64,000 nt of DNA from Desulfuromonadales bacterium (GTDB taxonomy: Bacteria > Desulfobacterota > Desulfuromonadia > Desulfuromonadales > SZUA-540), in contig JAWSUS010000005.1 of the NCBI GenBank assembly GCA_033549025.1, positions 64,001 to 128,000 on the forward strand, read 5' to 3'. A program made the position numbers and the translations under genes. The notes under the pieces are model-generated. The model was not told where the DNA came from, did not search any database, and saw only the letters and a program-made list of their open reading frames with translations. Below are positions 1-64,000 of this stretch, one piece after another (positions within the stretch are counted from its first letter, which is position 1; each line of letters begins with the position of its first letter).

Positions 1-2
1 AC

Positions 3-410
3 TCCCGCATTCATCATCCGGCCGGGGCCTATGTCGACGACTTTGATCACGTCGTCCTGGAAGAGGGTGGGGATGTTTTCGCCCGGGCCCATGTGCGCCG
101 ACGGGAGATCTACGATTCCATCAAACAGATCCGTTACTGGCTCAGCCGGCTGCCGGCCGGTGTGGCCCGAGCCGACGTGCCCCCGCTGGCGCCAGACAGT
201 CTGGCCCTGTCGCTGACGGAGGGGTGGCGCGGCGAAATCGTGCATGTGGCCCTGACCGATGCCGCCGGCCGGTTTTCGCGCTACAAGGTCGTGGATTCCT
301 CCTTCCGCAACTGGAACGGCCTGGCCATGGCCCTGCGCGAGGAGCAGATATCCGACTTTCCCTTGTGCAACAAGAGTTTCAATCTTTCCTACTGCGGCTT
401 CGATCTGTAG
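3..410 (+). CDS. 3' part of Ehr/HycE-like (NuoD-family) large subunit of an energy-converting hydrogenase-related complex; 5'-truncated by the window
   Basis: Frame open from position 3: GDVFAR...EGWRGEI...YKVVDSSFRNW...ISDFPLCNKSFNLSYCGFDL. The C-terminus lacks the DPCxxC NiFe ligand motif. Confidence 0.85.
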   Translation, partial: SRIHHPAGAYVDDFDHVVLEEGGDVFARAHVRRREIYDSIKQIRYWLSRLPAGVARADVPPLAPDSLALSLTEGWRGEIVHVALTDAAGRFSRYKVVDSSFRNWNGLAMALREEQISDFPLCNKSFNLSYCGFDL

Positions 411-430
411 GCGGGGATGGAGAACGAGCT

Positions 431-1183
431 ATGCTGAAGATTATTGCTGAACGCTTTCGTCAGGGCTATCGGACCGGCAAGTACCCCAAGGAAGAGCCGG
501 TGCTGCCGGAACGTTTTCGTGGGCTGCCCCGTCTGCAGCCGGGGCGCTGCCCCTCCGGCTGTGACGACTGTCTGCGCGGCTGCCCCTACGGCGCCGTGCA
601 GCGGCAGGAGGGCAAAGTGGCGGTCGATATGGGGCTCTGCCTCTTCTGCGCCGACTGTACGGCCTGTACGCACGGCGCCCTCTCCTTCAGTGGCGATTAT
701 CGGCTGGCGTCCCGCCGCCGCGACGGACTGGTGGTCGATGCGGACATTTACCCGCTGGCGGAAGCGCTTGACGCCCGCATGAAAAAACTGTTCGGGCGCT
801 CCCTGAAGCTGCGCCAGGTCTCCGCCGGCGGCTGCAACGCCTGCGAAGCCGACCTCAACGTGCTCGGCACTCTGGTCTTTGACCTGGGCCGTTTCGGCAT
901 CCAGTTCGTCGCCTCGCCGCGCCATGCCGACGGTATTCTGGTCACCGGGCCGGTCACTGAAAACATGAAGAGCGCCCTGCTCGACACCTACGCCGCCGTA
1001 CCCGAGCCAAAGCTGGTCATCGCCTCCGGCGCCTGCGCCATCGGCGGCGGCCCCTTCCGTGGCAGCCCCGAGTGTCACAACGGCCTCGGTGACCTGCTCC
1101 CCGTCGACCTCTATATCCCCGGCTGTCCGCCGCACCCCTACACGGCGCTGGATGGTCTGCTGCGTCTGCTCGGCCGCCTGTAA
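431..1183 (+). CDS. Ehr/HycG-like (NuoB-family) small subunit with N-terminal 4Fe-4S ferredoxin domain
   Basis: ATG at 431 after GGAG. Ferredoxin Cys clusters CPSGCDDCLRGCP and CLFCADCTAC, then GGCNACE, SPRHADGILVTG, SGACAIGGG and IPGCPPHP. Confidence 0.9.
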   Translation: MLKIIAERFRQGYRTGKYPKEEPVLPERFRGLPRLQPGRCPSGCDDCLRGCPYGAVQRQEGKVAVDMGLCLFCADCTACTHGALSFSGDYRLASRRRDGLVVDADIYPLAEALDARMKKLFGRSLKLRQVSAGGCNACEADLNVLGTLVFDLGRFGIQFVASPRHADGILVTGPVTENMKSALLDTYAAVPEPKLVIASGACAIGGGPFRGSPECHNGLGDLLPVDLYIPGCPPHPYTALDGLLRLLGRL

Positions 1184-1202
1184 AAGGCGGCCGCTGCCGT
1201 CG

Positions 1203-1454
1203 TCAGAATTCGAGCTCTTCCTGCATGCGCAGGGTGAAGTTCTTGGCCCGCCCTGAGGGCGCGATGATGCCGTAGGCCATGGCCTCCTTGAGTTCCGCCT
1301 CGCTGGCTCCTGCTTCCTTCGCGACCGCGAAGTGCTTTTTCAGTCAGTCGGGGCAGCCGACGGCCACGGCGCAGGCCACCCGGATCAGTTCGCGGTGCTT
1401 GACGTCGATGACTTCTTCGTACTCGTAATCCAGAATTTTTTTACGGACTTTCAT
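1203..1454 (-). CDS. AhpD/carboxymuconolactone-decarboxylase-like selenoprotein, 83 aa, Sec at codon 37 (TGA at 1346-1344)
   Basis: GAGGAGG RBS, then MKVRKKILDYEYEEVIDVKHRELIRVACAVAVGCPD-U-LKKHFAVAKEAGASEAELKEAMAYGIIAPSGRAKNFTLRMQEELEF. The AhpD-like pattern (RELI..AVA..CxxC..H...A..AGAS..EL.EA) continues across the TGA. Confidence 0.85.
1317..1332 (-). promoter_or_regulatory. Putative bacterial SECIS hairpin
   Basis: CTTCGC-GGTC-GCGAAG stem-loop starting 11 nt 3' of the in-frame TGA. Spacing and GGUC loop resemble the E. coli fdhF SECIS. Confidence 0.75.
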
Positions 1455-1564
1455 CGTTCCTCCTCGCAAGCTGTTGGTTGCCCCATAGCCCGCGCCGGAC
1501 ACGGGCCAGTCAGGGGAAGGGCGGTGTAGGTTTCTGGCTACTCCCTCGTTTTTCCGCTAATTTC

Positions 1565-1593
1565 TTGACAGTTTCAAGGGGGCGTTGTAATTA
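1565..1593 (+). promoter_or_regulatory. Putative sigma70 promoter for aroC
   Basis: TTGACA-17 nt-TAATTA with TG upstream of the -10. Confidence 0.5.
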
Positions 1594-1701
1594 AATCGGG
1601 TTTTCACGGACAGATGCAAGCTTTTTTGTCTGTCCAGACCGCCTTTAACCGCGATGTCCGCCGGCAATGACCTGCGGGGGAGATTTTCGCAAGGAGTGGG
1701 G

Positions 1702-2790
1702 ATGTCGAGTCAATTCGGAACGCTTTTCAGGATCTCAACCTTTGGTGAATCCCACTGCCCGGGAGTAGGGGTGGTGGTGGATGGCTGCCCGCCGAATATG
1801 GCGCTGTGCGAAGCCGATATCCAGGCGCAGCTTGACCGGCGCCGGCCGGGGCAGAGCGCGCTGACAACGCCGCGGGACGAGAAGGATCAGGTCGCCATCC
1901 TCTCCGGCGTCGAGCGGGGGCGCACCCTCGGCACCCCCATCTGCCTGCTGGTGGGCAACAAGGATTTTCGGCCAGGGGATTACACGGAGACGGACGATGT
2001 GCCCCGACCCTCCCATGCCGACTATACCTATCAGATGAAGTACGGTATCCGCGCCGCCAGCGGCGGCGGTCGGGCCAGCGCCCGCGAGAGCATCGGCCGG
2101 GTGGCCGCCGGCGCACTGGCCGAAAAATACCTGCGCGAGACCTACGGCATCGACATTGTGGCCTGGGTCAGCGCTATCGGCAGCGAAGAGGCCCCGGCGG
2201 TGGCTATGGACCGTATCAGCCGTGCCCAGGTCGACAGCTCGGACGTGCGCTGCCCTGACGCGGAGGCCGCCGAACGCATGGAGACAGCCATCCTGTCGGC
2301 GCGGGAGCAGCAGGATTCGATCGGCGGCGTCATCACCTGTGTTTGCCGGCAGGTGCCCGCCGGCCTGGGCGAGCCAATCTTTGACAAGCTCGAAGCGGCT
2401 CTGGCGGCGGCCATGCTCTCCATTCCGGCCAGCAAGGGTTTCGATATCGGCTCCGGTTTCGCCGGAGCCCGTATGCTCGGTTCCCAGCACAACGATCCTT
2501 TTGTGGCCAAGGGGGAGCGCCTCGGCACCCTCACCAACCATAGCGGCGGCGTGCAGGGCGGCATCTCCAACGGCGAACCCATCTATTTCCGCGTGGCCTT
2601 CAAACCGACGGCGACCATCGGCCAGCCCCAGCGTACCGCCGACTTTGCCGGCCGCGAGGTCGAACTCAAGGCCCGCGGCCGCCACGATCCTTGCGTGGTT
2701 CCCCGTGCTGTGCCCATTGTCGAGAGCATGGCGGCCCTGGTCCTCATGGACCTGCTGCTGCAGCAGAAGACGCGTCAGTCCCTGCGATGA
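1702..2790 (+). CDS. aroC: Chorismate synthase
   Basis: [28 protein letters not shown] and RGRHDPCV motifs; AAGGAG RBS before ATG 1702. Confidence 0.97.
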
Positions 2791-2823
2791 CGCCCCTATC
2801 TATATCTGAAACGAGGTCATTCC

Positions 2824-3045
2824 ATGTCCAATCCCGCTGAATTCGTCAAGGCTTGTGTCGACGGCAAGGTCTGGCTCTTTTGCCCCGAGTGCCAAGAATC
2901 CAAGAACTTCAACGATGTCGAACACATCGATTCGGAAGGGCATCCCTCCTACTGGGGGACGGAGCCCTGGTGGCACGACACCCGCATCTTCAAGTGTCGC
3001 GACTGCGAGACGGTACAGCGCTCGACGCTGCACCTGCAGGAGTAA
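2824..3045 (+). CDS. Small hypothetical zinc-ribbon-like protein (73 aa)
   Basis: GAGG RBS; CPEC...CRDC pair; codon usage fits host; terminator follows. Confidence 0.7.
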   Translation: MSNPAEFVKACVDGKVWLFCPECQESKNFNDVEHIDSEGHPSYWGTEPWWHDTRIFKCRDCETVQRSTLHLQE

Positions 3046-3093
3046 AACAGTCTTGCCAACCTTATATGGGTAAAGCCAGATAGAACCCTGTAC

Positions 3094-3137
3094 AAAAAAA
3101 GCCGCCCGGTGCATCCACGGGCGGCTTTGCTCTTTTT
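3094..3137. terminator. Bidirectional intrinsic terminator
   Basis: A7-GCCGCCCG...CGGGCGGC-TTTGCTCTTTTT between convergent genes. Confidence 0.75.
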
Positions 3138-3151
3138 AGGCGGGGGAGACC

Positions 3152-4807
3152 CTAGAGATATTTTTCCCGCAGGGTGGTCTTGCTGATCTTGCCGACGCTG
3201 GTCTTGTCGATGGCGTCGACGAAGCGCACCCGCAGCAGGATAATGGTTTTGGACAGCATCCCCGTTTCGGCGTAGTTGCGGGCATGGGCGACCAGCTCCT
3301 TCTCGGTGGTCTTCCCTTCGGACTCGGGCTTGAGCACGACCAGGGCCAGGGGACGCTCCCCCCACTTGTCGTCGGGCTGGCCGATGACCGCCACCTCGCT
3401 GACGGCGGGGTGGTGGGCGATGATATCCTCGATCTCCAGGGAGGAGATCCACTCGCCCCCGGACTTGATGACGTCCTTGGTGCGGTCGGTGATCTTGAGA
3501 TAGCCGCGGGCGTCGCGCACGGCCACGTCGCCGGTGTGCAGGTAGCCGCCGCGCCAGAGGTGCTCCGAGTTCTTGTGATCCTTGAGGTAGCCCTGCGTCA
3601 GCCAGGGGGCGCGCACGACGATCTCGCCGCCGCTGGCGCTGTCTGCCGGCACGTCCCGCATCTCCTCATCCACCAGACGGATATCCACCAACGGTATGGG
3701 CCGGCCGGTCTTGCAGCGGATTTCCGCCTGCTCTTCGGCGGGGAGTTCGAGCATCTCCGGGGTCAGGTGGGAAATGGTGAGGATGGGGCAGGTCTCCGAC
3801 ATGCCGTAGCCGGTGAAGAGATCGATGCCTCTGGCCATGGCCGCCAGGCAGAGGGACTTGGGCAGGGCGGCGCCGCCGATGATCACCTTCCAGTTCGACA
3901 GGTCGATTTTGTCGATGAGCGGGCTCTTCAGCAGCATGTGCAGGATGGTGGGGACGCAGTGGGAGAAGGTGACCTTTTCTTTGTCGATGAGTTCGAGCAG
4001 ATGATCGGGGACATAGCGTCCGGGGTAGACCTGCTTGACCCCCATGGCCGTGGCGACGTAGGGGAGACCCCAGGCGTGGACGTGAAACATGGGGGTGATG
4101 GGCATGTAGACGTCCTGCTGGTGAAAGCGTCCCTGGCTGGCCGGGGTGCCGACGGCGGCCAGCACGCCAAAGGTGTGCAGGACCAGCTGGCGATGGCTGA
4201 AATAGACCCCCTTGGGCAGGCCGGTGGTGCCCGTGGTGTAGAAAGTGGTGGCACGGGTGTTTTCGTCGAAGTCGGGGAAGTCGTAATGGGTCGGGCAGTC
4301 TTGCAGCAGGCTTTCGTACTCGCCGGCGAATTCGATCTGGGAGGCGGGCGTCTCGGCGCCATCCTGCAGCAGGACGTAGTTTTTCACCGTGTCGATGCGC
4401 CCCTTGATCTGTTCGAGAATGGGCAGGAAGTCGCTGTGGATGAGCAGCACATCGTCTTCGGCATGGTCGATGGTAAAGAGAATCTGGTCCGGCGACAGGC
4501 GGATGTTGACCGTGTGCAGCACGGCACCGATCATCGGCACGGCAAAGAAGCATTCGAGATAGCGATGGCTGTCGTAGTCCATGACCGCCACCGTGTCGCC
4601 GGGCTTGACCCCCAGCTTCTTCAGCGCGTGGGCCAGGCGGCAGATGCGCTGATGCAGGGTGCGGTAGTCGTAGCGCAACAGGTCGCGATAGACGATCTCC
4701 TGCTCGGGATTAGTGACCAGCGGGGTCTGCAGCAGATTCTTGATGAGTAGGGGGTAAGCATAAGCCGATTCAGTGCGGGTGATGACAGAGTCGCTCATGG
4801 CAGACAT
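3152..4807 (-). CDS. Medium/long-chain acyl-CoA ligase (AMP-forming, AlkK/DmdB-like)
   Basis: [37 protein letters not shown] and [12 protein letters not shown] motifs; start may be 4798. Confidence 0.92.
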
Positions 4808-4988
4808 TCCTTTCGTCCGTCAGGGTGATTGGTGAGATGGAGGCGCCCATTATGGCGCAAAATAAAGACCAAGGGTAGTCTCTCCTGTCCATTTTGTCGC
4901 CCAGCGGTCTTCTCAGGGCAAAAGCGGGATTTAACACTTCTCAAAAGAGGCCGTTTTAGGGTACTCTTCCTCGGTTGACAGGGAGAGG

Positions 4989-5861
4989 ATGGGGCCGCCT
5001 TTGTATCAGGATTTCATGCAATTTGTCTTTTCCGGGCTGACCAGCGGCGCCATCTATGCGCTTATCGCCCTGGGATTTTCCGTGGTCAACAACACCATGG
5101 GGATCGTCAACTTCGTGCAGGTCGACTTCGTCACTCTGGGGGGGATGCTGATGTTCTCCGCCCTCTTCGCCCTGGGCCTGCCCATGATGCCGGGCCTGCT
5201 GCTGGCCGTGGCCGGGGTGGCGCTGGTCGCCATGCTGGTGGAGCGTTTCGGTCTGCGCCCCTCGCGCTCGGATCACCATCTGGTGCTGATTTTCCTCACC
5301 GTCGGCCTCTCCATCATCCTGCGGGGGGTTATGAAGCTGGTGTGGGGCAAGAATCGCATGGCCCTGCCGCCCCTCTCCCCCGACCGCCCCATCGAGATCC
5401 TGGGGGCCACGGTGCTGCCGCAGGCCTTGTGGATCTTTGGGCTAACCCTCGTGGCCATCGTGCTGCTCAGCTGGTTTTTTTATCGCACCCCCCTGGGGCT
5501 GGCCATGCGGGCCGTCGCTTCCAACCCCACCGCCGCCGAAGTGGTGGGCATCCGCTCCGGTCGGGTGCGGGCCACCAGCTTCGCCCTGGCCGGCGCTCTC
5601 GGTGGTCTGGCCGGGGTATTGGTCACCCCCATTACCACGCTCAATTACGATGTGGGGGTTCTGCTCGGCCTCAAAGGCTTCGCCGCCGCCATTCTCGGCG
5701 GCTTCGGCTCCTTTCCGGGAGCCATTGCCGGCGGTCTGGCCCTGGGGCTGCTCGAGTCCCTCTCCGCCGGTTATCTCTCCAGCGCCTACAAGGACGTGGT
5801 CGCCTTCGTGGTGCTGCTGCTGGTGTTGTTCGTCAGGCCCAAGGGCCTGTTGGGAAAATAA
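4989..5861 (+). CDS. livH: Branched-chain-amino-acid-type ABC permease (LivH-like)
   Basis: GAIYALIALGF..., G.AMRAVA.NPTAA..VGI, LKGFAAAILGGFGS. Confidence 0.9.
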   Translation: MGPPLYQDFMQFVFSGLTSGAIYALIALGFSVVNNTMGIVNFVQVDFVTLGGMLMFSALFALGLPMMPGLLLAVAGVALVAMLVERFGLRPSRSDHHLVLIFLTVGLSIILRGVMKLVWGKNRMALPPLSPDRPIEILGATVLPQALWIFGLTLVAIVLLSWFFYRTPLGLAMRAVASNPTAAEVVGIRSGRVRATSFALAGALGGLAGVLVTPITTLNYDVGVLLGLKGFAAAILGGFGSFPGAIAGGLALGLLESLSAGYLSSAYKDVVAFVVLLLVLFVRPKGLLGK

Positions 5862-5903
5862 TCTCACCCGGTTTCTGCTGGGGGCATGGAAGGTTTGTGG
5901 ACA

Positions 5904-7727
5904 ATGGAAAAACAGGTTCAACTTCTCATGGGAAACGAGGCCATCGGCCGTGGTCTGCTCGAAGCGGGCTGCCAGGTGGCCGCCGCCTATCCGGGGACGC
6001 CGTCGACGGAGGTGCTGCAGGCGGTCATCGACCGTCAGCACGAGGCGGTGGAGCCCCTGCATATCGAATGGTCCGTCAACGAAAAGATCGCTTTTGAGGT
6101 CGCTCTGGCCGCAAGCTACACCGGCAAGCGGGCGGCGGCGGTCATGAAGCAGGTGGGGCTCAACGTCGCTGCCGACGCCTTCATGCGCACGGCCTATCTC
6201 GGCGTCAAAGGGGGCCTGGTGGCCATTGTGGCGGACGATCCCGGCCCGCACAGTTCCCAGAACGAGCAGGACACCCGCCTCTTCTGCCTGTCGGCGCGGG
6301 TGCCGGTATTCGACCCGTCTACCCCGGCCGAAGCCAAGGCCATGGTGGCCGAGGCTTTCCTCTTGTCCGAGGAGTACGAAGTGCCGGTGGTGCTGCGGCC
6401 GACAACGCGCATCTGTCATTCGCGGCAGAACGTCGCTCTGGCGGAACCTGTCGCCCTGGGCCGCCGGGCCGCCTTTCAGAAGGATCCGGCCCGCTGGGCT
6501 GCCACGCCGGCCTTTTTGCCGGCTCTGCATCGCCAGCTCAATGACAAGCTGGAGCAGATCGCGCGGGAGCCGCGCCTGCAGCCGCACCTGACGGCTGGAG
6601 ACGGCAGTCTGGCGCGCACGGCCCTGGTGGCTTCGGGCATCGTCTACGGCCATCTCGTCGACCTGCTGGAGGAGTTGGGCCTGAGCGGCCGTTACGATCT
6701 CTTCCAGGTGACCATGCCCTATCCGCTGAGCCCGCTCTTTATCGAACAGCTACGCACAGGCTACGACCGGGTTCTGGTGCTGGAGGAGACCTATCCGGTC
6801 ATCGAGATGCAGCTGGCCCATGCCGGCGCGGTCGGTCGCCACAGCGGCGCCATCCCCCGCGAAGGGGAAATGACGCCGGACCTGGTGCATCGCGCCCTGG
6901 CCGACTTCCTCGGCCTGCCGCAGCCGGCGGCCCTGGCCAAGGCGGCGCCCGGCCGGCGGCCCTCCCTCTGTGCCGGCTGCCCGCATCGCACTTCCTTCTA
7001 CGCTATCAAAAAGACCTTCCCCAAGGGCATCTATCCCTCGGATATCGGCTGCTACACCCTCGGCATCAATTTGAAGGCCGTGGATACCGCTCACTGTATG
7101 GGGGCCTGCATCAGCCAGGGGGCCGGCTTCTACCAGGCCTATGCCCAGGATGGGGATTTTCCCACCATCGTGGTGACCATCGGCGATTCGACCTTTTTTC
7201 ATGCCGGTCTGCCGGCCCTGGTCAACGCCGTCATCCAGCAGGCGCGCATCATCGTCGTTATTCTCGACAACGCCACCGCCGCCATGACCGGCGGCCAGCC
7301 CGTTCCGCACCTGGGCTGGGCGGCCGGGGGACGGCCGACCCGGGCGGTGACTATCGAACCGCTGGTGCGGGCGGCAGGGGTGGACTTCCTCGAAGTCTGC
7401 GACCCCTACGACCAGGAACGTCTGGAGAAACTGCTGCGTCAGGCCGATGCGCATATCCGCAGTCCGCAGGGCGGGGTGGCGGTGATCATCTCCCGACACG
7501 GCTGCCTTATGGACAAGGCGGTGCTCAAGGGGCAGGCTCGCTTCGCCGTGACCATCAACGATGCCTGCGTCGGCTGCCGCAAATGTGTCGACCAGTTCGA
7601 GTGCCCGGCCATGTCCATGGATGAGGCTGGGGGCCGCGCCCTTATCGATCAGGATCGCTGCGTCGGCTGCGGCACCTGCATTCCCGTCTGCCCGGTGAAG
7701 GCGATCATCAAGGAGGCCCAGGCATGA
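5904..7727 (+). CDS. iorA: Indolepyruvate:ferredoxin oxidoreductase alpha subunit
   Basis: LMGNEAIGRG, AYPGTPSTE, WSVNEK, LCAGCPHR, SDIGCY, GDSTFFH and two C-terminal 4Fe-4S motifs; start may be 5886. Confidence 0.93.
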   Translation: MEKQVQLLMGNEAIGRGLLEAGCQVAAAYPGTPSTEVLQAVIDRQHEAVEPLHIEWSVNEKIAFEVALAASYTGKRAAAVMKQVGLNVAADAFMRTAYLGVKGGLVAIVADDPGPHSSQNEQDTRLFCLSARVPVFDPSTPAEAKAMVAEAFLLSEEYEVPVVLRPTTRICHSRQNVALAEPVALGRRAAFQKDPARWAATPAFLPALHRQLNDKLEQIAREPRLQPHLTAGDGSLARTALVASGIVYGHLVDLLEELGLSGRYDLFQVTMPYPLSPLFIEQLRTGYDRVLVLEETYPVIEMQLAHAGAVGRHSGAIPREGEMTPDLVHRALADFLGLPQPAALAKAAPGRRPSLCAGCPHRTSFYAIKKTFPKGIYPSDIGCYTLGINLKAVDTAHCMGACISQGAGFYQAYAQDGDFPTIVVTIGDSTFFHAGLPALVNAVIQQARIIVVILDNATAAMTGGQPVPHLGWAAGGRPTRAVTIEPLVRAAGVDFLEVCDPYDQERLEKLLRQADAHIRSPQGGVAVIISRHGCLMDKAVLKGQARFAVTINDACVGCRKCVDQFECPAMSMDEAGGRALIDQDRCVGCGTCIPVCPVKAIIKEAQA

Positions 7728-8227
7728 AGCAGCAGATTGTTGTCAGCGGCATCGGCGGTCAGGGGGTTCTCTTCCTTACCCGCGTTATTGCCCAGGTGGC
7801 CGTCGATCGGGGGCTGCCCGTGCTGACGGCCGAGACCCACGGCATGGCCCAGCGCGGCGGCACCGTGCTGTCCACCATCAAGGTCGGCCCCTTCGCCAGC
7901 CCGTTGATCCGTGCCGGTCAGGCCGATGTCGCCCTGCTGTTGCGGGAAGACAATCTGCCGGTGCATAAACCTCTCCTCAAGGCGGAGGCGGCTTTGTTCA
8001 TCAATGCCGCCGGGGCCGGGGAGGGGCTGCGCCTTGACGCGGACGGCCTGGCGCGGGAGTTGGGCAACGCCGTCCTCTCCAACCTGGTGTTGCTCGGCCT
8101 GGCGGTGCGCCAGGGAATGCTGTTCTGCAGCGCCGCCGAGTGTGAGGCCGCTATCCGCACCCTGGCCCCGCCGCAGTTCGTCGAGCAGAATCTGGCCGCT
8201 TTTCAGCGGGGGCTGAACGCTTCCTAA
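7724..8227 (+). CDS. iorB: Indolepyruvate:ferredoxin oxidoreductase beta subunit
   Basis: GIGGQGV, ETHGMAQRGG, NLVLLG, NLAAFQRG; ATGA overlap with iorA. Confidence 0.92.
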   Translation: MKQQIVVSGIGGQGVLFLTRVIAQVAVDRGLPVLTAETHGMAQRGGTVLSTIKVGPFASPLIRAGQADVALLLREDNLPVHKPLLKAEAALFINAAGAGEGLRLDADGLARELGNAVLSNLVLLGLAVRQGMLFCSAAECEAAIRTLAPPQFVEQNLAAFQRGLNAS

Positions 8228-8236
8228 GGGCAGACC

Positions 8237-9235
8237 ATGACCTTCCGACAGAGACTCGTCTATTTTGTCGTTTTGCACCGTACCGGCCTGTGGGTGGGCG
8301 CCCTGACGCTGGCTCTGGGCCTTTACCCTCTGCTGGAGAAGAATCCCTACACCCTCGGTCTGACCAACCTCATCGCCATCTACGCCATCGTCGTGCTCGG
8401 GCTCAACCTGTTTATCGGCTATGCCGGCCAGATTTCCCTCGGCCATGCCGCCTTTTTCGGTCTCGGCGCTTACGGTTCGGCCATCGGCACCGTCACTTTC
8501 GGGCTGCCAGCCTGGCCCACCCTGGTGGGGGTGGCGGCGCTGGTGGCGCTGGTCGCCCTGCTGGTAGGGGTGCCGGCCCTGCGCCTCTCCGGCCATTACC
8601 TGGCCATGGCCACCCTCGGCTGCAATATCGTCGTGCACACCGTCCTCCTGCAGTGGGACGGGGTCACGGGCGGGCCGAGCGGCTTTCCCGGCGTGGCGCC
8701 GCTGGCCATCGGTCCCCTGGTGTTCGACGACGAGGTGCGTTTCCATTACCTGGTCTGGAGCTTCACCCTGGTCGCCCTGCTGCTGTCCCTCAATCTGGTG
8801 CGCAGCGGGGTCGGCCGAGGGCTGGCCGCCCTGGCCGGCGAAGAGACGGCCGCCGCCGCCCTGGGGGTCGACACCCGTCGCGCCAAGGTCAAGGTCTTCG
8901 TGCTGTCGGCGGTCTTTGCCTCGGTGGCCGGCAGCCTCTTTGCCCACTGCTACGGCTTCGTCAGCCCCGACTCCTTCGGGATCTTCACCTCCACCGACAT
9001 GGTGATCATGGTGGTGGTAGGCGGCATGGGTTCCATCTGGGGCTCCCTTTTCGGGGCCGGCCTCATCACCCTGCTGCCCGAATGGATCGCCGCCCTGGAA
9101 ACCTACAAGGATTTCGTGCACGGGGCCGTACTCATCCTGGTGCTCATGTTCTTCCCCCAGGGTCTGGTCACGGGAGTCATCGACCAGATCCGTGTCCGGC
9201 TGGCTTTGCGGAGGCGTCACGATGCTGCGGCTTGA
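8237..9235 (+). CDS. livM: ABC permease (LivM-like)
   Basis: GLNLFIGYAGQISLGHAAFFGLGAY, LRLSGHYLAMATL, TGGPSG, MVVVGGMGSIWG. Confidence 0.92.
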   Translation: MTFRQRLVYFVVLHRTGLWVGALTLALGLYPLLEKNPYTLGLTNLIAIYAIVVLGLNLFIGYAGQISLGHAAFFGLGAYGSAIGTVTFGLPAWPTLVGVAALVALVALLVGVPALRLSGHYLAMATLGCNIVVHTVLLQWDGVTGGPSGFPGVAPLAIGPLVFDDEVRFHYLVWSFTLVALLLSLNLVRSGVGRGLAALAGEETAAAALGVDTRRAKVKVFVLSAVFASVAGSLFAHCYGFVSPDSFGIFTSTDMVIMVVVGGMGSIWGSLFGAGLITLLPEWIAALETYKDFVHGAVLILVLMFFPQGLVTGVIDQIRVRLALRRRHDAAA

Positions 9236-9986
9236 GGGCGTGAGCAAGCGCTTCGGGGGGCTGCCGGCCCTTGATGATGTCTCCTTCGGGGTCACGGCCG
9301 GACAGGTGACGGCCCTGATCGGGCCCAACGGGGCCGGCAAGAGTACTCTGATCAACGTCATCACCGGCGTGCTGCCGCCGAGCAGCGGCGCCATCGCCTT
9401 CGGCGGTCGGCCTATCGCCGGACTGCCGGCCCACGAGGTGGCCCGCCTCGGCATCGCCCGTACCTTTCAGAATCTCAAGATCTTTCCCCGGCTCTCCGTG
9501 CTCGACAACGTCCTGTGCGGTCTGACCTGCGAAGCCGGGCGTTCCCTGCTCATGGCCATGTTGCGTCTGCCCTATCTGCGCCACCGGGAACGGCGCCTGC
9601 GTCTGCGGGCTCTGGAGGCTCTTGACCGCTTCGCCCTGGCTGATAAAGCGCATTGGCCCGCCGGGGTGCTAGCCTACGGCGACAAGAAGCGGGTGGAACT
9701 GGCGCGGGCCAGCGTCAGCGAGCCGCTGCTGCTGTTGCTGGACGAACCGGTGGCCGGCCTCAATGCTGACGAGACAGCCGCCGTTGCCGAGCAGCTGCGC
9801 CGCCTGCGCCTCGCCGGCCACACCCTGTTGCTGGTGGAGCACGACATGGACCTGGTCATGGGCGTGGCCGACCAGGTGGTGGTGCTCGACAGCGGCCGCT
9901 GTATCGCGCAGGGGACACCGGCGGAGATCCGCCGCAATCCCCTCGTTCTTGAAGCCTATCTGGGGCGCATGGAGGCGACCGCCTGA
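9222..9986 (+). CDS. livG: ABC ATP-binding protein (LivG-like)
   Basis: GPNGAGKST, GIARTFQN, LLLLDEPVAG, LVEHDM, EAYLG. Confidence 0.92.
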   Translation: MLRLEGVSKRFGGLPALDDVSFGVTAGQVTALIGPNGAGKSTLINVITGVLPPSSGAIAFGGRPIAGLPAHEVARLGIARTFQNLKIFPRLSVLDNVLCGLTCEAGRSLLMAMLRLPYLRHRERRLRLRALEALDRFALADKAHWPAGVLAYGDKKRVELARASVSEPLLLLLDEPVAGLNADETAAVAEQLRRLRLAGHTLLLVEHDMDLVMGVADQVVVLDSGRCIAQGTPAEIRRNPLVLEAYLGRMEATA

Positions 9987-12076
9987 TGCTGACAGTCACC
10001 AACCTCACCGCTCATTACGGGGCCGCCCAGGCCCTCTTCGGCGTCAGCTTCGAGGTGCGTGCCGGCGAGACGGTGGCCCTGGTCGGGGCCAACGGCGCCG
10101 GCAAGAGTACCCTGCTCAAGTGTCTGATGGGACTGGTCAAGCCGACGGCCGGGAGCATCCTTCTCGATGGTCGCGATTTGACCGGCAGCGCTCCGGCCCG
10201 CATGGTCGGGCAGGGACTCGCCCTCTCGCCGGAAGGACGGGAGGTGTTCGCCCAGCTGTCGGTGCACGAAAATCTGCAGCTCGGCGCCCTGGCTCTGCGC
10301 CTGGCCAAGAAGGAGGAGTCGGCGCGCCTGGAGGAAGTCTATGAGCGCTTTCCCAAGCTCCGGCAGCGCCAGACGCAGCTGGCCGGCACCCTCTCCGGCG
10401 GTGAACAGCAGATGCTCGCCATGGGACGGGCTCTTATGGCCAAGCCGCGCCTGCTGCTCCTCGACGAGCCGAGTCTGGGGCTGGCCCCTCTCATCACCGA
10501 CGAGATCTTCGCCATCATTCATCAGCTCGGCCGGGCCGGCACCACCATACTGCTGGTGGAGCAGAACGCCGCCCGCGCCCTTTCCGCCTCCGACAGTGCC
10601 TATCTGCTGGCCAACGGCCGCATCGTCGAGCAGGGGGAAAGCTCCCGTCTTCTCACCGATCCGGCGCTCCGTTCGGCCTTTTTGGGCGCCGCCAGTCAGG
10701 ACAACCCCGCTGCCAGTCGTCTCGGCGCTGCCGGGTTGACCAATATCCGCCTGGAGAAACCCGCTATGCACCAGAAGAATTTCATGCCCGCCTTTGAAAA
10801 CGAAGCCCAGCTCAAGGATCACCAGCTCAAAGGGCTGCAGTGGACCGTGCGCCACGCCTACGAAGGATCGAGCTTTTACCGGCAGCGGCTGGATGAGGCC
10901 GGCGTCAGCCCCGACAGCATCCGCAGCTTGGACGATGTACGCCGCCTCCCCTTTACCACCGCCGACGATCTGCGCGACGGCTATCCCTTCCCCCTGCGCG
11001 CCGTGCCCTTCGAGCAGATTGTGCGCGTGCATGCCAGTTCGGGCACCACGGGCAAGCGCAAGGTGCTCTGTTATACGCAGAAGGATCTCGACGACTGGAC
11101 CGACTTCTTTGCCCGCGCCTACCAGATGGCCGGCGTCACCCCCCTCGATCGCGTGCAGATTGCCGTCGGCTATGGGGTGTGGACGGCCGGCATGGGCTTT
11201 CAGCTCGGCTGCGAAAAGATCGGCGCCCTCGCCGTGCCCGTCGGGCCGGGCAATATCGATCTGCAGATCCAGTTTCTTATCGATTTCCAGTCCACCGTCT
11301 TCTGCTCCACCGCCTCCATGGCCCTGCTGATGGCCGAAGAGATTCACAAGCGGGGGGTGGCCGACAAAATCGCCGTCCGGAAGATCATCTACGGCTCCGA
11401 GCGCTCCAGTCGCTCCATGCGTCAGAAAATCTCCGAGCTCTTTGGTGGGGCCGAACTCTTTGATATTACCGGGCTCACCGAACTCTACGGCCCCGGTACC
11501 GGCATCGAGTGCAGCGAGCACGACTGCATCCACTACTGGGGGGATTACTACCTGCTGGAGATCGTCGATCCCGACACCCTGCAACCCCTCCCTGACGGCG
11601 AGTGGGGGGAAATGGTCCTCACCAGCCTGTGCAAGGAGGCGTCGCCCCTCATCCGCTATCGCACCCGCGACATCACCCGCATTATTCCCGGTGCCTGTAC
11701 CTGCGGTTCGGTGCTCCCCCGTCATTCCCGCATCAAGGGGCGCAGCGATGACACCATCAAGTTTCGCGGCGTCAACATCTATCCGTCGAGCATCGATACC
11801 ATCCTCTCCGCCGTGCCCGGGCTCGGCTCCGAATATCAGATTCATCTGACCCGTGAAGAAGCGTCCGGGCGGGACAGCATGCGCCTGCTTATCGAGCGCG
11901 CCCAGGGGGTCGGCGCCGAGCGCAGCGCTGAACTCATCCACGAGGCCATCCACCAGATCAAGAAGCAGCTCATGGTCTCCGCCGACCTGGAGTTGGTCGA
12001 TTACGGCAGCCTGCCCCGCTCTGAGGGCAAAAGCAAACGCGTCTTTGATACGCGGATTCAGGATGAAATCGTCTGA
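9986..12076 (+). CDS. In-frame fusion of LivF-like ABC ATPase and phenylacetate-CoA ligase (PaaK/PaaF-like)
   Basis: aa 1-235: GANGAGKST, LSGGEQQMLA, LDEPSLGLAP, VEQN. From aa 261: DDLRDGYPF, VHASSGTTGK, GLTELYGPG, PLIRYRTRD, GRSDD, RGVNIYPS. No stop codon between the domains. Confidence 0.88.
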   Translation: MLTVTNLTAHYGAAQALFGVSFEVRAGETVALVGANGAGKSTLLKCLMGLVKPTAGSILLDGRDLTGSAPARMVGQGLALSPEGREVFAQLSVHENLQLGALALRLAKKEESARLEEVYERFPKLRQRQTQLAGTLSGGEQQMLAMGRALMAKPRLLLLDEPSLGLAPLITDEIFAIIHQLGRAGTTILLVEQNAARALSASDSAYLLANGRIVEQGESSRLLTDPALRSAFLGAASQDNPAASRLGAAGLTNIRLEKPAMHQKNFMPAFENEAQLKDHQLKGLQWTVRHAYEGSSFYRQRLDEAGVSPDSIRSLDDVRRLPFTTADDLRDGYPFPLRAVPFEQIVRVHASSGTTGKRKVLCYTQKDLDDWTDFFARAYQMAGVTPLDRVQIAVGYGVWTAGMGFQLGCEKIGALAVPVGPGNIDLQIQFLIDFQSTVFCSTASMALLMAEEIHKRGVADKIAVRKIIYGSERSSRSMRQKISELFGGAELFDITGLTELYGPGTGIECSEHDCIHYWGDYYLLEIVDPDTLQPLPDGEWGEMVLTSLCKEASPLIRYRTRDITRIIPGACTCGSVLPRHSRIKGRSDDTIKFRGVNIYPSSIDTILSAVPGLGSEYQIHLTREEASGRDSMRLLIERAQGVGAERSAELIHEAIHQIKKQLMVSADLELVDYGSLPRSEGKSKRVFDTRIQDEIV

Positions 12077-12112
12077 ACCGGGTAAGGGGCTTTTTACAGG
12101 AGGAGGTACACT

Positions 12113-13267
12113 ATGAAACGCGTGTTGGGATTTTTCAGTCTGCTGGTGCTGCTGGCCAGTCCGGCGCTGGCCGCAGAGCCGATCACCATCGGCGCTTTCT
12201 TCGATCTGTCCGGGCGGGCGTCCTTTATCGGCACCCCGACCAAGCTGGTGGCCGAAATGGTCGTCGACAAGATCAATCAGGAGGGGGGCATCAACGGCCG
12301 CCCTCTGGCGCTGGAGATCGGCGACACGGAAGCCAATCCCGCCAAGGCGGCCAATATCGCCAAAAAGTTCATCTACAAGGACAAGGTGGCGGCGATTATC
12401 GGTCCCACCCTCACCGATACGGGAATGAACGTCAAAAAGATCGCCCATGACGGCCGCGTGCCTATCGTCATGACGGTCGGCGGCGATCCGGTCATCATGG
12501 GGGGCGACAAGTTCGGCCCCTTCGACTGGATCTTCAAGTCCCCGCAGCGCTCCCGGACCGCCGTCGAACGGCTGCTCGTCTATCTGCAGGAAAAGGGCCT
12601 GACCCGCGTGGCCCTGCTGATCGCCTCCGATGGTTTCGGCAAGGACGGCGCCGGCTGGATGCACCAGCTCGCCGCCCAGTACGGTGTCGAGATCATGCTG
12701 GAAGAGTCTTTCGGCCCCCGCGACACCGATATGACCGCCCAGCTGACCCGGGCCAAGAACGCCAAGCCCCAGGCCATCATCTGCTGGACCACCGGCCCCG
12801 CCGGCGCCATCGTCGCCAAGAACAAAGCGCAACTCGGCATCGACCTGCCCCTGTTCCAGTGTCACGGCCTGCCCGACCCCAAGTACATCGAACTGGCCGG
12901 AGCCGCTGCCGAGGGGGACCGCATGCCGGCCACCAAGCTGATGGTGGTGGATGAGCTCGATGACAGCGATCCGCAGAAAGCGGTCATCCAGGAATTCATC
13001 CGCCTATACAAGGAGAAAGGCTACGACAAACAGTTCCCCATCAACACCCATTCGGGCTACGCCTGGGATGCCATCATGATCCTGGCCAATGCCATGAAGA
13101 AGGTCGGCACCGAGCCGGCAGCGCTTCGCAAAGCCATTGAAGAGACCACAGGCTATGTCGGCGTCTCCGGGATCTACAATCTGACCGCCGAGGATCATAA
13201 CGGCCTCGGCGTTGATTCCATGGTGATGGTCGAGGTCAGAGAGGGTCGCTTCGTCCTGGCTCGCTAG
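12113..13267 (+). CDS. ABC substrate-binding protein (LivK-like; possibly aromatic acid binding)
   Basis: AGGAGGAGG RBS, signal peptide, PITIGA..DLSG.AS, INQEGGINGRP, DTDMTAQL, DHNGL. Confidence 0.9.
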   Translation: MKRVLGFFSLLVLLASPALAAEPITIGAFFDLSGRASFIGTPTKLVAEMVVDKINQEGGINGRPLALEIGDTEANPAKAANIAKKFIYKDKVAAIIGPTLTDTGMNVKKIAHDGRVPIVMTVGGDPVIMGGDKFGPFDWIFKSPQRSRTAVERLLVYLQEKGLTRVALLIASDGFGKDGAGWMHQLAAQYGVEIMLEESFGPRDTDMTAQLTRAKNAKPQAIICWTTGPAGAIVAKNKAQLGIDLPLFQCHGLPDPKYIELAGAAAEGDRMPATKLMVVDELDDSDPQKAVIQEFIRLYKEKGYDKQFPINTHSGYAWDAIMILANAMKKVGTEPAALRKAIEETTGYVGVSGIYNLTAEDHNGLGVDSMVMVEVREGRFVLAR

Positions 13268-13293
13268 ACTGGCTCTCGTTTCAGCTCTTCAGC

Positions 13294-13328
13294 CGGCCCC
13301 GGTCTTTTCGTCCGGGGCCGTATTTTTT
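13294..13328 (+). terminator. Intrinsic terminator of the liv/ior/paaK operon
   Basis: CGGCCCCGG-loop-CCGGGGCCG-TATTTTTT. Confidence 0.8.
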
Positions 13329-13340
13329 GGAGGGGATAAA

Positions 13341-13428
13341 ATAAAAAAGGCGCACCGGCCAGGAGAGAGGCCGATGCGCAAAAGGAAGGAGGGTTGTGTC
13401 GATTGGCCAAGTGTGAACCTGACCAATT
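13341..13428 (-). ncRNA. Candidate ~88-nt small RNA with anti-Shine-Dalgarno tract
   Basis: Own promoter (TTGACC-17-TATTGT), 11-bp 5' hairpin, single-stranded ACAACCCUCCUUCCUUUU, then an 11-bp GC terminator with U-tract. G-U pairs favour the minus strand. Confidence 0.6.
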
Positions 13429-13434
13429 GGGTAA

Positions 13435-13463
13435 ACAATACCAAGACGATAGGAAAAGGTCAA
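13435..13463 (-). promoter_or_regulatory. Sigma70 promoter of the candidate sRNA
   Basis: Minus strand TTGACC (13463-13458), 17-nt spacer, extended -10 TG-G-TATTGT (13440-13435). Confidence 0.65.
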
Positions 13464-13539
13464 TACAAAATTCAGTTTTTTGGTGGGAAAATTTATGCAC
13501 CGGTAGACCGGGGGGGTTGTAGCCTGCGCGTTTACGGGG

Positions 13540-13568
13540 TTGCAGGGGGTGGGGTTTAACGGTAGAAT
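13540..13568 (+). promoter_or_regulatory. Putative sigma70 promoter for serB
   Basis: TTGCAG-17 nt-TAGAAT. Confidence 0.55.
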
Positions 13569-13610
13569 ACCGGCGTTTTTCAGGACAGATGAAAGGGGTT
13601 GTTTATCATT

Positions 13611-14807
13611 ATGGATCGTAAGATGGTTCTTGTTACCATGACCGGGCCGGACAAGCCGGGCATCGTCGCCGCAGTGACCGGCAATATCGCCGCCGCCGGG
13701 GCGCGCATCCGCGACATCGAGCAGACGGTGACCCATACGCTGCTTTCCTTTTCGGTGCTCATCGATTTTCCCACGGGCGAGAGCGACCAGAAACCCCTGA
13801 TCAAGGATCTCCTTTTCCTGGCCAAGGAGCTTGGGCAGGATCTCGATTTCCAGGTGCTGTCCGAATCGGAGTACCGGCGTAAAACGACCAAGCACGCCTA
13901 TGTGGTGACCATTCTGGGTGGTGAGGTGAGCGCTACCTCGCTGGCGCGGGTGTCGCGCATCCTGGCCGACAACCGGGTCAATATCGAGCGTATCTCCAAG
14001 CTGACGCAGGGACAGCTGCGCTGCGTCGAGTTTCTCATCACCACGCCGCCGGAGCTGGATGTCAAGGCCATGACCCGCAAGCTGCTGCGCGTCGGCGCCA
14101 GCCTCGGCGTCGACATCGCCATGCAGAAGGAGAGCCTCTACCGCCGGGCCAAGCGCCTGGTGGTGATGGACATGGATTCCACTCTCATCCAGATCGAGGT
14201 CATCGACGAGTTGGCCCGCCTGGCCGGAGTCGGGGAGCAGGTGGCGGATATCACCCTGCGAGCCATGAACGGCGAACTTGACTTTCAGGGGGCGCTGCGG
14301 GAGCGGGTGGCCCTACTGCAGGGGCTGTCGGTCGACGCGCTTGAGGAGGTCTACCGCCATATCCCCTTCACGCCCGGGGCCAAGAACCTGGTGCGCATTC
14401 TCAAGCGGCTCGGCTTCCGCACGGCAGTCATCTCGGGTGGCTTCAAGTTTTTCACCGATCGCCTCAAGACCGAACTGGGCCTGGATTACGCCTACGCCAA
14501 CGACCTGGAGATCGCCGACGGCAAGGTGACCGGTGCGGTCAAGGGGGAGATCGTCGACGGGGCCCGCAAGGCCCAGTTGTTGGAGGAAATTGCCTGTCAG
14601 GAAGGGATTACCCTCGACCAGGTGGTGGCCATCGGCGACGGCGCCAACGATCTGCCCATGCTGGGCAAGGCCGGGCTGGGTATCGCTTTCAACGCCAAGG
14701 CCCGGGTGCGGGAGCAGGCCGATTACCATATCAACCAGCAGAGTCTCGACTCCATTCTCTATCTGCTCGGCTTCTCCGAGCGGGAGATGGCCGAGATCGA
14801 CCAATGA
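13611..14807 (+). CDS. serB: Phosphoserine phosphatase with N-terminal ACT domains
   Basis: GPDKPGIV ACT start; DMDSTLI, EVIDELA, ISGGF and GDGANDLPML HAD motifs. Confidence 0.95.
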   Translation: MDRKMVLVTMTGPDKPGIVAAVTGNIAAAGARIRDIEQTVTHTLLSFSVLIDFPTGESDQKPLIKDLLFLAKELGQDLDFQVLSESEYRRKTTKHAYVVTILGGEVSATSLARVSRILADNRVNIERISKLTQGQLRCVEFLITTPPELDVKAMTRKLLRVGASLGVDIAMQKESLYRRAKRLVVMDMDSTLIQIEVIDELARLAGVGEQVADITLRAMNGELDFQGALRERVALLQGLSVDALEEVYRHIPFTPGAKNLVRILKRLGFRTAVISGGFKFFTDRLKTELGLDYAYANDLEIADGKVTGAVKGEIVDGARKAQLLEEIACQEGITLDQVVAIGDGANDLPMLGKAGLGIAFNAKARVREQADYHINQQSLDSILYLLGFSEREMAEIDQ

Positions 14808-15499
14808 AGCTGCCCCAGCCCCTCCTGGAGGGGCGCCTGCTGCGGCGCTATCAGCGCTTCCTCACCGATGTCGAGCTGGCCGACGGCCGCGTGGTGACGG
14901 CCCACACTCCCAATACCGGTAGCATGAAGCAGTGCGCCGTGCCGGGACACCGCGTGTTGGTCTCCATCTCGGACAACCCGAAGCGAAAACTCCCCTATAC
15001 CCTGGAGCTGATCGAAGTCAACGGCCACTGGGTCGATACCCACACCCACCGCACCAACCGGGTGGTCGAGGAAGGCCTGCGCCAGGGGGCCATTGCTCCG
15101 CTGACGGGCTACCAAGTGAGAGCGGAGTTCCCTTTCGGCGCCAGTCGCCTCGATTTTATGCTGGAAAATGAGCGGGAAAAAGTGCTGGTGGAGGTGAAAA
15201 ACGTGACCCTCTGCTGCGCGCCCACCGTCGCCTGCTTTCCCGACGCCGTGACGACGCGGGGGCAGAAACACCTGCGTGAACTGATGGCGGCCCGCCAGCA
15301 GGGCTATCGCACGGTCATTTTCTTCCTCGTCCAGCGCGGCGAAGCCGAAGCCTTTACCCCCGCCGACGCCATCGATCCTGACTACGGCCGTCTGCTGCGG
15401 CAGGCCGCCGCCTGCGGCGTCGAAGTCATGGCCTATCGCAGCCTGGTGACGCCCACGGAAAACCGTGTCGGCCCGCCTCTTTCCGTCCTCCTCGGGTAA
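14804..15499 (+). CDS. sfsA: DNA/RNA nuclease SfsA
   Basis: RYQRFL, HTPNTGSM, SRLDF, VEVKNVTL, FPDAVTTRGQKHLREL. Confidence 0.95.
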   Translation: MKLPQPLLEGRLLRRYQRFLTDVELADGRVVTAHTPNTGSMKQCAVPGHRVLVSISDNPKRKLPYTLELIEVNGHWVDTHTHRTNRVVEEGLRQGAIAPLTGYQVRAEFPFGASRLDFMLENEREKVLVEVKNVTLCCAPTVACFPDAVTTRGQKHLRELMAARQQGYRTVIFFLVQRGEAEAFTPADAIDPDYGRLLRQAAACGVEVMAYRSLVTPTENRVGPPLSVLLG

Positions 15500-15506
15500 A
15501 CCCGCC

Positions 15507-16757
15507 ATGCGCGCCGTCGGCCTGATCACCGAATACAACCCCTTTCACAACGGACACCTCCATCACCTGCGTCAGAGCCTGGCCCTTAGCGGGGCCGAGG
15601 TGGCCGTGGCGGTCATGAGCGGGCATTTCCTCCAGCGAGGCGAGCCGGCCCTGGTGGATAAATGGGTGCGGGCCCAGATGGCTCTGCAGGCGGGTGTCGA
15701 TCTGGTTCTGGAGCTCCCTTTCCCCTGGGCCTGCAACAGCGCTCCGGTTTTCGCCCAGGGCGCCGTTCAGGCTCTGAATGCCCTCGGCGCCGTCGAGGCT
15801 CTCTGTTTTGGCAGCGAGTCGGGGGATGTGCAGGCACTGCAGGAGTGCGCCCGGTGGCTGGAGGCGAACGACGAGGTCGTGGCCCGCCGAACCGGTGCGC
15901 TGTTGCGGCAGGGGTGCAATTACCCGACAGCCCGCGCGCGCCTGGCGCAGGAGCTGGCGCCGGACGCCTCATTTGGTCATCTGCTCGCCTCGCCCAACAA
16001 CATCCTCGGTCTCGAGTATCTCCGGGCCCTGCGCCGAACGGCCAGTACACTGCGCCGCTTGACCATTCCCCGCCTCGGCGCCGGCTATCATGATGAGGAG
16101 GCCGTGGGGGATGTGGCAAGCGCCACGGGCATCCGCCGCAAAATTGCCGCCGGCGAGGACGTTACCCCCTTCATTCCCTTCTCCGCCTTACCCCCCTTGC
16201 AGCAGGCCCTGGCCGAGGGGCGCTGTCTGGATGAGGCGCATCTGCATCGCCTGCTGCTAAGTCGCATCTTCAGGGGGGCGGAATCGCTCCAAGGGATCTA
16301 CCTGGTTGAAGCCGGTATCGAGCCGCGTCTGCTCGAGGCGGCCGAGTGCAGCGACTTCTACGAGGCTCTGGTGGATGCCGTCAAGTCACGGCACCTGACC
16401 CGCACCCGTGTCCAGCGCCTGCTCGCCTATGTGCTCAACGAGGTGCATGCCGATGACATGGCGGCCTTTCTGGCATGCGGGCCGCTCTATCTGCATGTCC
16501 TCGCCTTTACGGCCAAGGGGCGCGCCTTTCTGGCCGCCAGCCGCAAAAAACGGACCTTGCCCCTGATACAGAATTACTCACGGATACAGTCGATACTCAA
16601 ACGGACTTACGGGGCAGGGAACGAGACCCTGCGGCTGGCGCAGCGTCTGCTGGAGCTGGAGGTGCGCGCCGGCCGCAACTACACCCTGCTGCAGCGGCAG
16701 TGGCCCGGCGGGCCCCGCAGCGGCGACTACTATCGGGAAGTCATAAGGGAAAAATAA
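15507..16757 (+). CDS. tmcAL: HIGH-motif nucleotidyltransferase, tRNA(Met) cytidine acetate ligase-like (YlbM/TmcAL)
   Basis: GLITEYNPFHNGHLHH, MSGHFLQRGEPA, ELPF, FGSE, PNNILGLEY, SATGIR. Confidence 0.85.
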   Translation: MRAVGLITEYNPFHNGHLHHLRQSLALSGAEVAVAVMSGHFLQRGEPALVDKWVRAQMALQAGVDLVLELPFPWACNSAPVFAQGAVQALNALGAVEALCFGSESGDVQALQECARWLEANDEVVARRTGALLRQGCNYPTARARLAQELAPDASFGHLLASPNNILGLEYLRALRRTASTLRRLTIPRLGAGYHDEEAVGDVASATGIRRKIAAGEDVTPFIPFSALPPLQQALAEGRCLDEAHLHRLLLSRIFRGAESLQGIYLVEAGIEPRLLEAAECSDFYEALVDAVKSRHLTRTRVQRLLAYVLNEVHADDMAAFLACGPLYLHVLAFTAKGRAFLAASRKKRTLPLIQNYSRIQSILKRTYGAGNETLRLAQRLLELEVRAGRNYTLLQRQWPGGPRSGDYYREVIREK

Positions 16758-16761
16758 GGGC

Positions 16762-17397
16762 TTAGCCGAGAATCAGGTTGGGCAGCTCGTCGCGGTCATC
16801 CGCCCGCCGGGGGAAATGCTCTTCCAGCAGCTCGGCGCAGCGGGTGATGGCTTCGCAGAGGGCGTCGCACGCCAGCCCCTGGTGAATGCCTTCAGTCACC
16901 GTTTCGACAATCTCCTCCCAGACGTGCAGAGGAACGCGGGCGTTGATGCCACGGTCGGCCAGCACATAGACCCGTCGTTCAAACAGGGAGAGCAGAATGA
17001 GGATGCCGGTGTGGTCGCGGGTGTGGTGCAGCCCCTGCTCGAGGAAGCTGACGATGGCTTTTTCCTCCACCTCGCCGCGGATCTCGGCGGGATGGATAAG
17101 GCAGCGTTTGAGCGTCGGGGTGTGGCGGATGAAGAGTTTGAAGGGGAAGTAGGCGAGGGCGAAGATCGGCAGGAAGACCCAGACGGACGAGCCGCCGAAG
17201 GCCCAGCTTGCCGTCACGCCCGTGGCCAGCGCCAGCAGGACGGCGCCGAGAATCTCGGCGCGGGGGTAGTCGTAGCTGGCGTCGATTACCATGGGGACAA
17301 TCTCGCCGCTGGTGCGTTTCTCGGCCTCGAAGACGGCGGTTTTGAGGCGCTGCCGTTCGTCTTCGCTGAAAAATGTCTGCGCTGTGACTTTCGCCAT
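16762..17397 (-). CDS. TPM-domain membrane protein
   Basis: EAEKRTSGEIV, TRDHTGILI, ADRGI, DELPN; third gene of the lemA operon. Confidence 0.85.
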   Translation of the reverse strand: MAKVTAQTFFSEDERQRLKTAVFEAEKRTSGEIVPMVIDASYDYPRAEILGAVLLALATGVTASWAFGGSSVWVFLPIFALAYFPFKLFIRHTPTLKRCLIHPAEIRGEVEEKAIVSFLEQGLHHTRDHTGILILLSLFERRVYVLADRGINARVPLHVWEEIVETVTEGIHQGLACDALCEAITRCAELLEEHFPRRADDRDELPNLILG

Positions 17398-17433
17398 GAC
17401 AGTTCCTGTGCAAGGGTGAAAAGAAGATAGTTC

Positions 17434-18156
17434 TTACCAGCCACCGGAAGCGCCGCCGCCTCCGAATCCGCCCCCGCCGCCGCCGAAACCACCGCCTCCG
17501 CCAAAGCCGCCTCCGCCGAAGGGTGGTCCGCCGATCCATAGACCGCTCCGACGGCTGCTGCGGTGGCTGCGTCCGCCCGTCAGGAACAGTAATCCCGGTC
17601 CCAGAAAGAGCAGCAGGGCCAGCAGGCCGAGTGGATGACGCTCCTTCTGCTGGCGGGATGACCCCGATCCCGTGTACTCTCCCCGCACCGCTTCGGCCAT
17701 GGCGACCAGGCCGGCGGCGATGCCGCCATTGAAATCTCCTTGCCGGAAGCGGGGGGTGATCTCCTGATCGATGATGCGGCCGGCCAGCAGGTCGGTGAGT
17801 CTCCCTTCCAGCCCGTAGCCGACTTCGATGCGAATCTGGCGGTCGTCCCGAGAAACAAGGAGCAGGGCGCCGTTGTCCTTACCTTTCTGCCCGATCCCCC
17901 AGCTCTCCGCCACCTTCAGAGCGGCGACTTCCAGTGGTTCCCCCTCCAGGGAGACGACCGTGAGCAGGACAAGCTGCGTCGAGTCGCTGGCTTCGAAATC
18001 GGTCAAAAAGCGCTCGATTTTCAGCTCCATTTCGGCCGAGAGAAGGCCGGCCAGATCGTTGACATGGCCGCGCAGGGGAGGCACGTCGAGGGCGCTGGCT
18101 GTCAGGGGCAGCAGGATGAGGAGCGCCAGGGCGAGAAAAAAGCGTCGCAGGAGCAT
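17434..18156 (-). CDS. TPM-domain (YgcG-like) protein with Gly-rich C-terminus
   Basis: Signal peptide, VNDLAGLL, WGIGQKGKDNG, IEVGYGLEG.LTD, GGGGGFGGGGASGGW. Confidence 0.9.
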   Translation of the reverse strand: MLLRRFFLALALLILLPLTASALDVPPLRGHVNDLAGLLSAEMELKIERFLTDFEASDSTQLVLLTVVSLEGEPLEVAALKVAESWGIGQKGKDNGALLLVSRDDRQIRIEVGYGLEGRLTDLLAGRIIDQEITPRFRQGDFNGGIAAGLVAMAEAVRGEYTGSGSSRQQKERHPLGLLALLLFLGPGLLFLTGGRSHRSSRRSGLWIGGPPFGGGGFGGGGGFGGGGGGFGGGGASGGW

Positions 18157-18157
18157 G

Positions 18158-18745
18158 CTAGAAGTTGACCTTGGGAGCCGTAGCCGCGCCGGCCTCCGCC
18201 TTGAAGGGTTCCTTGCGTTCAAGCTTCAGCATGAATTTGTTGGTCAGGTTGTTGGGGAAGGTACGGATCGAACTATTGAAGACCTGCACCGCTTCGTTGT
18301 AGCGCTGGCGGGCGACATTGATGCGGTTCTCGGTGCCTTCGAGCTGGTGCTGAAGGTCGCTGAAATTCTGACTGGCCTTCAGGTCGGGGTAGCGTTCAGC
18401 CACCACCAGCAGGCGGGAGAGGGCGCCGGAAAGTTCTCCCTGGGCCGACTGAAAGCTTTCGAGGGCAACGGGGTTGGACAGATCCTGACCGCTCAGGTTG
18501 ACCTGCCCCACACGGGCCCGGGCTTCGGTAACGGACTGCAGAGTCTCCCGCTCATGACTGGCGTAGGCCTTGACCGTCTCCACCAGGTTGGGAATGAGAT
18601 CGGCGCGACGCTGGTAGGTAGCCTCCACGTCGGCCCAGGCGGCAAAGACCATTTCTTCGTTGCGCTGGATTTCATTGTAGCCGCACCCTGAGAGCAGGGT
18701 CAGGGAAAGCAGAATCAGGGCGATGAGGGAAAAGCGCGTCTTCAT
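18158..18745 (-). CDS. lemA: LemA family protein
   Basis: LSGCGYN, YQRRADLIPNLV, ERYPDLKA, LEGTENRI.VAR.RYN. Confidence 0.95.
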   Translation of the reverse strand: MKTRFSLIALILLSLTLLSGCGYNEIQRNEEMVFAAWADVEATYQRRADLIPNLVETVKAYASHERETLQSVTEARARVGQVNLSGQDLSNPVALESFQSAQGELSGALSRLLVVAERYPDLKASQNFSDLQHQLEGTENRINVARQRYNEAVQVFNSSIRTFPNNLTNKFMLKLERKEPFKAEAGAATAPKVNF

Positions 18746-18924
18746 GGCAGAGCTCCTTGTTCAGTTCATGGAAAAGCAAAAAGGAATCTTGAAAATATAG
18801 TCATGCCGATGGCGGATGTAAAGGGAAGATCCTGGGGCGGGCCGCTGTGAACAAAAAAGATGTTGCATTTAATGTCTGAACGCGATTTAAATCTGAACAA
18901 ACACCGACATCGAGAGGACTTGCC

Positions 18925-20001
18925 ATGGCCTGGCCCCTGACCCAAGCTGAAGAACGGTTGACGGAAGATTGTCTGCGAAACCTGCGCGCTCTGCCTGGAT
19001 GCGAAGTGGAACCGGGGTTCAGGCCGGCATTACAGGCCCAGGAGGGTCGCCTGCGGCTTCAAGGCGGCTGGGGGCAGGTCAGCTATCAGGTCATGCCACG
19101 AAGGCGGCTCTCGCCTTTAACCGTCGCTGTTCTTCTCAACCAGGCTCACCTTCAGCCCGCTGAGGCGCCGAGGCTGCTGTTTACCGATTATCTGCCGGAA
19201 ACCCTGGCTCGCGAACTGCGCCAACAGGGGATCGAATATGTCGATGCGGCCGGCAACATGTACCTGTGTCAGCCGCCGCTGCTGATGGAGATTGGCGGTC
19301 GCCGCCGGGTCGCTGAAAAGAAAAGCGGCGGCCGTGCTTTTCAAACCGCCGGGCTCAAACTGATTTCCCTCCTGCTGATGGAGCCGGCCAACCTGCGCCT
19401 GTCCTACCGGGACATGGCCCAGCGGGCCCATGTCGCTCTGGGGACCATCGGGCAGACGCTGGAGCAGCTCGAGTCGCTGGGTTATCTCGGCCGGGAGGCC
19501 GGCGGCAGAAGGTTGCTGCGAGGCGAGGATCTGTTGCAGCGCTGGGAATTCGGCTATAGCGAAAAGCTGCGCCCCCGGCTGCTGCTGCGTCGTTGTCGCC
19601 TGCAGACAGGGGTGACGATCGACGATCTGCCTGATTTGCTGCGGCAAAACGGTTTGCAGGAGCAGGTGCTTATCGGCGGCGAGCTGGGCGCCGCCCTTCT
19701 GCTTGGCGGCTACCGCCCGCAGCGCGCTGCCCTGCATCTGTCCGGCGATGCCCTGCGTCTTCTCATGCAGCTACGCCTGATTCCCGACCCCGACGGGCCC
19801 GTGGATCTGCTGCAATTGTACAGCCATCAGCTGGCCTGGCAGGAGTGGCAGCCCGAAGGGATTTCGCTGATCCATCCTTTGCTGATTCACGCCGAATTGA
19901 TGGCGGCGGCAGACGATAGGGCCCCTCTGGCGGAAAGGATCTGGCGGGATTTTCTGCAGGAAAAATTGGCGGGTGGTGCGCCTGGCGGCGACAGTCAGTG
20001 A
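18925..20001 (+). CDS. AbiEi-family (type IV TA antitoxin-like, AbiEi_2) transcriptional regulator
   Basis: LRQQGIEYVDAAGNMYL, central HTH (SYRDMAQRAHVALGTIGQTLEQLESLGYL), IGGELGA, HPLLIHAEL; GAGAGG RBS. Confidence 0.7.
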   Translation: MAWPLTQAEERLTEDCLRNLRALPGCEVEPGFRPALQAQEGRLRLQGGWGQVSYQVMPRRRLSPLTVAVLLNQAHLQPAEAPRLLFTDYLPETLARELRQQGIEYVDAAGNMYLCQPPLLMEIGGRRRVAEKKSGGRAFQTAGLKLISLLLMEPANLRLSYRDMAQRAHVALGTIGQTLEQLESLGYLGREAGGRRLLRGEDLLQRWEFGYSEKLRPRLLLRRCRLQTGVTIDDLPDLLRQNGLQEQVLIGGELGAALLLGGYRPQRAALHLSGDALRLLMQLRLIPDPDGPVDLLQLYSHQLAWQEWQPEGISLIHPLLIHAELMAAADDRAPLAERIWRDFLQEKLAGGAPGGDSQ

Positions 20002-21920
20002 ATGCCTTGTGACGTCCTTTCATGGAGCAGGCAGAACCCCGTCTTGCTGACGTTCATGGCGAAAAGTTCACCCATCTCGGCGGCGGTACAGGGAGGCGAG
20101 AAATAAAAGCCCTGCATCTCGTGGCATTGTCGGGCGGTGAGAAATTCCAGTTGCGGCAGATTTTCCACGCCCTCGGCCAGGACGTTGAGCTGCAGGCTGT
20201 GGCTCATGGCGATAATGGCCTCGACGATCGCTCGACTGTCGGCGTCTTCATTGACCGAGTGAATAAACTCCTGGGCGATTTTGATGCGATCAATAGGGAA
20301 GTTCTTCAGGTAGGCCAAGGAGGAATAACCGGTACCGAAGTCGTCAATGGCCAGGTGGATCCCCCGCACCTTGATGTCCGTCAGGGTCATGATGGTCTCG
20401 ACCGTGTTGTCCATGATCAGGCTTTCCGTGAGTTCCAGCTCAAGCCACCGGGGGTCTAGCCCGGTTTCCTCCAGAATGCGATCGAGCAGGTCGATAATGC
20501 CCAGCTGCTTGAACTGACGGGCGGAAAGGTTGACGGCCATTCTGACCGGGGCATAGCCGGCGATCTGCCACTCCCGGGCCTGCCGGCAGGCCGTGCGCAA
20601 AGCCCACTCGCCGATAGGGTTGATCAAGCCAGTCTCTTCGGCAATGGGGATGAATTTCTGTGGTGAAATGAGTCCCTCCTGGGGGTGATTCCACCGCAGC
20701 AGGGATTCGACCCCGATGATCGTTCCCGACTCGATGTCGATCTGTGGCTGATAGGTGAGAAAAAGCTCGCCCCGATCGATGGCCCGCCGCAAGCTGGTCT
20801 CGATGCCCAGCTTCTCCACCACCCGGGTATTCATCTCATCGGAAAAGAACTGATAGTTGTTGCGACCGTGCTCTTTGGCGGCGTACATGGCGATGTCCGC
20901 ATTGCGCAACAGGGTGTCGATATCCTCGCCGTCCAGGGGATAGATGCTGATGCCGATGCTCGCCGTGGTACAGAGTTCGCCGCCCGCCAGTTTTACCGGC
21001 TGGGCCAGGGCTTCAAGAATCCGTTCGGCAAAGGCGGCGCCGTCTTGGTCACCATTGCTGCTGGAGAGCACGATGACGAATTCGTCACCCCCGAGGCGGG
21101 CCACCGTGTCGCCCTGACGCATGCAGTCTCGCAAGCGCTGGGCGATAATTTTAAGAAACTCGTCCCCGACGGCATGACCCAGGGTGTCGTTGATGATCTT
21201 GAAGCGGTCCAGGTCGAGAAAGAGCACCTCGACGCGTACGTTATTGCGGCGGGCGTGAGCTAGCGCCTGCCCAAGGCGGTCATGGAAGAGGGTGCGGTTG
21301 GGCAGCTCGGTGAGCGTATCGTAGTAGGCCAGCTTTTTGACCTCCAGCTCCGCCTGACGATGTTCAGTGACATCGATTGCCACGGCCAGGCTGCGCTCGA
21401 TGCGCCCCTGCGCGTTGCGGTCGCCAATGGCCGAGAGCAGAACCTCGACAATGTCCCCGTTTTTTTTCACAAACTGGTAAGGGATGTATTTGACGGAACC
21501 CGTGCGGAAAAACTTGGGAAAAATGGTCTGCTCGGCCATCTGACGTGAGGTTTGGGTCATGAAATCCGTCAGCTTGTGGCCGAGCACCTCGGACGGTTCA
21601 TAACCCAGGGTTTCCAGCCAGAATTTGCTGACCGTGAGCAGACGGCCGTGGGTGTCGATGGAATGAAGCATGACGGGCGCGTTGTCGTAAAGGCTGCGAT
21701 AGCGCGCCTCGCTTTCCAAGAGAGAGCGGGTGGAGTGTTTCCATTTACGTCGCCAGATGTTCAGGATGAGCCCGCAGCAGCCGCCGAAAAAAATGGGGAC
21801 CAGAAAGCCCTTCGGGTGAAAAGGGATGCCGACGAGCAACTTCTGCACGGCCGAAAAGCTGCTCAACAGCGTGCTGCCCAAAAGGAACCAGGCAGCGTGT
21901 TGGAGAAAGACTTTAATCAT
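19995..21920 (-). CDS. Membrane-anchored PAS-GGDEF-EAL diguanylate cyclase/phosphodiesterase
   Basis: Two N-terminal TM segments, PAS/PAC, RQGD I-site with RLGGDEF, ESLLRW, ELELTES, IDDFGTGYSSL, AEGVE. Confidence 0.95.
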   Translation of the reverse strand: MIKVFLQHAAWFLLGSTLLSSFSAVQKLLVGIPFHPKGFLVPIFFGGCCGLILNIWRRKWKHSTRSLLESEARYRSLYDNAPVMLHSIDTHGRLLTVSKFWLETLGYEPSEVLGHKLTDFMTQTSRQMAEQTIFPKFFRTGSVKYIPYQFVKKNGDIVEVLLSAIGDRNAQGRIERSLAVAIDVTEHRQAELEVKKLAYYDTLTELPNRTLFHDRLGQALAHARRNNVRVEVLFLDLDRFKIINDTLGHAVGDEFLKIIAQRLRDCMRQGDTVARLGGDEFVIVLSSSNGDQDGAAFAERILEALAQPVKLAGGELCTTASIGISIYPLDGEDIDTLLRNADIAMYAAKEHGRNNYQFFSDEMNTRVVEKLGIETSLRRAIDRGELFLTYQPQIDIESGTIIGVESLLRWNHPQEGLISPQKFIPIAEETGLINPIGEWALRTACRQAREWQIAGYAPVRMAVNLSARQFKQLGIIDLLDRILEETGLDPRWLELELTESLIMDNTVETIMTLTDIKVRGIHLAIDDFGTGYSSLAYLKNFPIDRIKIAQEFIHSVNEDADSRAIVEAIIAMSHSLQLNVLAEGVENLPQLEFLTARQCHEMQGFYFSPPCTAAEMGELFAMNVSKTGFCLLHERTSQGIH

Positions 21921-22170
21921 GGCGGCCTGTCGGGTGAAAGCGTGGGTTCACGAAATCCTTGGATCCGAATCTGCTCGGAATCTTTACAACCTTCCTATGA
22001 TTTTCCCCTAGATGGCCGGGAAGTCAATTCCCGAAGAGGCGATTTCCGCCAGAATGTCATGATCTTGCCGGGCCGCAACCCGCAGGCGCCATCAGGGGCA
22101 AAGGATGGAAGTTTTGCCGAAGCTGTGGTAGCATGATGCCTTACAACGCCCCTGCCAGAAGAGGACAACT

Positions 22171-22485
22171 GTGGATAGACCCCTGTCATCGCCGGGAGTA
22201 AAACCCGCCGCTACCGAGAAGGAAAAGGTCACTTTTCCTCCCCCGTATCGGGTATTGATGCACAACGACGATTACACGACCATGGAATTCGTGGTCGCCG
22301 CCCTCGAAACGGTCTTTCACAAGACTCCCACCGAGGCCAACCGCATCATGCTGCATATTCATCTGAAAGGCGTCGGGGAATGCGGCATCTACCCCTTTGA
22401 AATTGCCGAAACGAAGGTTGCCAGAGTCCATGCCATGGCCAGGAAAGAGGGTTTTCCCTTAAGGTGCAGCCTCGAAAAAGTCTGA
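22171..22485 (+). CDS. clpS: ATP-dependent Clp protease adaptor ClpS
   Basis: YRVLMHNDDYTTMEFVV, IAETK, FPLRCSLE. Confidence 0.96.
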   Translation: MDRPLSSPGVKPAATEKEKVTFPPPYRVLMHNDDYTTMEFVVAALETVFHKTPTEANRIMLHIHLKGVGECGIYPFEIAETKVARVHAMARKEGFPLRCSLEKV

Positions 22486-22502
22486 AAAAGGACGGAGTTC
22501 CC

Positions 22503-24758
22503 ATGTTCAACCAGGAAGTACAAATCACCTTTTCTCTGGCGGTGCGGGAAGCCCAGCGCCGCCGTCATGAATATCTCACGACGGAACACGTGCTCTACGC
22601 CATTCTCTTCGATGGCGAAGGGCAGGACATCATTCGCAACTGCGGAGGCGATCCCGAAACCCTGCGCGCCATGCTCGAAGATTTCATGACCAACCAGCTG
22701 GAGAGTGTCGCCAGCGAAAGTGAAGAGGTGCCTGAACAGACGGTCGGGCTGCAGAGGGTTCTGCAGAGTACCGTGGTTCATATGCATGCCGCCGGCAAAA
22801 AGCAGATCACCGTCGGGGATGTGCTGGTGGCGATTCTGGAAGAGAAGAACTCTCACGCTTCCCATTTCCTCAAGCTTCAGGGGGTCAGTCGCCTGGATGT
22901 GTTGCACTATATTTCCCACGGGGTCGCCAAGATGCCGTCCCAGCAGGAAGGGGAGGGGGAAGGCTCGCCTGCTCCCGGGCGTGAGGACACGGGAGGCGCC
23001 GGGACCAAGACGGCTCCGGCCAAGGACCCCTTGAAACTCTTTACCGTCAATTTGCTGGAAAAAGCCCGGGCCGGCAAGATCGATCCCCTCATTGGGCGCG
23101 AGGCGGAAATCGAGCGGACACTGCTGGTGCTGTGCCGGCGGCGCAAGAACAACCCCATTTATGTCGGCGAACCGGGGGTCGGCAAGACGGCGCTCGCCGA
23201 AGGACTGGCACTGTCCATGGCGCGGGGCGAGGTGCCGGACATGCTGGCTGATTTTGAGATCTTTTCTCTCGATATGGGGGCGCTGCTGGCCGGCACCAAA
23301 TTCCGCGGAGATTTCGAGGAACGGCTCAAGGCGGTGCTGGCCGCTCTGGCCAAAAAAGGCAAGGCCATTCTCTTTATCGACGAAATCCACACGGTGGTCG
23401 GTGCCGGCGCCACCAGCGGCGGCTCAATGGATGCCTCCAATATTCTCAAGCCGGTGCTGGCCTCTGGTGAGTTGCGCTGCATCGGTTCGACCACCTATGA
23501 GGAATACAAGAATCTTTTTGAGAAAGATCGGGCTTTGTCCCGCCGCTTCCAGAAAATCGATGTTCCCGAGCCGAGCGTCGAGGAGACCCTCGCCATTCTC
23601 CAGGGGCTGAAATCCCACTATGAAGAGCACCACGGCGTCCGCTACAGCGACGAAGCGCTGCGGGCCGCCGCCGAGCTGTCGGCTCGCCATATCAACTTCC
23701 GTCACCTGCCGGACAAGGCCATTGACGTGATGGACGAGGTCGGCGCCTCCTTTCGGCTGCACCCGCGTTCCCGGCAGGAGGTGGGCATCCGGGAAATCGA
23801 AGAGGTGATCGCCCGTATCGCCCGCATTCCGCAGCGTCAGGTCTCGGCCCGCGACCGCCAGCGCCTCAAAACCCTCGCCCGCGATATCAAGGCGCGGGTC
23901 TTCGGGCAGGATTCGGCCATCGATGCCCTGTGCCGCGCCGTGCTGCGCTCCCGGGCCGGCCTGGGTCACCCGGAAAAACCCACCGGGTCCTTTCTGTTCA
24001 CCGGCCCGACCGGAGTGGGCAAGACGGAGGTCGCCAAACAGCTTGCCGCCCAGATGGGGGTGGAGTTCATCCGCTTCGATATGAGTGAATACATGGAGAA
24101 GCATTCGGTGGCACGGCTGATCGGTTCGCCGCCGGGCTACGTCGGTTTTGAACAGGGCGGGCTGCTCACCGACGCCGTTATTCGGCATCCCTATGCGGTC
24201 CTGCTGCTGGACGAGATCGAAAAGGCCCATCCCGATCTTTTCAACATCCTGCTACAGGTCATGGATCACGGTACCCTCACCGATAACAATGGCAAGAAGG
24301 CCGATTTTCGCAACGTTGTTCTCATCATGACCAGCAACGCCGGCGCCCGGGAAATGAGCGCCAACCCCATCGGCTTCAGCAAAACGGCTTCGACGGGAGA
24401 TCCTCGCCACGCCGTGGAACGCACCTTCTCCCCCGAGTTCCGCAATCGTCTCGATGCCATCATCGCTTTCAGCAGCCTCGCCGAGGAGGTGATTGTCCGC
24501 ATCGTCGACAAGTTTTTCCACGAGCTGGCCACACCCCTGCAAGAGAAAGGGGTTGTCCTCAAGGTCTCCCCGGCCGCCCGCCGCTATTTCGCCCAGCGGG
24601 GCTACGACCCGGTCTATGGCGCTCGCCCGCTGGCCCGTCTCATTCAGACGGAAGTCAGCGATGTCATTGCCAGCGAAATCCTCTTCGGACGGCTGAGCAA
24701 GGGCGGGACAGTGCGCCTCGGTCTGCGTCAGGATGCCCTGACTTTTTCCTACGACTGA
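22503..24758 (+). CDS. clpA: ATP-dependent Clp protease ATP-binding subunit ClpA
   Basis: RHEYLTTEH; two AAA+ modules (GEPGVGKT, GPTGVGKT); RFDMSEYMEKH; NPIGF ClpP-docking loop. Confidence 0.97.
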   Translation: MFNQEVQITFSLAVREAQRRRHEYLTTEHVLYAILFDGEGQDIIRNCGGDPETLRAMLEDFMTNQLESVASESEEVPEQTVGLQRVLQSTVVHMHAAGKKQITVGDVLVAILEEKNSHASHFLKLQGVSRLDVLHYISHGVAKMPSQQEGEGEGSPAPGREDTGGAGTKTAPAKDPLKLFTVNLLEKARAGKIDPLIGREAEIERTLLVLCRRRKNNPIYVGEPGVGKTALAEGLALSMARGEVPDMLADFEIFSLDMGALLAGTKFRGDFEERLKAVLAALAKKGKAILFIDEIHTVVGAGATSGGSMDASNILKPVLASGELRCIGSTTYEEYKNLFEKDRALSRRFQKIDVPEPSVEETLAILQGLKSHYEEHHGVRYSDEALRAAAELSARHINFRHLPDKAIDVMDEVGASFRLHPRSRQEVGIREIEEVIARIARIPQRQVSARDRQRLKTLARDIKARVFGQDSAIDALCRAVLRSRAGLGHPEKPTGSFLFTGPTGVGKTEVAKQLAAQMGVEFIRFDMSEYMEKHSVARLIGSPPGYVGFEQGGLLTDAVIRHPYAVLLLDEIEKAHPDLFNILLQVMDHGTLTDNNGKKADFRNVVLIMTSNAGAREMSANPIGFSKTASTGDPRHAVERTFSPEFRNRLDAIIAFSSLAEEVIVRIVDKFFHELATPLQEKGVVLKVSPAARRYFAQRGYDPVYGARPLARLIQTEVSDVIASEILFGRLSKGGTVRLGLRQDALTFSYD

Positions 24759-24779
24759 GGCGTTTCAGGGGAGTCGTCG

Positions 24780-25472
24780 GTGCCTGTATTTCAACTGGCA
24801 GACCAGCTGCTTTTTCCGCCGCCTCATCTGGCCGAGCCTGATGGTCTGCTGGCTGTCGGTGGCGATCTGACCCCGCCGCGTCTCCTGCTGGCCTATTCCT
24901 CCGGCATCTTTCCCTGGTTCAACGAGGGGGATCCCCTGCTCTGGTGGTCGCCCGATCCCCGGTTCATCCTCGAGCCAACCGCCATTCATGTTTCCCGCAG
25001 TCTCGCTAAGGTGATTCGCCGTGGTTCCTTCCAGCTGACGATCGACCGCGCTTTTGCTGAAGTCATGCTGGCCTGCGGGCCAGACCGTCAGGAAGATACG
25101 GGGACCTGGATCACCGACGGAATGCTGGCCGCCTACGGCCGGCTGCACGCGTTGGGTTTCGCGCACTCGGTGGAATGCTGGCAGGGGGATGAACTGGTCG
25201 GCGGTCTGTACGGGGTCTGTCTGGGACGCTGTTTTTTCGGTGAGTCGATGTTTCACCGTCGCAGCAACGCTTCAAAGGCGGCGATGGTTTTTCTGGCCCG
25301 CCGGCTGGCGGCGCACAATTTCGATATGATCGACTGCCAGCTGCCGACCTCTCACCTGGCTTCTCTGGGCGGGCGGGCGATTTCGCGGACCTCGTACCTC
25401 AGCCGCCTGCGTCAGGCGGGGGTGGTCCCGACGGCGACACCTTCGCCGGCTCCTTTCCCAGGCGAGGGGTGA
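24780..25472 (+). CDS. aat: Leucyl/phenylalanyl-tRNA--protein transferase
   Basis: GLLAVGGDL, GIFPWF, WWSPDPR, AHSVECW, FFGESMF, IDCQ. Confidence 0.96.
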   Translation: MPVFQLADQLLFPPPHLAEPDGLLAVGGDLTPPRLLLAYSSGIFPWFNEGDPLLWWSPDPRFILEPTAIHVSRSLAKVIRRGSFQLTIDRAFAEVMLACGPDRQEDTGTWITDGMLAAYGRLHALGFAHSVECWQGDELVGGLYGVCLGRCFFGESMFHRRSNASKAAMVFLARRLAAHNFDMIDCQLPTSHLASLGGRAISRTSYLSRLRQAGVVPTATPSPAPFPGEG

Positions 25473-25490
25473 GGAGGGCGACCAAAGGCC

Positions 25491-26252
25491 TTAATAGGGG
25501 GGATTGGCAGAGCGCCGGCCGGTGGCCACCTGCTGGTTGTGGGCCCTGAGTTCTTCGACGAGTTTCTCGATGTCCTGCGCGCCGAGAAGGTTGTTCTCGA
25601 CGAAGTACTGGCCGAGGCGCTTGTGAAGGTTCTGCTGGTAGCGGAGCAGCGTCTGCACTTGGAAGGGGGTCAGCACGCCGAGCTTGACGGCCCGCTGCCC
25701 GAAACGGCTGCAGGCTCCCCGCGCGGTGAGTACGTGGCGCAGGGAGGCTTCGTCGAGCCAGCCCCAGCGGCGGGCGATTTCGCCAATGGCCGGTCTTTGG
25801 GCGCGCTGCCAGACGAGCGCCGCGATGAGCTGCTGATAGGAGATATAGCCGCGATAGTAGAGGTAGAGGCCAAATTCCAGGTGGCGCTGCGGCAGGTTTC
25901 CGGCATAAAAGGTGCCGGCCGGGGAAGCCGGGGGACGCGTCCTGGCTGGCGAAGCACCCGCTCTGACCCCTGGCCCGGCGCTGCGCAGAGACTGGGTGTG
26001 TCCTTTTTCCCGCTGCTCCAGAAAGGTGTTGATCAGCTTGTAGGCGCTGGTCAGATCCTGAAACAGGATGTTCTGCCGCTTTTTTTCGGTCTCGGTAAAG
26101 CGATCCGGATGGGTCTGCTTGGCTCTGGTGCGGTAGGCTGATTTGGCGCCGCCGGGCTGGAGGTAGAAGAGAAAGTCGCGATTGAGGTGCAGCTCCGGGC
26201 CAAAAAGAATCCGGCAGGCATCAAAAAGGGCGGCTTCGGTCATCTGGACCAT
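25491..26252 (-). CDS. J-domain protein with four C-terminal MshEN-like repeats
   Basis: KSAYRTRAKQTHPD...FQDLTSAYKLI J-domain; repeats start at aa 126, 155, 183 and 212. Confidence 0.8.
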   Translation of the reverse strand: MVQMTEAALFDACRILFGPELHLNRDFLFYLQPGGAKSAYRTRAKQTHPDRFTETEKKRQNILFQDLTSAYKLINTFLEQREKGHTQSLRSAGPGVRAGASPARTRPPASPAGTFYAGNLPQRHLEFGLYLYYRGYISYQQLIAALVWQRAQRPAIGEIARRWGWLDEASLRHVLTARGACSRFGQRAVKLGVLTPFQVQTLLRYQQNLHKRLGQYFVENNLLGAQDIEKLVEELRAHNQQVATGRRSANPPY

Positions 26253-26561
26253 CTGAGCTCTTCCTCCGGGGTGAGTTGGGCGTCTTGAATGGGCGTACCC
26301 TTCCGGGTTTTTCAGCCTCCCACCTTATTACACCAGATCGCGATTCAGCTCAAGAATCCTTTCCTTCTAAGTGCTCTTCTGGGCTCGGTCAATGTGATTA
26401 AAAATTAGGCAAAAGGCTGTAAAGAGGGGTGCTCGCAGGATTTGCCCGCGCCTCTTTTTGAGTTCCCCACAGGGTTTTCCACGAAACTGTGGATGAGCGC
26501 TGAAAGTGTCGTAGAAACAGCAATCTAGGGGGTTCTTCAGGTGGGGCTTTTTAGGGTTTAT

Positions 26562-27473
26562 TTATCCTGAGCGAGGCTTTTTTTCTTCCGCTTCCACCAG
26601 GAGCCGCCCGCTGAGGTCATCCATGAACTGGCTGGCGACCCGTCCAGAGCGGGCGCCGCGGCGCATCGCCCATTGCAGCGCTTCTTTCTCCAGCCGTTTG
26701 GCCGATATTTTTATCTTTCGGCGGCGGCTCAAGTGACGTACAACGGCCAGGTAGGTCTCCTGGGACATGGGATAAAAACCGAGGGTGATGCCGAAGCGAT
26801 CGGACAGCGAGAGTTTTTCGGCGATGCGCTCCTCGGGGTGGATTTCCGCCTCCGGGCCGTTGTCTTCAAAGCGCTCCGGCATAAGATGGCGCCGGTTGCT
26901 GGTGGCATAGACGAGCACGTTGGCCGGCCGGGCCTCGATGCCGCCTTCGAGCAAGGCCTTGAGCTCCCGGTAGGAGACCTCCGACTCGTCAAAAGACAGG
27001 TCATCGCAGAAAAGGATGAAGCGATAGTTGAGGTCGCGCAGGCGGCTGGTGATGAGAGGGAGCTGGAAGAGGTCCTCCTTCTGCACCTCCACCAGGCGCA
27101 GACCCTGGCTGGAAAACCGGTTGATAAGCCCCTTGACGGCGGAGGACTTGCCGCTGCCCCGCTCGCCCCACAAGAGCACGTTGTTGGCCGGATAGCCCCG
27201 GACGAACTGCAGGGTGTTCTGGTTGAGCCGCTGCAGGGTGGCGTCGATTCCGAGGAGATCCGCATGGTCCGGCGTGTCCGGGAAGAGGACGGGCACCAGC
27301 CATCCGGATGGTCCCTGTTGTTGCCAGCGCAAAGCCAGGGTGTTCTGGAAAACCTCCGCCTCAAGTTCAACCTCGGCCAGTTGGCGCCCCAGATATTCTT
27401 CACCGAGATCCATGAGGGTTTCCACACGTTCGATCAGGTACGCCCAGTCGATATCCAGGTCGGAAAAATTCAT
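26562..27473 (-). CDS. DUF815-family AAA+ ATP-binding protein
   Basis: PANNVLLWGERGSGKSS, FCDDLSF, YATSNRRHLMP, EKLSLSDRFG, RSGRVA.QF; GGAGG RBS. Confidence 0.9.
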   Translation of the reverse strand: MNFSDLDIDWAYLIERVETLMDLGEEYLGRQLAEVELEAEVFQNTLALRWQQQGPSGWLVPVLFPDTPDHADLLGIDATLQRLNQNTLQFVRGYPANNVLLWGERGSGKSSAVKGLINRFSSQGLRLVEVQKEDLFQLPLITSRLRDLNYRFILFCDDLSFDESEVSYRELKALLEGGIEARPANVLVYATSNRRHLMPERFEDNGPEAEIHPEERIAEKLSLSDRFGITLGFYPMSQETYLAVVRHLSRRRKIKISAKRLEKEALQWAMRRGARSGRVASQFMDDLSGRLLVEAEEKKPRSG

Positions 27474-27618
27474 CGTACGGTAGCCTCCCGGTTGTTGGTC
27501 TCCATGGTGAAATAGTAGCAGAATTTGTTCGAAGACGCAGGGGGAAAGACATGGGGATTTCTGGTCAAGGCGCCGCCCCTGTGCTAGGATCGGCGCTCTG
27601 AGCGTTATGGGAGGGTCT

Positions 27619-28740
27619 GTGAAAAAACTGGAAGGACAACTTTTTGCGGTGACGGCTCCAGGACTGGAGGCGGTTTGCGCTGCCGAGCTGCACCAGCTCG
27701 GTATGGCCGGAGTCGCCGTGGTGCCGGGCGGAGTGGAGTTCACGGGAGGCCTGGCGGATATCTATCGCGCCAACCTGTGGCTGCGTACGGCCAGTCGCGT
27801 GGTGATCCGTCTCGGAACCTTTTGCAGTCGCGACTTTCCCGACCTGTACAAAAAGGCCCTGCGTTTGCCCTGGGGGCGCTTCATCCGGCGGGAGACCGCT
27901 GTCCGGGTGAAATCGGCGAGCCATCATTCCCGGCTCGTGCACAGCGGGCGTATCGCCGAAACGGTCGCCGCCGCCATCGATCGTGCCCTTGGCCGCCAGT
28001 CGGGGGAAGGGCAGGGCGAAGAGCAACTCATCCTCGTGCGCTTTGACGACGATCAGTGTCAGATTTCGGTCGATACCTCCGGTGAGCTGCTGCACCGCCG
28101 CGGCTATCGCGAAGAGTCGGCCCTGGCCCCTCTACGCGAAACCCTGGCGGCAGGTATCCTGGCGCTGCTGCGTTGGGATGGCCGGGCTCCACTGGTCGAT
28201 CCCATGTGCGGATCGGGCACCTTCGTTATCGAAGGTGCGCTGCTGGCGGCCAACCTGCCCCCGGGAGGGGGACGTCTCTTTGCTTTCATGAACTGGCCCG
28301 GTTTTCGTCCGGGTCTTTGGGAGGCTCTCAAGCTGGAAGCTGCCCGGGCCAGGCGCGAGATTGAGGTGCCTATCTGCGGGGCTGACCGGAATCCGGTGGC
28401 GCTGGCGGCGGCCAGGCGCAACGCCGAGCGCGCGGGAGTCGCCGATCTTGTCCGCCTGGAGGTGGCGGATCTGGCCGAAAGCCGGGCCAGCGCCGTGGCC
28501 GGCACCATTCTGTGCAATCCGCCTTATGGGGAGCGGTTAGGAAAAGGGGAGAATCTGGCCCCTCTCTATCGTCAACTGGGGGATGTTTACGCCCGGCGGT
28601 ATGGCGGCTGGCGGTGCGCTATTCTCTGCCCTGTCTCGCCGCTGGTTGACGCGGTCGGCCTCCCCCTGAAGAAAATTGCCGATCTGGTCAATGGCGGGCT
28701 CTCTGTCGGACTCTTTGTGGGCGACGGAGAGTGTAAGTGA
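27619..28740 (+). CDS. THUMP-domain class I SAM-dependent RNA methyltransferase (RlmL-like)
   Basis: ANLWLRTASRV, DTSGELLHRRGYR, APLRETLAA, DPMCGSGT, NPPYGERL. Confidence 0.9.
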   Translation: MKKLEGQLFAVTAPGLEAVCAAELHQLGMAGVAVVPGGVEFTGGLADIYRANLWLRTASRVVIRLGTFCSRDFPDLYKKALRLPWGRFIRRETAVRVKSASHHSRLVHSGRIAETVAAAIDRALGRQSGEGQGEEQLILVRFDDDQCQISVDTSGELLHRRGYREESALAPLRETLAAGILALLRWDGRAPLVDPMCGSGTFVIEGALLAANLPPGGGRLFAFMNWPGFRPGLWEALKLEAARARREIEVPICGADRNPVALAAARRNAERAGVADLVRLEVADLAESRASAVAGTILCNPPYGERLGKGENLAPLYRQLGDVYARRYGGWRCAILCPVSPLVDAVGLPLKKIADLVNGGLSVGLFVGDGECK

Positions 28741-28845
28741 GATTTATATTGATTTTTTGCTGATGTTGGTGTACGTTGCCGTCTTATCCTTCGCCAGGGA
28801 GACTTGGCGAAGTGTAAATAGATAAGAAAGCGAGGTGAAGAGTCA

Positions 28846-29040
28846 GTGGAAATCCATGTCGTCGACAACAACGTCGAAAAGGCGATCCGGGTTCTCAAGC
28901 GCAAGCTGCAGCAGGAAGGGTTGTTTCGTGAAATGAAGCAGCGCAAATTCTACGAAAAGCCCAGCGTCAAGCGCAAGCGCAAAGAGAAAGAAGCCCAGCG
29001 CCGGCTGCGTAAAAAAATGCGGCTGATGAAGACGGACTGA
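28846..29040 (+). CDS. rpsU: 30S ribosomal protein S21
   Basis: VEKAIRVLKRK...FYEKPSVKRKRK; GAGGTG RBS. Confidence 0.97.
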   Translation: MEIHVVDNNVEKAIRVLKRKLQQEGLFREMKQRKFYEKPSVKRKRKEKEAQRRLRKKMRLMKTD

Positions 29041-29064
29041 TCTCTCGCATTGAAGTATCACAGT

Positions 29065-29157
29065 AACGAAGAAGGGCCACCTGCCAAGCAGGTGGCCCTT
29101 CTTCGTTGGGACGTTATATAGCCAGCGGCCGCCTTCAGACTGGAAGGCGGCCGCTGG
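29065..29157. terminator. Two tandem perfect hairpins between convergent rpsU and gap
   Basis: 20-bp stem at 29065-29107 and 15-bp stem at 29122-29157. Confidence 0.7.
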
Positions 29158-29173
29158 TGTTTTGAGTGATAGA

Positions 29174-30619
29174 TCAGGCCGGCAGGGCCGGCAGTTCGAG
29201 ACCGGCCATCTTTTCGACAATGCGTACCACCTGGGCGCTGTAGCCGAACTCGTTGTCGTACCAGACGTAGAGAACGCAGCGGTTGCCGTCGACGATGGTG
29301 GCCAGCGAGTCGACGATGCCGGCGTGCCGGGAACCAACAAAGTCGCTGGAGACGACCTCGGGTGAATTGGTGTAGTCGATCTGCTGCTGCAGACCGGAGT
29401 TAAGCGAGATATCCCGCAGATAGCTGTTCAGTTCCTGCACGCTGGTCCCTTCGTTCAGGGTCAGGTTGAGTATGGCCAGGGAGACGTTGGGGGTCGGTAC
29501 GCGAATGGCGTTGCCGGTGAGTTTCCCCGTCAGTTCCGGCAGCGCTTTGGCCACCGCCTTGGCGGCCCCCGTCTCGGTGATGACCATGTTGAGCGGGGCG
29601 CTGCGGCCGCGGCGGTTGTTCTTGTGGTAGTTGTCGATCAGGTTCTGGTCATTGGTGTAAGAATGACAGGTCTCCACATGGCCGTGTACGATGCCGAACC
29701 GGTCGTTGACCGCTTTGAGCACGGGAACGATCGCGTTGGTGGTGCAGCTGGCGGCGGAAAAGATTTTTTCGAGGGGGCTGATGAGCTCGTTGTTGACGCC
29801 GTAGACGATGTTGGGGATGTCCCCTTTGCCCGGCGCCGTGAGGATGACGGCAGAGGTTCCTTTGGCCTTGAGATGGCGGCCGAGCCCGTCGCGGTCGCGC
29901 CATTTTCCCGTGTTGTCGATAACGATGGCGTCCTTGATGCCGTACTGGGTGTAGTCGACCTCTTCAGGGGCATCGGCGTAGATAATGCGGATCATGTTGC
30001 CGTTGGCCACAATGGCGTTTTCCTGCTCATCGACCGTGATGGCGCCGCGGAAAAAGCCATGGACGGAGTCCCGGCGCAACAAGCTGGCCCGCTTGATGAG
30101 ATCGTCGGCACTGCCCTTGCGTACAACGGCGGCCCGCAGACGCAGTTTGTCGCCGCCGCCGGTCTTTTCGATCAGAAGCCGGGCGAGCAAGCGGCCGATG
30201 CGGCCAAAGCCGTAAAGGACGATATCCTGGGGTTCCTGGCGCATGGAGCCCTTGCCGGTGTTGACCGAAGTCAGTTCGCGGCGGACGAACTGCTCCACCG
30301 GCTCTCCGGCGGCCTGGGCCTGGTAGCGAACCGTCAGTTTGCCAATATCGATGCGGGCCGGGGCTAGATCCAGCTCGCCGATCACTTTGAGGATGGGGAA
30401 GCTGTCCCTTACCGACAGTTCGTTCTCCAGAATCTGGCGGGCAAAACGATGGGCCTTGAGGATGTCGATGGTGGACGGATTGATCAGCGTCCGCCCGTAG
30501 ACGGAGATGACCACGTTGCGGTCGCGATAGAGTCGGCCGATGATGGGGAGCATCGCCTCGGCGATCTCTTCCCGCTGCTGCCAGTCCTTGAGGTAATCGT
30601 CCTGCTTTGTCGAATTCAT
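29174..30619 (-). CDS. gap: Glyceraldehyde-3-phosphate dehydrogenase (long, N-terminally extended type)
   Basis: LYGFGRIGR, SAASCTTN, NAIRVPTPNVS, WYDNEFGYS. Confidence 0.95.
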   Translation of the reverse strand: MNSTKQDDYLKDWQQREEIAEAMLPIIGRLYRDRNVVISVYGRTLINPSTIDILKAHRFARQILENELSVRDSFPILKVIGELDLAPARIDIGKLTVRYQAQAAGEPVEQFVRRELTSVNTGKGSMRQEPQDIVLYGFGRIGRLLARLLIEKTGGGDKLRLRAAVVRKGSADDLIKRASLLRRDSVHGFFRGAITVDEQENAIVANGNMIRIIYADAPEEVDYTQYGIKDAIVIDNTGKWRDRDGLGRHLKAKGTSAVILTAPGKGDIPNIVYGVNNELISPLEKIFSAASCTTNAIVPVLKAVNDRFGIVHGHVETCHSYTNDQNLIDNYHKNNRRGRSAPLNMVITETGAAKAVAKALPELTGKLTGNAIRVPTPNVSLAILNLTLNEGTSVQELNSYLRDISLNSGLQQQIDYTNSPEVVSSDFVGSRHAGIVDSLATIVDGNRCVLYVWYDNEFGYSAQVVRIVEKMAGLELPALPA

Positions 30620-30844
30620 GGGCGTTTCCTTTTATGGGTTAATGAATCAAGACAGGTGGGATCAGGATAGCTCAAAACCGGGCGTATCCTAAACGAACTT
30701 CCCCCCTTTTTCAACCCCCTTGACGGTAAAAATGGCGACTTTGGGCTGGACTTCACAGGGGTGAGCTGATATCTATTATCCGGTTGCATCTGGTAGTAAC
30801 ACTGTGTTTTGAAATAGTCGAAAAAGACAGGGAGGCTGGAAGTC

Positions 30845-31825
30845 ATGGGCAAAAAAGTGCATTTCAGTGAGTTGGGGCTGGTCAATACCCGGGACATGTT
30901 CCAAAAGGCCGTGGGGGGTGGTTACGCCATTCCCGCCTATAACTTTAATAACCTCGAACAGTTGCAGGCCATTGTCATGGCCTGTGCCGAGACGGCTTCA
31001 CCCGTCATCATTCAGGTCAGCAAAGGGGCCCGCAGCTACGCCAACAGCACCATGCTGCGCTATATGGCCCTGGGAGCGGTGGAAATGGTGCGCGAAATGG
31101 GGTCCAATATTCCCATCGCCCTGCACCTGGACCACGGCGACTCCCTGGAGCTGTGTCAGTCCTGTGTCGACTCCGGCTTTTCCTCGGTCATGATCGACGG
31201 TTCCCACCTGCCTTACGAAGAAAACGTAGCGCTGACCCGCCAGGTTGTCGAATATGCCCACGCCCACGACGTGACCGTCGAGGGGGAGCTGGGTGTTCTG
31301 GCCGGCATCGAGGACGAGGTGCAGGCCGATCATTCCACCTACACCAAGCCCGAGGAGGTCGAGGATTTCGTCAAGAAGACGGGAGTCGACTCTCTGGCGA
31401 TCTCCATCGGAACCAGCCATGGCGCCTATAAGTTCAAGCTCAAGGAAGGGGAGCAGGTGCCGCCGCTGCGCTTCGATATCCTCACGGAGATCGAGAAGCG
31501 GATCCCCGGTTTCCCCATCGTGCTGCACGGAGCTTCCAGCGTGGTGCAGGACTATGTCCGCCTGATCAACGCGTACGGCGGCCGCATGGAAGGGGCGGTC
31601 GGTGTGCCCGAGGACCAGCTGCGACAGGCGGCGGCCAGTGCCGTGTGCAAGATCAATATCGACTCCGATGGCCGACTGGCGGTCACCGCCAAGGTTCGCG
31701 AATATCTGGCCAACCATCCCGAGGAGTTCGACCCGCGCAAGTATCTCGGCGAAGCCCGCAAGGAGCTGATCACCCTCATCAAGCACAAGAACGAGACGGT
31801 GCTGGGCAGCGCCGGCAAGGCCTGA
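30845..31825 (+). CDS. fba: Class II fructose-1,6-bisphosphate aldolase
   Basis: PAYNFNN, LHLDHG, SVMIDGS, GTSHGAYK, VLHGASS, KINIDSD. Confidence 0.96.
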   Translation: MGKKVHFSELGLVNTRDMFQKAVGGGYAIPAYNFNNLEQLQAIVMACAETASPVIIQVSKGARSYANSTMLRYMALGAVEMVREMGSNIPIALHLDHGDSLELCQSCVDSGFSSVMIDGSHLPYEENVALTRQVVEYAHAHDVTVEGELGVLAGIEDEVQADHSTYTKPEEVEDFVKKTGVDSLAISIGTSHGAYKFKLKEGEQVPPLRFDILTEIEKRIPGFPIVLHGASSVVQDYVRLINAYGGRMEGAVGVPEDQLRQAAASAVCKINIDSDGRLAVTAKVREYLANHPEEFDPRKYLGEARKELITLIKHKNETVLGSAGKA

Positions 31826-31842
31826 ACGCCCTGAAAAACACC

Positions 31843-31884
31843 CCAATAGAAAAGGCCGCCTCATCGGGCGGCCTTTTCTATTGG
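31843..31884. terminator. Bidirectional intrinsic terminator
   Basis: CCAATAGAAAAGGCCGCC / GGCGGCCTTTTCTATTGG inverted repeat. Confidence 0.8.
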
Positions 31885-31888
31885 CGGG

Positions 31889-33130
31889 TTATTCGGGACG
31901 GTGATGGTTCTGCGGCAGGGCTTTGAACCTCACCTCCAGCGACAGGGTCTGCGTGTCCCGTTCGATGATCAGTGTCGCCAGGTCGCCTTCCTGACGCTGC
32001 TTCACTTCGTAGATCAGGTCGAAGGCCTCCTCCATGGGCAGTTCGTTGAACTGGCGGATGATGTCCCCTTCCTGCAGGCCAGCCTCGGCAGCCGCCGAGC
32101 CGGGAATCACCCCCTTGATCAAAACCATCCCCTGGGAGTCGTCCAGCATGGCCCCGAGTTTGACTTCCTGGTGTGGCAGATCCTCGTATTCGGTAAAGAC
32201 CATGAAATCATAGGGCGGCATGGGGAAATCGGGAATCTCCACGTCCATGAGGCGGTCTTTCTTGCTCTCGGGGATGTCGAGCTCCCTTGACCCGATGAAG
32301 GTGTGGGAGGTGGGGAGCCGGCGGAAAACCCGGCGGGGGATGCCGTAGCCGTAGCGCACATGGTTGCCCCCGGCTACGATCATCATGCGCCAGGAATCGT
32401 CGTTCCGGCTGTTCAGGAAGCGTACGATGCTCTCGGCCATGGCCTCATCCCAGAGATTCTGGACGCGCATGAATCCTTCCAGCATGCTGTTGCCCTGGCT
32501 GTGTCCACCGTAGATCGCTTCGACCATGGCGCGATGATAGGGGTCGCTCATGTCGATCTGCGGCAGGCGCTGGCTCTGGGACTCGTCGAGCTGCTCAAAG
32601 GGTTTCTGCCCCACGGCGCGCACCAGGTCTTTGTCGGCGTTGAGGCCGACCACGGGGATGCGATGGTCGCGGGCGAAGACCAGCAAGTCCCGATAGTAGG
32701 CGAAATCCATGTTCCAGACGGCGTACCAGCGGGATTGCTTGAGGAATTCTTTTTCGCTGAGTTCGCCGGCCACCCAGCGATCCAGCACCTCCTGCTGGGC
32801 GGGGGTGAACATCTCCATGCCGAGAGCGAGTCGATCGGGATAGAGTGTGGCCATCGCCCGCAGAACGGTCAGCTGCAGGCGATGGGAGGCGGGATTGTCG
32901 TGGGTTTCGCCCACATAGACCAGGCGGGCATCCGTCGCGGTGGCGAGCATCTGCTCTTCATCGACGAAGATCCCCGTCGGCAGGTGGAGGATGTCGCCGA
33001 TGGCCGGTTGCCGGTCGGGACGGTAGGGGTTTTGCGGGTCGCCCGAAAGTTTGGAGGAGGAGCAGGCCGTCATGGTCAGGGTTGCTCCGATAGCCAGTGT
33101 GACCAACAGGTTTCGCATGACCGTAAACAT
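31889..33130 (-). CDS. ChaN-family lipoprotein with C-terminal PDZ domain
   Basis: Lipobox MTAC; VYVGETHDN..H, LGMEMF, QNLWDEAMA, AGGNHV.YGYGIP; PDZ (V.PGSAAAEAGLQEGD). Confidence 0.85.
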   Translation of the reverse strand: MFTVMRNLLVTLAIGATLTMTACSSSKLSGDPQNPYRPDRQPAIGDILHLPTGIFVDEEQMLATATDARLVYVGETHDNPASHRLQLTVLRAMATLYPDRLALGMEMFTPAQQEVLDRWVAGELSEKEFLKQSRWYAVWNMDFAYYRDLLVFARDHRIPVVGLNADKDLVRAVGQKPFEQLDESQSQRLPQIDMSDPYHRAMVEAIYGGHSQGNSMLEGFMRVQNLWDEAMAESIVRFLNSRNDDSWRMMIVAGGNHVRYGYGIPRRVFRRLPTSHTFIGSRELDIPESKKDRLMDVEIPDFPMPPYDFMVFTEYEDLPHQEVKLGAMLDDSQGMVLIKGVIPGSAAAEAGLQEGDIIRQFNELPMEEAFDLIYEVKQRQEGDLATLIIERDTQTLSLEVRFKALPQNHHRPE

Positions 33131-33161
33131 GACTCTCCTTCTGTCGTGGCCCGGTGGATGC

Positions 33162-33962
33162 TCAATAGATATTCTTGGAATAGAAGATCTCGGTCATCTC
33201 TTTTTGCAGACTTTCCTTTACCCGACGTTTCTCCTCGGGGGTGAAGTCCTTGGCGGCGCTGGCGAAGAGGTAGTTGTCGAGGTTGAAGTCGCGCAGCAGC
33301 ATCTTGGTGTGGAAGAGATTTTCCTGGTGGATATTGATGTCCACACACTGATAGAGATCCAGGGTCGACTTCTTGATGAACTGCTGGATCGACAGGATCT
33401 TGTGATCGATATAGTGCTTGGTGCCCTTGACGTCGCGGGTGAAGCCGCGCACCTTGTAATCCATGAGAACGATGTCCGACTCGAAGGAGTTGATCAGGTG
33501 GTTGAGGGCTTTGAGCGGGCTGATCTTGCCGCAGGTGGAGACGTCGACGTCGACGCGGAAGGTCGACACGCCGGTGCGGGAGTCGGTCTCCGGGTAGGTG
33601 TGGATGCACAGGTGGCTCTTGTCGAGATGGGCCAGGACCTGGTCGGGTTTGGGGTCCACCGGTTCCTCGGCGATGAGGATGGTGACGCTGGCCCCCATGG
33701 GATCGTAATCCTGGCTGGAGACGTTGAGGATATTGGCCCCGATGATGTCGGCCACCTCGGTCAGGATCTTCACCAGACGCTCTGAATTGTACTCCTCATC
33801 GATATATTCCAGATACTCCTTGCGGGCCTGGGGCGCGCGGGCGTAGCAGACATCATAGATGTTGAAGGACAGCGTTTTCGTCAGGTTGTTGAAGCCCCGC
33901 AGCTTGATTTTGTGGGGGCGCTTGGGGCGACTGGTCTTTTTTACCACTTTTTTTGCACACAT
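33162..33962 (-). CDS. speD: S-adenosylmethionine decarboxylase proenzyme (E. coli-type)
   Basis: [30 protein letters not shown] self-cleavage site, STCG.ISPLKAL. Confidence 0.93.
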
Positions 33963-34088
33963 AGTTCCATATCCCTCCCGGGTGGTGAGATATTTGGCCA
34001 AGCCAAATTCGTTAATCTAAACATGAACGAGGGCCGGATTTCAACCATAAATATTGGCCTGGTACGGGGTGCCGGAGCGGCCGGCCGG

Positions 34089-34131
34089 AAAAAGAAAAAT
34101 GCCCCCGCCAGCAGGCGTTGGGGCATTTTTC
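34089..34131 (-). terminator. Terminator downstream of thiC
   Basis: AAAAATGCCCC...GGGGCATTTTT hairpin with U-rich tail on the minus strand. Confidence 0.65.
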
Positions 34132-34158
34132 AAGCCGGGTTTGCGCAGCGAAGCTGCC

Positions 34159-35460
34159 TCAGCCGGCGGTGCTCTGCTTTTTGCGTTCGTTCATGACCTT
34201 GTAGGCGCAAAACTCCCCGCACATGGTGCAGGCGCCGTGTTCCTCGTCGACACCTGATTCGGCTCGCAGGCGGCGGGCTTTTTCGGGGTCGAGGGCCAGT
34301 TCGAACTGTTTTTCCCAATCCAGCTCCTTGCGGGCGCGGGCCATGGCGTTGTCTTTGTCGATGGCGCCTTTGACGCCCTTGACGATGTCGGCGGCGTGGG
34401 CGGCAATGCGGCTGGCCATGACGCCTTCATGCACATCCTCGACAGTGGGCAGACGCAGGTGCTCGCTGGGGGTGACGTAGCAGAGGAAGTCGGCGCCGGC
34501 GGAGGCAGCCAGGGTGCCGCCGATGGCGCAGGTGATGTGGTCGTAGCCGGGGGCGATGTCGGTGACCAGGGGGCCCAGCACATAGAAGGGGGCGCCGTGG
34601 CAGAGCCGCTTCTGCAGCTGGATGTTGGCTTCGATCTGGTTGAGGGGCACGTGCCCCGGCCCCTCGATCATCACCTGGACGCCGGCGTCCCAGGCGCGCT
34701 GGGTCAGTTCGCCCAAAACGATGAGCTCATGAATCTGGGCGCGGTCGGTGGCGTCGGCCAGGCAGCCGGGGCGGAAGCCGTCGCCGAGGGAGAGGGTAGC
34801 ATCGTAGGGCTTGACCAGTTCGAGCAGACGGTCGAAGTGTTCGTAGAGGGGGTTTTCGGCCTGATTGCGGGTCATCCACTCGATGGTGAAGGAGCCGCCG
34901 CGGGAAACAACCTCCATGATGCGCCCCTCACGGTCCATGCGCTCGACGGTGGCGCGGGTGACGCCGCAGTGCACGGTGATGAAATCGACGCCGTCGTCGA
35001 GGTGTTTTTTGATGCCGTCGAAGATCTCGTCGACCGTCATGTCGACCATGGCCTTCTTTTTACGGACGACGGTATCGACGGCGGCCTGATAGAGGGGGAC
35101 CGAACCGATGCAGGCGCTGGTTTCGCGGATGATGGCGGCACGGATCTCATCGATGGGGCCGCCGGTGGAGAGATCCATGATGGCGTCAGCGCCGGCGGCG
35201 ACGGCGACCCGGGCCTTTTCCAGTTCCTTGTCGATGCTGGTGTCGTCCTTGCTGGTGCCGATGTTGGCGTTGACCTTGGTGCGCAGGCCCTTGCCCACGG
35301 CCAGGGGGATGCCGTTGGTGTGCAGATTGTTGTGGCAGATGATGGCGGTGCCTTCGGCAATGCGCTGGCGCAGAATTTCTGGGTCGATGCCTTCAGCGGC
35401 CGCGGCCTGTTGCATCTTGTCGGAGATCAGGCCCTGGCGGGCGATTTCAAGCTGGGTCAT
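34159..35460 (-). CDS. thiC: Phosphomethylpyrimidine synthase
   Basis: KVNANIGTS, MDLSTGG, SRGGS, EGPGH, YVTPSEHL, CTMCGEFC; lies in the TPP-riboswitch operon. Confidence 0.96.
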   Translation of the reverse strand: MTQLEIARQGLISDKMQQAAAAEGIDPEILRQRIAEGTAIICHNNLHTNGIPLAVGKGLRTKVNANIGTSKDDTSIDKELEKARVAVAAGADAIMDLSTGGPIDEIRAAIIRETSACIGSVPLYQAAVDTVVRKKKAMVDMTVDEIFDGIKKHLDDGVDFITVHCGVTRATVERMDREGRIMEVVSRGGSFTIEWMTRNQAENPLYEHFDRLLELVKPYDATLSLGDGFRPGCLADATDRAQIHELIVLGELTQRAWDAGVQVMIEGPGHVPLNQIEANIQLQKRLCHGAPFYVLGPLVTDIAPGYDHITCAIGGTLAASAGADFLCYVTPSEHLRLPTVEDVHEGVMASRIAAHAADIVKGVKGAIDKDNAMARARKELDWEKQFELALDPEKARRLRAESGVDEEHGACTMCGEFCAYKVMNERKKQSTAG

Positions 35461-35526
35461 GTTTTTTCCTCGCATTTACGGTCCGCTCAGGCAGGCCGTC
35501 AGTTGTGTAAAAGTGCCGAACCGGGT

Positions 35527-36945
35527 TCACTCGGGCTGGCGGAAAAGCCGGGCGGCCCGATAGTGGTTGACGGGGCCGTGTCCCGTGCCCAAATCAAAGG
35601 AGCTGCGGATGGCTTCGGTGATGAAGGTTTTGGCTTGCTCGACGGCCTGGGTCAGTGGCACCCCCTGGGCGAGGAAGGTGGCAATGGCGGCCGAGTAGGT
35701 GCAGCCGGTACCGTGGGTGTTGGGGGTGTCCAGGCGGGGAGCAGCCAGGCGGTGCAGTTGGTCGTCGGCCAGCAGCAGGTCGACGGCGGCTCCTTCAAGG
35801 TGGCCCCCTTTAATCAGGACATGGCGGGCGCCCATCTGCTGCAACCGGCGGGCGGCGCGCTCCATGTCCTTTTCGTTGCGCACGGCAAAACCGGTCAGGG
35901 CTTCCGTTTCGGGCAGGTTGGGGGTCAGCAGGTAGGCGACCGGCAGCAGGTGCTGGACAAAAGCCGCGATGGCCTCCTGCTGCAGCAGGGGAGCGCCCCC
36001 CTTGGCAATCATGACCGGATCGACCACGGCAAGCAGGGCGTGCTCCCGGATGGCGCGGGCCACCTGCTCGACGATTTCGGCCGAAAAGAGCATGCCTATT
36101 TTGACCGTATCGGTACCCAGATCTGCCAGCACGGCGTCGATCTGGGCGGTGACGAAATCCACGGGGGCGGGGTGCACCCCTTTGACCCCGAGGGTGTTCT
36201 GGGCGGTGAGGGCGGTGAGGGCGCTCATGCCGAAGCTGCCCAGCACGGTGATGGTTTTAAGGTCGGCCTGAATGCCCGCTCCTCCCCCTGAATCCGAACC
36301 GGCGATGGTGAGAACCTTGCCGCGGGGAAAGGGATTGTGACGGTTAAAAAGCAGGGCCATTTCGCCGGCAGCCAGCGCCGGCGCCGGGTCGCCCATGACC
36401 GCCGAGATGACGCAGAGGGCATCGGCGCCGGCCTCGAGGACGTCGCTGCCGTTGTCGCGGTTGATGCCGCCGATGGCCACTACCGGTATCTGCACGGCCT
36501 TGCGCACTTTTTTGAGTATGTCAAGCCCCACCACCTGGATATCGTCCTTGCTGGTGGTTGGATAGATGCTGCCGACGGCGACGTAATCTGCCCCCTGCCT
36601 CTGGGCCTTGAGGGCTTCTTCGGCATTGCGGGTGGAGACGCCGATGATCTTGTTCGGCCCCAGAATGCGACGGGCCTCGCCGACGGCGCCATCCTGCTGG
36701 CCGATATGAACGCCGTCGGCGCCGCTGGCCTGGGCGATGACCGGATCGTCGTTGACGATAAAGGTGGCTCCCCGCTGCCGGCAGAGCTGTTTGAGCTGGC
36801 TGGCGATTGCCAGTTGCTCCTGATCGGGCCGCACCTTGTCCCGGTACTGGACAACGCGAACCCCACCCTGCAGGGCTGCGGCCACCTTCTCCAGCATGAT
36901 CTCTACCGGTTCCTGGGCGGTGATCAGGTAAAGTCCGTCAATCAT
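35527..36945 (-). CDS. thiDE: Bifunctional thiamine-phosphate synthase / HMP(-P) kinase (ThiE-ThiD fusion)
   Basis: VQYRDK, GVHIGQQD, AIGGI; then LTIAGSDSGGGAGIQADLK, VVDPVM, NTHGTGCT. Confidence 0.94.
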   Translation of the reverse strand: MIDGLYLITAQEPVEIMLEKVAAALQGGVRVVQYRDKVRPDQEQLAIASQLKQLCRQRGATFIVNDDPVIAQASGADGVHIGQQDGAVGEARRILGPNKIIGVSTRNAEEALKAQRQGADYVAVGSIYPTTSKDDIQVVGLDILKKVRKAVQIPVVAIGGINRDNGSDVLEAGADALCVISAVMGDPAPALAAGEMALLFNRHNPFPRGKVLTIAGSDSGGGAGIQADLKTITVLGSFGMSALTALTAQNTLGVKGVHPAPVDFVTAQIDAVLADLGTDTVKIGMLFSAEIVEQVARAIREHALLAVVDPVMIAKGGAPLLQQEAIAAFVQHLLPVAYLLTPNLPETEALTGFAVRNEKDMERAARRLQQMGARHVLIKGGHLEGAAVDLLLADDQLHRLAAPRLDTPNTHGTGCTYSAAIATFLAQGVPLTQAVEQAKTFITEAIRSSFDLGTGHGPVNHYRAARLFRQPE

Positions 36946-36962
36946 AATGAGCTCTCATTTGC

Positions 36963-37001
36963 AAAATAAAAAATCGTCATGCCTTCGCAGGGCATGACGA
37001 T
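36963..37001 (-). terminator. Riboswitch expression-platform terminator
   Basis: ATCGTCATGCC-loop-GGCATGACGAT-TTTTTATTTT between the aptamer and the thiDE start. Confidence 0.8.
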
Positions 37002-37024
37002 CGGAAAACAACCGGTTCCTCTCG

Positions 37025-37110
37025 CCGCTTCCCTACGCCGGTACGAACCGGATCAGGTTCAAAGGGTCATCCCTGGTTGCGGGATTCTCAGTGTGCCACT
37101 CCCCTAGCGG
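37025..37110 (-). ncRNA. TPP riboswitch
   Basis: Minus strand CCGCTAGGGGAG...CTGAGA...ACCCTTTGAACCTGATCCGGTTCGTACCGGCGTAGGGAAGCGG matches the THI-box consensus, upstream of thiDE-thiC. Confidence 0.96.
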
Positions 37111-37328
37111 TCTGCACTTTTCCAGCGGCCCAGCCCGTGCCGGCGCCTGCCGCCCTTCATCTCCGGACGAGCCGTGAGAAGAAGAAAAAAGCCTAATGGA
37201 TTAGGGTTTTGCTGTCAACCAGAATAATGCGGGAATCACCATTCCGCCGGCGGCAGAAGGAGAGTTTCTCCTTTACAGTCTCGGACCATCGTGCTAAGAA
37301 ATTTTTTTCTTCCAGAGGCCTTTCCGTT

Positions 37329-38462
37329 ATGTCTCCTGATTCTACGGTTCCAACGTTTATCGAGATAAATCTTGCCGCCCTGCGTCACAACTTCCGCCAG
37401 GCGCGAAGGCAGGCGGGAGCAGAGCGCAAGCTGCTGGCGATCGTCAAGGCAGACGCCTATGGTCACGGGATTGGGCCGGTGGCGGTCTGTCTGCAGGACG
37501 AGGGCGCCGATCTGTTTGGTGTGGCCTCCGTGCAGGAGGGGCAGCAGTTGCGTGAGGCGGGGATCGACCGCCCTGTTGTCATCCTGGGAGGGTTTTTCCC
37601 GGGCCAGGAAGTGGCTCTCCTCCGCCACCGCTTAATCCCCATCCTGTTTGATGTCGAGACCGCGAGGCGTCTGAACCAAGTCGCTCTGGCTAACGGTCAA
37701 GTCTGTCCCTTCCACCTCAAGCTCGATACGGGTATGGGGCGGGTCGGTTTTCGGCCCGAGGAGCTTGGGGCGGTGCTGGAGGAGATAGCCGCCTGGAAAG
37801 GGCTGCGGCTCGAAGGGGTTCTGTCCCATCTGGCGCTGGCCGATGCGCCGCAGGATCCCCTGACGTCCCGTCAGTATGAAACGTTCTGCGGCATGCTGCA
37901 GCAGATTCGTGACGCCGGCTATCAGCCTCCGTGGATTCATCTGAGCAACAGTGCCGCGCTCTTCGCCCATCATCTGCCCGAATGCAATCTGGTGCGTCCC
38001 GGCATCGTCCTCTATGGAGCGCTGCCGTCCGATGCCTTTGCCGGCCGTCTCGATCTGCGGCCGGTCATGAGCTGGCGCACTCATATCTATCAGCTCAAGC
38101 AGGTTCCTGCCGGTACCGGGGTGTCCTACGGCCATCGCTTCAAGGCCGAGCGGCCCTCCGTGCTGGCCGCCATTCCGGTGGGCTACAGCGACGGCTATAA
38201 CCGGCACCTGTCCGGTTGCGGCGAGGTGCTGGTGCGGGGTCAGCGGGCGCCGGTGGCCGGTACCGTGTGCATGAACTGGACAATGATCGATGTCAGCGAT
38301 ATCCCCGGAGTTCGGGTGGGGGACAGGGTGACGCTGCTGGGCAGGGATGGGGAGGACTGCATTGGTGCCGAGGAACTGGCGGAAAAGACAGGAACCATCT
38401 CCTATGAAATTTTCTGCCAGGTCAGTAAGCAGATCCCCCGTCTTTACCGTGATGACGGCTGA
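37329..38462 (+). CDS. alr: Alanine racemase
   Basis: AIVKADAYGHG, HLKLDTGMGRVG, VRPGIVLYG, PVGYSDG, GTVCMN, TISYEI. Confidence 0.96.
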   Translation: MSPDSTVPTFIEINLAALRHNFRQARRQAGAERKLLAIVKADAYGHGIGPVAVCLQDEGADLFGVASVQEGQQLREAGIDRPVVILGGFFPGQEVALLRHRLIPILFDVETARRLNQVALANGQVCPFHLKLDTGMGRVGFRPEELGAVLEEIAAWKGLRLEGVLSHLALADAPQDPLTSRQYETFCGMLQQIRDAGYQPPWIHLSNSAALFAHHLPECNLVRPGIVLYGALPSDAFAGRLDLRPVMSWRTHIYQLKQVPAGTGVSYGHRFKAERPSVLAAIPVGYSDGYNRHLSGCGEVLVRGQRAPVAGTVCMNWTMIDVSDIPGVRVGDRVTLLGRDGEDCIGAEELAEKTGTISYEIFCQVSKQIPRLYRDDG

Positions 38463-38509
38463 ATGGACCCCAGCCTGAAGGCAGCAGGCGGGCGCAAAGG
38501 AATCCCTCG

Positions 38510-39742
38510 ATGACCGGTGAACCTTGCTTTTTGGCTTTTGATCTGGGAACGACCACGCTGGCGGCTCGGCTGCTCGGTCTGAAAGGTGAGGTGCTGGCCG
38601 AAGGGCGGCTGTCCAACCCCCAGCATGTCCTTGGCAGTGATGTGGTGCGTCGCCTCGAAGCCGCTCAGCGGGGCGAGGGGGAAAGGCTGCAGGCCCTCTT
38701 GGTCGAGGGGATGGACGCCCTGCTCGCCGAGCTGTTGCGCCAGGCGGGCCTTTCGCGGCAACAGGTGCAAGCGGCCGCGGCCGCCGCCAACCCGGCGGTT
38801 TCTCATCTGCTCTGCCGGTGCCCTGTCGACAGCCTTCTCTATCCGCCCCACAAGCCCGCCTTCCGGCAGGGGCTCAGTCTGGAACCTCTTTCCCTTGGCC
38901 TGAACCTGCCCTGTTCTCTCTATCTCTTTCCGCTGGTCAGCGGCTACGTGGGGGGCGACCTCGTCGCTTTTCTCCATGCCCATCCCCCCCAGTCAGCCCG
39001 GACTCTCTATCTGGATGTGGGCACCAACGGCGAGATGGCGCTTTATCATGAGGGGCGTTGGCTGGTGACTTCGGTAGCGGCGGGGCCCGCTTTTGAAGCG
39101 GCCGGGATCTCCTGCGGGATGCCGCTGGGGGAGGGCGCCGTCGAAGGGATCGGCCTGGAAGCCGACCGCTGGGCACTCAAGGTCGTCGGCGGCGGGCCCG
39201 CCCGCGGCCTCTGCGGCAGCGGCCTGGCCCAGGTCGTCGCCCTGGCCCGGCGGGAGGGGCTGATCGACTCGCGGGGAACTATCGTGGACGCCGCCAGTAT
39301 TGAAACCAACCTCTCCCGCTATATCGTCGAGGAAGCGGACGAGCGCTCGTTGCGCCTGTTTCGCGATGCCGCGATCGATCTGCGCCTGACCCAGCAGGAT
39401 ATTCGCAGCTTTCAGCTGGCCAAGGGGGCGATCCGGGCCGGCGTCGGCTGCCTGCTGAAGCGAGCGGGGCTGGAAGGCGCTAAGGATATTCAGGTGATGT
39501 TGACCGGGGCCCTTGGTTTGTCCTTGCCGTCTGAAGTCCTGAAAAGGGTTGCCATGCTGCCGGAAAACATGCTAGAAAATGTTCATTTTGTCGCCGGTGG
39601 CGCCCTGCAGGGTGTCGGCCGGATGCTGCTCCAAAAGGACGGCGTTGCCGAGGTGGAAGGATTGGCGCGATCCCTGAAGCCCTATCCCCTTTCCGGTACG
39701 CCGGTCTTTGAAGATGCCTTCATCAAGTCGCTCGATTTCTGA
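38510..39742 (+). CDS. ASKHA-domain (RACo/DUF4445-like) ATPase without an N-terminal 2Fe-2S domain
   Basis: AFDLGTTT, NPQ..GSDVV.R, GYVGGD, DVGTNGE, AAGPAFE, GLCGSG, QDIRSFQLAKGAI. Confidence 0.85.
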   Translation: MTGEPCFLAFDLGTTTLAARLLGLKGEVLAEGRLSNPQHVLGSDVVRRLEAAQRGEGERLQALLVEGMDALLAELLRQAGLSRQQVQAAAAAANPAVSHLLCRCPVDSLLYPPHKPAFRQGLSLEPLSLGLNLPCSLYLFPLVSGYVGGDLVAFLHAHPPQSARTLYLDVGTNGEMALYHEGRWLVTSVAAGPAFEAAGISCGMPLGEGAVEGIGLEADRWALKVVGGGPARGLCGSGLAQVVALARREGLIDSRGTIVDAASIETNLSRYIVEEADERSLRLFRDAAIDLRLTQQDIRSFQLAKGAIRAGVGCLLKRAGLEGAKDIQVMLTGALGLSLPSEVLKRVAMLPENMLENVHFVAGGALQGVGRMLLQKDGVAEVEGLARSLKPYPLSGTPVFEDAFIKSLDF

Positions 39743-39834
39743 AAAACCGCCAGTTGACGGTTTTTTTGTTTTTTAGCCAGCCGTAGATTCAGTAAACCGC
39801 ATACAAAGAAGAGTCAACAGAAAGGATAGGTGTC

Positions 39835-41400
39835 ATGGCCGCCATCAAACGTGCCCTCATCAGTGTTTCGGACAAAACCGGCATCGTCGAATTTGCCAGG
39901 GAGCTCAACGCTTTCGGCGTGGAGATCCTTTCCACGGGAGGGACGGCGTCGCTGCTTCGCCAGGAGGGGCTGCCCGTGCAGGATGTTTCCGACTTTACGG
40001 GTTTTCCCGAAATGCTCGACGGCCGGGTGAAGACACTGCACCCCAAGGTTCACGGCGGTCTGTTGGGAATGCGCGACAACCCCGAGCATGTGGCCAAAAT
40101 GGCTGAGCACGACATCCTGCCCATCGACATGGTGCTGGTCAACCTCTATCCCTTCGAAGCAACCGTGGCCAAGGCCGACTGCACGCTGGAAGACGCCATC
40201 GAGAATATCGATATCGGTGGTCCCACCATGCTGCGCAGCGCCGCCAAAAACAATCGCGACGTGACGGTCATCGTCGATCACGCCGACTATGCCGCCGTCC
40301 TCGACGAGATGAAAAAGAGTGGCGGCAGCGTCTCCCGTGAGACCAACTTCCGTCTGGCCGTCAAAGTCTATCAGCATACGGCGGCCTATGATGGCGCCAT
40401 CTCCAACTGGCTGGGCCGCCGTCTTGACGCCGACAACGCCGTATTTCCGCCGACCTTGACCCTGCAGTACAAGAAGGCCCAGGGTATGCGTTACGGGGAG
40501 AACCCCCACCAGAAAGCGGCCTTCTATGTCGAGAAGGATGTGCGCGAGTCCTCCATCGCCACGGCCCGTCAGCTTCAGGGCAAGGAGTTGTCCTACAACA
40601 ACATCGGCGACACCGACGCCGCCCTCGAGTGTGTCAAGCAGTTCAGCGAAGGGCCCGCCTGTGTCATTGTCAAGCACGCCAATCCCTGCGGGGTCGCCAT
40701 CGGCAAGGACTTGCTCGAGGCCTATAACCGTGCCTTCAGCACTGACCCGGAATCCGCCTTTGGCGGCATCATTGCCTTCAACGGTGAGCTTGACGTCGAA
40801 ACGGCCAAGGCCATCGTCGAGAGACAGTTCGTTGAAGTCATCATTGCGCCTCGGGTGGCGCCTGAAGCGGTGGAAGTGGTCGCGGCCAAAAAGAACGTGC
40901 GTCTCCTCGAATGCGGCCAGTGGCCGGCCGTTCCCGGTCAGCGCCTGGACTTCAAACGGGTCAATGGCGGTCTGCTGGTGCAGGATACGGACCTCGACCT
41001 CACGGCCGAGCTGCAGGTCGTCACCAAGAGGCAGCCGACCGCCGAGGAGATGCAGGATCTGCTCTTCACCTGGCGCGTGGCCAAGTTCGTCAAGTCCAAT
41101 GCCATCGTCTACGGCAAGGCGAATATGACCATCGGCGTGGGGGCCGGCCAGATGAGCCGCGTCAATTCCGCCCGGATTGCCGCCATCAAGGCCGAGCATG
41201 CCGGCCTCGAAGTCACGGGGGCGGTCATGGCCTCCGATGCCTTCTTCCCCTTCCGGGACGGCATCGACAACGCCGCGGCCGCCGGCATCGCTGCCGTCAT
41301 CCAGCCGGGCGGCTCTATCCGCGACGAGGAAGTCATCGCCGCCGCCGATGAGCACGGCATGGCCATGGTCTTTACCGGCATGCGCCATTTCAGACATTAA
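39835..41400 (+). CDS. purH: Bifunctional AICAR transformylase/IMP cyclohydrolase
   Basis: [45 protein letters not shown]. Confidence 0.98.
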
Positions 41401-41458
41401 AAAACGGGCGTGACGGCTTAGAGCTTCTCGTATTCGTCATGGCTCTTTGGAGGTTTCT

Positions 41459-42730
41459 ATGAAAATCCTGGTCGTTGGTGGTGGTGGGCGCGAACATGCC
41501 CTGATCTGGAAAATCGCCCAGTCACCCCTGGTGGAGAAAATCTATTGCGCGCCGGGTAATCCCGGTATCGCCGCTCTGGCGGAATGTGTCGACATTTCCG
41601 CGGATAAGGTCGCCGCTCTCTGCGACTTCGCCCTGGATCAGGGGATTGATCTCACTGTGGTCGGGCCGGAAGTGCCGCTGACGCTGGGCATTGTCGATCT
41701 CTTCGAAGCCGCCGGGCTGCCGATCTTCGGCCCGAGCCGGGCTGCTGCCCAGTTGGAAGGCAGCAAGAGCTTCTCCAAGGATCTCATGGCCAAATACCGC
41801 ATCCCCACGGCCGCTTACGCCACCTTTACCGACCGGGATGAGGCGGTCGCCTATATCCGCGAGCAGGGTGCGCCCATCGTGGTCAAGGCCGATGGACTGG
41901 CGGCTGGAAAAGGGGTGGTCGTCGCCGCCACGGTCGAGGAGGCCGTCGCCGCCGTCGATGACATCATGCTGGATAAGGTTTTTGGTGCCGCTGGCGCCCG
42001 TGTCGTGGTCGAGGAATTCATGGACGGCGAGGAAGCGTCCTTCTTTGCCTTCACCGATGGCCAGAATATTCTGCCCTTGGCTTCGTCGCAGGATCACAAG
42101 CGGATTTTCGATAATGACGAGGGCCCCAATACCGGCGGCATGGGAGCCTATTCCCCGGCGCCGGTGGTGACGGAAGCTCTGTACGGAGAGATCGTCGAGG
42201 CAATCGTGCGGCCGACTATCGCCGCCATGGCCAGCGAAGGGACTCCCTATCGCGGTATCCTCTATGTCGGTCTGATGATCAAAAACGGCAAGGCGCGGGT
42301 GGTCGAGTACAATGCACGATTTGGTGATCCCGAGGCGCAGCCGCTGCTGATGCGCATGAAGTCGGACATCGTGCCGGTGCTGGAGGCCTGCGCCCGGCGC
42401 GAATTGACCCAGGATAGGATCGAGTGGCACGAAAAGTCGGCTGTCTGCGTCGTCATGGCCTCCGGCGGCTACCCGGGCGACATCGACAAGGGTCACGAAA
42501 TTCACGGGCTTGAAGAGGCCGGCCGTCTGGACGATCTAGTGGTTTTTCACGCCGGGACCGCGTTGGCCGCCGGCAAGATTGTCAATGCGGGGGGGCGCGT
42601 CCTCGGCGTTACTGGGCTCGGAACCACCGTTGCCGACGCCATCGCCAAAGCCTACGAGGGAGTGCGTCTCATCCACTGGGAAGGTTCCCAATTCCGCAAT
42701 GATATCGGGCGAAAAGCCCTGAACCGCTGA
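41459..42730 (+). CDS. purD: Phosphoribosylamine--glycine ligase
   Basis: GGGGREHA, KADGLAAGKGV, QDHKR, NTGGMGAYSP, EYNARFGDPE. Confidence 0.98.
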   Translation: MKILVVGGGGREHALIWKIAQSPLVEKIYCAPGNPGIAALAECVDISADKVAALCDFALDQGIDLTVVGPEVPLTLGIVDLFEAAGLPIFGPSRAAAQLEGSKSFSKDLMAKYRIPTAAYATFTDRDEAVAYIREQGAPIVVKADGLAAGKGVVVAATVEEAVAAVDDIMLDKVFGAAGARVVVEEFMDGEEASFFAFTDGQNILPLASSQDHKRIFDNDEGPNTGGMGAYSPAPVVTEALYGEIVEAIVRPTIAAMASEGTPYRGILYVGLMIKNGKARVVEYNARFGDPEAQPLLMRMKSDIVPVLEACARRELTQDRIEWHEKSAVCVVMASGGYPGDIDKGHEIHGLEEAGRLDDLVVFHAGTALAAGKIVNAGGRVLGVTGLGTTVADAIAKAYEGVRLIHWEGSQFRNDIGRKALNR

Positions 42731-43032
42731 AGCGTGGTATCCCGCATTTTTGTGACCGCACCTGAACGGTACGGGTTCCGCTATATGAACATTGACAATC
42801 ATTAGATGACTGGATTAGTCTTTATCTCACGTGAAAAGACGGGGAGAGTACGGGATTTAGCCAAGCGGCAGGCCAGATGCCGTAGGGCTTTGACCGGGGA
42901 TAATCCTGGAACAGGGCTTTATTGACTGTTTTTGTGTGCTTTGTGGCCTTCGGCACTTTTCTTGCGTGACGGAGAAGTTTTAATCCACCCGGCAAAGGCC
43001 ACTCTATCGATCCAGAACTCTATCCAGGAGAC

Positions 43033-44400
43033 ATGATTTTGACCGCAAAAGAAAAAAGCTTCCTGACGTCAGTGTGGGACTTCCTCTGCTCCCTGAAGTT
43101 GACTATCATCATTCTGATCCTGTTGGCCGTGACGTCCATTATTGGCACGGTGGTCCAGCAGAACCTCTCTCCCCAGGAATATCTGCAGATCTATACGGAG
43201 AAGACCTACAAGCTCCTCGACTCCCTGCAGTTTTTCGACATGTACCATTCCTGGTGGTTTCTGTCCTTGCTCGGACTCTTCTCTCTCAACCTGATATGCT
43301 GCTCCATCAAGCGCTTTCCCCGGGTGTGGAACACGGTCATGCATCCCCAGCTCAAGGGGGATGAATCCCTTTTCCGCACGCTGTCCAACGCCGACGAAGT
43401 CGTGGTTGGCGGAACGATGGACGAGGCGGCCGGGCGTCTGCGCAGTTTTGTGCAGAAACATTTTGCCGGTGCCGTGGAGACCCGCGAGGACGATCGCATT
43501 TACCTTTTTGCCCAGAAGGGGCCCTATGCCCGGTTTGGCGTCTATGTGACCCACCTCTCCATCCTCATTATTTTTATCGGGGCGATTATCGGCAATATCT
43601 GGGGCTACAAAGGCTACATGAATGTGGTGGAGGGGGGCTCTGCCGATACGGTTCGCTTGTTCGGCACCAATGAGGCGGTCAAGCTGCCCTTCGCCATTCG
43701 CTGCGACCGCTTCGAGGTGTCCTTCTATGAAGGGGGCGGTCGGCCGAAAGAATACGTCAGCGACCTGGTCGTGCTCGACAACGGTCAGGACGTTCTGAGC
43801 AAGACCATTGAGGTCAACGATCCTCTCAGCTATCAGGGGATTACCTTCTATCAGTCGAGCTACGGTCCCGCCGGTGATCCGTCCTTTAAAGTGCGTGTTC
43901 GCACGCGCAGCACCGGCGAAGAGCAGGAAATCCTCGCTCGCCAGGGCGAGCATGTGGCTCTCCCCGGTGGCCGCTCTTTCGCCATCACCGCCTCGACCCC
44001 TTCCTATGATCGTTTTGGACCGGCAATCCAGATGCACGTCAATTCGGCGGACGGCCAGCATGGCAACCCATTTGTTGTGCTGCAGAACTTTCCCGACTTT
44101 GATGCCCAGCGCGGCGATGAATTTATCTTCAGTCTGCTCCAGATCAATCAATCTTATTACACGGGCCTGCAGGTCGGCAAGGATCCCGGCGTCTGGGTGG
44201 TCTGGCTCGGTTGTTTCCTGATGATCTTCGGTTCGCTGGCGGCCTTTTTTATTTCCCATCGGCGCATCTGGGTGACCCTGCAGCCAGTCGATGGTAAGAT
44301 AGGTGTTCGGATCGGTGGCTCAGCCCACCGCAATCAGCCCGCTTTCGAACTGTTCTTCGATGATTTCAAAGCGAAACTCAAAGACGAACTTAAAGGCTAA
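43033..44400 (+). CDS. resB: Cytochrome c biogenesis system II protein ResB/Ccs1
   Basis: SLKLTI...SIIGT..QQ, DMYHSWWF, HLSIL, VNDPL.Y.G..FYQSSY, TGLQV.KDPG. Confidence 0.92.
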   Translation: MILTAKEKSFLTSVWDFLCSLKLTIIILILLAVTSIIGTVVQQNLSPQEYLQIYTEKTYKLLDSLQFFDMYHSWWFLSLLGLFSLNLICCSIKRFPRVWNTVMHPQLKGDESLFRTLSNADEVVVGGTMDEAAGRLRSFVQKHFAGAVETREDDRIYLFAQKGPYARFGVYVTHLSILIIFIGAIIGNIWGYKGYMNVVEGGSADTVRLFGTNEAVKLPFAIRCDRFEVSFYEGGGRPKEYVSDLVVLDNGQDVLSKTIEVNDPLSYQGITFYQSSYGPAGDPSFKVRVRTRSTGEEQEILARQGEHVALPGGRSFAITASTPSYDRFGPAIQMHVNSADGQHGNPFVVLQNFPDFDAQRGDEFIFSLLQINQSYYTGLQVGKDPGVWVVWLGCFLMIFGSLAAFFISHRRIWVTLQPVDGKIGVRIGGSAHRNQPAFELFFDDFKAKLKDELKG

Positions 44401-44430
44401 TCTTCAGACCTCTATGGGGGAAAAGAAAAG

Positions 44431-45291
44431 ATGACCAGTACACAACTGTTCAATGCTGTAACTGTGGCCTACTTCGCCTCGATGGTTCTGTTCGTGGTCT
44501 ATTTGGCCACCCGGAGCAAGGCCATCGCCCTCGGCGGCAATATCCTGGCGTATGTCGGCTTTCTGGCCCATACCGCGGCTATCGGCGTGCGCTGGAACGA
44601 GACGTACAAATTGCTGGGGGCCGATGGTTATGCGCCCCTGTCCAACCTCTATGAGTCCGTGGTCTTTTTTTCCTGGACCATCGTGCTGATCTACATCCTG
44701 ATGGATCTCAAGTACCGCCAGCGCTCCATCGGCGCTTTTGTCCTCCCCTTCGCCTTTTTGTCCATGACCTGGGCTCAGCTGCGACTCAACGACGCGATCG
44801 AGCCCCTGGTTCCGGCCTTGCAGAGCAACTGGCTGACCTACCACGTCATCACCTGCTTTCTCGGCTACGCGGCCTTTGCGGTGGCCTGCGGCGTTTCCAT
44901 CATGTATCTGATCAAGGCCGGGCGTGAAGAGAAGAGCCCGGAGGATTCTCCTGCCGGTGGGATTCTCGGACTGTTCCCCAGCACCAAGGTGTTGGATGAT
45001 ATGAACTACAAAGCCATCATGATCGGTTTTCCGCTGCTGACCCTTGGTATTGTCACCGGTGCCGCCTGGGCCAACTATGCCTGGGGAACCTACTGGAGCT
45101 GGGACCCCAAGGAGACCTGGAGCCTGATCGTCTGGTTCATCTATGCGGCCTTTCTGCATGCCCGCTTTACGCGGGGCTGGGTTGGCAAGCGGGCGGCCTG
45201 GCTTTCCATTATCGGTTTCGCCGCCACCCTGTTCTGCTACCTTGGTGTTAACCTGGTACTCTCCGGCCTTCACTCTTACGGCGGGGCCTGA
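44431..45291 (+). CDS. resC: Cytochrome c biogenesis system II protein ResC/CcsA-type
   Basis: PLSNLYES, LVPALQSNWL..H, GAAWANYAWGTYWSWDPKETW (WWD domain), GLHSYG. Confidence 0.95.
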   Translation: MTSTQLFNAVTVAYFASMVLFVVYLATRSKAIALGGNILAYVGFLAHTAAIGVRWNETYKLLGADGYAPLSNLYESVVFFSWTIVLIYILMDLKYRQRSIGAFVLPFAFLSMTWAQLRLNDAIEPLVPALQSNWLTYHVITCFLGYAAFAVACGVSIMYLIKAGREEKSPEDSPAGGILGLFPSTKVLDDMNYKAIMIGFPLLTLGIVTGAAWANYAWGTYWSWDPKETWSLIVWFIYAAFLHARFTRGWVGKRAAWLSIIGFAATLFCYLGVNLVLSGLHSYGGA

Positions 45292-45323
45292 TCCGGGGGC
45301 TTGAAGCTTCCGTTACAAACAGG

Positions 45324-45357
45324 TAGGGGACGGTGAACAGACCGTCCCCTATTTTTT
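45324..45357 (+). terminator. Terminator after resBC
   Basis: TAGGGGACGGT-loop-ACCGTCCCCTA-TTTTTT. Confidence 0.8.
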
Positions 45358-45392
45358 CGGCCGGCAGGCGGCGTGGCTGCCATTTAAGGACT

Positions 45393-46154
45393 ATGGACAC
45401 GGAACTCTGGCTAAAAGACGACGAGACCCTGGACGATCTGGGCCCGGGGTTGAAGATCCTGCAGGGGAAGACAGGCTATCGCTTCTCTCTTGACCCGGTT
45501 CTGCTCTGCAGTTTTGCCCGAATTCGTCCGCAGGATCGGGTTTTGGACCTAGGAACGGGGGCGGGCATCATTCCTCTGCTGCTGGCCAGTCGCCACGCAT
45601 CGATCCGGGTCGTGGGGGTCGAGCGCCAGGAAGAACTGGCAGATAGAGCCCGTCGAAGCGCCCAGCTGAACCGATTGGATGAGAGAATCGAAATAGTGTG
45701 CGGAGACATGCGTGTCCCGGAGGTGCTGAGTCGATATGCGCCCTTTGCGGCCGTCTTGTCCAATCCGCCTTATCGTCCCGCCGGGACGGGGCGGCTGTCC
45801 CCCGGTTCGGAAAGAGCGGCGGCCCGTCATGAGCTGGCTGGTGGTCTGGATGACTTTGTGGGTACGGCGGCCCGATGTCTGGATGACGGTGGTCGCTTTT
45901 TTGTCATCCATCTGGCTGAGCGTCTGACCGATCTTTTGTGCGCCATGCGTCTGGAAAAGCTTGAGCCTAAGCGGCTCCGGATCGTGCTGTCCCGTGCCGG
46001 AGAGGCGGCCCGCCTCGTGCTGGTGGAGGGGCGCAAGGGCGCAAAGCCCGGCCTGGTGGTGGAGGATCCGCTGGTTATCTACGATGGGGATGGGTACAGT
46101 CGCGAGGTTTTGGCCATGTACGAGACGAGGACTTCGGTGTCGCCGCAGAGCTAG
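45393..46154 (+). CDS. tRNA1(Val) A37 N6-methyltransferase-like (YfiC/TrmN6)
   Basis: GYRFSLDPVLL, LDLGTGAGIIPL, SNPPY, AARHE, EPKRLR. Confidence 0.85.
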   Translation: MDTELWLKDDETLDDLGPGLKILQGKTGYRFSLDPVLLCSFARIRPQDRVLDLGTGAGIIPLLLASRHASIRVVGVERQEELADRARRSAQLNRLDERIEIVCGDMRVPEVLSRYAPFAAVLSNPPYRPAGTGRLSPGSERAAARHELAGGLDDFVGTAARCLDDGGRFFVIHLAERLTDLLCAMRLEKLEPKRLRIVLSRAGEAARLVLVEGRKGAKPGLVVEDPLVIYDGDGYSREVLAMYETRTSVSPQS

Positions 46155-46657
46155 TCTGGCTTTTCACGCGCCCGCTGAAGTTTCTTCTGCTTGGTGAGAA
46201 GATCCTCCAGACTCCTCCTCACCTCCGGATCACTGATGGCCATGACAGTCTGGTGGATCTCCTGGCGATCCGCCTCCGTCAGCGAGGCCGATTGCCAGTC
46301 AATTTCTTCAGGTGCAGGGGGCGGCGCTTCCGGCGGTTTGTGGGCGCCTCGGCGCAGAAACAGGTCGTCGATCACTTCTTCCCCCAGCAACGCGTTGAGC
46401 TGGGTGAGGATTTTGGGTTTCAGTAGCTGCAGCTGCTGCATCCAGACAGGATGATCCACTCGCACCTCAAGGACGCCATCCCTGATGCGTATCGGTCGGG
46501 CCCGAGCCGCAATCTGTGGGCCGACGGCCTCTTCCCAGACGAGCCAGGCCTTGTATTCCCGTCTTTTTTCATCAAGGCCTCGTTGCTGGAAAATCTTTTC
46601 CAGCAGAGCGCCGACCAGCTGGATCTGGCTTTTGCCCGAAGAGGATTTACTGCTCAT
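46151..46657 (-). CDS. DUF721/DciA-family protein
   Basis: WEEAVGPQIAARARP.....GVL.V.V..PVWMQQLQLLK..IL..LN. Confidence 0.85.
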   Translation of the reverse strand: MSSKSSSGKSQIQLVGALLEKIFQQRGLDEKRREYKAWLVWEEAVGPQIAARARPIRIRDGVLEVRVDHPVWMQQLQLLKPKILTQLNALLGEEVIDDLFLRRGAHKPPEAPPPAPEEIDWQSASLTEADRQEIHQTVMAISDPEVRRSLEDLLTKQKKLQRAREKPD

Positions 46658-46893
46658 GAGCGCTTCCGATGATATATCCTGCCCCCCAGAAGCTGTCCGG
46701 CGATGGCTGCAGCCAGCGTGAAAGGAATGATTTTCCAGCTGATATCCGAGGTCAGGCGCCAGGTGGCGATAAAGGGGATGGATAGATGGATGTAGATAAA
46801 CCAGCGCAGGGAGTACTTCCGGCAGCGCTGTCGCAGGTAGCCCAGGGGGAGATTGGCGAGAAGAGCGAAAGAAACCAGGCTGATGTGGTCCAT
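46654..46893 (-). CDS. Small hypothetical membrane protein
   Basis: NLPLGYLR...KYSLRWFIYIHLSIPF...AGQLLGGR; ATGA overlap with the DUF721 gene. Confidence 0.7.
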   Translation of the reverse strand: MDHISLVSFALLANLPLGYLRQRCRKYSLRWFIYIHLSIPFIATWRLTSDISWKIIPFTLAAAIAGQLLGGRIYHRKRS

Positions 46894-47059
46894 GCTAAGA
46901 GTGAAATTCAAGGCCGTTTCTTTCCCAGGGATGTTGGTAGAATGTGTACTTGTGGGAGTCTACCTGTTTTGTCGGAAGACTGTCAATCCATGAAGCGGCC
47001 AGTCTTGGCCGACCGCTTGGCTGTAGTTGTGGAAAATTCAATTCGAGGGAGTTGGTACC

Positions 47060-47323
47060 ATGGTTCGTAATGGCGATCTGGTGGCGGTATTTCATTCGGT
47101 CCACCGGGTCATGGAGGCCGAAAAAATTCTCAAGGCCGCTGGGGCGGATATTCTCCTGATTCCGGTTCCGCGTCAACTCAGTTCCGATTGTGGCCTGGCC
47201 ATTCGGTACGCCAGCGCTGAACAAGCTGCGGTGACCGCTGTCTTGCGGGATAAGGGATTGCTGCCGGCCGAGCTTTATGTCCGCGAGGATGAGGGGTTTG
47301 TTCAGCTTTCGCTTGAAGCATAG
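47060..47323 (+). CDS. DUF3343-family protein
   Basis: FHSVHRVMEAEKILK...LIPVPRQLSSDCGLAIR. Confidence 0.85.
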   Translation: MVRNGDLVAVFHSVHRVMEAEKILKAAGADILLIPVPRQLSSDCGLAIRYASAEQAAVTAVLRDKGLLPAELYVREDEGFVQLSLEA

Positions 47324-47348
47324 GGATTTGGGGTTTTCAGGTTTTTGC

Positions 47349-47377
47349 TTGACAAGGGTAGGGGGTTTCCCTATATT
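47349..47377 (+). promoter_or_regulatory. Sigma70 promoter for ffh
   Basis: TTGACA-17 nt-TATATT. Confidence 0.75.
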
Positions 47378-47421
47378 CCAAACTTTGCGAATCTTCAAAG
47401 GGAAAGTGTCTTTGGCACGCA

Positions 47422-48774
<1,353 letters not shown>

Positions 48775-48880
48775 AAACGATTGCATCTTTCCGGCTTCAT
48801 GATAACAATGAGAGTGAACGTAAATCGATCAACCAACAGCTACGGAAAATCCGTATAGCAACACCCAGGAGGAACGTTAC

Positions 48881-49141
48881 ATGGCAGTTAAAATCAGGCT
48901 GGCCCGCGGTGGCGCCAAGAAAAAACCCTTTTATCAGGTCGTGGTTGCCGACGAGCGGTTTCCCCGCGACGGCCGTTTTGTAGAAAATCTGGGACAATAC
49001 GATCCCAAAATCGACCCGCCTATGGTCTCTTTGAACGAAGAGCGCACCCTTGAGTGGCTGAAAAAGGGGGCGCAGCCCACCGAAACAGTACGTCAGGTTC
49101 TGCGCAAGCAGGGCATCTGGGCCAAGTTCAAGCAGTCCTAG
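48881..49141 (+). CDS. rpsP: 30S ribosomal protein S16
   Basis: [18 protein letters not shown]...PRDGRF...GAQPT. Confidence 0.98.
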
Positions 49142-49201
49142 GAGACCCCGGTCTCCTCTCGTTGTGGCGGGAACCATCCCTTTCTTCGAAGGACGGACTC
49201 C

Positions 49202-49435
49202 ATGAAAGAACTCATCGAATTCATCGCGAAATCCCTGGTGGAAAACCCTGACGCGGTCGTCATCTCCGAGGAGGAGGGTGAAGATGGGACGATTCTCGTC
49301 AAACTGGCAGCTGCTCAGGAAGACATGGGTCGAATAATAGGCAAGCAGGGGCGTACAGCCAAGGCCATGCGGACACTGCTGAACGCCAAGGCGACGCGGG
49401 AGAATCGGCGAGCCACTCTGCAAATCATGGAGTAA
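49202..49435 (+). CDS. khpA: KH-domain RNA-binding protein (KhpA/YlqC-like)
   Basis: MKELIEFIAKSLV..P; DMGRIIGKQGRTAKAMRTLL. Confidence 0.92.
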   Translation: MKELIEFIAKSLVENPDAVVISEEEGEDGTILVKLAAAQEDMGRIIGKQGRTAKAMRTLLNAKATRENRRATLQIME

Positions 49436-49968
49436 TGCCGAAAATAGCCAAAGAGTTTCTGCTGGTAGGTGTTGTGGCCGGTACCCATGGGTTGCGCGGG
49501 GATTTGAAAGTGCGCCCATTGGCCGGCCTATGCCCGTTGGCAGCCAATAAACCTGTCTTTCTCCGATCTGCCGATCGCGAGCCAGAGGCATACACGCCTG
49601 TGCGCGTGGCTCCCCATAAGGGAGGCTACCTGCTCCGGTTGCAGGGCCTTGAACATATCGATTCCGTTCAGCAACTTGTTGGAGCCGAGGTGCTGATGCG
49701 GCGGCAGGACGTCCCTGAGCCGGATCCCGATGAGTTTTACTGGGATGAGGTTCAGGGTTTTGCTGTTCGCGATCTGACTCTCGGCGAGCTCGGGACGCTG
49801 GACGATACTTTTACAACGGCTGCTCACGATATCTTCGTGGTCAACGGTCCCTACGGGGAGGTTCTTATTCCGGTGGTCGAGGCCTTTTTGGTCGAGGTCG
49901 ATACGGTGGCAGGGCTTATCGTCGTAGATTTGCCGGAAGGCTTGGTGCAAAAACCCGATGCGTTTTGA
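49435..49968 (+). CDS. rimM: Ribosome maturation factor RimM
   Basis: G.V.GTHGLRGDLKV, DEFYW, AHDIFVV, EVLIP; conserved position. Confidence 0.93.
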   Translation: MPKIAKEFLLVGVVAGTHGLRGDLKVRPLAGLCPLAANKPVFLRSADREPEAYTPVRVAPHKGGYLLRLQGLEHIDSVQQLVGAEVLMRRQDVPEPDPDEFYWDEVQGFAVRDLTLGELGTLDDTFTTAAHDIFVVNGPYGEVLIPVVEAFLVEVDTVAGLIVVDLPEGLVQKPDAF

Positions 49969-50701
49969 TGTCCTGACCCTCTTCCCGGTCATGTTTGAGT
50001 CTCCCTTTGCGGTCAGTATCCTGGGTAAAGCCCTTGAAAAGGGACTGATCCAACTTCATGCGCATAATCTGCGCGACTGGGCCGCGGGACGACACAAGGT
50101 GACGGATGACATGCCTTACGGGGGCGGCGCTGGCATGGTCATGAAGCCCGAACCGGTCTATGCCGCCATTCAGGATCTGCGTCAACAGTCTCCCGGGTCT
50201 CAAGTCGTCATGATGACCCCGCAGGGAAAAACTTTTGGCCAGGACGATGCGCGGGCTTTATCCGCGCAGTCCGGCCTGATTTTTGTCTGTGGGCGCTATG
50301 AGGGCTTTGACGAGCGTATCCGCAGCATGGTCGATGCCGAGTACTCCCTTGGAGACTTTGTCCTGACCGGGGGAGAGCTGCCTGCCATGGTCATGATCGA
50401 TGCGGTGGCTCGTTTGCTCCCGGGGGTTCTGGGGAGCAGCGGCAGTGCCGAAGGGGATTCCTACGCTGACGGCCTGCTGGAATTTCCTCACTATACCCGC
50501 CCGGCCGATTTCCACGGCATGCGGGTGCCTGAGGTACTGTTGTCAGGCAACCATGAGGCTATTGCCCGCTGGCGGCGCCACCAGCAACTGCAGCGGACCC
50601 TGGTTCGCCGACCCGATCTGTTGGAGTCGGCACCGCTCAGTGCTGAAGATGTGGCGTTGCTCGATTCTATTCGCCGGGAACTGGCGGAGGAAACAGTATG
50701 A
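49958..50701 (+). CDS. trmD: tRNA (guanine37-N1)-methyltransferase
   Basis: DDMPYGGGAGMVM, CGRYEGFDER, SLGDFVLTGGE, P.YTRP, LLSGNH. Confidence 0.98.
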   Translation: MRFDVLTLFPVMFESPFAVSILGKALEKGLIQLHAHNLRDWAAGRHKVTDDMPYGGGAGMVMKPEPVYAAIQDLRQQSPGSQVVMMTPQGKTFGQDDARALSAQSGLIFVCGRYEGFDERIRSMVDAEYSLGDFVLTGGELPAMVMIDAVARLLPGVLGSSGSAEGDSYADGLLEFPHYTRPADFHGMRVPEVLLSGNHEAIARWRRHQQLQRTLVRRPDLLESAPLSAEDVALLDSIRRELAEETV

Positions 50702-51261
50702 AGCGGCTTCCCTTTGCCGTGGCTCTGGTTCATCATCCCGTGGTGGATCGTCGGGGAGACCTGGTCACTACGGCCGTGACCAATCTTGATGTCCACGACA
50801 TCGCCAGAACGGCCAGGACCTACGGGGTTGACCGCTTCTATCTCGTGACTCCCGTTCAGGATCAGTTGACCCTGATCCAACGTATCCTTGATCACTGGCG
50901 GCAAGGGCATGGGGCCGAATACAACCCCCATCGGGGCGATGCCCTCGGTCTGGTTCGGGTGGCCACCTCCCTGCAGGATGCCTTGGCCGACTGGGGTCAA
51001 GAAGTAGGCGGGGAGCCTCTGCCGGTGTTGACCGGGGCGAAAGCCCGCGACGGTATCAGCTACGACGCCTGCCGAGAGCTCGTAAAAACGCGGCATCTTA
51101 TGCTCGTGCTGGGAACCGGCTGGGGCCTGGCCCCTTCGCTCTTTGCGAACGGCTGGCCCGTTCTGGAGCCCATCCGCGGGAGCGGCGATTACAATCATCT
51201 GCCCGTGCGGGCGGCAGCGGCCATTATGTTCGACCGGCTCTTGGCCGCCGTTGAAAAATAG
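50698..51261 (+). CDS. SPOUT-like SAM-dependent RNA methyltransferase (trmD-associated)
   Basis: ALVHHPV, TTAVTNLDVHDIAR, GTGWGLA, YNHLPVRAAAAIMFDRL. Confidence 0.85.
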   Translation: MKRLPFAVALVHHPVVDRRGDLVTTAVTNLDVHDIARTARTYGVDRFYLVTPVQDQLTLIQRILDHWRQGHGAEYNPHRGDALGLVRVATSLQDALADWGQEVGGEPLPVLTGAKARDGISYDACRELVKTRHLMLVLGTGWGLAPSLFANGWPVLEPIRGSGDYNHLPVRAAAAIMFDRLLAAVEK

Positions 51262-51393
51262 GCCGTGTGTAAAAATATCATTGCGGTATTCAGCCGTTTT
51301 GCAGTATAAACATGAATCCTCCGGGTCCTCTTCCTGCAAAAATACTTTGCCTTTCAGGAATGAACCGGATCAGCGGATGTAGAGGAGGAAAAG

Positions 51394-51747
51394 ATGAACA
51401 TTATCGATCAACTGGCAATGGAACAGATGCGGAAAAACATCCCGGCTTTCAAGGCGGGTGACACCCTGCGCGTGCATGTGAAGATTGTTGAAGGCGACAA
51501 ACAGCGCATCCAGGTTTACCAGGGGGTATGCATCAAGCGGGTGAACCGCGGTATCGGGTCGACTTTTACGGTTCGCAAGATCTCCAATGGCGTTGGGGTT
51601 GAGAGGGTATTTTCCCTGCACTCCCCGACGGTCGACAAGATCGAGAACATGATGGTCGGCCGCGTTCGTCGGGCCAAGCTGTACTACCTGCGCAACCTGC
51701 AGGGCAAGGCAGCGCGTATTCGCGAAAAGCGGGCCGCTCAAGCGTAA
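51394..51747 (+). CDS. rplS: 50S ribosomal protein L19
   Basis: [34 protein letters not shown]. Confidence 0.98.
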
Positions 51748-51750
51748 GAC

Positions 51751-51786
51751 AAAAAAAGCCCCGGCCACAAGCCGGGGCTTTTTTTT
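51751..51786. terminator. Bidirectional intrinsic terminator
   Basis: A7-GCCCCGGC...GCCGGGGC-T8. Confidence 0.88.
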
Positions 51787-51834
51787 CGACAAACAGCCGC
51801 TGTGAAAATCAGATATCCTACGCGGTCTGAAATC

Positions 51835-52023
51835 TTAGTGATGAACTCCGGGAACCGTGCCGGTCGAGTGGGAGGTCAGCTGTACATAGATGAGCACGGT
51901 AAGAACGCCGTAAAGAGCGACCGTTGCCCAGCCCCCCAGGCGAAAAACTTCCATGAATCCCTTCCAGTCCACCAGAAAAGCCAAATACCCCACAACTGCC
52001 AGGCCGATGAAAATAGCTGCCAT
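51835..52023 (-). CDS. Small (62 aa) two-TM hypothetical membrane protein
   Basis: AAGGAG RBS; MAAIFIGLAVVGYLAFLVDW...GGWATVALYGVLTVLIYV...HH; terminator downstream. Confidence 0.65.
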   Translation of the reverse strand: MAAIFIGLAVVGYLAFLVDWKGFMEVFRLGGWATVALYGVLTVLIYVQLTSHSTGTVPGVHH

Positions 52024-52128
52024 GAAATTTCTCCTTCGATTCATTAGAGTTATGCATGCAAATATTGTATATTGTATACCAAGCTCGGGGACAAAATTAA
52101 AGGGAAAATTTACCATGGCGGCGTGCCC

Positions 52129-52770
52129 ATGACATTGAAGTTGTTTGCCGAGGAGACTCTGTCGCCTCTACACTTTGAGAAGCAGGCCGTGAATAACGGC
52201 TATGAGGCTGTTGCCGGCATTGATGAAGCCGGCAGGGGACCCCTGGCTGGGCCGGTGGTGGCTGCGGCTGTCATTCTGCCGCCAGTTCATGATCTGCCTG
52301 GCCTGACCGACTCCAAGAAGCTCTCGGCCCGAAAGCGGGACGAGCTCTTTCCCCTGATTCGCCGGCAGGCCCAAGCCATCGGGGTGGGCATTGTGCATGC
52401 TGAAGAGATTGATGCGATCGATATTCTCAGGGCGACCCTTCGGGCCATGTCCCTGGCCGTCAGCCGCCTCCGTTTGCCGGCCGATTATTTGTTGATCGAC
52501 GGGATTACTCCTTTGCCAGAGCCGATTCCCCAGTTGACCTTGAAGAAGGGGGATAGCCGTTCCCTTTCCATTTCCGCCGCCTCCGTGGTGGCCAAAGTGG
52601 TCAGGGACAGGATGATGATCGCTTATGATCGTCGTTTCCCCGGGTATGGATTCGCCGGTCACAAGGGCTATGGCAGCGCCGCCCACATGGAAACCATTGC
52701 CCTCCTCGGCCCCTGTCCTATTCATCGGCGCACCTTTGCCGGTGTGCGCGAGCATGTGGTCGGCATATGA
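52129..52770 (+). CDS. rnhB: Ribonuclease HII
   Basis: GIDEAGRGPLAGPVVAAA, DSKKL, AASVVAKVVRD, HKGY. Confidence 0.97.
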   Translation: MTLKLFAEETLSPLHFEKQAVNNGYEAVAGIDEAGRGPLAGPVVAAAVILPPVHDLPGLTDSKKLSARKRDELFPLIRRQAQAIGVGIVHAEEIDAIDILRATLRAMSLAVSRLRLPADYLLIDGITPLPEPIPQLTLKKGDSRSLSISAASVVAKVVRDRMMIAYDRRFPGYGFAGHKGYGSAAHMETIALLGPCPIHRRTFAGVREHVVGI

Positions 52771-53129
52771 GCGAGGAGCGTCAGTCTCTCGGTCGCTGGG
52801 GAGAGGAAGAGGCGGCCCGCTACCTGTGTCGTCAGGGGATGAAAATCATTGTTCGAAATCTCCGTACGCCTTTGGGGGAAATCGACTTGGTGGTTCGGGA
52901 TCGCCAAACCCTGGCTTTTGTTGAGGTAAAGACCCGTCGTACCCTCGCTTTCGGTTCCCCGCAGGAGGCGGTAGGGCCGCGTAAACAGCGGCAGATCATC
53001 CGTTCCGCCCAGTGGTATCTCGCGTCCGGCCAAGGTCAGGGGCTGCAGCCCCGTTTCGACGTTCTGGCGGTTTCGCCCGGAGCAGCCGGCCCGGAGATCG
53101 AATACATCCCCGATGCGTTCGGCCTCTAG
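52767..53129 (+). CDS. yraN: YraN family protein
   Basis: GEIDLV...FVEVKTR...RFDV. Confidence 0.93.
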
Positions 53130-53211
53130 AGGGCGGTTTGTCGCCGAGCCTTCCGGTCGGGGAACCGGCGGACTTTTCAGTGCAGGCAAAACACAGACGA
53201 AAGTAGTGCTC

Positions 53212-55179
53212 ATGATGAATCCTGTCTCGTTTGCTGATTGCGGTTTTTTGCGTTTGGCAGTAGCTTCCCCCGAGTTGCGGGTTGGCGATGTGGATTTCAA
53301 CCTGGCGGCGATCTCGCGCGTGGTGGAAGAGGCGGCCGCGCAGCAGTGTCAGCTCCTTGTCTTTCCCGAACTGTGCCTGACCGCCTACAGCTGTGGCGAC
53401 CTCTTTTTTCAGCCCCTTCTAATCGACAAAGCCCTGCGGGCCGTTGCCAACCTGGCTGCCCTGGCGGCGGAGTATGATATCGCCCTGGTTGTCGGAGCGC
53501 CGGTCCACCAGCAGGGCCGCCTCTTTAACGGGGCCTTTTTTCTGGCCGGTGGGCAGATTCTGGGGTGCGTACCCAAAACCTACCTGCCCAACACGCAGGA
53601 ATTTTATGAAGAACGATGGTTTTCCTCCGCCCTGGACAGAACGGGGGATGAGATCTTTATAGACGACTGTGCCATACCTTTCGGGCCGGATCTGCTGTTT
53701 CAGGCTGTGAACAAGCCCGCCTGCATGGTGGGTATCGAAATTTGCGAAGATGCCTGGGTGTCCAACCCGCCGAGCGGAGAGATGGCCGGAGCGGGGGCGA
53801 CGGTCCTGCTCAACCTGTCGGCCAGCCCGGAAGTGCTCGGCAAGCACAGCTACCGGCAGTCTCTGGTAGAGTCCCAAGCCGCCCGCTGTTTGGCCGCCTA
53901 TGCCTACGCCTCGGCGGGGCCGGGGGAATCCAGCACCGACCTGGTTTTTTCCGGACATTCGCTGATTGCGGAAAACGGCGTGGTCCTTGCGGAAACAGCA
54001 CGTTTCGAATTCGACAGTCAACTGGCCATGGCCGATATTGATGTGGATCGGCTGGTGAGTGAACGGTTGAAAAACAACAGTTATGCCGCGGCGCGGGGCG
54101 AGCGGGTCTTCCGGGTTATCCCCTTTGAACTTAAGGGGACGGAAAAAAAAGCGGCCGGGATGTTACGCTCCATCTCGCGTACGCCCTTTGTTCCTGCCGA
54201 TGATCGGGACAGGGCGCAGCGCTGTCGTGAAATTTTCGCCCTGCAGACCACGGCCCTGGCCAAGCGGCTCAGACACACGGCGGCCTCCCGGGTCGTCGTC
54301 GGTATCTCCGGCGGTCTCGATTCGACTCTGGCTCTGCTGGTGACGGTCAAGGCTTTTGACAAGCTGGGGCTGGATCACCAGGGGATTGTGGCCATCACCA
54401 TGCCGGGTTTCGGTACAACGCGGCGGACTCGGGGCAATGCCGAAAAACTCGCCGAACTGCTGGGCGTGACCCTACGTGTCATCCCCATCGACCAGGCCGT
54501 CAGGCAGCATTTTGCCGATATCGGGCACGACGCGTCTTTACACGATATTACCTACGAAAATGCCCAGGCGCGCGAACGCACCCAGATCCTGATGGATGTC
54601 GCCAATCAGGTCGGCGGTCTGGTGATCGGGACGGGCGATCTCTCCGAGCTGGCCCTGGGATGGTGTACCTACAACGCCGATCACATGTCCATGTACGGGG
54701 TGAACAGCGGGGTGCCGAAAACACTGGTCCGCTATCTGGTCGACTGGTGTGCCCTGGAGGAATTCAGTGGCGAGACGTCGGCGGTTTTACGGGATGTCTG
54801 CGAGACGCCCGTTTCGCCGGAACTGCTGCCTCCCGGCGAGGGGGACGAGATTCGGCAGATCACCGAGGATCAGGTCGGCCCTTATGTGCTGCACGATTTC
54901 TTCCTCTACCACCTGGTTCGTCTGCAGTCTCCCCCTAAAAAAATATACCTCCTGGCCTGTCATGCCTTTGCCGGGGAGTTCGCCCCGGACGAAATCGTCA
55001 AATGGCAGCGTATCTTCTTCCGGCGCTTTTTCTCCCAGCAGTTCAAGCGATCCTGTCTCCCGGATGGTCCCAAGGTCGGCAGTGTAGCCCTGTCGCCCCG
55101 CGGGGACTGGCGCATGCCCAGCGACGCGAGCGTGAATCTCTGGATGGCCGAGTTGGAGTCTTTGCCCGATGATGCGTGA
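53212..55179 (+). CDS. nadE: Glutamine-dependent NAD+ synthetase
   Basis: Nitrilase domain (FPEL, PK.YLP, EICED) plus [38 protein letters not shown]. Confidence 0.96.
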
Positions 55180-56044
55180 GTCCACCGAGACGGCCGGCGC
55201 CGCCGGGGTTCTCTATCTGGTGTCCACGCCCATTGGCAACCTCGAGGACATGACGCTCAGAGCTTTGCGCGTTCTCAAGGAAGTGGCCCTGGTGGCGGCC
55301 GAAGATACCCGTCACAGCCGCAAGCTCTTTTCCCATTATGGCATCAGTACCCCACTGACCTCCTGCCACCAGCACAATGAAGCCGGCAAGGGGGAGCAGC
55401 TTCTGGCCGCCCTGCGCGAAGGCCGATCCGTGGCGCTCATTTCCGATGCGGGTACGCCGGGCATCGCCGACCCCGGCTACCGATTGTTGTGCCGCTGCCT
55501 GGAGGCGGGCATCGAGGTGGTGCCTATTCCGGGTCCGTCGGCTGTAATTACGGCGCTGTCCGTCTCGGGTCTGCCGACGGAGCGCTTTGCCTTCGAAGGG
55601 TTTCTGCCGTCCAAAAAACTGGCGCGTTTGGCCCAGTTGACCGCCTTGCAGTCGGAAAGCCGTACACTGGTCTTTTACGAAGCGCCCCATCGCCTGCTGG
55701 CGACCCTGAAGGATATGATCTCTGTGTGCGGAACGACACGACCGGCGGTAGTGGCGCGGGAACTGACCAAGCTGCACGAGGAGGTGTTTCGGGGGACGCT
55801 GGCTGAGGCGCTGGACCATTTCAGCTCGGCCCGAGTACGCGGAGAAATTGTCTTGCTGCTGGGGCCGGCTTCAGGGGTGGAAGAAAAACCGGCAGAGACG
55901 GTGAAGGACGCTTTGCTGCGGCTGCACCGGGAGACCGCTCTGCCGCGCCGGCAGCTGGTCAAGCGGGTCGCGAAGGAGCTGGGCCTGCCGGGCGCCGAGG
56001 TGTATCGGGAAAGTCTGGAGTTGCCGGAACTGGGCAAGGACTAA
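55169..56044 (+). CDS. rsmI: 16S rRNA (C1402-2'-O)-methyltransferase
   Basis: [46 protein letters not shown]. Confidence 0.96.
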
Positions 56045-56083
56045 AATCCCTGGTCTTCCGGTTCGAGGTCTCGTGACGGCAGG

Positions 56084-58518
<2,435 letters not shown>

Positions 58519-58561
58519 TCACTTGTGATGATGTTGATTCCTGAATGTGTTGGAGATTCCC

Positions 58562-59827
58562 ATGCCTGAACCTGATGATGTCTGGATACGCCTGAGTTTA
58601 CTGGCCGTCCTTTTTGTGCTTTCCGCTTTTTTCTCCGGCTCGGAAACGGCCCTGATGTCGCTGGACAAGCTGCGCCTGAAATATCTGGTGCAGAAAAAAC
58701 GCCGCGGGGCCGAGCGACTGGAAGAGCTCCTGGATAGCCCCGAGAAGCTCCTAGGGGGAATCCTGGTCGGAAACAATCTGGTAAATATCGCCATCTCCGT
58801 ATTCGCCACGGGGCTGCTCGTCCAGCTCTATGGTGAAAAAGGGGAGTTGCTCACCATCCTCCTGGTGACCCCCCTGCTGCTGGTTTTCTCCGAGGTGCTG
58901 CCCAAGAGCTACGCTGCCAAACAGTCGGAGGCGATGTCCTTCGCGGTGCTGAGGCCGATCGGGATCGTTCTCAAGGTGCTGGCGCCGGCGATCTGGCTCA
59001 TCACCGGCGTCACTCGCTTCCTGTCGCGACTTATCCCCGGCGAGCAGGAGAAGCCGATCCTCTCCGAGGATGAAATCCGCACCATTATTACGGTTGGCGA
59101 GCAGACGGGGGTTGTCCATATGGAGAAGCACCAGATGCTCCATGGGATTTTCGATCTGGCGGAAATGCGCGTTCGCGATGTGATGATACCCCGTACCGAA
59201 GTCGTCGGCATCGAAGTGCATTCGACCTTTGAAGAGGCGCTTCTCCTAGTTCAGCAGGCCCATCATTCCCGTTTTCCGGTTTATGAAGAAAACCTCGACA
59301 GCATTGTGGGCATCATTCATTCCAAGGATATCCTGAGTTTCGTGGGGAGCCCTGACAGGTTCTCTTTGAGGGATATCGCCCGGCCTCCCTACTTTGTCCC
59401 CGAATCCAAGCGCATCGAAACGTTGCTGCAGTCCTTCCGCCGCAAGCGTATGCACCTGGCGATCGTGGTGGATGAGTATGGCGGGGTCGAAGGGATCGTG
59501 ACTCTTGAAGATATTTTTGAAGAAATCGTCGGCGAAATTCAGGACGAGTACGATGTCGAAGAAGAGATGCTGCGGGAGCTTGCCCCGGGCCGCTACCTTG
59601 TTGATGGCAGTACCTCGCTGCGAACGATCAACAAGCGCTTCCACCTGAAACTGTCCGAAGAGCATGTCACCACTCTGGCCGGCTTCCTGTTAAGAGCCCT
59701 CGGCACCATACCCCAGGAAGGCGAAACCTGTGAATCGGAGGGTGTGCAGTTTATCGTGCGCAAGGTGGTGGATCGCCGTATTGAGGAGATCGAAATGTTG
59801 CTGCCCGAGTCGACAAAGGATTCCTGA
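58562..59827 (+). CDS. HlyC/CorC-family (CNNM-CBS-CorC) transporter
   Basis: SAFFSGSETAL, GNNLVNI, EVLPK, HSRFPV, VVDEYGGVEGIVTLED, TLAG. Confidence 0.92.
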   Translation: MPEPDDVWIRLSLLAVLFVLSAFFSGSETALMSLDKLRLKYLVQKKRRGAERLEELLDSPEKLLGGILVGNNLVNIAISVFATGLLVQLYGEKGELLTILLVTPLLLVFSEVLPKSYAAKQSEAMSFAVLRPIGIVLKVLAPAIWLITGVTRFLSRLIPGEQEKPILSEDEIRTIITVGEQTGVVHMEKHQMLHGIFDLAEMRVRDVMIPRTEVVGIEVHSTFEEALLLVQQAHHSRFPVYEENLDSIVGIIHSKDILSFVGSPDRFSLRDIARPPYFVPESKRIETLLQSFRRKRMHLAIVVDEYGGVEGIVTLEDIFEEIVGEIQDEYDVEEEMLRELAPGRYLVDGSTSLRTINKRFHLKLSEEHVTTLAGFLLRALGTIPQEGETCESEGVQFIVRKVVDRRIEEIEMLLPESTKDS

Positions 59828-59857
59828 TTTCAACTCGCCAACCACCGTTTTTTCCTT

Positions 59858-59881
59858 AACCCCCTTTTTGGGGGTTTTTTT
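59858..59881 (+). terminator. Probable terminator
   Basis: AACCCCC-TTTTT-GGGGGTT followed by a T-run. Confidence 0.55.
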
Positions 59882-59939
59882 GTGCCTGTTTTGGGACCTT
59901 ACCCCAATTCTAAACCCTTACCAGAGAAGAAATATCTCC

Positions 59940-60011
59940 TTGACAAGGGTATGGGCCACGGCTATAGTTTCCCACAAAGTGTAATTTAGTGACAAATTGG
60001 ACCAAAAGAGG
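59940..60011 (+). promoter_or_regulatory. dcw (mraZ) promoter with probable MraZ operator repeats
   Basis: TTGACA-17-TATAGT, followed by ~10-nt-periodic AAAGTGT/TTAGTGA/AATTGGA/AAAGAGG. Confidence 0.65.
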
Positions 60012-60014
60012 GCA

Positions 60015-60461
60015 ATGAGCTTCCAAGGCGAATTCTACAATTCGATCGACCCCAAAGGGCGAGCCAGCATACCGGCCCGTTTCCGCGAAATTCTGGCGGA
60101 TGCCCATGGGGAGGAGCGTCTTTTTGTGACCAAGAACTGGGATGGCGGGCTCAGCGCCTATCCCGTGCCCCTCTGGGAGAAGAATCGTCAGAAGGTAGAA
60201 GAACTTCCCCCTGGTCCTCAGCGCAACGCCGCTTTTCGCCTTGTTGTTGCTCCGGCGGTGGAATGTTCCTTCGACAAGCAGGGTCGCATTCTGATTCCGG
60301 AAGCGCTGCGGCTTCACGCCAATCTGGAACGGGATATCGTGGTCGTGGGCATGTCGGACCGCATTGAAATATACAGTAAAGACAAGCACGCCGAAGTGAC
60401 CCAGACGGCGGTGTCTTTTGTGCAGGAAGATCCCCAGTTCATGTCGGATCTGGGATTCTAG
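60015..60461 (+). CDS. mraZ: Division/cell wall cluster transcriptional repressor MraZ
   Basis: IDPKGRASIPARFR, DKQGRILIP, VGMSDRIEI. Confidence 0.96.
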   Translation: MSFQGEFYNSIDPKGRASIPARFREILADAHGEERLFVTKNWDGGLSAYPVPLWEKNRQKVEELPPGPQRNAAFRLVVAPAVECSFDKQGRILIPEALRLHANLERDIVVVGMSDRIEIYSKDKHAEVTQTAVSFVQEDPQFMSDLGF

Positions 60462-60463
60462 GT

Positions 60464-61411
60464 TTGTCTGGCGCCGAGTTCAGGCATCTGTCGGTGATGC
60501 CCAAAGAGGTTCTGGCCTACCTGGCCCCGCAGGCAGGTGAAATTTTTCTGGATGGCACCTTGGGTGGCGGCGGACATGCCCGCCTGATCCTGGAAGCGTC
60601 GGCACCGGATGGCCGCTTGATCGGGCTCGATCGCGACCCGGCGGCGCTGAAAAAAGCGGGTGAAGTTCTGGCTCCCTTCGGGGATCGGGCGGTGCTGAGA
60701 CACGGCAACTTTGCAGAGGCGAACCACATCCTGCCGTCGCTGGGCGTGGACCGGGTAGATGGCATTCTGCTGGATCTGGGAGTTTCCTCCCACCAGCTTG
60801 ATGCCGAGGAGAGAGGTTTCTCCTTTCGTGCCGATGCGCCCCTGGATATGCGCATGGATACCACCGCCGGTCAGACGGCCGCCGATGTACTTGAAAGTGC
60901 CAGTGCGGAGGAGTTGGCCCGTATTTTTCGCGAATACGGAGAGGAGCGCTGGGCGGGGCGCATTGCCCGCCGTATCCTGGCCACCCGGACCGAAAAACCC
61001 CTCTTGACCACGGGGCAGTTGGCGGACTTGGTTCGGGACACGGTTCCCGGTGGTTACAAGCCGGCCAGGATTCACCCTGCCACGCGGGTTTTTCAGGCTT
61101 TGAGAATTCAGGTTAACGGCGAACTCGATCATGTGGCCCAGGGTATCAGCCGAGGCTTGGAGCTTTTGAAGCCGGGAGGACGTATGGTGGTCATCAGTTT
61201 TCACTCACTGGAAGACCGCATCGTCAAACAGTTTTTTCAACGACAGGCGCAAAGCTGCATCTGTCCGCCGCAGCTTCCCTATTGCAACTGCGGTCACCAG
61301 GCGAAACTTGAAATTTTGACCCGCAAGGCCGTTCGCGCCAGCGAAGAAGAGATTGCCGACAATCCCCGAGCACGCAGTGCGGTTCTTCGGGCCGCCCGGC
61401 GTCTCGACTGA
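60464..61411 (+). CDS. rsmH: 16S rRNA (C1402-N4)-methyltransferase
   Basis: HLSVM, DGTLGGGGH, DLGVSS.QLD, FQALRI.VN.EL, ISFHSLEDR, NPRARSA. Confidence 0.97.
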   Translation: MSGAEFRHLSVMPKEVLAYLAPQAGEIFLDGTLGGGGHARLILEASAPDGRLIGLDRDPAALKKAGEVLAPFGDRAVLRHGNFAEANHILPSLGVDRVDGILLDLGVSSHQLDAEERGFSFRADAPLDMRMDTTAGQTAADVLESASAEELARIFREYGEERWAGRIARRILATRTEKPLLTTGQLADLVRDTVPGGYKPARIHPATRVFQALRIQVNGELDHVAQGISRGLELLKPGGRMVVISFHSLEDRIVKQFFQRQAQSCICPPQLPYCNCGHQAKLEILTRKAVRASEEEIADNPRARSAVLRAARRLD

Positions 61412-61435
61412 TGTGAAGAGGGTAAAGGAGAGATC

Positions 61436-61753
61436 ATGTCTGAACTTATTTTGAGGGCTTTCCCCAGGTTTGGGGGGGTGGCGCTGAGAAAACCGAGCCT
61501 GATGCCCGTTATGGCTTTTATCGGTCTGATGCTGGCCATCTCTCTCTTTTTCGTCTGGACCCGCATCCAGGTGATCAACCTTGAATATCAGATTTCCAGC
61601 CAGCAGGAGCGGTTGCGGGACATGCACCAGGAGAACAAAAACCTGCGCCTGGAAGCGGCCAGTCTGCGCAATCCGGCTCGAATAGAAAAAGTGGCCGTCA
61701 GCGAACTGGGCTTGAGGTTTCCGGCTCCGCAACAGGTCATCACGGTAAGGTAG
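61436..61753 (+). CDS. ftsL: Cell division protein FtsL
   Basis: Single TM followed by a coiled coil ending LRNPARIEKVAVSELGL..P; position after rsmH. Confidence 0.9.
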   Translation: MSELILRAFPRFGGVALRKPSLMPVMAFIGLMLAISLFFVWTRIQVINLEYQISSQQERLRDMHQENKNLRLEAASLRNPARIEKVAVSELGLRFPAPQQVITVR

Positions 61754-61774
61754 ATCTATTGAGGGATTGTTGTT

Positions 61775-62047
61775 ATGGAATTGTTGGACCCTAAAGAAAA
61801 GCAGGACCTGTGGCAGGAAATGCAGGAGCTGCTGGACATAAGAGAAAAGAAGAGGTCGCGCCACCTTGTCGGGGTAGTGGGCCTTTTTTTCTGTATGGGG
61901 GTGAGCCTGCTCGTGCTGGGAGCCTGCTATCAGGCCGACCGGGAAAAGACAACCTATACCTCCTTTGATTCGGCTTATGCCGGAAGCGAGACAAACCTGA
62001 TGCAGCCGTCGCAAGACACCGATCCGCCGACGATCATTCACCTTTAA
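61775..62047 (+). CDS. Hypothetical single-pass membrane protein (90 aa) between ftsL and ftsI
   Basis: GAGGG RBS; charged N-terminus, KKRSR, then a ~20-aa hydrophobic helix; fills the gap with 21/23-nt spacers. Confidence 0.65.
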   Translation: MELLDPKEKQDLWQEMQELLDIREKKRSRHLVGVVGLFFCMGVSLLVLGACYQADREKTTYTSFDSAYAGSETNLMQPSQDTDPPTIIHL

Positions 62048-62070
62048 GAGACGCCGGGTGGGAGTGCAGC

Positions 62071-64000
62071 TTGGATAAACAGGAGAAATGGGGACGTTAT
62101 CGCATTCGGTTCATTGGCCTGTGTTTTTTGCTGGCCTTTGTCCTGATTTCCGTCCGTGCCTTCAGTATCCAGGTTTTGAATCAGGAAGAATGGCGCAAAA
62201 GGGCCGAAAGGCAGCACCAGAAGGTCATCTCCCTGGCGCCCAAGCGGGGGGCGATTTTCGATGCCCATGGCGAGGAGATGGCGCTGAGCGTGGAAGTCGA
62301 CTCGATTTATGTCGATGCGCGCAAAGTGAAAGACCTGAACGGAGAGGCTCAGGCGCTGGCCAAGGCCCTGACGCTGCCCGTCGCCGCGGTCAAGGCCAAA
62401 CTGAGTTCAGGCAAAAGTTTTATCTGGCTCAAAAGGCGGGTCTCTCCCAAAGAGAGCGACAAGGTCAAGGCACTGAATCTGGCCAGCGTCGATTTCATCA
62501 AAGAGCATCGGCGCTATTACCCCAATGCGGAGATCGGCGCCCAGGTTATTGGATTTTCCGGCCTCGACCCCGAAGGGTTGGAGGGGGTTGAGCTTCGCTA
62601 CGATGCCATGATTCTTGGCCAGTCAGGATATCTGGTCACCGAAAAAGATGCTCTTGGGCGTGGTATGGGAGCGGGGGTTCAGCCATTGCAGGAACAAAGC
62701 CAGGGCTACAACGTCTATCTGACCCTGGACAAGAACCTCCAGTACATTGCCGAAAAAGAGTTGGCGGCGGGCATAGCGGCGGTCCAGGGTAAATCGGGGT
62801 CCGTTGTTGTGCTCGACCCGGAAACAGGGCGTGTGTTGGCCATGGCCAGCCAGCCCGACTATAACCCCAATTCGTTTTTCAATTACAAACCGGCCCAGTG
62901 GCGGAACCGGTCGATAACCGATGCTTTTGAGCCCGGTTCCACCTTCAAGGTGTTTCTTATCGCCGCCGCTTTGAATGAGGGGGTCATCAAGGCTTCTCAG
63001 AAAATTGACTGTGAGAACGGCAAGCTGGCAGTAGGCGGCAAGGTGATTCATGACCACCGCCCCTACGGAAAATTGAATGTCGGTGAGATTCTCAAGTTCA
63101 GCTCCAATGTGGGGTCGGCCAAAATAGGCAAAGCTCTGGAGCGCGAGCGTTATTACCGCTATATCCGGGACTTTGGCTTTGGCGACAAAACAGGCATTGA
63201 TCTGCCTGGCGAGGCGGAAGGGTTGATCCGCAAGCCGTCCGACTGGTTTGAAATCGATCTGGCGGCCATCTCCTTCGGACAGGGTTTGAGCGTGACGCCG
63301 ATTCAGCTGGTGGCAGCTACGGCGGCCCTGGCCAATGGCGGCAACCTGATGAAGCCCTATGTGGTCGACAGGGTGGTGGACACCAATGGGCAGATCATTA
63401 AAAAGAACAGCCCCCGCGTGGTTCGCCGGGTCGTTTCAGAGGATGTCGCCAGCCGGGTCCGCCAGATGATGGGCCAGGTAACGGAAGAGGGCGGCACCGG
63501 AACGATGGGGGCCGTGGCCGGTTATCGCGTCGGCGGCAAGACGGGAACGGCTCAGAAGGTCGATCCGGTTACAGGGGGATATTCAGCGGACAAGCGGGTT
63601 TCCTCTTTCGTCGGCCTGGTGCCAGTGGATGATCCCCGCCTGGTCATTCTGGTGGTGGTGGATGAACCGGAGGGGAAAGCCTATGGCGGACTGGTCGCGG
63701 CGCCGATTTTCTCGCGCATTGCCGCCAAGTCGCTCCACTATCTGAAGGTACCGGCCACGGCGCCGACCTACGTGGCCTCGACACCTCCCTCTGTGGAGGC
63801 TTCAGCCTTTCCGCTGAACAAAAACCTCAAGGCGGCCTGGAATGAAAACGGTCATGAAGGCGTGCGTATGCCGGATTGCCAGGGACAGAGTTACAGGCAG
63901 GTGCTCCAGACCATGGAAAGGACCGGCCTGAATATTCAGTTGAGAGGCAGCGGCCGCGTCGTGGAGCAGTCGCCCCGGCCGGGTGAACCGATTCGATACG
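62071..64000 (+). CDS. ftsI: Class B penicillin-binding protein FtsI (PBP3) with PASTA domain; runs off the 3' end
   Basis: Not in the ORF track. TTG start after GGGAG; TM; PKRGAIFD, RRYYP, GLEGVE, EPGSTFK (SxxK), SSN, GKTGTAQK. Confidence 0.93.
   Translation, partial: MDKQEKWGRYRIRFIGLCFLLAFVLISVRAFSIQVLNQEEWRKRAERQHQKVISLAPKRGAIFDAHGEEMALSVEVDSIYVDARKVKDLNGEAQALAKALTLPVAAVKAKLSSGKSFIWLKRRVSPKESDKVKALNLASVDFIKEHRRYYPNAEIGAQVIGFSGLDPEGLEGVELRYDAMILGQSGYLVTEKDALGRGMGAGVQPLQEQSQGYNVYLTLDKNLQYIAEKELAAGIAAVQGKSGSVVVLDPETGRVLAMASQPDYNPNSFFNYKPAQWRNRSITDAFEPGSTFKVFLIAAALNEGVIKASQKIDCENGKLAVGGKVIHDHRPYGKLNVGEILKFSSNVGSAKIGKALERERYYRYIRDFGFGDKTGIDLPGEAEGLIRKPSDWFEIDLAAISFGQGLSVTPIQLVAATAALANGGNLMKPYVVDRVVDTNGQIIKKNSPRVVRRVVSEDVASRVRQMMGQVTEEGGTGTMGAVAGYRVGGKTGTAQKVDPVTGGYSADKRVSSFVGLVPVDDPRLVILVVVDEPEGKAYGGLVAAPIFSRIAAKSLHYLKVPATAPTYVASTPPSVEASAFPLNKNLKAAWNENGHEGVRMPDCQGQSYRQVLQTMERTGLNIQLRGSGRVVEQSPRPGEPIRY

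Follow-up and report, generated by a model that had tools for sequence, protein, structure and literature searches.

Does a TGA in the middle of a short reading frame mark an intact selenoprotein gene and, if it does, is the gene new and what might its product do? The question is raised by positions 1203..1454, minus strand, of a 64,000-nucleotide stretch of Desulfuromonadales DNA, which we refer to as the window. From an ATG at 1454 the window sequence gives 36 codons, then a TGA at 1346-1344 as codon 37, then 46 codons up to a stop TGA at 1205-1203. Judged by comparison of sequences, codon 37 very probably encodes selenocysteine (Sec). The wider reading, an intact gene whose UGA is read as Sec and whose predicted product is an AhpD-like Cys/Sec disulfide or peroxide reductase, we consider probable. 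The gene is an ordinary ortholog of a selenoprotein family known since 2006; the call is correct but reports nothing new.

Reading frame and family membership

A Shine-Dalgarno-like GAGGAGG (1459..1465, minus strand) stands 4 nt ahead of the ATG, and the orthologs have a purine-rich ribosome binding site and an ATG at the equivalent place. A longer start at GTG 1502 was rejected, the extension not being kept in genome G001 and the ribosome binding site standing before ATG 1454. The terminal TGA was also rejected as a read-through codon, since the G003 ortholog ends in TAA at this position. The first-pass annotation had described an AhpD-like frame at 1203..1454 with a strong ribosome binding site, the TGA, 46 further codons and a hairpin 11 nt on; all of these coordinates hold, and only the strand (minus) had gone unstated. 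No sigma-70-like site passed in a promoter scan of window positions 1100-1750. RNA data from three studies (four runs) yielded contigs that match the gene with at least 88% likeness; they also cover its flanks, and they give no readable strand or level.

The read-through protein scores 160.3 bits against the NCBIfam equivalog model NF041047 ('GSU3128 family (seleno)protein'; cut-off 110), with residues 1-82 aligned to profile positions 1-83 of 84, and its 83 residues compare with the 84 positions of the model. It has the CxxU motif with a single Sec site that characterizes NF041047, here C34-P-D-U37, and passes both the AhpD core-domain model TIGR00778 (35.8 bits, cut-off 27.8) and the Pfam CMD family PF02627 (48.5 bits, gathering score 23). 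The GSU3128 family (CxxU; COG0599/YurZ) and the window protein share length, CxxU motif, single Sec codon and lineage, and at family level nothing differs; the named relatives are from Geobacter, Geomonas and Desulfuromonadales, which makes Desulfuromonadia the likely class of the genomes compared below.

The family has been in print for some time. The survey of Zhang et al. (2006; PMC1794560) has an entry 'distant AhpD homolog' under two Geobacter species, the selenoprotein list of a 2022 review (PMC9312934) also contains it, and a 2026 review (PMC13188914) describes NF041047 as a 'distant alkylhydroperoxidase (AhpD) homolog' with motif CxxU. The suggestion of a hidden selenoprotein is therefore confirmed as a call but overstated in its interest, the family being published and a curated model existing. 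A literature search for GSU3128 by name returned nothing, with most subscription journals and supplements outside the search, so that an experimental study may be missed; nor did the searched literature yield a test of the activity of the family. Supplementary lists of selenoprotein surveys may already contain the copy of this genome.

The other half of that suggestion, that pipelines would miss or cut the gene, is borne out. A plain open reading frame scan of the window recovers only the N-terminal piece of the 83-codon gene, and gene callers often cut the gene: 94 of the 113 matches in the protein collection span just 39-56% of the protein. What the locus contributes is thus the correction of a gene call that was likely missed or cut, and one more ortholog for a known family; it offers nothing beyond GSU3128 of G. 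sulfurreducens.

For the comparisons below, 132 orthologous loci were examined, one duplicate and one 10-base fragment having been left out. The motif that we used matched 128 of them, and residue and codon conservation was calculated from 108 distinct genes.

Active site, neighbours and candidate substrates

An AlphaFold2 model of the protein, with U entered as C, has a mean pLDDT of 94.9 and consists of a beta-hairpin (residues 4-13) and three helices (18-32, 35-47 and 52-80), with C34 just before the second helix and U37 inside it. The three helices agree with the helical fold of the PF02627 superfamily; the fold assignment is based on this monomer model and on sequence matches to solved structures. 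The closest of these are the small CMD/AhpD proteins 7y4r (E 1.8e-9) and 3bey (E 6.9e-8), members of PF02627 in which CxxC-x3-H falls in register at the same alignment position. Unlike the window protein they carry Cys, with 6 chains in each entry, and the matches to them begin only at residue 12-18; the short N-terminal beta-hairpin of our model occupies residues 4-13. By analogy with CMD-family structures the protein is likely to form a ring oligomer, either a trimer or a hexamer.

The relay of M. tuberculosis AhpD consists of Glu118, Cys130, His132, Cys133 and His137 (PMC3141380), and four of these five are kept here at the same spacing. Glu22 (1389..1391), which by spacing corresponds to Glu118, Cys34 (1353..1355), the first position of CxxU and the Cys130 equivalent, U37, and His41 (1332..1334), the His137 equivalent, are invariant in 108/108 distinct genes, all on the minus strand in the window. 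The fifth, His132, is replaced by Asp or Thr in nearly all cases (D in 65, T in 38, A in 3 and V in 2 of the 108 genes), and PA0269 likewise deviates at this position (PMC3141380). The window protein thus has in common with M. tuberculosis AhpD and PA0269 the two-helix catalytic hairpin, the pattern E-x11-C-x-x-C/U-x3-H and the TIGR00778 core, but it is half as large as M. tuberculosis AhpD, has Sec in place of the second Cys and has no adjacent ahpC. Against the full-length ahpD model TIGR00777 it reaches 14.8 bits, far below the cut-off of 191.95.

In AhpD the attack comes from the second position of CxxC. From the shared spacing of E22, C34, U37 and H41 we propose an AhpD-like reductase cycle through C34 and U37. 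On established knowledge of Sec insertion, SelB loaded with Sec-tRNA would bind the GG-containing loop of the hairpin and deliver Sec to codon 37, and without selenium translation would halt at residue 36. With M. tuberculosis AhpD as a guide, U37 would be placed where the second helix of the catalytic hairpin starts, and E22 and H41 would act as proton relay. The U37 selenolate would attack an oxidised partner, such as a peroxiredoxin disulfide, or peroxide directly; C34 would then resolve the adduct into a C34-U37 selenenyl-sulfide, which could be re-reduced by dihydrolipoamide and lipoamide dehydrogenase or by a thioredoxin-type system. Candidate partners over cut-off in the genome are seven AhpC/TSA-family matches and two lipoamide dehydrogenases, none of them adjacent, and no conserved peroxiredoxin or reductase neighbour (ahpC included) was found among 128 loci. 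The earlier proposal of a Sec-dependent redox protein of 83 residues is in this way supported by the family match, the sel genes and the conservation of TGA and frame, with its function still a prediction. Three AhpC/TSA-family genes of the same genome, at G000:C2:259598-259996, C2:19279-19713 and C5:14152-14523, carry an in-frame TGA themselves (T-F-V-U, G-G-W-U-P-F-C and T-P-V-U, respectively) and are probable further selenoproteins.

The alternative that survives best keeps the selenoprotein and changes its substrate, to sulfane sulfur or polysulfide or a metalloid-thiol adduct, with a MATE exporter directly behind the gene in Geobacter-like genomes. A MATE transporter is indeed the commonest neighbour, found downstream on the same strand at a median gap of 28 nt in 54/128 loci and 42/108 distinct genes (for example L068:987-2504), but 74 of the 128 loci, the window included, have none beside the gene, and the association may be plain synteny among kin. 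The absence of the His132 equivalent would suit a changed substrate, and G. sulfurreducens has a selenoenzyme, distinct from this one, that reduces polysulfide (PMC13510729). AhpD-like CxxU domains also occur fused to methyltransferases, in ArsM/AhpD (NF041537) and MduS (NF045649), both of which the window protein matches weakly (36.8 of 510 and 32.8 of 380 bits, far below the cut-offs). Altogether we regard this substrate as unlikely. Slightly less likely still is its extension to the family as a whole: in the sulfur- and metal-reducing Desulfuromonadia these proteins, rather than being peroxide-defence adaptors, would be minimal Sec reductases that act on polysulfide or metalloid-thiol adducts and, wherever a MATE exporter is encoded alongside, feed it. 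If the polysulfide or metalloid reading were true, the near-invariant 16-nt SECIS element, kept in distant homologues, would also provide a clean model of how SelB recognises its element in bacteria other than E. coli.

Returning to the AhpD-like reductase that we favour, CxxU in an AhpD/CMD fold is common to the window protein, MduS, ArsM/AhpD and two further AhpD selenoprotein families, AhpD-like 1 and 2 (PMC2398784); MduS and ArsM/AhpD differ in being multidomain fusions. The genome has a second AhpD-domain selenoprotein gene, a MduS gene with 567.5 bits against the NF045649 cut-off of 380 (L163:1-993, plus strand, at G000:C42:1-993, where the contig begins inside the gene). It encodes G-C-D-P-U, and its TGA is followed at a distance of 12 nt by the hairpin CCTCGC-AGGT-GCGAGG, which resembles the variant of the GSU3128 SECIS that has an AGGT loop.

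Only in its neighbourhood does the window gene differ from its relatives: its neighbours here are a divergent aroC and a convergent Ehr-like operon. The operon (window 1-1183 and G000:C5:54423-65183) encodes hydrogenase-4 membrane subunits, a large subunit that is NuoD-like and has no CxxC, and a ferredoxin-NuoB fusion; it resembles group-4 hydrogenases, fits the name 'Ehr' and is preceded by a DNA-binding/PTS-IIA gene. That the selenoprotein gene is convergent on the Ehr operon, as first described, is true here, but a convergent Ehr small subunit beside the gene recurs in only 5/128 loci (and the aroC link in 3), which says nothing on function, and a functional link to Ehr was rejected for this reason. 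A perfect 9-bp inverted repeat, CGGCCGCCT-GTAAA-AGGCGGCCG, at window 1171-1193 overlaps the Ehr small subunit's stop, just past the stop of the window gene, and is possibly a terminator shared by the two convergent genes, although the terminator scan did not flag it. Beyond aroC, at window 2824-3045 on the plus strand, is a 73-residue open reading frame that contains two CxxC motifs and that no family model scores above its cut-off.

Codon 37 and the selenocysteine machinery

Codon 37 (1344..1346, minus strand), the predicted Sec of G-C34-P-D-U37, is TGA in 132/132 orthologous loci: in 128 by the motif, and the other four also have the TGA and the hairpin. The frame stays open for 45-57 codons after the TGA in 128/128 loci, and amino-acid conservation in the 108 distinct genes is 0.86 before the TGA and 0.86 after it. 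The first-pass annotation had staked its call on homologues with Cys or TGA at codon 37 and on coding conservation beyond it, and both are found, with Cys in one full-length homologue and in distant CMD relatives.

That UGA is instead read as Trp or Cys, through an alternative code or a suppressor tRNA, so that the protein would be an ordinary one, has a very small probability. Its apparent support comes from the protein collection, where position 37 is W in 17/18 full-length homologues and C in the remaining one (P0019). In metagenome stretches, however, the exact pattern at codon 37 gave TGG, TGC or TGT in 0 cases and TGA in at least 120, and for this reason the W forms are most likely produced by gene callers reading through the TGA. 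Within the family, the strict pattern thus detected no genuine Trp or Cys allele in metagenome contigs, with P0019 as the one Cys form in the protein collection. Cys at the Sec position is otherwise seen in P0116 and in the PDB relatives, so that the usual pairing of Sec and Cys homologues is present. The genome also uses TGA as a stop, both for the window gene and for aroC, its sole Trp tRNA has anticodon CCA, and its only tRNA with anticodon UCA is tRNA-Sec.

The machinery that Sec insertion at codon 37 calls for, and which the first-pass annotation expected elsewhere in the genome, is there in all four parts over cut-off: selA (624 bits), selB (384), selD (362) and selC, the tRNA-Sec (77 bits). 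The selA-selB-selD cluster lies on the same contig (G000:C5:148101-152365), about 20 kb past the end of the window. Its selD gene contains one in-frame TGA, and 11 nt downstream of this TGA a hairpin follows.

Across genomes the gene tracks selA, which also speaks against Trp or Cys at codon 37. NF041047 has matches in 168/301 genomes of the class, and all 150 listed of the 169 matches have one TGA. A GSU3128-family gene is present in 166/276 selA-positive genomes compared with 2/25 selA-negative ones, counts that are not independent, as the genomes are related. All of the 12 matches over the NF041047 cut-off in a 401-genome sample of the phylum fall within this class.

The two selA-negative genomes that carry the gene, G142 and G216 (96% and 99% complete), are the main result against the Sec reading, and could be taken to favour an ordinary amino acid, since they keep the gene intact without detectable sel genes. 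Gene, TGA and hairpin are all preserved (L158 at G142:C33 and L159 at G216:C21), while selA, selB and tRNA-Sec were not found in either, with 150 of the 332 and 374 RNA candidates, respectively, scored in the search. A selD without TGA is present in G216, and none was found in G142. The two genes are likely to be relics after a recent loss of Sec use, or else the sel genes fall into assembly gaps. One further TGA-containing AhpC/TSA match is also kept in G142.

The hairpin behind the TGA

The hairpin, CUUCGC-GGUC-GCGAAG at 1317..1332 on the minus strand, has a 6-bp stem and a 4-nt loop starting with GG, and its stem is opened by the third base of the His41 codon (CAC in 106 of the 108 genes). 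It begins 11 nt after the TGA, exactly where the first-pass annotation had placed a SECIS-like hairpin, and its loop begins 17 nt after the UGA. The bSECIS description of the bacterial element (PMC13188914) allows a loop of 3-9 nt with G in its two opening positions, a stem of 4-16 bp, 16-37 nt from UGA to loop and a minimum free energy of at most -7.5 kcal/mol. The loop GGUC, the stem and the spacing lie within these ranges, and the energy does so only when the flank is included: a stretch of 37 nt that starts at the UGA reaches -9.7 kcal/mol, the 16-nt hairpin by itself -7.1.

Stability as such does not prove the element and was set aside, not being significant on its own. Counted from the TGA, a stretch of 37 nt has a folding z-score of -1.27 and one of 57 nt a z-score of +0.32. 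Of the 104,550 TGA trinucleotides of the genome, 1079 (1.0%) have a comparable hairpin behind them, defined as a perfect stem of at least 6 pairs with a loop of 3-8 nt and an early G, 16-25 nt after the TGA. Because the hairpin alone is not above chance, the case rests on comparison. The exact 16-mer is present in 106/128 loci. In the 108 distinct genes the most frequent codon takes a share of 0.96-1.00 at codons 41-46, which contain the hairpin, against a median of 0.61 and a maximum of 0.90 at 41 other conserved codons (Mann-Whitney p 5e-5, overstated because kinship is ignored). Over the hairpin the choice among synonymous codons hardly varies, and together with the bSECIS ranges this supports the SECIS-like element.

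We rely on this synonymous constraint because covariation is weak. In 100 distinct 45-nt stretches the bases pair in 99.5% of 600 cells, a share reached by 0/500 shuffles, but only two pairs show double changes, in 4 of the 600 cells, and slid controls come to a similar covariation score (0.039 against 0.033). Covariation was therefore dropped as proof.

A chance rate of about 1% and the plus-strand view of the hairpin, followed there by a T-rich run with a terminator-like score 134 nt behind the Ehr-like operon, are all that speaks for a nonsense mutation that leaves a pseudogene or a 36-residue peptide, with the hairpin a chance fold or an opposite-strand terminator; the 46 codons past the TGA nevertheless match the preceding ones in conservation and are open in 132/132 loci, the hairpin is kept in the 123/128 loci where no Ehr operon converges, and the terminator scan stands at chance (1 found, 1.1 expected), so that conservation already largely refutes this highly improbable reading.

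With Sec at codon 37, a protein of 83 residues with a single Sec and a highly conserved SECIS would make an easy test object. The hairpin also has a wider range. Seven distant homologues elsewhere in the phylum (L176-L182; 66-73 bits, under the NF041047 cut-off) have C-x-H-U or C-P-T-U, with the TGA followed 11 nt on by the CTTCGC...GCGAAG arms. In one ortholog (L160, genome G012) the usual hairpin is lost and an 8-bp stem, GCAGCCTT-GGCA-AAGGCTGC, is found 12 nt after the TGA, with the amino acids changed; here the SECIS has apparently been rebuilt with a different GG-loop stem.

Follow-up and report, generated by a model that had tools for sequence, protein, structure and literature searches.

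CU-rich seeds that pair with Shine-Dalgarno (SD) sequences are found mostly in Gram-positive bacteria, according to the accessible part of a review (PMC12205990), one reference title of which names the U-rich/hairpin/poly(U) module of Hfq-binding sRNAs. The LhrC1-5 RNAs of Listeria (accessible text of PMC4132741) are of this kind: multi-copy, with CU-rich anti-SD motifs. They belong to a Firmicute, are near-identical copies under a single regulator, carry a UCCC motif in three sites, and can dispense with Hfq. In Neisseria the siblings NgncR_162/163 (NmsR), an adjacent and near-identical pair with three stem-loops and the seed in an internal loop, repress gltA, fumC and sucC by loop pairing at the ribosome site (available portions of PMC9973317). 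AbcR1/2 of the Rhizobiales, as described in the open part of PMC4152367, are built of three hairpins, carry an anti-SD module in each of two places, the first loop and the first linker, and control an ABC-transporter regulon. In Geobacter the citric-acid (TCA) cycle is repressed by a protein, HgtR. The accessible sections of PMC2817479 present it as a DNA-binding protein of 62 aa that regulates at the level of transcription, RpoN-dependent, monocistronic, hydrogen-induced and a repressor of gltA, with sites at gltA, acnB, icd, oorD, ato, frdC, atpG and nuoA; kor, frd, atp and nuoA are included in its regulon.

Here we describe a predicted 88-nt RNA of a Desulfuromonadales bacterium that works like LhrC, NgncR_162/163 and AbcR1 and is a member of none of them. 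It shares no homology with the LhrC/csRNA-type family models (no Rfam match), is unrelated in sequence to NgncR_162/163, and has neither a match to the AbcR Rfam model nor the three hairpins. No characterised trans-acting sRNA was met for these metal-/sulfur-reducing bacteria in the literature searched. Neither the 88-nt RNA nor the two groups of relatives treated below (an order-wide class and a σ54-dependent sibling) are described in the open full-text literature, here including the accessible parts of PMC2700814, PMC3543383, PMC2996986, PMC6013743, PMC5568370 and PMC11934962; subscription papers and the atoC text of Weinberg et al. may bear on this. The multicopy-sequence supplement of PMC3543383 does not show the class motif, and PMC6013743 lists sRNA coordinates without sequences. 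The result is a whole class of candidate trans-acting sRNAs with a concrete seed and a named TCA target set for metal- and sulfur-reducing bacteria.

The window analysed is a stretch of 64,000 nucleotides, to which coordinates without a contig label refer. On its minus strand a -35 hexamer TTGACC (13458..13463), a 17-nt spacer and an extended -10 element (13435..13443, with TG at 13443-13442 and the hexamer TATTGT at 13440-13435) make up a σ70-type promoter between 13463 and 13435; there are three promoter-like sites in 2 kb, against 0.4 +/- 0.6 in shuffles. The transcript likely starts at 13428, 7 nt past the -10 box, and the predicted RNA of about 88 nt (13341..13428) opens with a 5' hairpin of 11 bp including three G-U pairs (13402..13427). 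This is followed by a 22-nt linker (13380..13401; unpaired probability >= 0.9) that carries a second anti-SD tract, CCCUCCUUCC, and has UUUU immediately 5' of the terminator in the manner of an Hfq module. The intrinsic terminator hairpin (11 bp, 13350..13379) has a GCGC stem of the type shared across the order-wide class; its 8-nt loop UCUCUCCU (13361..13368) is the exact complement of AGGAGAGA and is the predicted seed, and a U6 tail occupies 13343..13348. All these elements lie where the initial annotation had placed them. Folding gives -37.1 kcal/mol (z -6.98, 0/200 shuffles equally good) for the 88-nt minus strand and -28.3 kcal/mol (z -2.80) for the plus strand.

The RNA lies between a gene for a LivK-like substrate-binding protein (12113..13267, +), which is convergent, and serB (phosphoserine phosphatase; 13599..14807, +), which is divergent, so that no minus-strand upstream gene needs the terminator. 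The livK operon, as had been annotated, has its own, a separate terminator-like hairpin (13294-13320) with U tract (13294..13329, +). The locus has the build of an sRNA gene: it possesses a promoter and an intrinsic terminator and lacks a conserved ORF. A U-rich stretch followed by a hairpin and a poly(U) tail, together with hfq in the genome, is what an Hfq-dependent sRNA would have. Both hfq and csrA are encoded. The 88-nt RNA, which the initial annotation did not recognise, has no Rfam match, whether at the gathering threshold or at E <= 10, apart from noise of 13-15 bits. Metatranscriptome contigs (4 of 5 sets found) provide shallow pieces crossing the promoter of the RNA and are uninformative at the atoC locus on contig C9; they weigh neither for nor against expression. 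We regard the locus as very probably a real sRNA gene, its transcript being predicted.

All four genomes of the genus carry the RNA beside serB, with fold z scores of -5.5 to -7.6. Their alignment preserves the -35 hexamer, the TG, hexamer positions T, A, G and T of the -10 box, CCUCCUUCCUUUU in the linker and the terminator loop; variation is seen in the spacer and in both stems, whose pairing is maintained; in G002 and G003 the 5' hairpin is retained with changed pairs. The self-contained sRNA gene that had been proposed is thus upheld by the conservation of its promoter and structure, the C/U tract included. At the serB loci of other families the RNA was present in 0/15, and the locus is genus-restricted. 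In G002 and G003 its neighbour is an acyl-CoA ligase gene and the liv/ior/paaK block is not adjacent, so the tail-to-tail arrangement with the ABC operon, to which the initial annotation had attached significance, is incidental. A search for livK in G002 (one contig, 100% complete) and G003 (78% complete) did not find it. Within the window the liv/ior block, which is missing beside serB in two congeners, also contains a fusion of a LivF ATPase with a phenylacetate-CoA-ligase-like domain (9986-12076, +; 696 aa).

Weak BLAST matches in other families proved to be the same 3' module behind promoters of their own. A model of the last 61 nt of the RNA (R1, 16 seed sequences) matched 124/150 genomes of the order, spread over 25/27 families and with 1-17 copies per genome, as against 8/75 genomes, weakly, in the other order of the class, which we take to be Geobacterales, and 3/117 outside the class. 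When 100 fetched loci were searched with R1, 114 matches were obtained, seeds included, and their gene context was called with a home-made gene finder. A same-strand stop lies within 90 nt of 3/114 matches compared with 220/334 control terminators of our genome; a good σ70 or σ54 promoter is present at 56/114 and 20/334, respectively, and 62/111 matches face a convergent gene. The stem shows double changes at 7/8 pairs in an alignment fitted to the model. CUCCU occurs in 100 of the 108 distinct members with an unpaired probability of 0.94, which is partly due to selection by the model, and is followed by G in 93/100 loops. In a model-free check of this genome, 8/173 orphan terminators had an unpaired anti-SD loop but only 1/268 of those that follow genes (p 0.003); with a looser motif definition the values were 11/173 and 9/268. 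The sequence UCUCUCCU is carried by few of the 114 matches: the four genus copies, two σ54-type RNAs and one other. A loose terminator pattern matched 151/151 genomes and was kept only as a lead because the reversed control often matched too.

Judged by sequence and predicted fold, then, the 88-nt RNA is a member of an order-wide, multi-copy class of free-standing RNAs with an anti-SD terminator loop. Members have the CU-rich, exposed and multi-copy character of anti-SD RNAs, unlike 5' parts, and σ70, σ54 or activator-type promoters. The linker tract emphasised by the initial annotation does exist, but the anti-SD element that is conserved across the class is the terminator loop; the kinship of the RNA with this class, one member of which is Rfam's atoC, was missed.

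Several further elements were seen in the course of these searches. Genus g5 has tandem arrays of four class members (L078:2419-3109, L079:1754-2467, L080:2084-2797), mostly with a 218-nt period, in which most repeat units come with a promoter of their own and with two CACCUCC motifs. In a subfamily made up of G000:C13:56270-56415 (L068) and the g5 arrays, the -35 region is overlaid by a TACG-N6/7-CACGTGG box, which suggests a common activator site. Other class-like elements of the genome are located at C8:112336-112389 (+), C17:44195-44250 (-) and C23:16161-16210 (-), one with a σ54 and two with σ70-like promoters, and family f18 (G051, G112) has 16-17 model matches per genome, of a GCCCCAC-stem type. 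At G000:C1:10745-10883 (L072:1423-1561, +) a type II hammerhead ribozyme (RF02276, 59.5 bits) stands directly after a stop codon and is followed by a CCCUCCUG-loop terminator downstream; by cleaving itself, the ribozyme could set free a 3'-UTR sRNA belonging to this class. No convincing CsrB-like GGA clusters emerged from a scan for them.

The Rfam atoC motif (RF01733) has a consensus that starts with a -10 box, continues with a 5' hairpin, and ends in a terminator with CCCUCCU loop and a U tail. Table 1 of Weinberg et al. 2010 (PMC2864571, available in part) lists atoC RNA as probably cis-regulatory. Of its 27 matches 26 have their own σ70 promoter and 22 face a convergent gene, which is an Rrf2 regulator in 19 of the 22; this argues that the 'cis-regulatory' motif is an sRNA. 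The 88-nt RNA comes from the same lineage and has the same size and overall plan, a 5' hairpin followed by a CCUCCU-type-loop terminator (in the variant UCUCUCCU) and U tail, and like those 22 atoC matches it has no same-strand downstream gene, facing livK instead. The two differ in stem, 5' hairpin and loop, and the atoC loop has no preference for TCA genes. Against the atoC model the 88-nt RNA gave no match at E <= 10 (gathering threshold 50 bits). The genome has its true atoC elsewhere, at C9:9782-9873 (L162, +; 52.1 bits), and the 88-nt RNA is therefore a sibling and not a member. The C9 element has a near-consensus promoter, converges on the gene for an Rrf2 regulator and diverges from metX, and looks like a free-standing sRNA.

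A paralogue at C16:55990-56113 (L249:2991-3114, +; coordinates including the promoter), likewise a candidate sRNA, has a σ54 promoter and the loop CUCUCUCCCC, and is located between the gene for an Fe-S/hydrogenase-like σ54 activator and ptsP. Twelve loci of this RNA were without a match in Rfam. Model R2, which was built without the 88-nt RNA, finds the σ54 RNA as a single copy in 55/75 genomes of the same order and 0/75 of the other order; there is no R2 match in f5 (0/8), f10 (0/1), g31 (0/4), g47 (0/5), G025 and G039. Two pattern matches, L333 and L334, are not the σ54 RNA and were left out of its alignment. In the window the 88-nt RNA is the only R2 match (26.1 bits, E 3e-4). It shares the loop complementary to (A)GGAGAGA, and departs from the R2 type in its σ70 promoter and its position beside serB. 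The 88-nt RNA would be a genus-specific sibling of the order-wide σ54 RNA, adding a second, σ70 input.

The place of the σ54 RNA behind the activator is the one which in G168 is held by a σ54 promoter and a 62-codon gene, taken as hgtR by length, promoter and position. Among 80 activator loci, 76 of which had enough downstream DNA, the RNA is present in 72 (62 by pattern, 10 more on reading), hgtR in four and both in none. The four hgtR-type loci are titled Geobacter, Geoanaerobacter or Geobacteraceae; three other Geobacteraceae-titled loci carry the σ54 RNA, titles being a rough guide only. Our genome has only a weak relative of HgtR, elsewhere (35% over 48 aa, compared to 71% in G164). The σ54 RNA occupies, behind the Fe-S activator, the slot in which Geobacter-type genomes keep the repressor of the same TCA genes, and it is arguably a more important finding than the 88-nt RNA.

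The distribution of AGGAGAGA was compared with that of the σ54 RNA in a panel of 30 genomes chosen by us, which are related and not independent. At gltA the site is found in 23/23 genomes with the RNA and in 0/6 without it (one lacked gltA), and at mdh in 22/23 and 0/7. In f5, f10, G025 and three genomes of the other order both the site and the complementary loop are missing. A prediction made beforehand, that AGGAGAGA would be absent in g31 and g47, failed in 4/4 genomes: the site stands at both genes in G036, G101, G083 and G141, none of which has an R2 match. Together with G041, which was as predicted, the co-occurrence failed in 4/5 test genomes, and the updated totals for genomes without the R2 RNA are 4/10 at gltA and 4/11 at mdh. 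Either a diverged or other reader exists in g31 and g47, or AGGAGAGA has another cause.

In this genome AGGAGAGA is present at the ribosome site of 33/3,051 genes, among them 7/15 TCA genes (p about 5e-11), or 7/11 when only AGGAG-type sites are counted (p 3e-8, post hoc). These are gltA, acnB, icd, mdh, both fumarases and one succinyl-CoA:acetate CoA-transferase; the kor and frd genes, which belong to the HgtR regulon, are without it. The site also occurs at three rubrerythrin-domain genes, a di-haem cytochrome c peroxidase, a thiol peroxidase, a thioredoxin-reductase-like gene, nuoL and a molybdopterin oxidoreductase subunit, and at only 1/46 genes of the ribosomal-protein region. A loop-based ranking of 3,051 start regions puts a CoA-transferase, acnB, mdh and gltA high; 12 TCA genes reach a median rank of 26.5/3,051 with the UCUCUCCU loop, which drops to about 1,500 when the CCCUCCUG loops of two paralogues are used instead. 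The loop of G003, two bases longer, gives a 10-bp pairing with its own gltA and mdh. The initial annotation had overlooked the match of the loop to the ribosome sites of TCA-cycle genes. This match was noticed after ranking and is post hoc, and it does not prove selection on the 88-nt RNA, since one C-to-U change suffices and the σ54 RNA already explains the site. The 8-nt loop is closed by an 11-bp stem, which limits the length of the duplex.

With the linker, the first of the 3,051 start regions is that of a succinyl-CoA:acetate CoA-transferase gene (C27:28384-29943), at -27.8 kcal/mol, a value that does not surpass those of shuffled linkers (-27.5 +/- 2.5; 25 shuffles, each of two kinds). 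The pairing covers 19 bp over the ribosome site and start codon and is kept in G001 (-25.9) and G002 (-23.4). Leaders of gltA and mdh (L255-L314) have in many genomes a U/C-rich UUUCAUUUUCC-like stretch 5' of the ribosome site, possibly a second RNA or protein site.

Our main reading, to which we assign a probability of about 50%, is that the locus encodes a σ70-dependent sRNA whose loop UCUCUCCU pairs, via Hfq, with AGGAGAGA sites and represses TCA and peroxide-defence mRNAs. The RNA would be transcribed from its own promoter and held by Hfq through its U-rich/hairpin/U-tail end; pairing of the terminator loop with ribosome sites would then block translation initiation on gltA, acnB, icd, mdh, the two fumarase and the succinyl-CoA:acetate CoA-transferase mRNAs, and on those for peroxide defence. 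The linker may serve as a second seed for AGGAGG-type sites, with the other CoA-transferase as the best candidate. The RNA is in this way predicted to dampen the citric-acid cycle, a role taken by a protein repressor in the related Geobacter.

As the main alternative, the RNA might be a true anti-SD sRNA of the class with other targets, linker-directed or not, the TCA match of its loop being a by-product of drift in CU repeats. Such repeats slip easily, the loop is one transition away from the class consensus, the linker is conserved as well as the loop in 4/4 genomes and keeps its C27 pairing in two congeners, and AGGAGAGA persists where the σ54 RNA is not found. We nevertheless hold this to be unlikely, though deserving of serious attention, as UCUCUCCU is rare in the class and is kept in G003 though both stems have changed, and the linker match does not rise above its shuffled null. 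It is a good deal less probable that the RNA is a decoy or sponge for a protein and that AGGAGAGA at the TCA genes serves a protein or the ribosome, for example as an Hfq ARN-type or an S1 site. The sequence AGGAGAGAGA is purine-rich and ARN-like, as this would require, AGGAGAGA survives in the four genomes mentioned, and the base after CUCCU is a G in 93/100 loops though most AGGAG sites in this genome are preceded by A. What speaks against it is the rarity of AGGAGAGA in the ribosomal-protein region and the joint absence of site and loop in f5, f10, G025 and the three other-order genomes. CsrA, which is encoded, binds GGA according to the accessible part of PMC11934962, but GGA is here on the non-transcribed strand; a plus-strand CsrA sponge was considered and rejected.

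The remaining explanations are weaker still. That there is no functional RNA, and that the hairpin terminates stray antisense transcription from the serB promoter region or forms a second liv barrier, is quite improbable: the metatranscriptome contigs are only shallow and cross the promoter, and the locus is confined to the genus, but the promoter boxes stay constant around a variable spacer, the hairpins survive changed pairs, the element remains where the liv operon is absent, and a promoter with an orphan terminator is the context seen across the class. The initial annotation suggested an AbcR-like regulator of mRNAs for ABC substrate-binding proteins, with the neighbouring livK as a plausible target. 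Both motifs can indeed form pairs with the livK site ACAGGAGGAGG (-17.6 and -13.7 kcal/mol), but the rank of livK is 133 by linker and 76 by loop among 3,051 genes, 2/4 congeners lack the operon next to the RNA, and livK was not found in the complete G002, so that this proposal has become highly improbable. We give hardly any credence to a cis-antisense antitoxin directed against a small plus-strand ORF, which would begin with an ATG at 13375 inside the terminator, preceded by AGGAG. A 61-codon ORF with SD-like sequence does exist, but its length is 61, >85, 10 and 36 codons in four congeners, a start codon at that spacing occurs in only 30/100 class members (ATG in 10), and there is no plus-strand promoter upstream, where the liv terminator intervenes. 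Membership of the type I toxin-antitoxin systems was rejected, no conserved small ORF being found on the opposite strand.

Beyond the single locus we tentatively propose, at somewhat lower confidence than our main reading, that acetate oxidation is controlled by RNA in the Desulfuromonadales and by protein in Geobacter. The same Fe-S σ54 activator would drive either hgtR or the RNA and never both, TCA and peroxide-defence mRNAs would bear a dedicated AGGAGAGA code that is read by the terminator loop of this RNA, the 88-nt RNA would be a second reader under σ70, and the class would include the misfiled atoC. If true, a transcription factor and a small RNA have been swapped in one genomic slot with control of the same pathway, and the down-regulation of acetate oxidation in organisms without HgtR would be explained.

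Two minor observations concern other parts of the assembly. On contigs C18, C67, C69 and C70 the 16S 3' ends are preceded by two different sequences, possibly from contamination on small contigs. Lastly, the window contains a TPP riboswitch at 37013-37115 (-), with a score of 73.2 bits.
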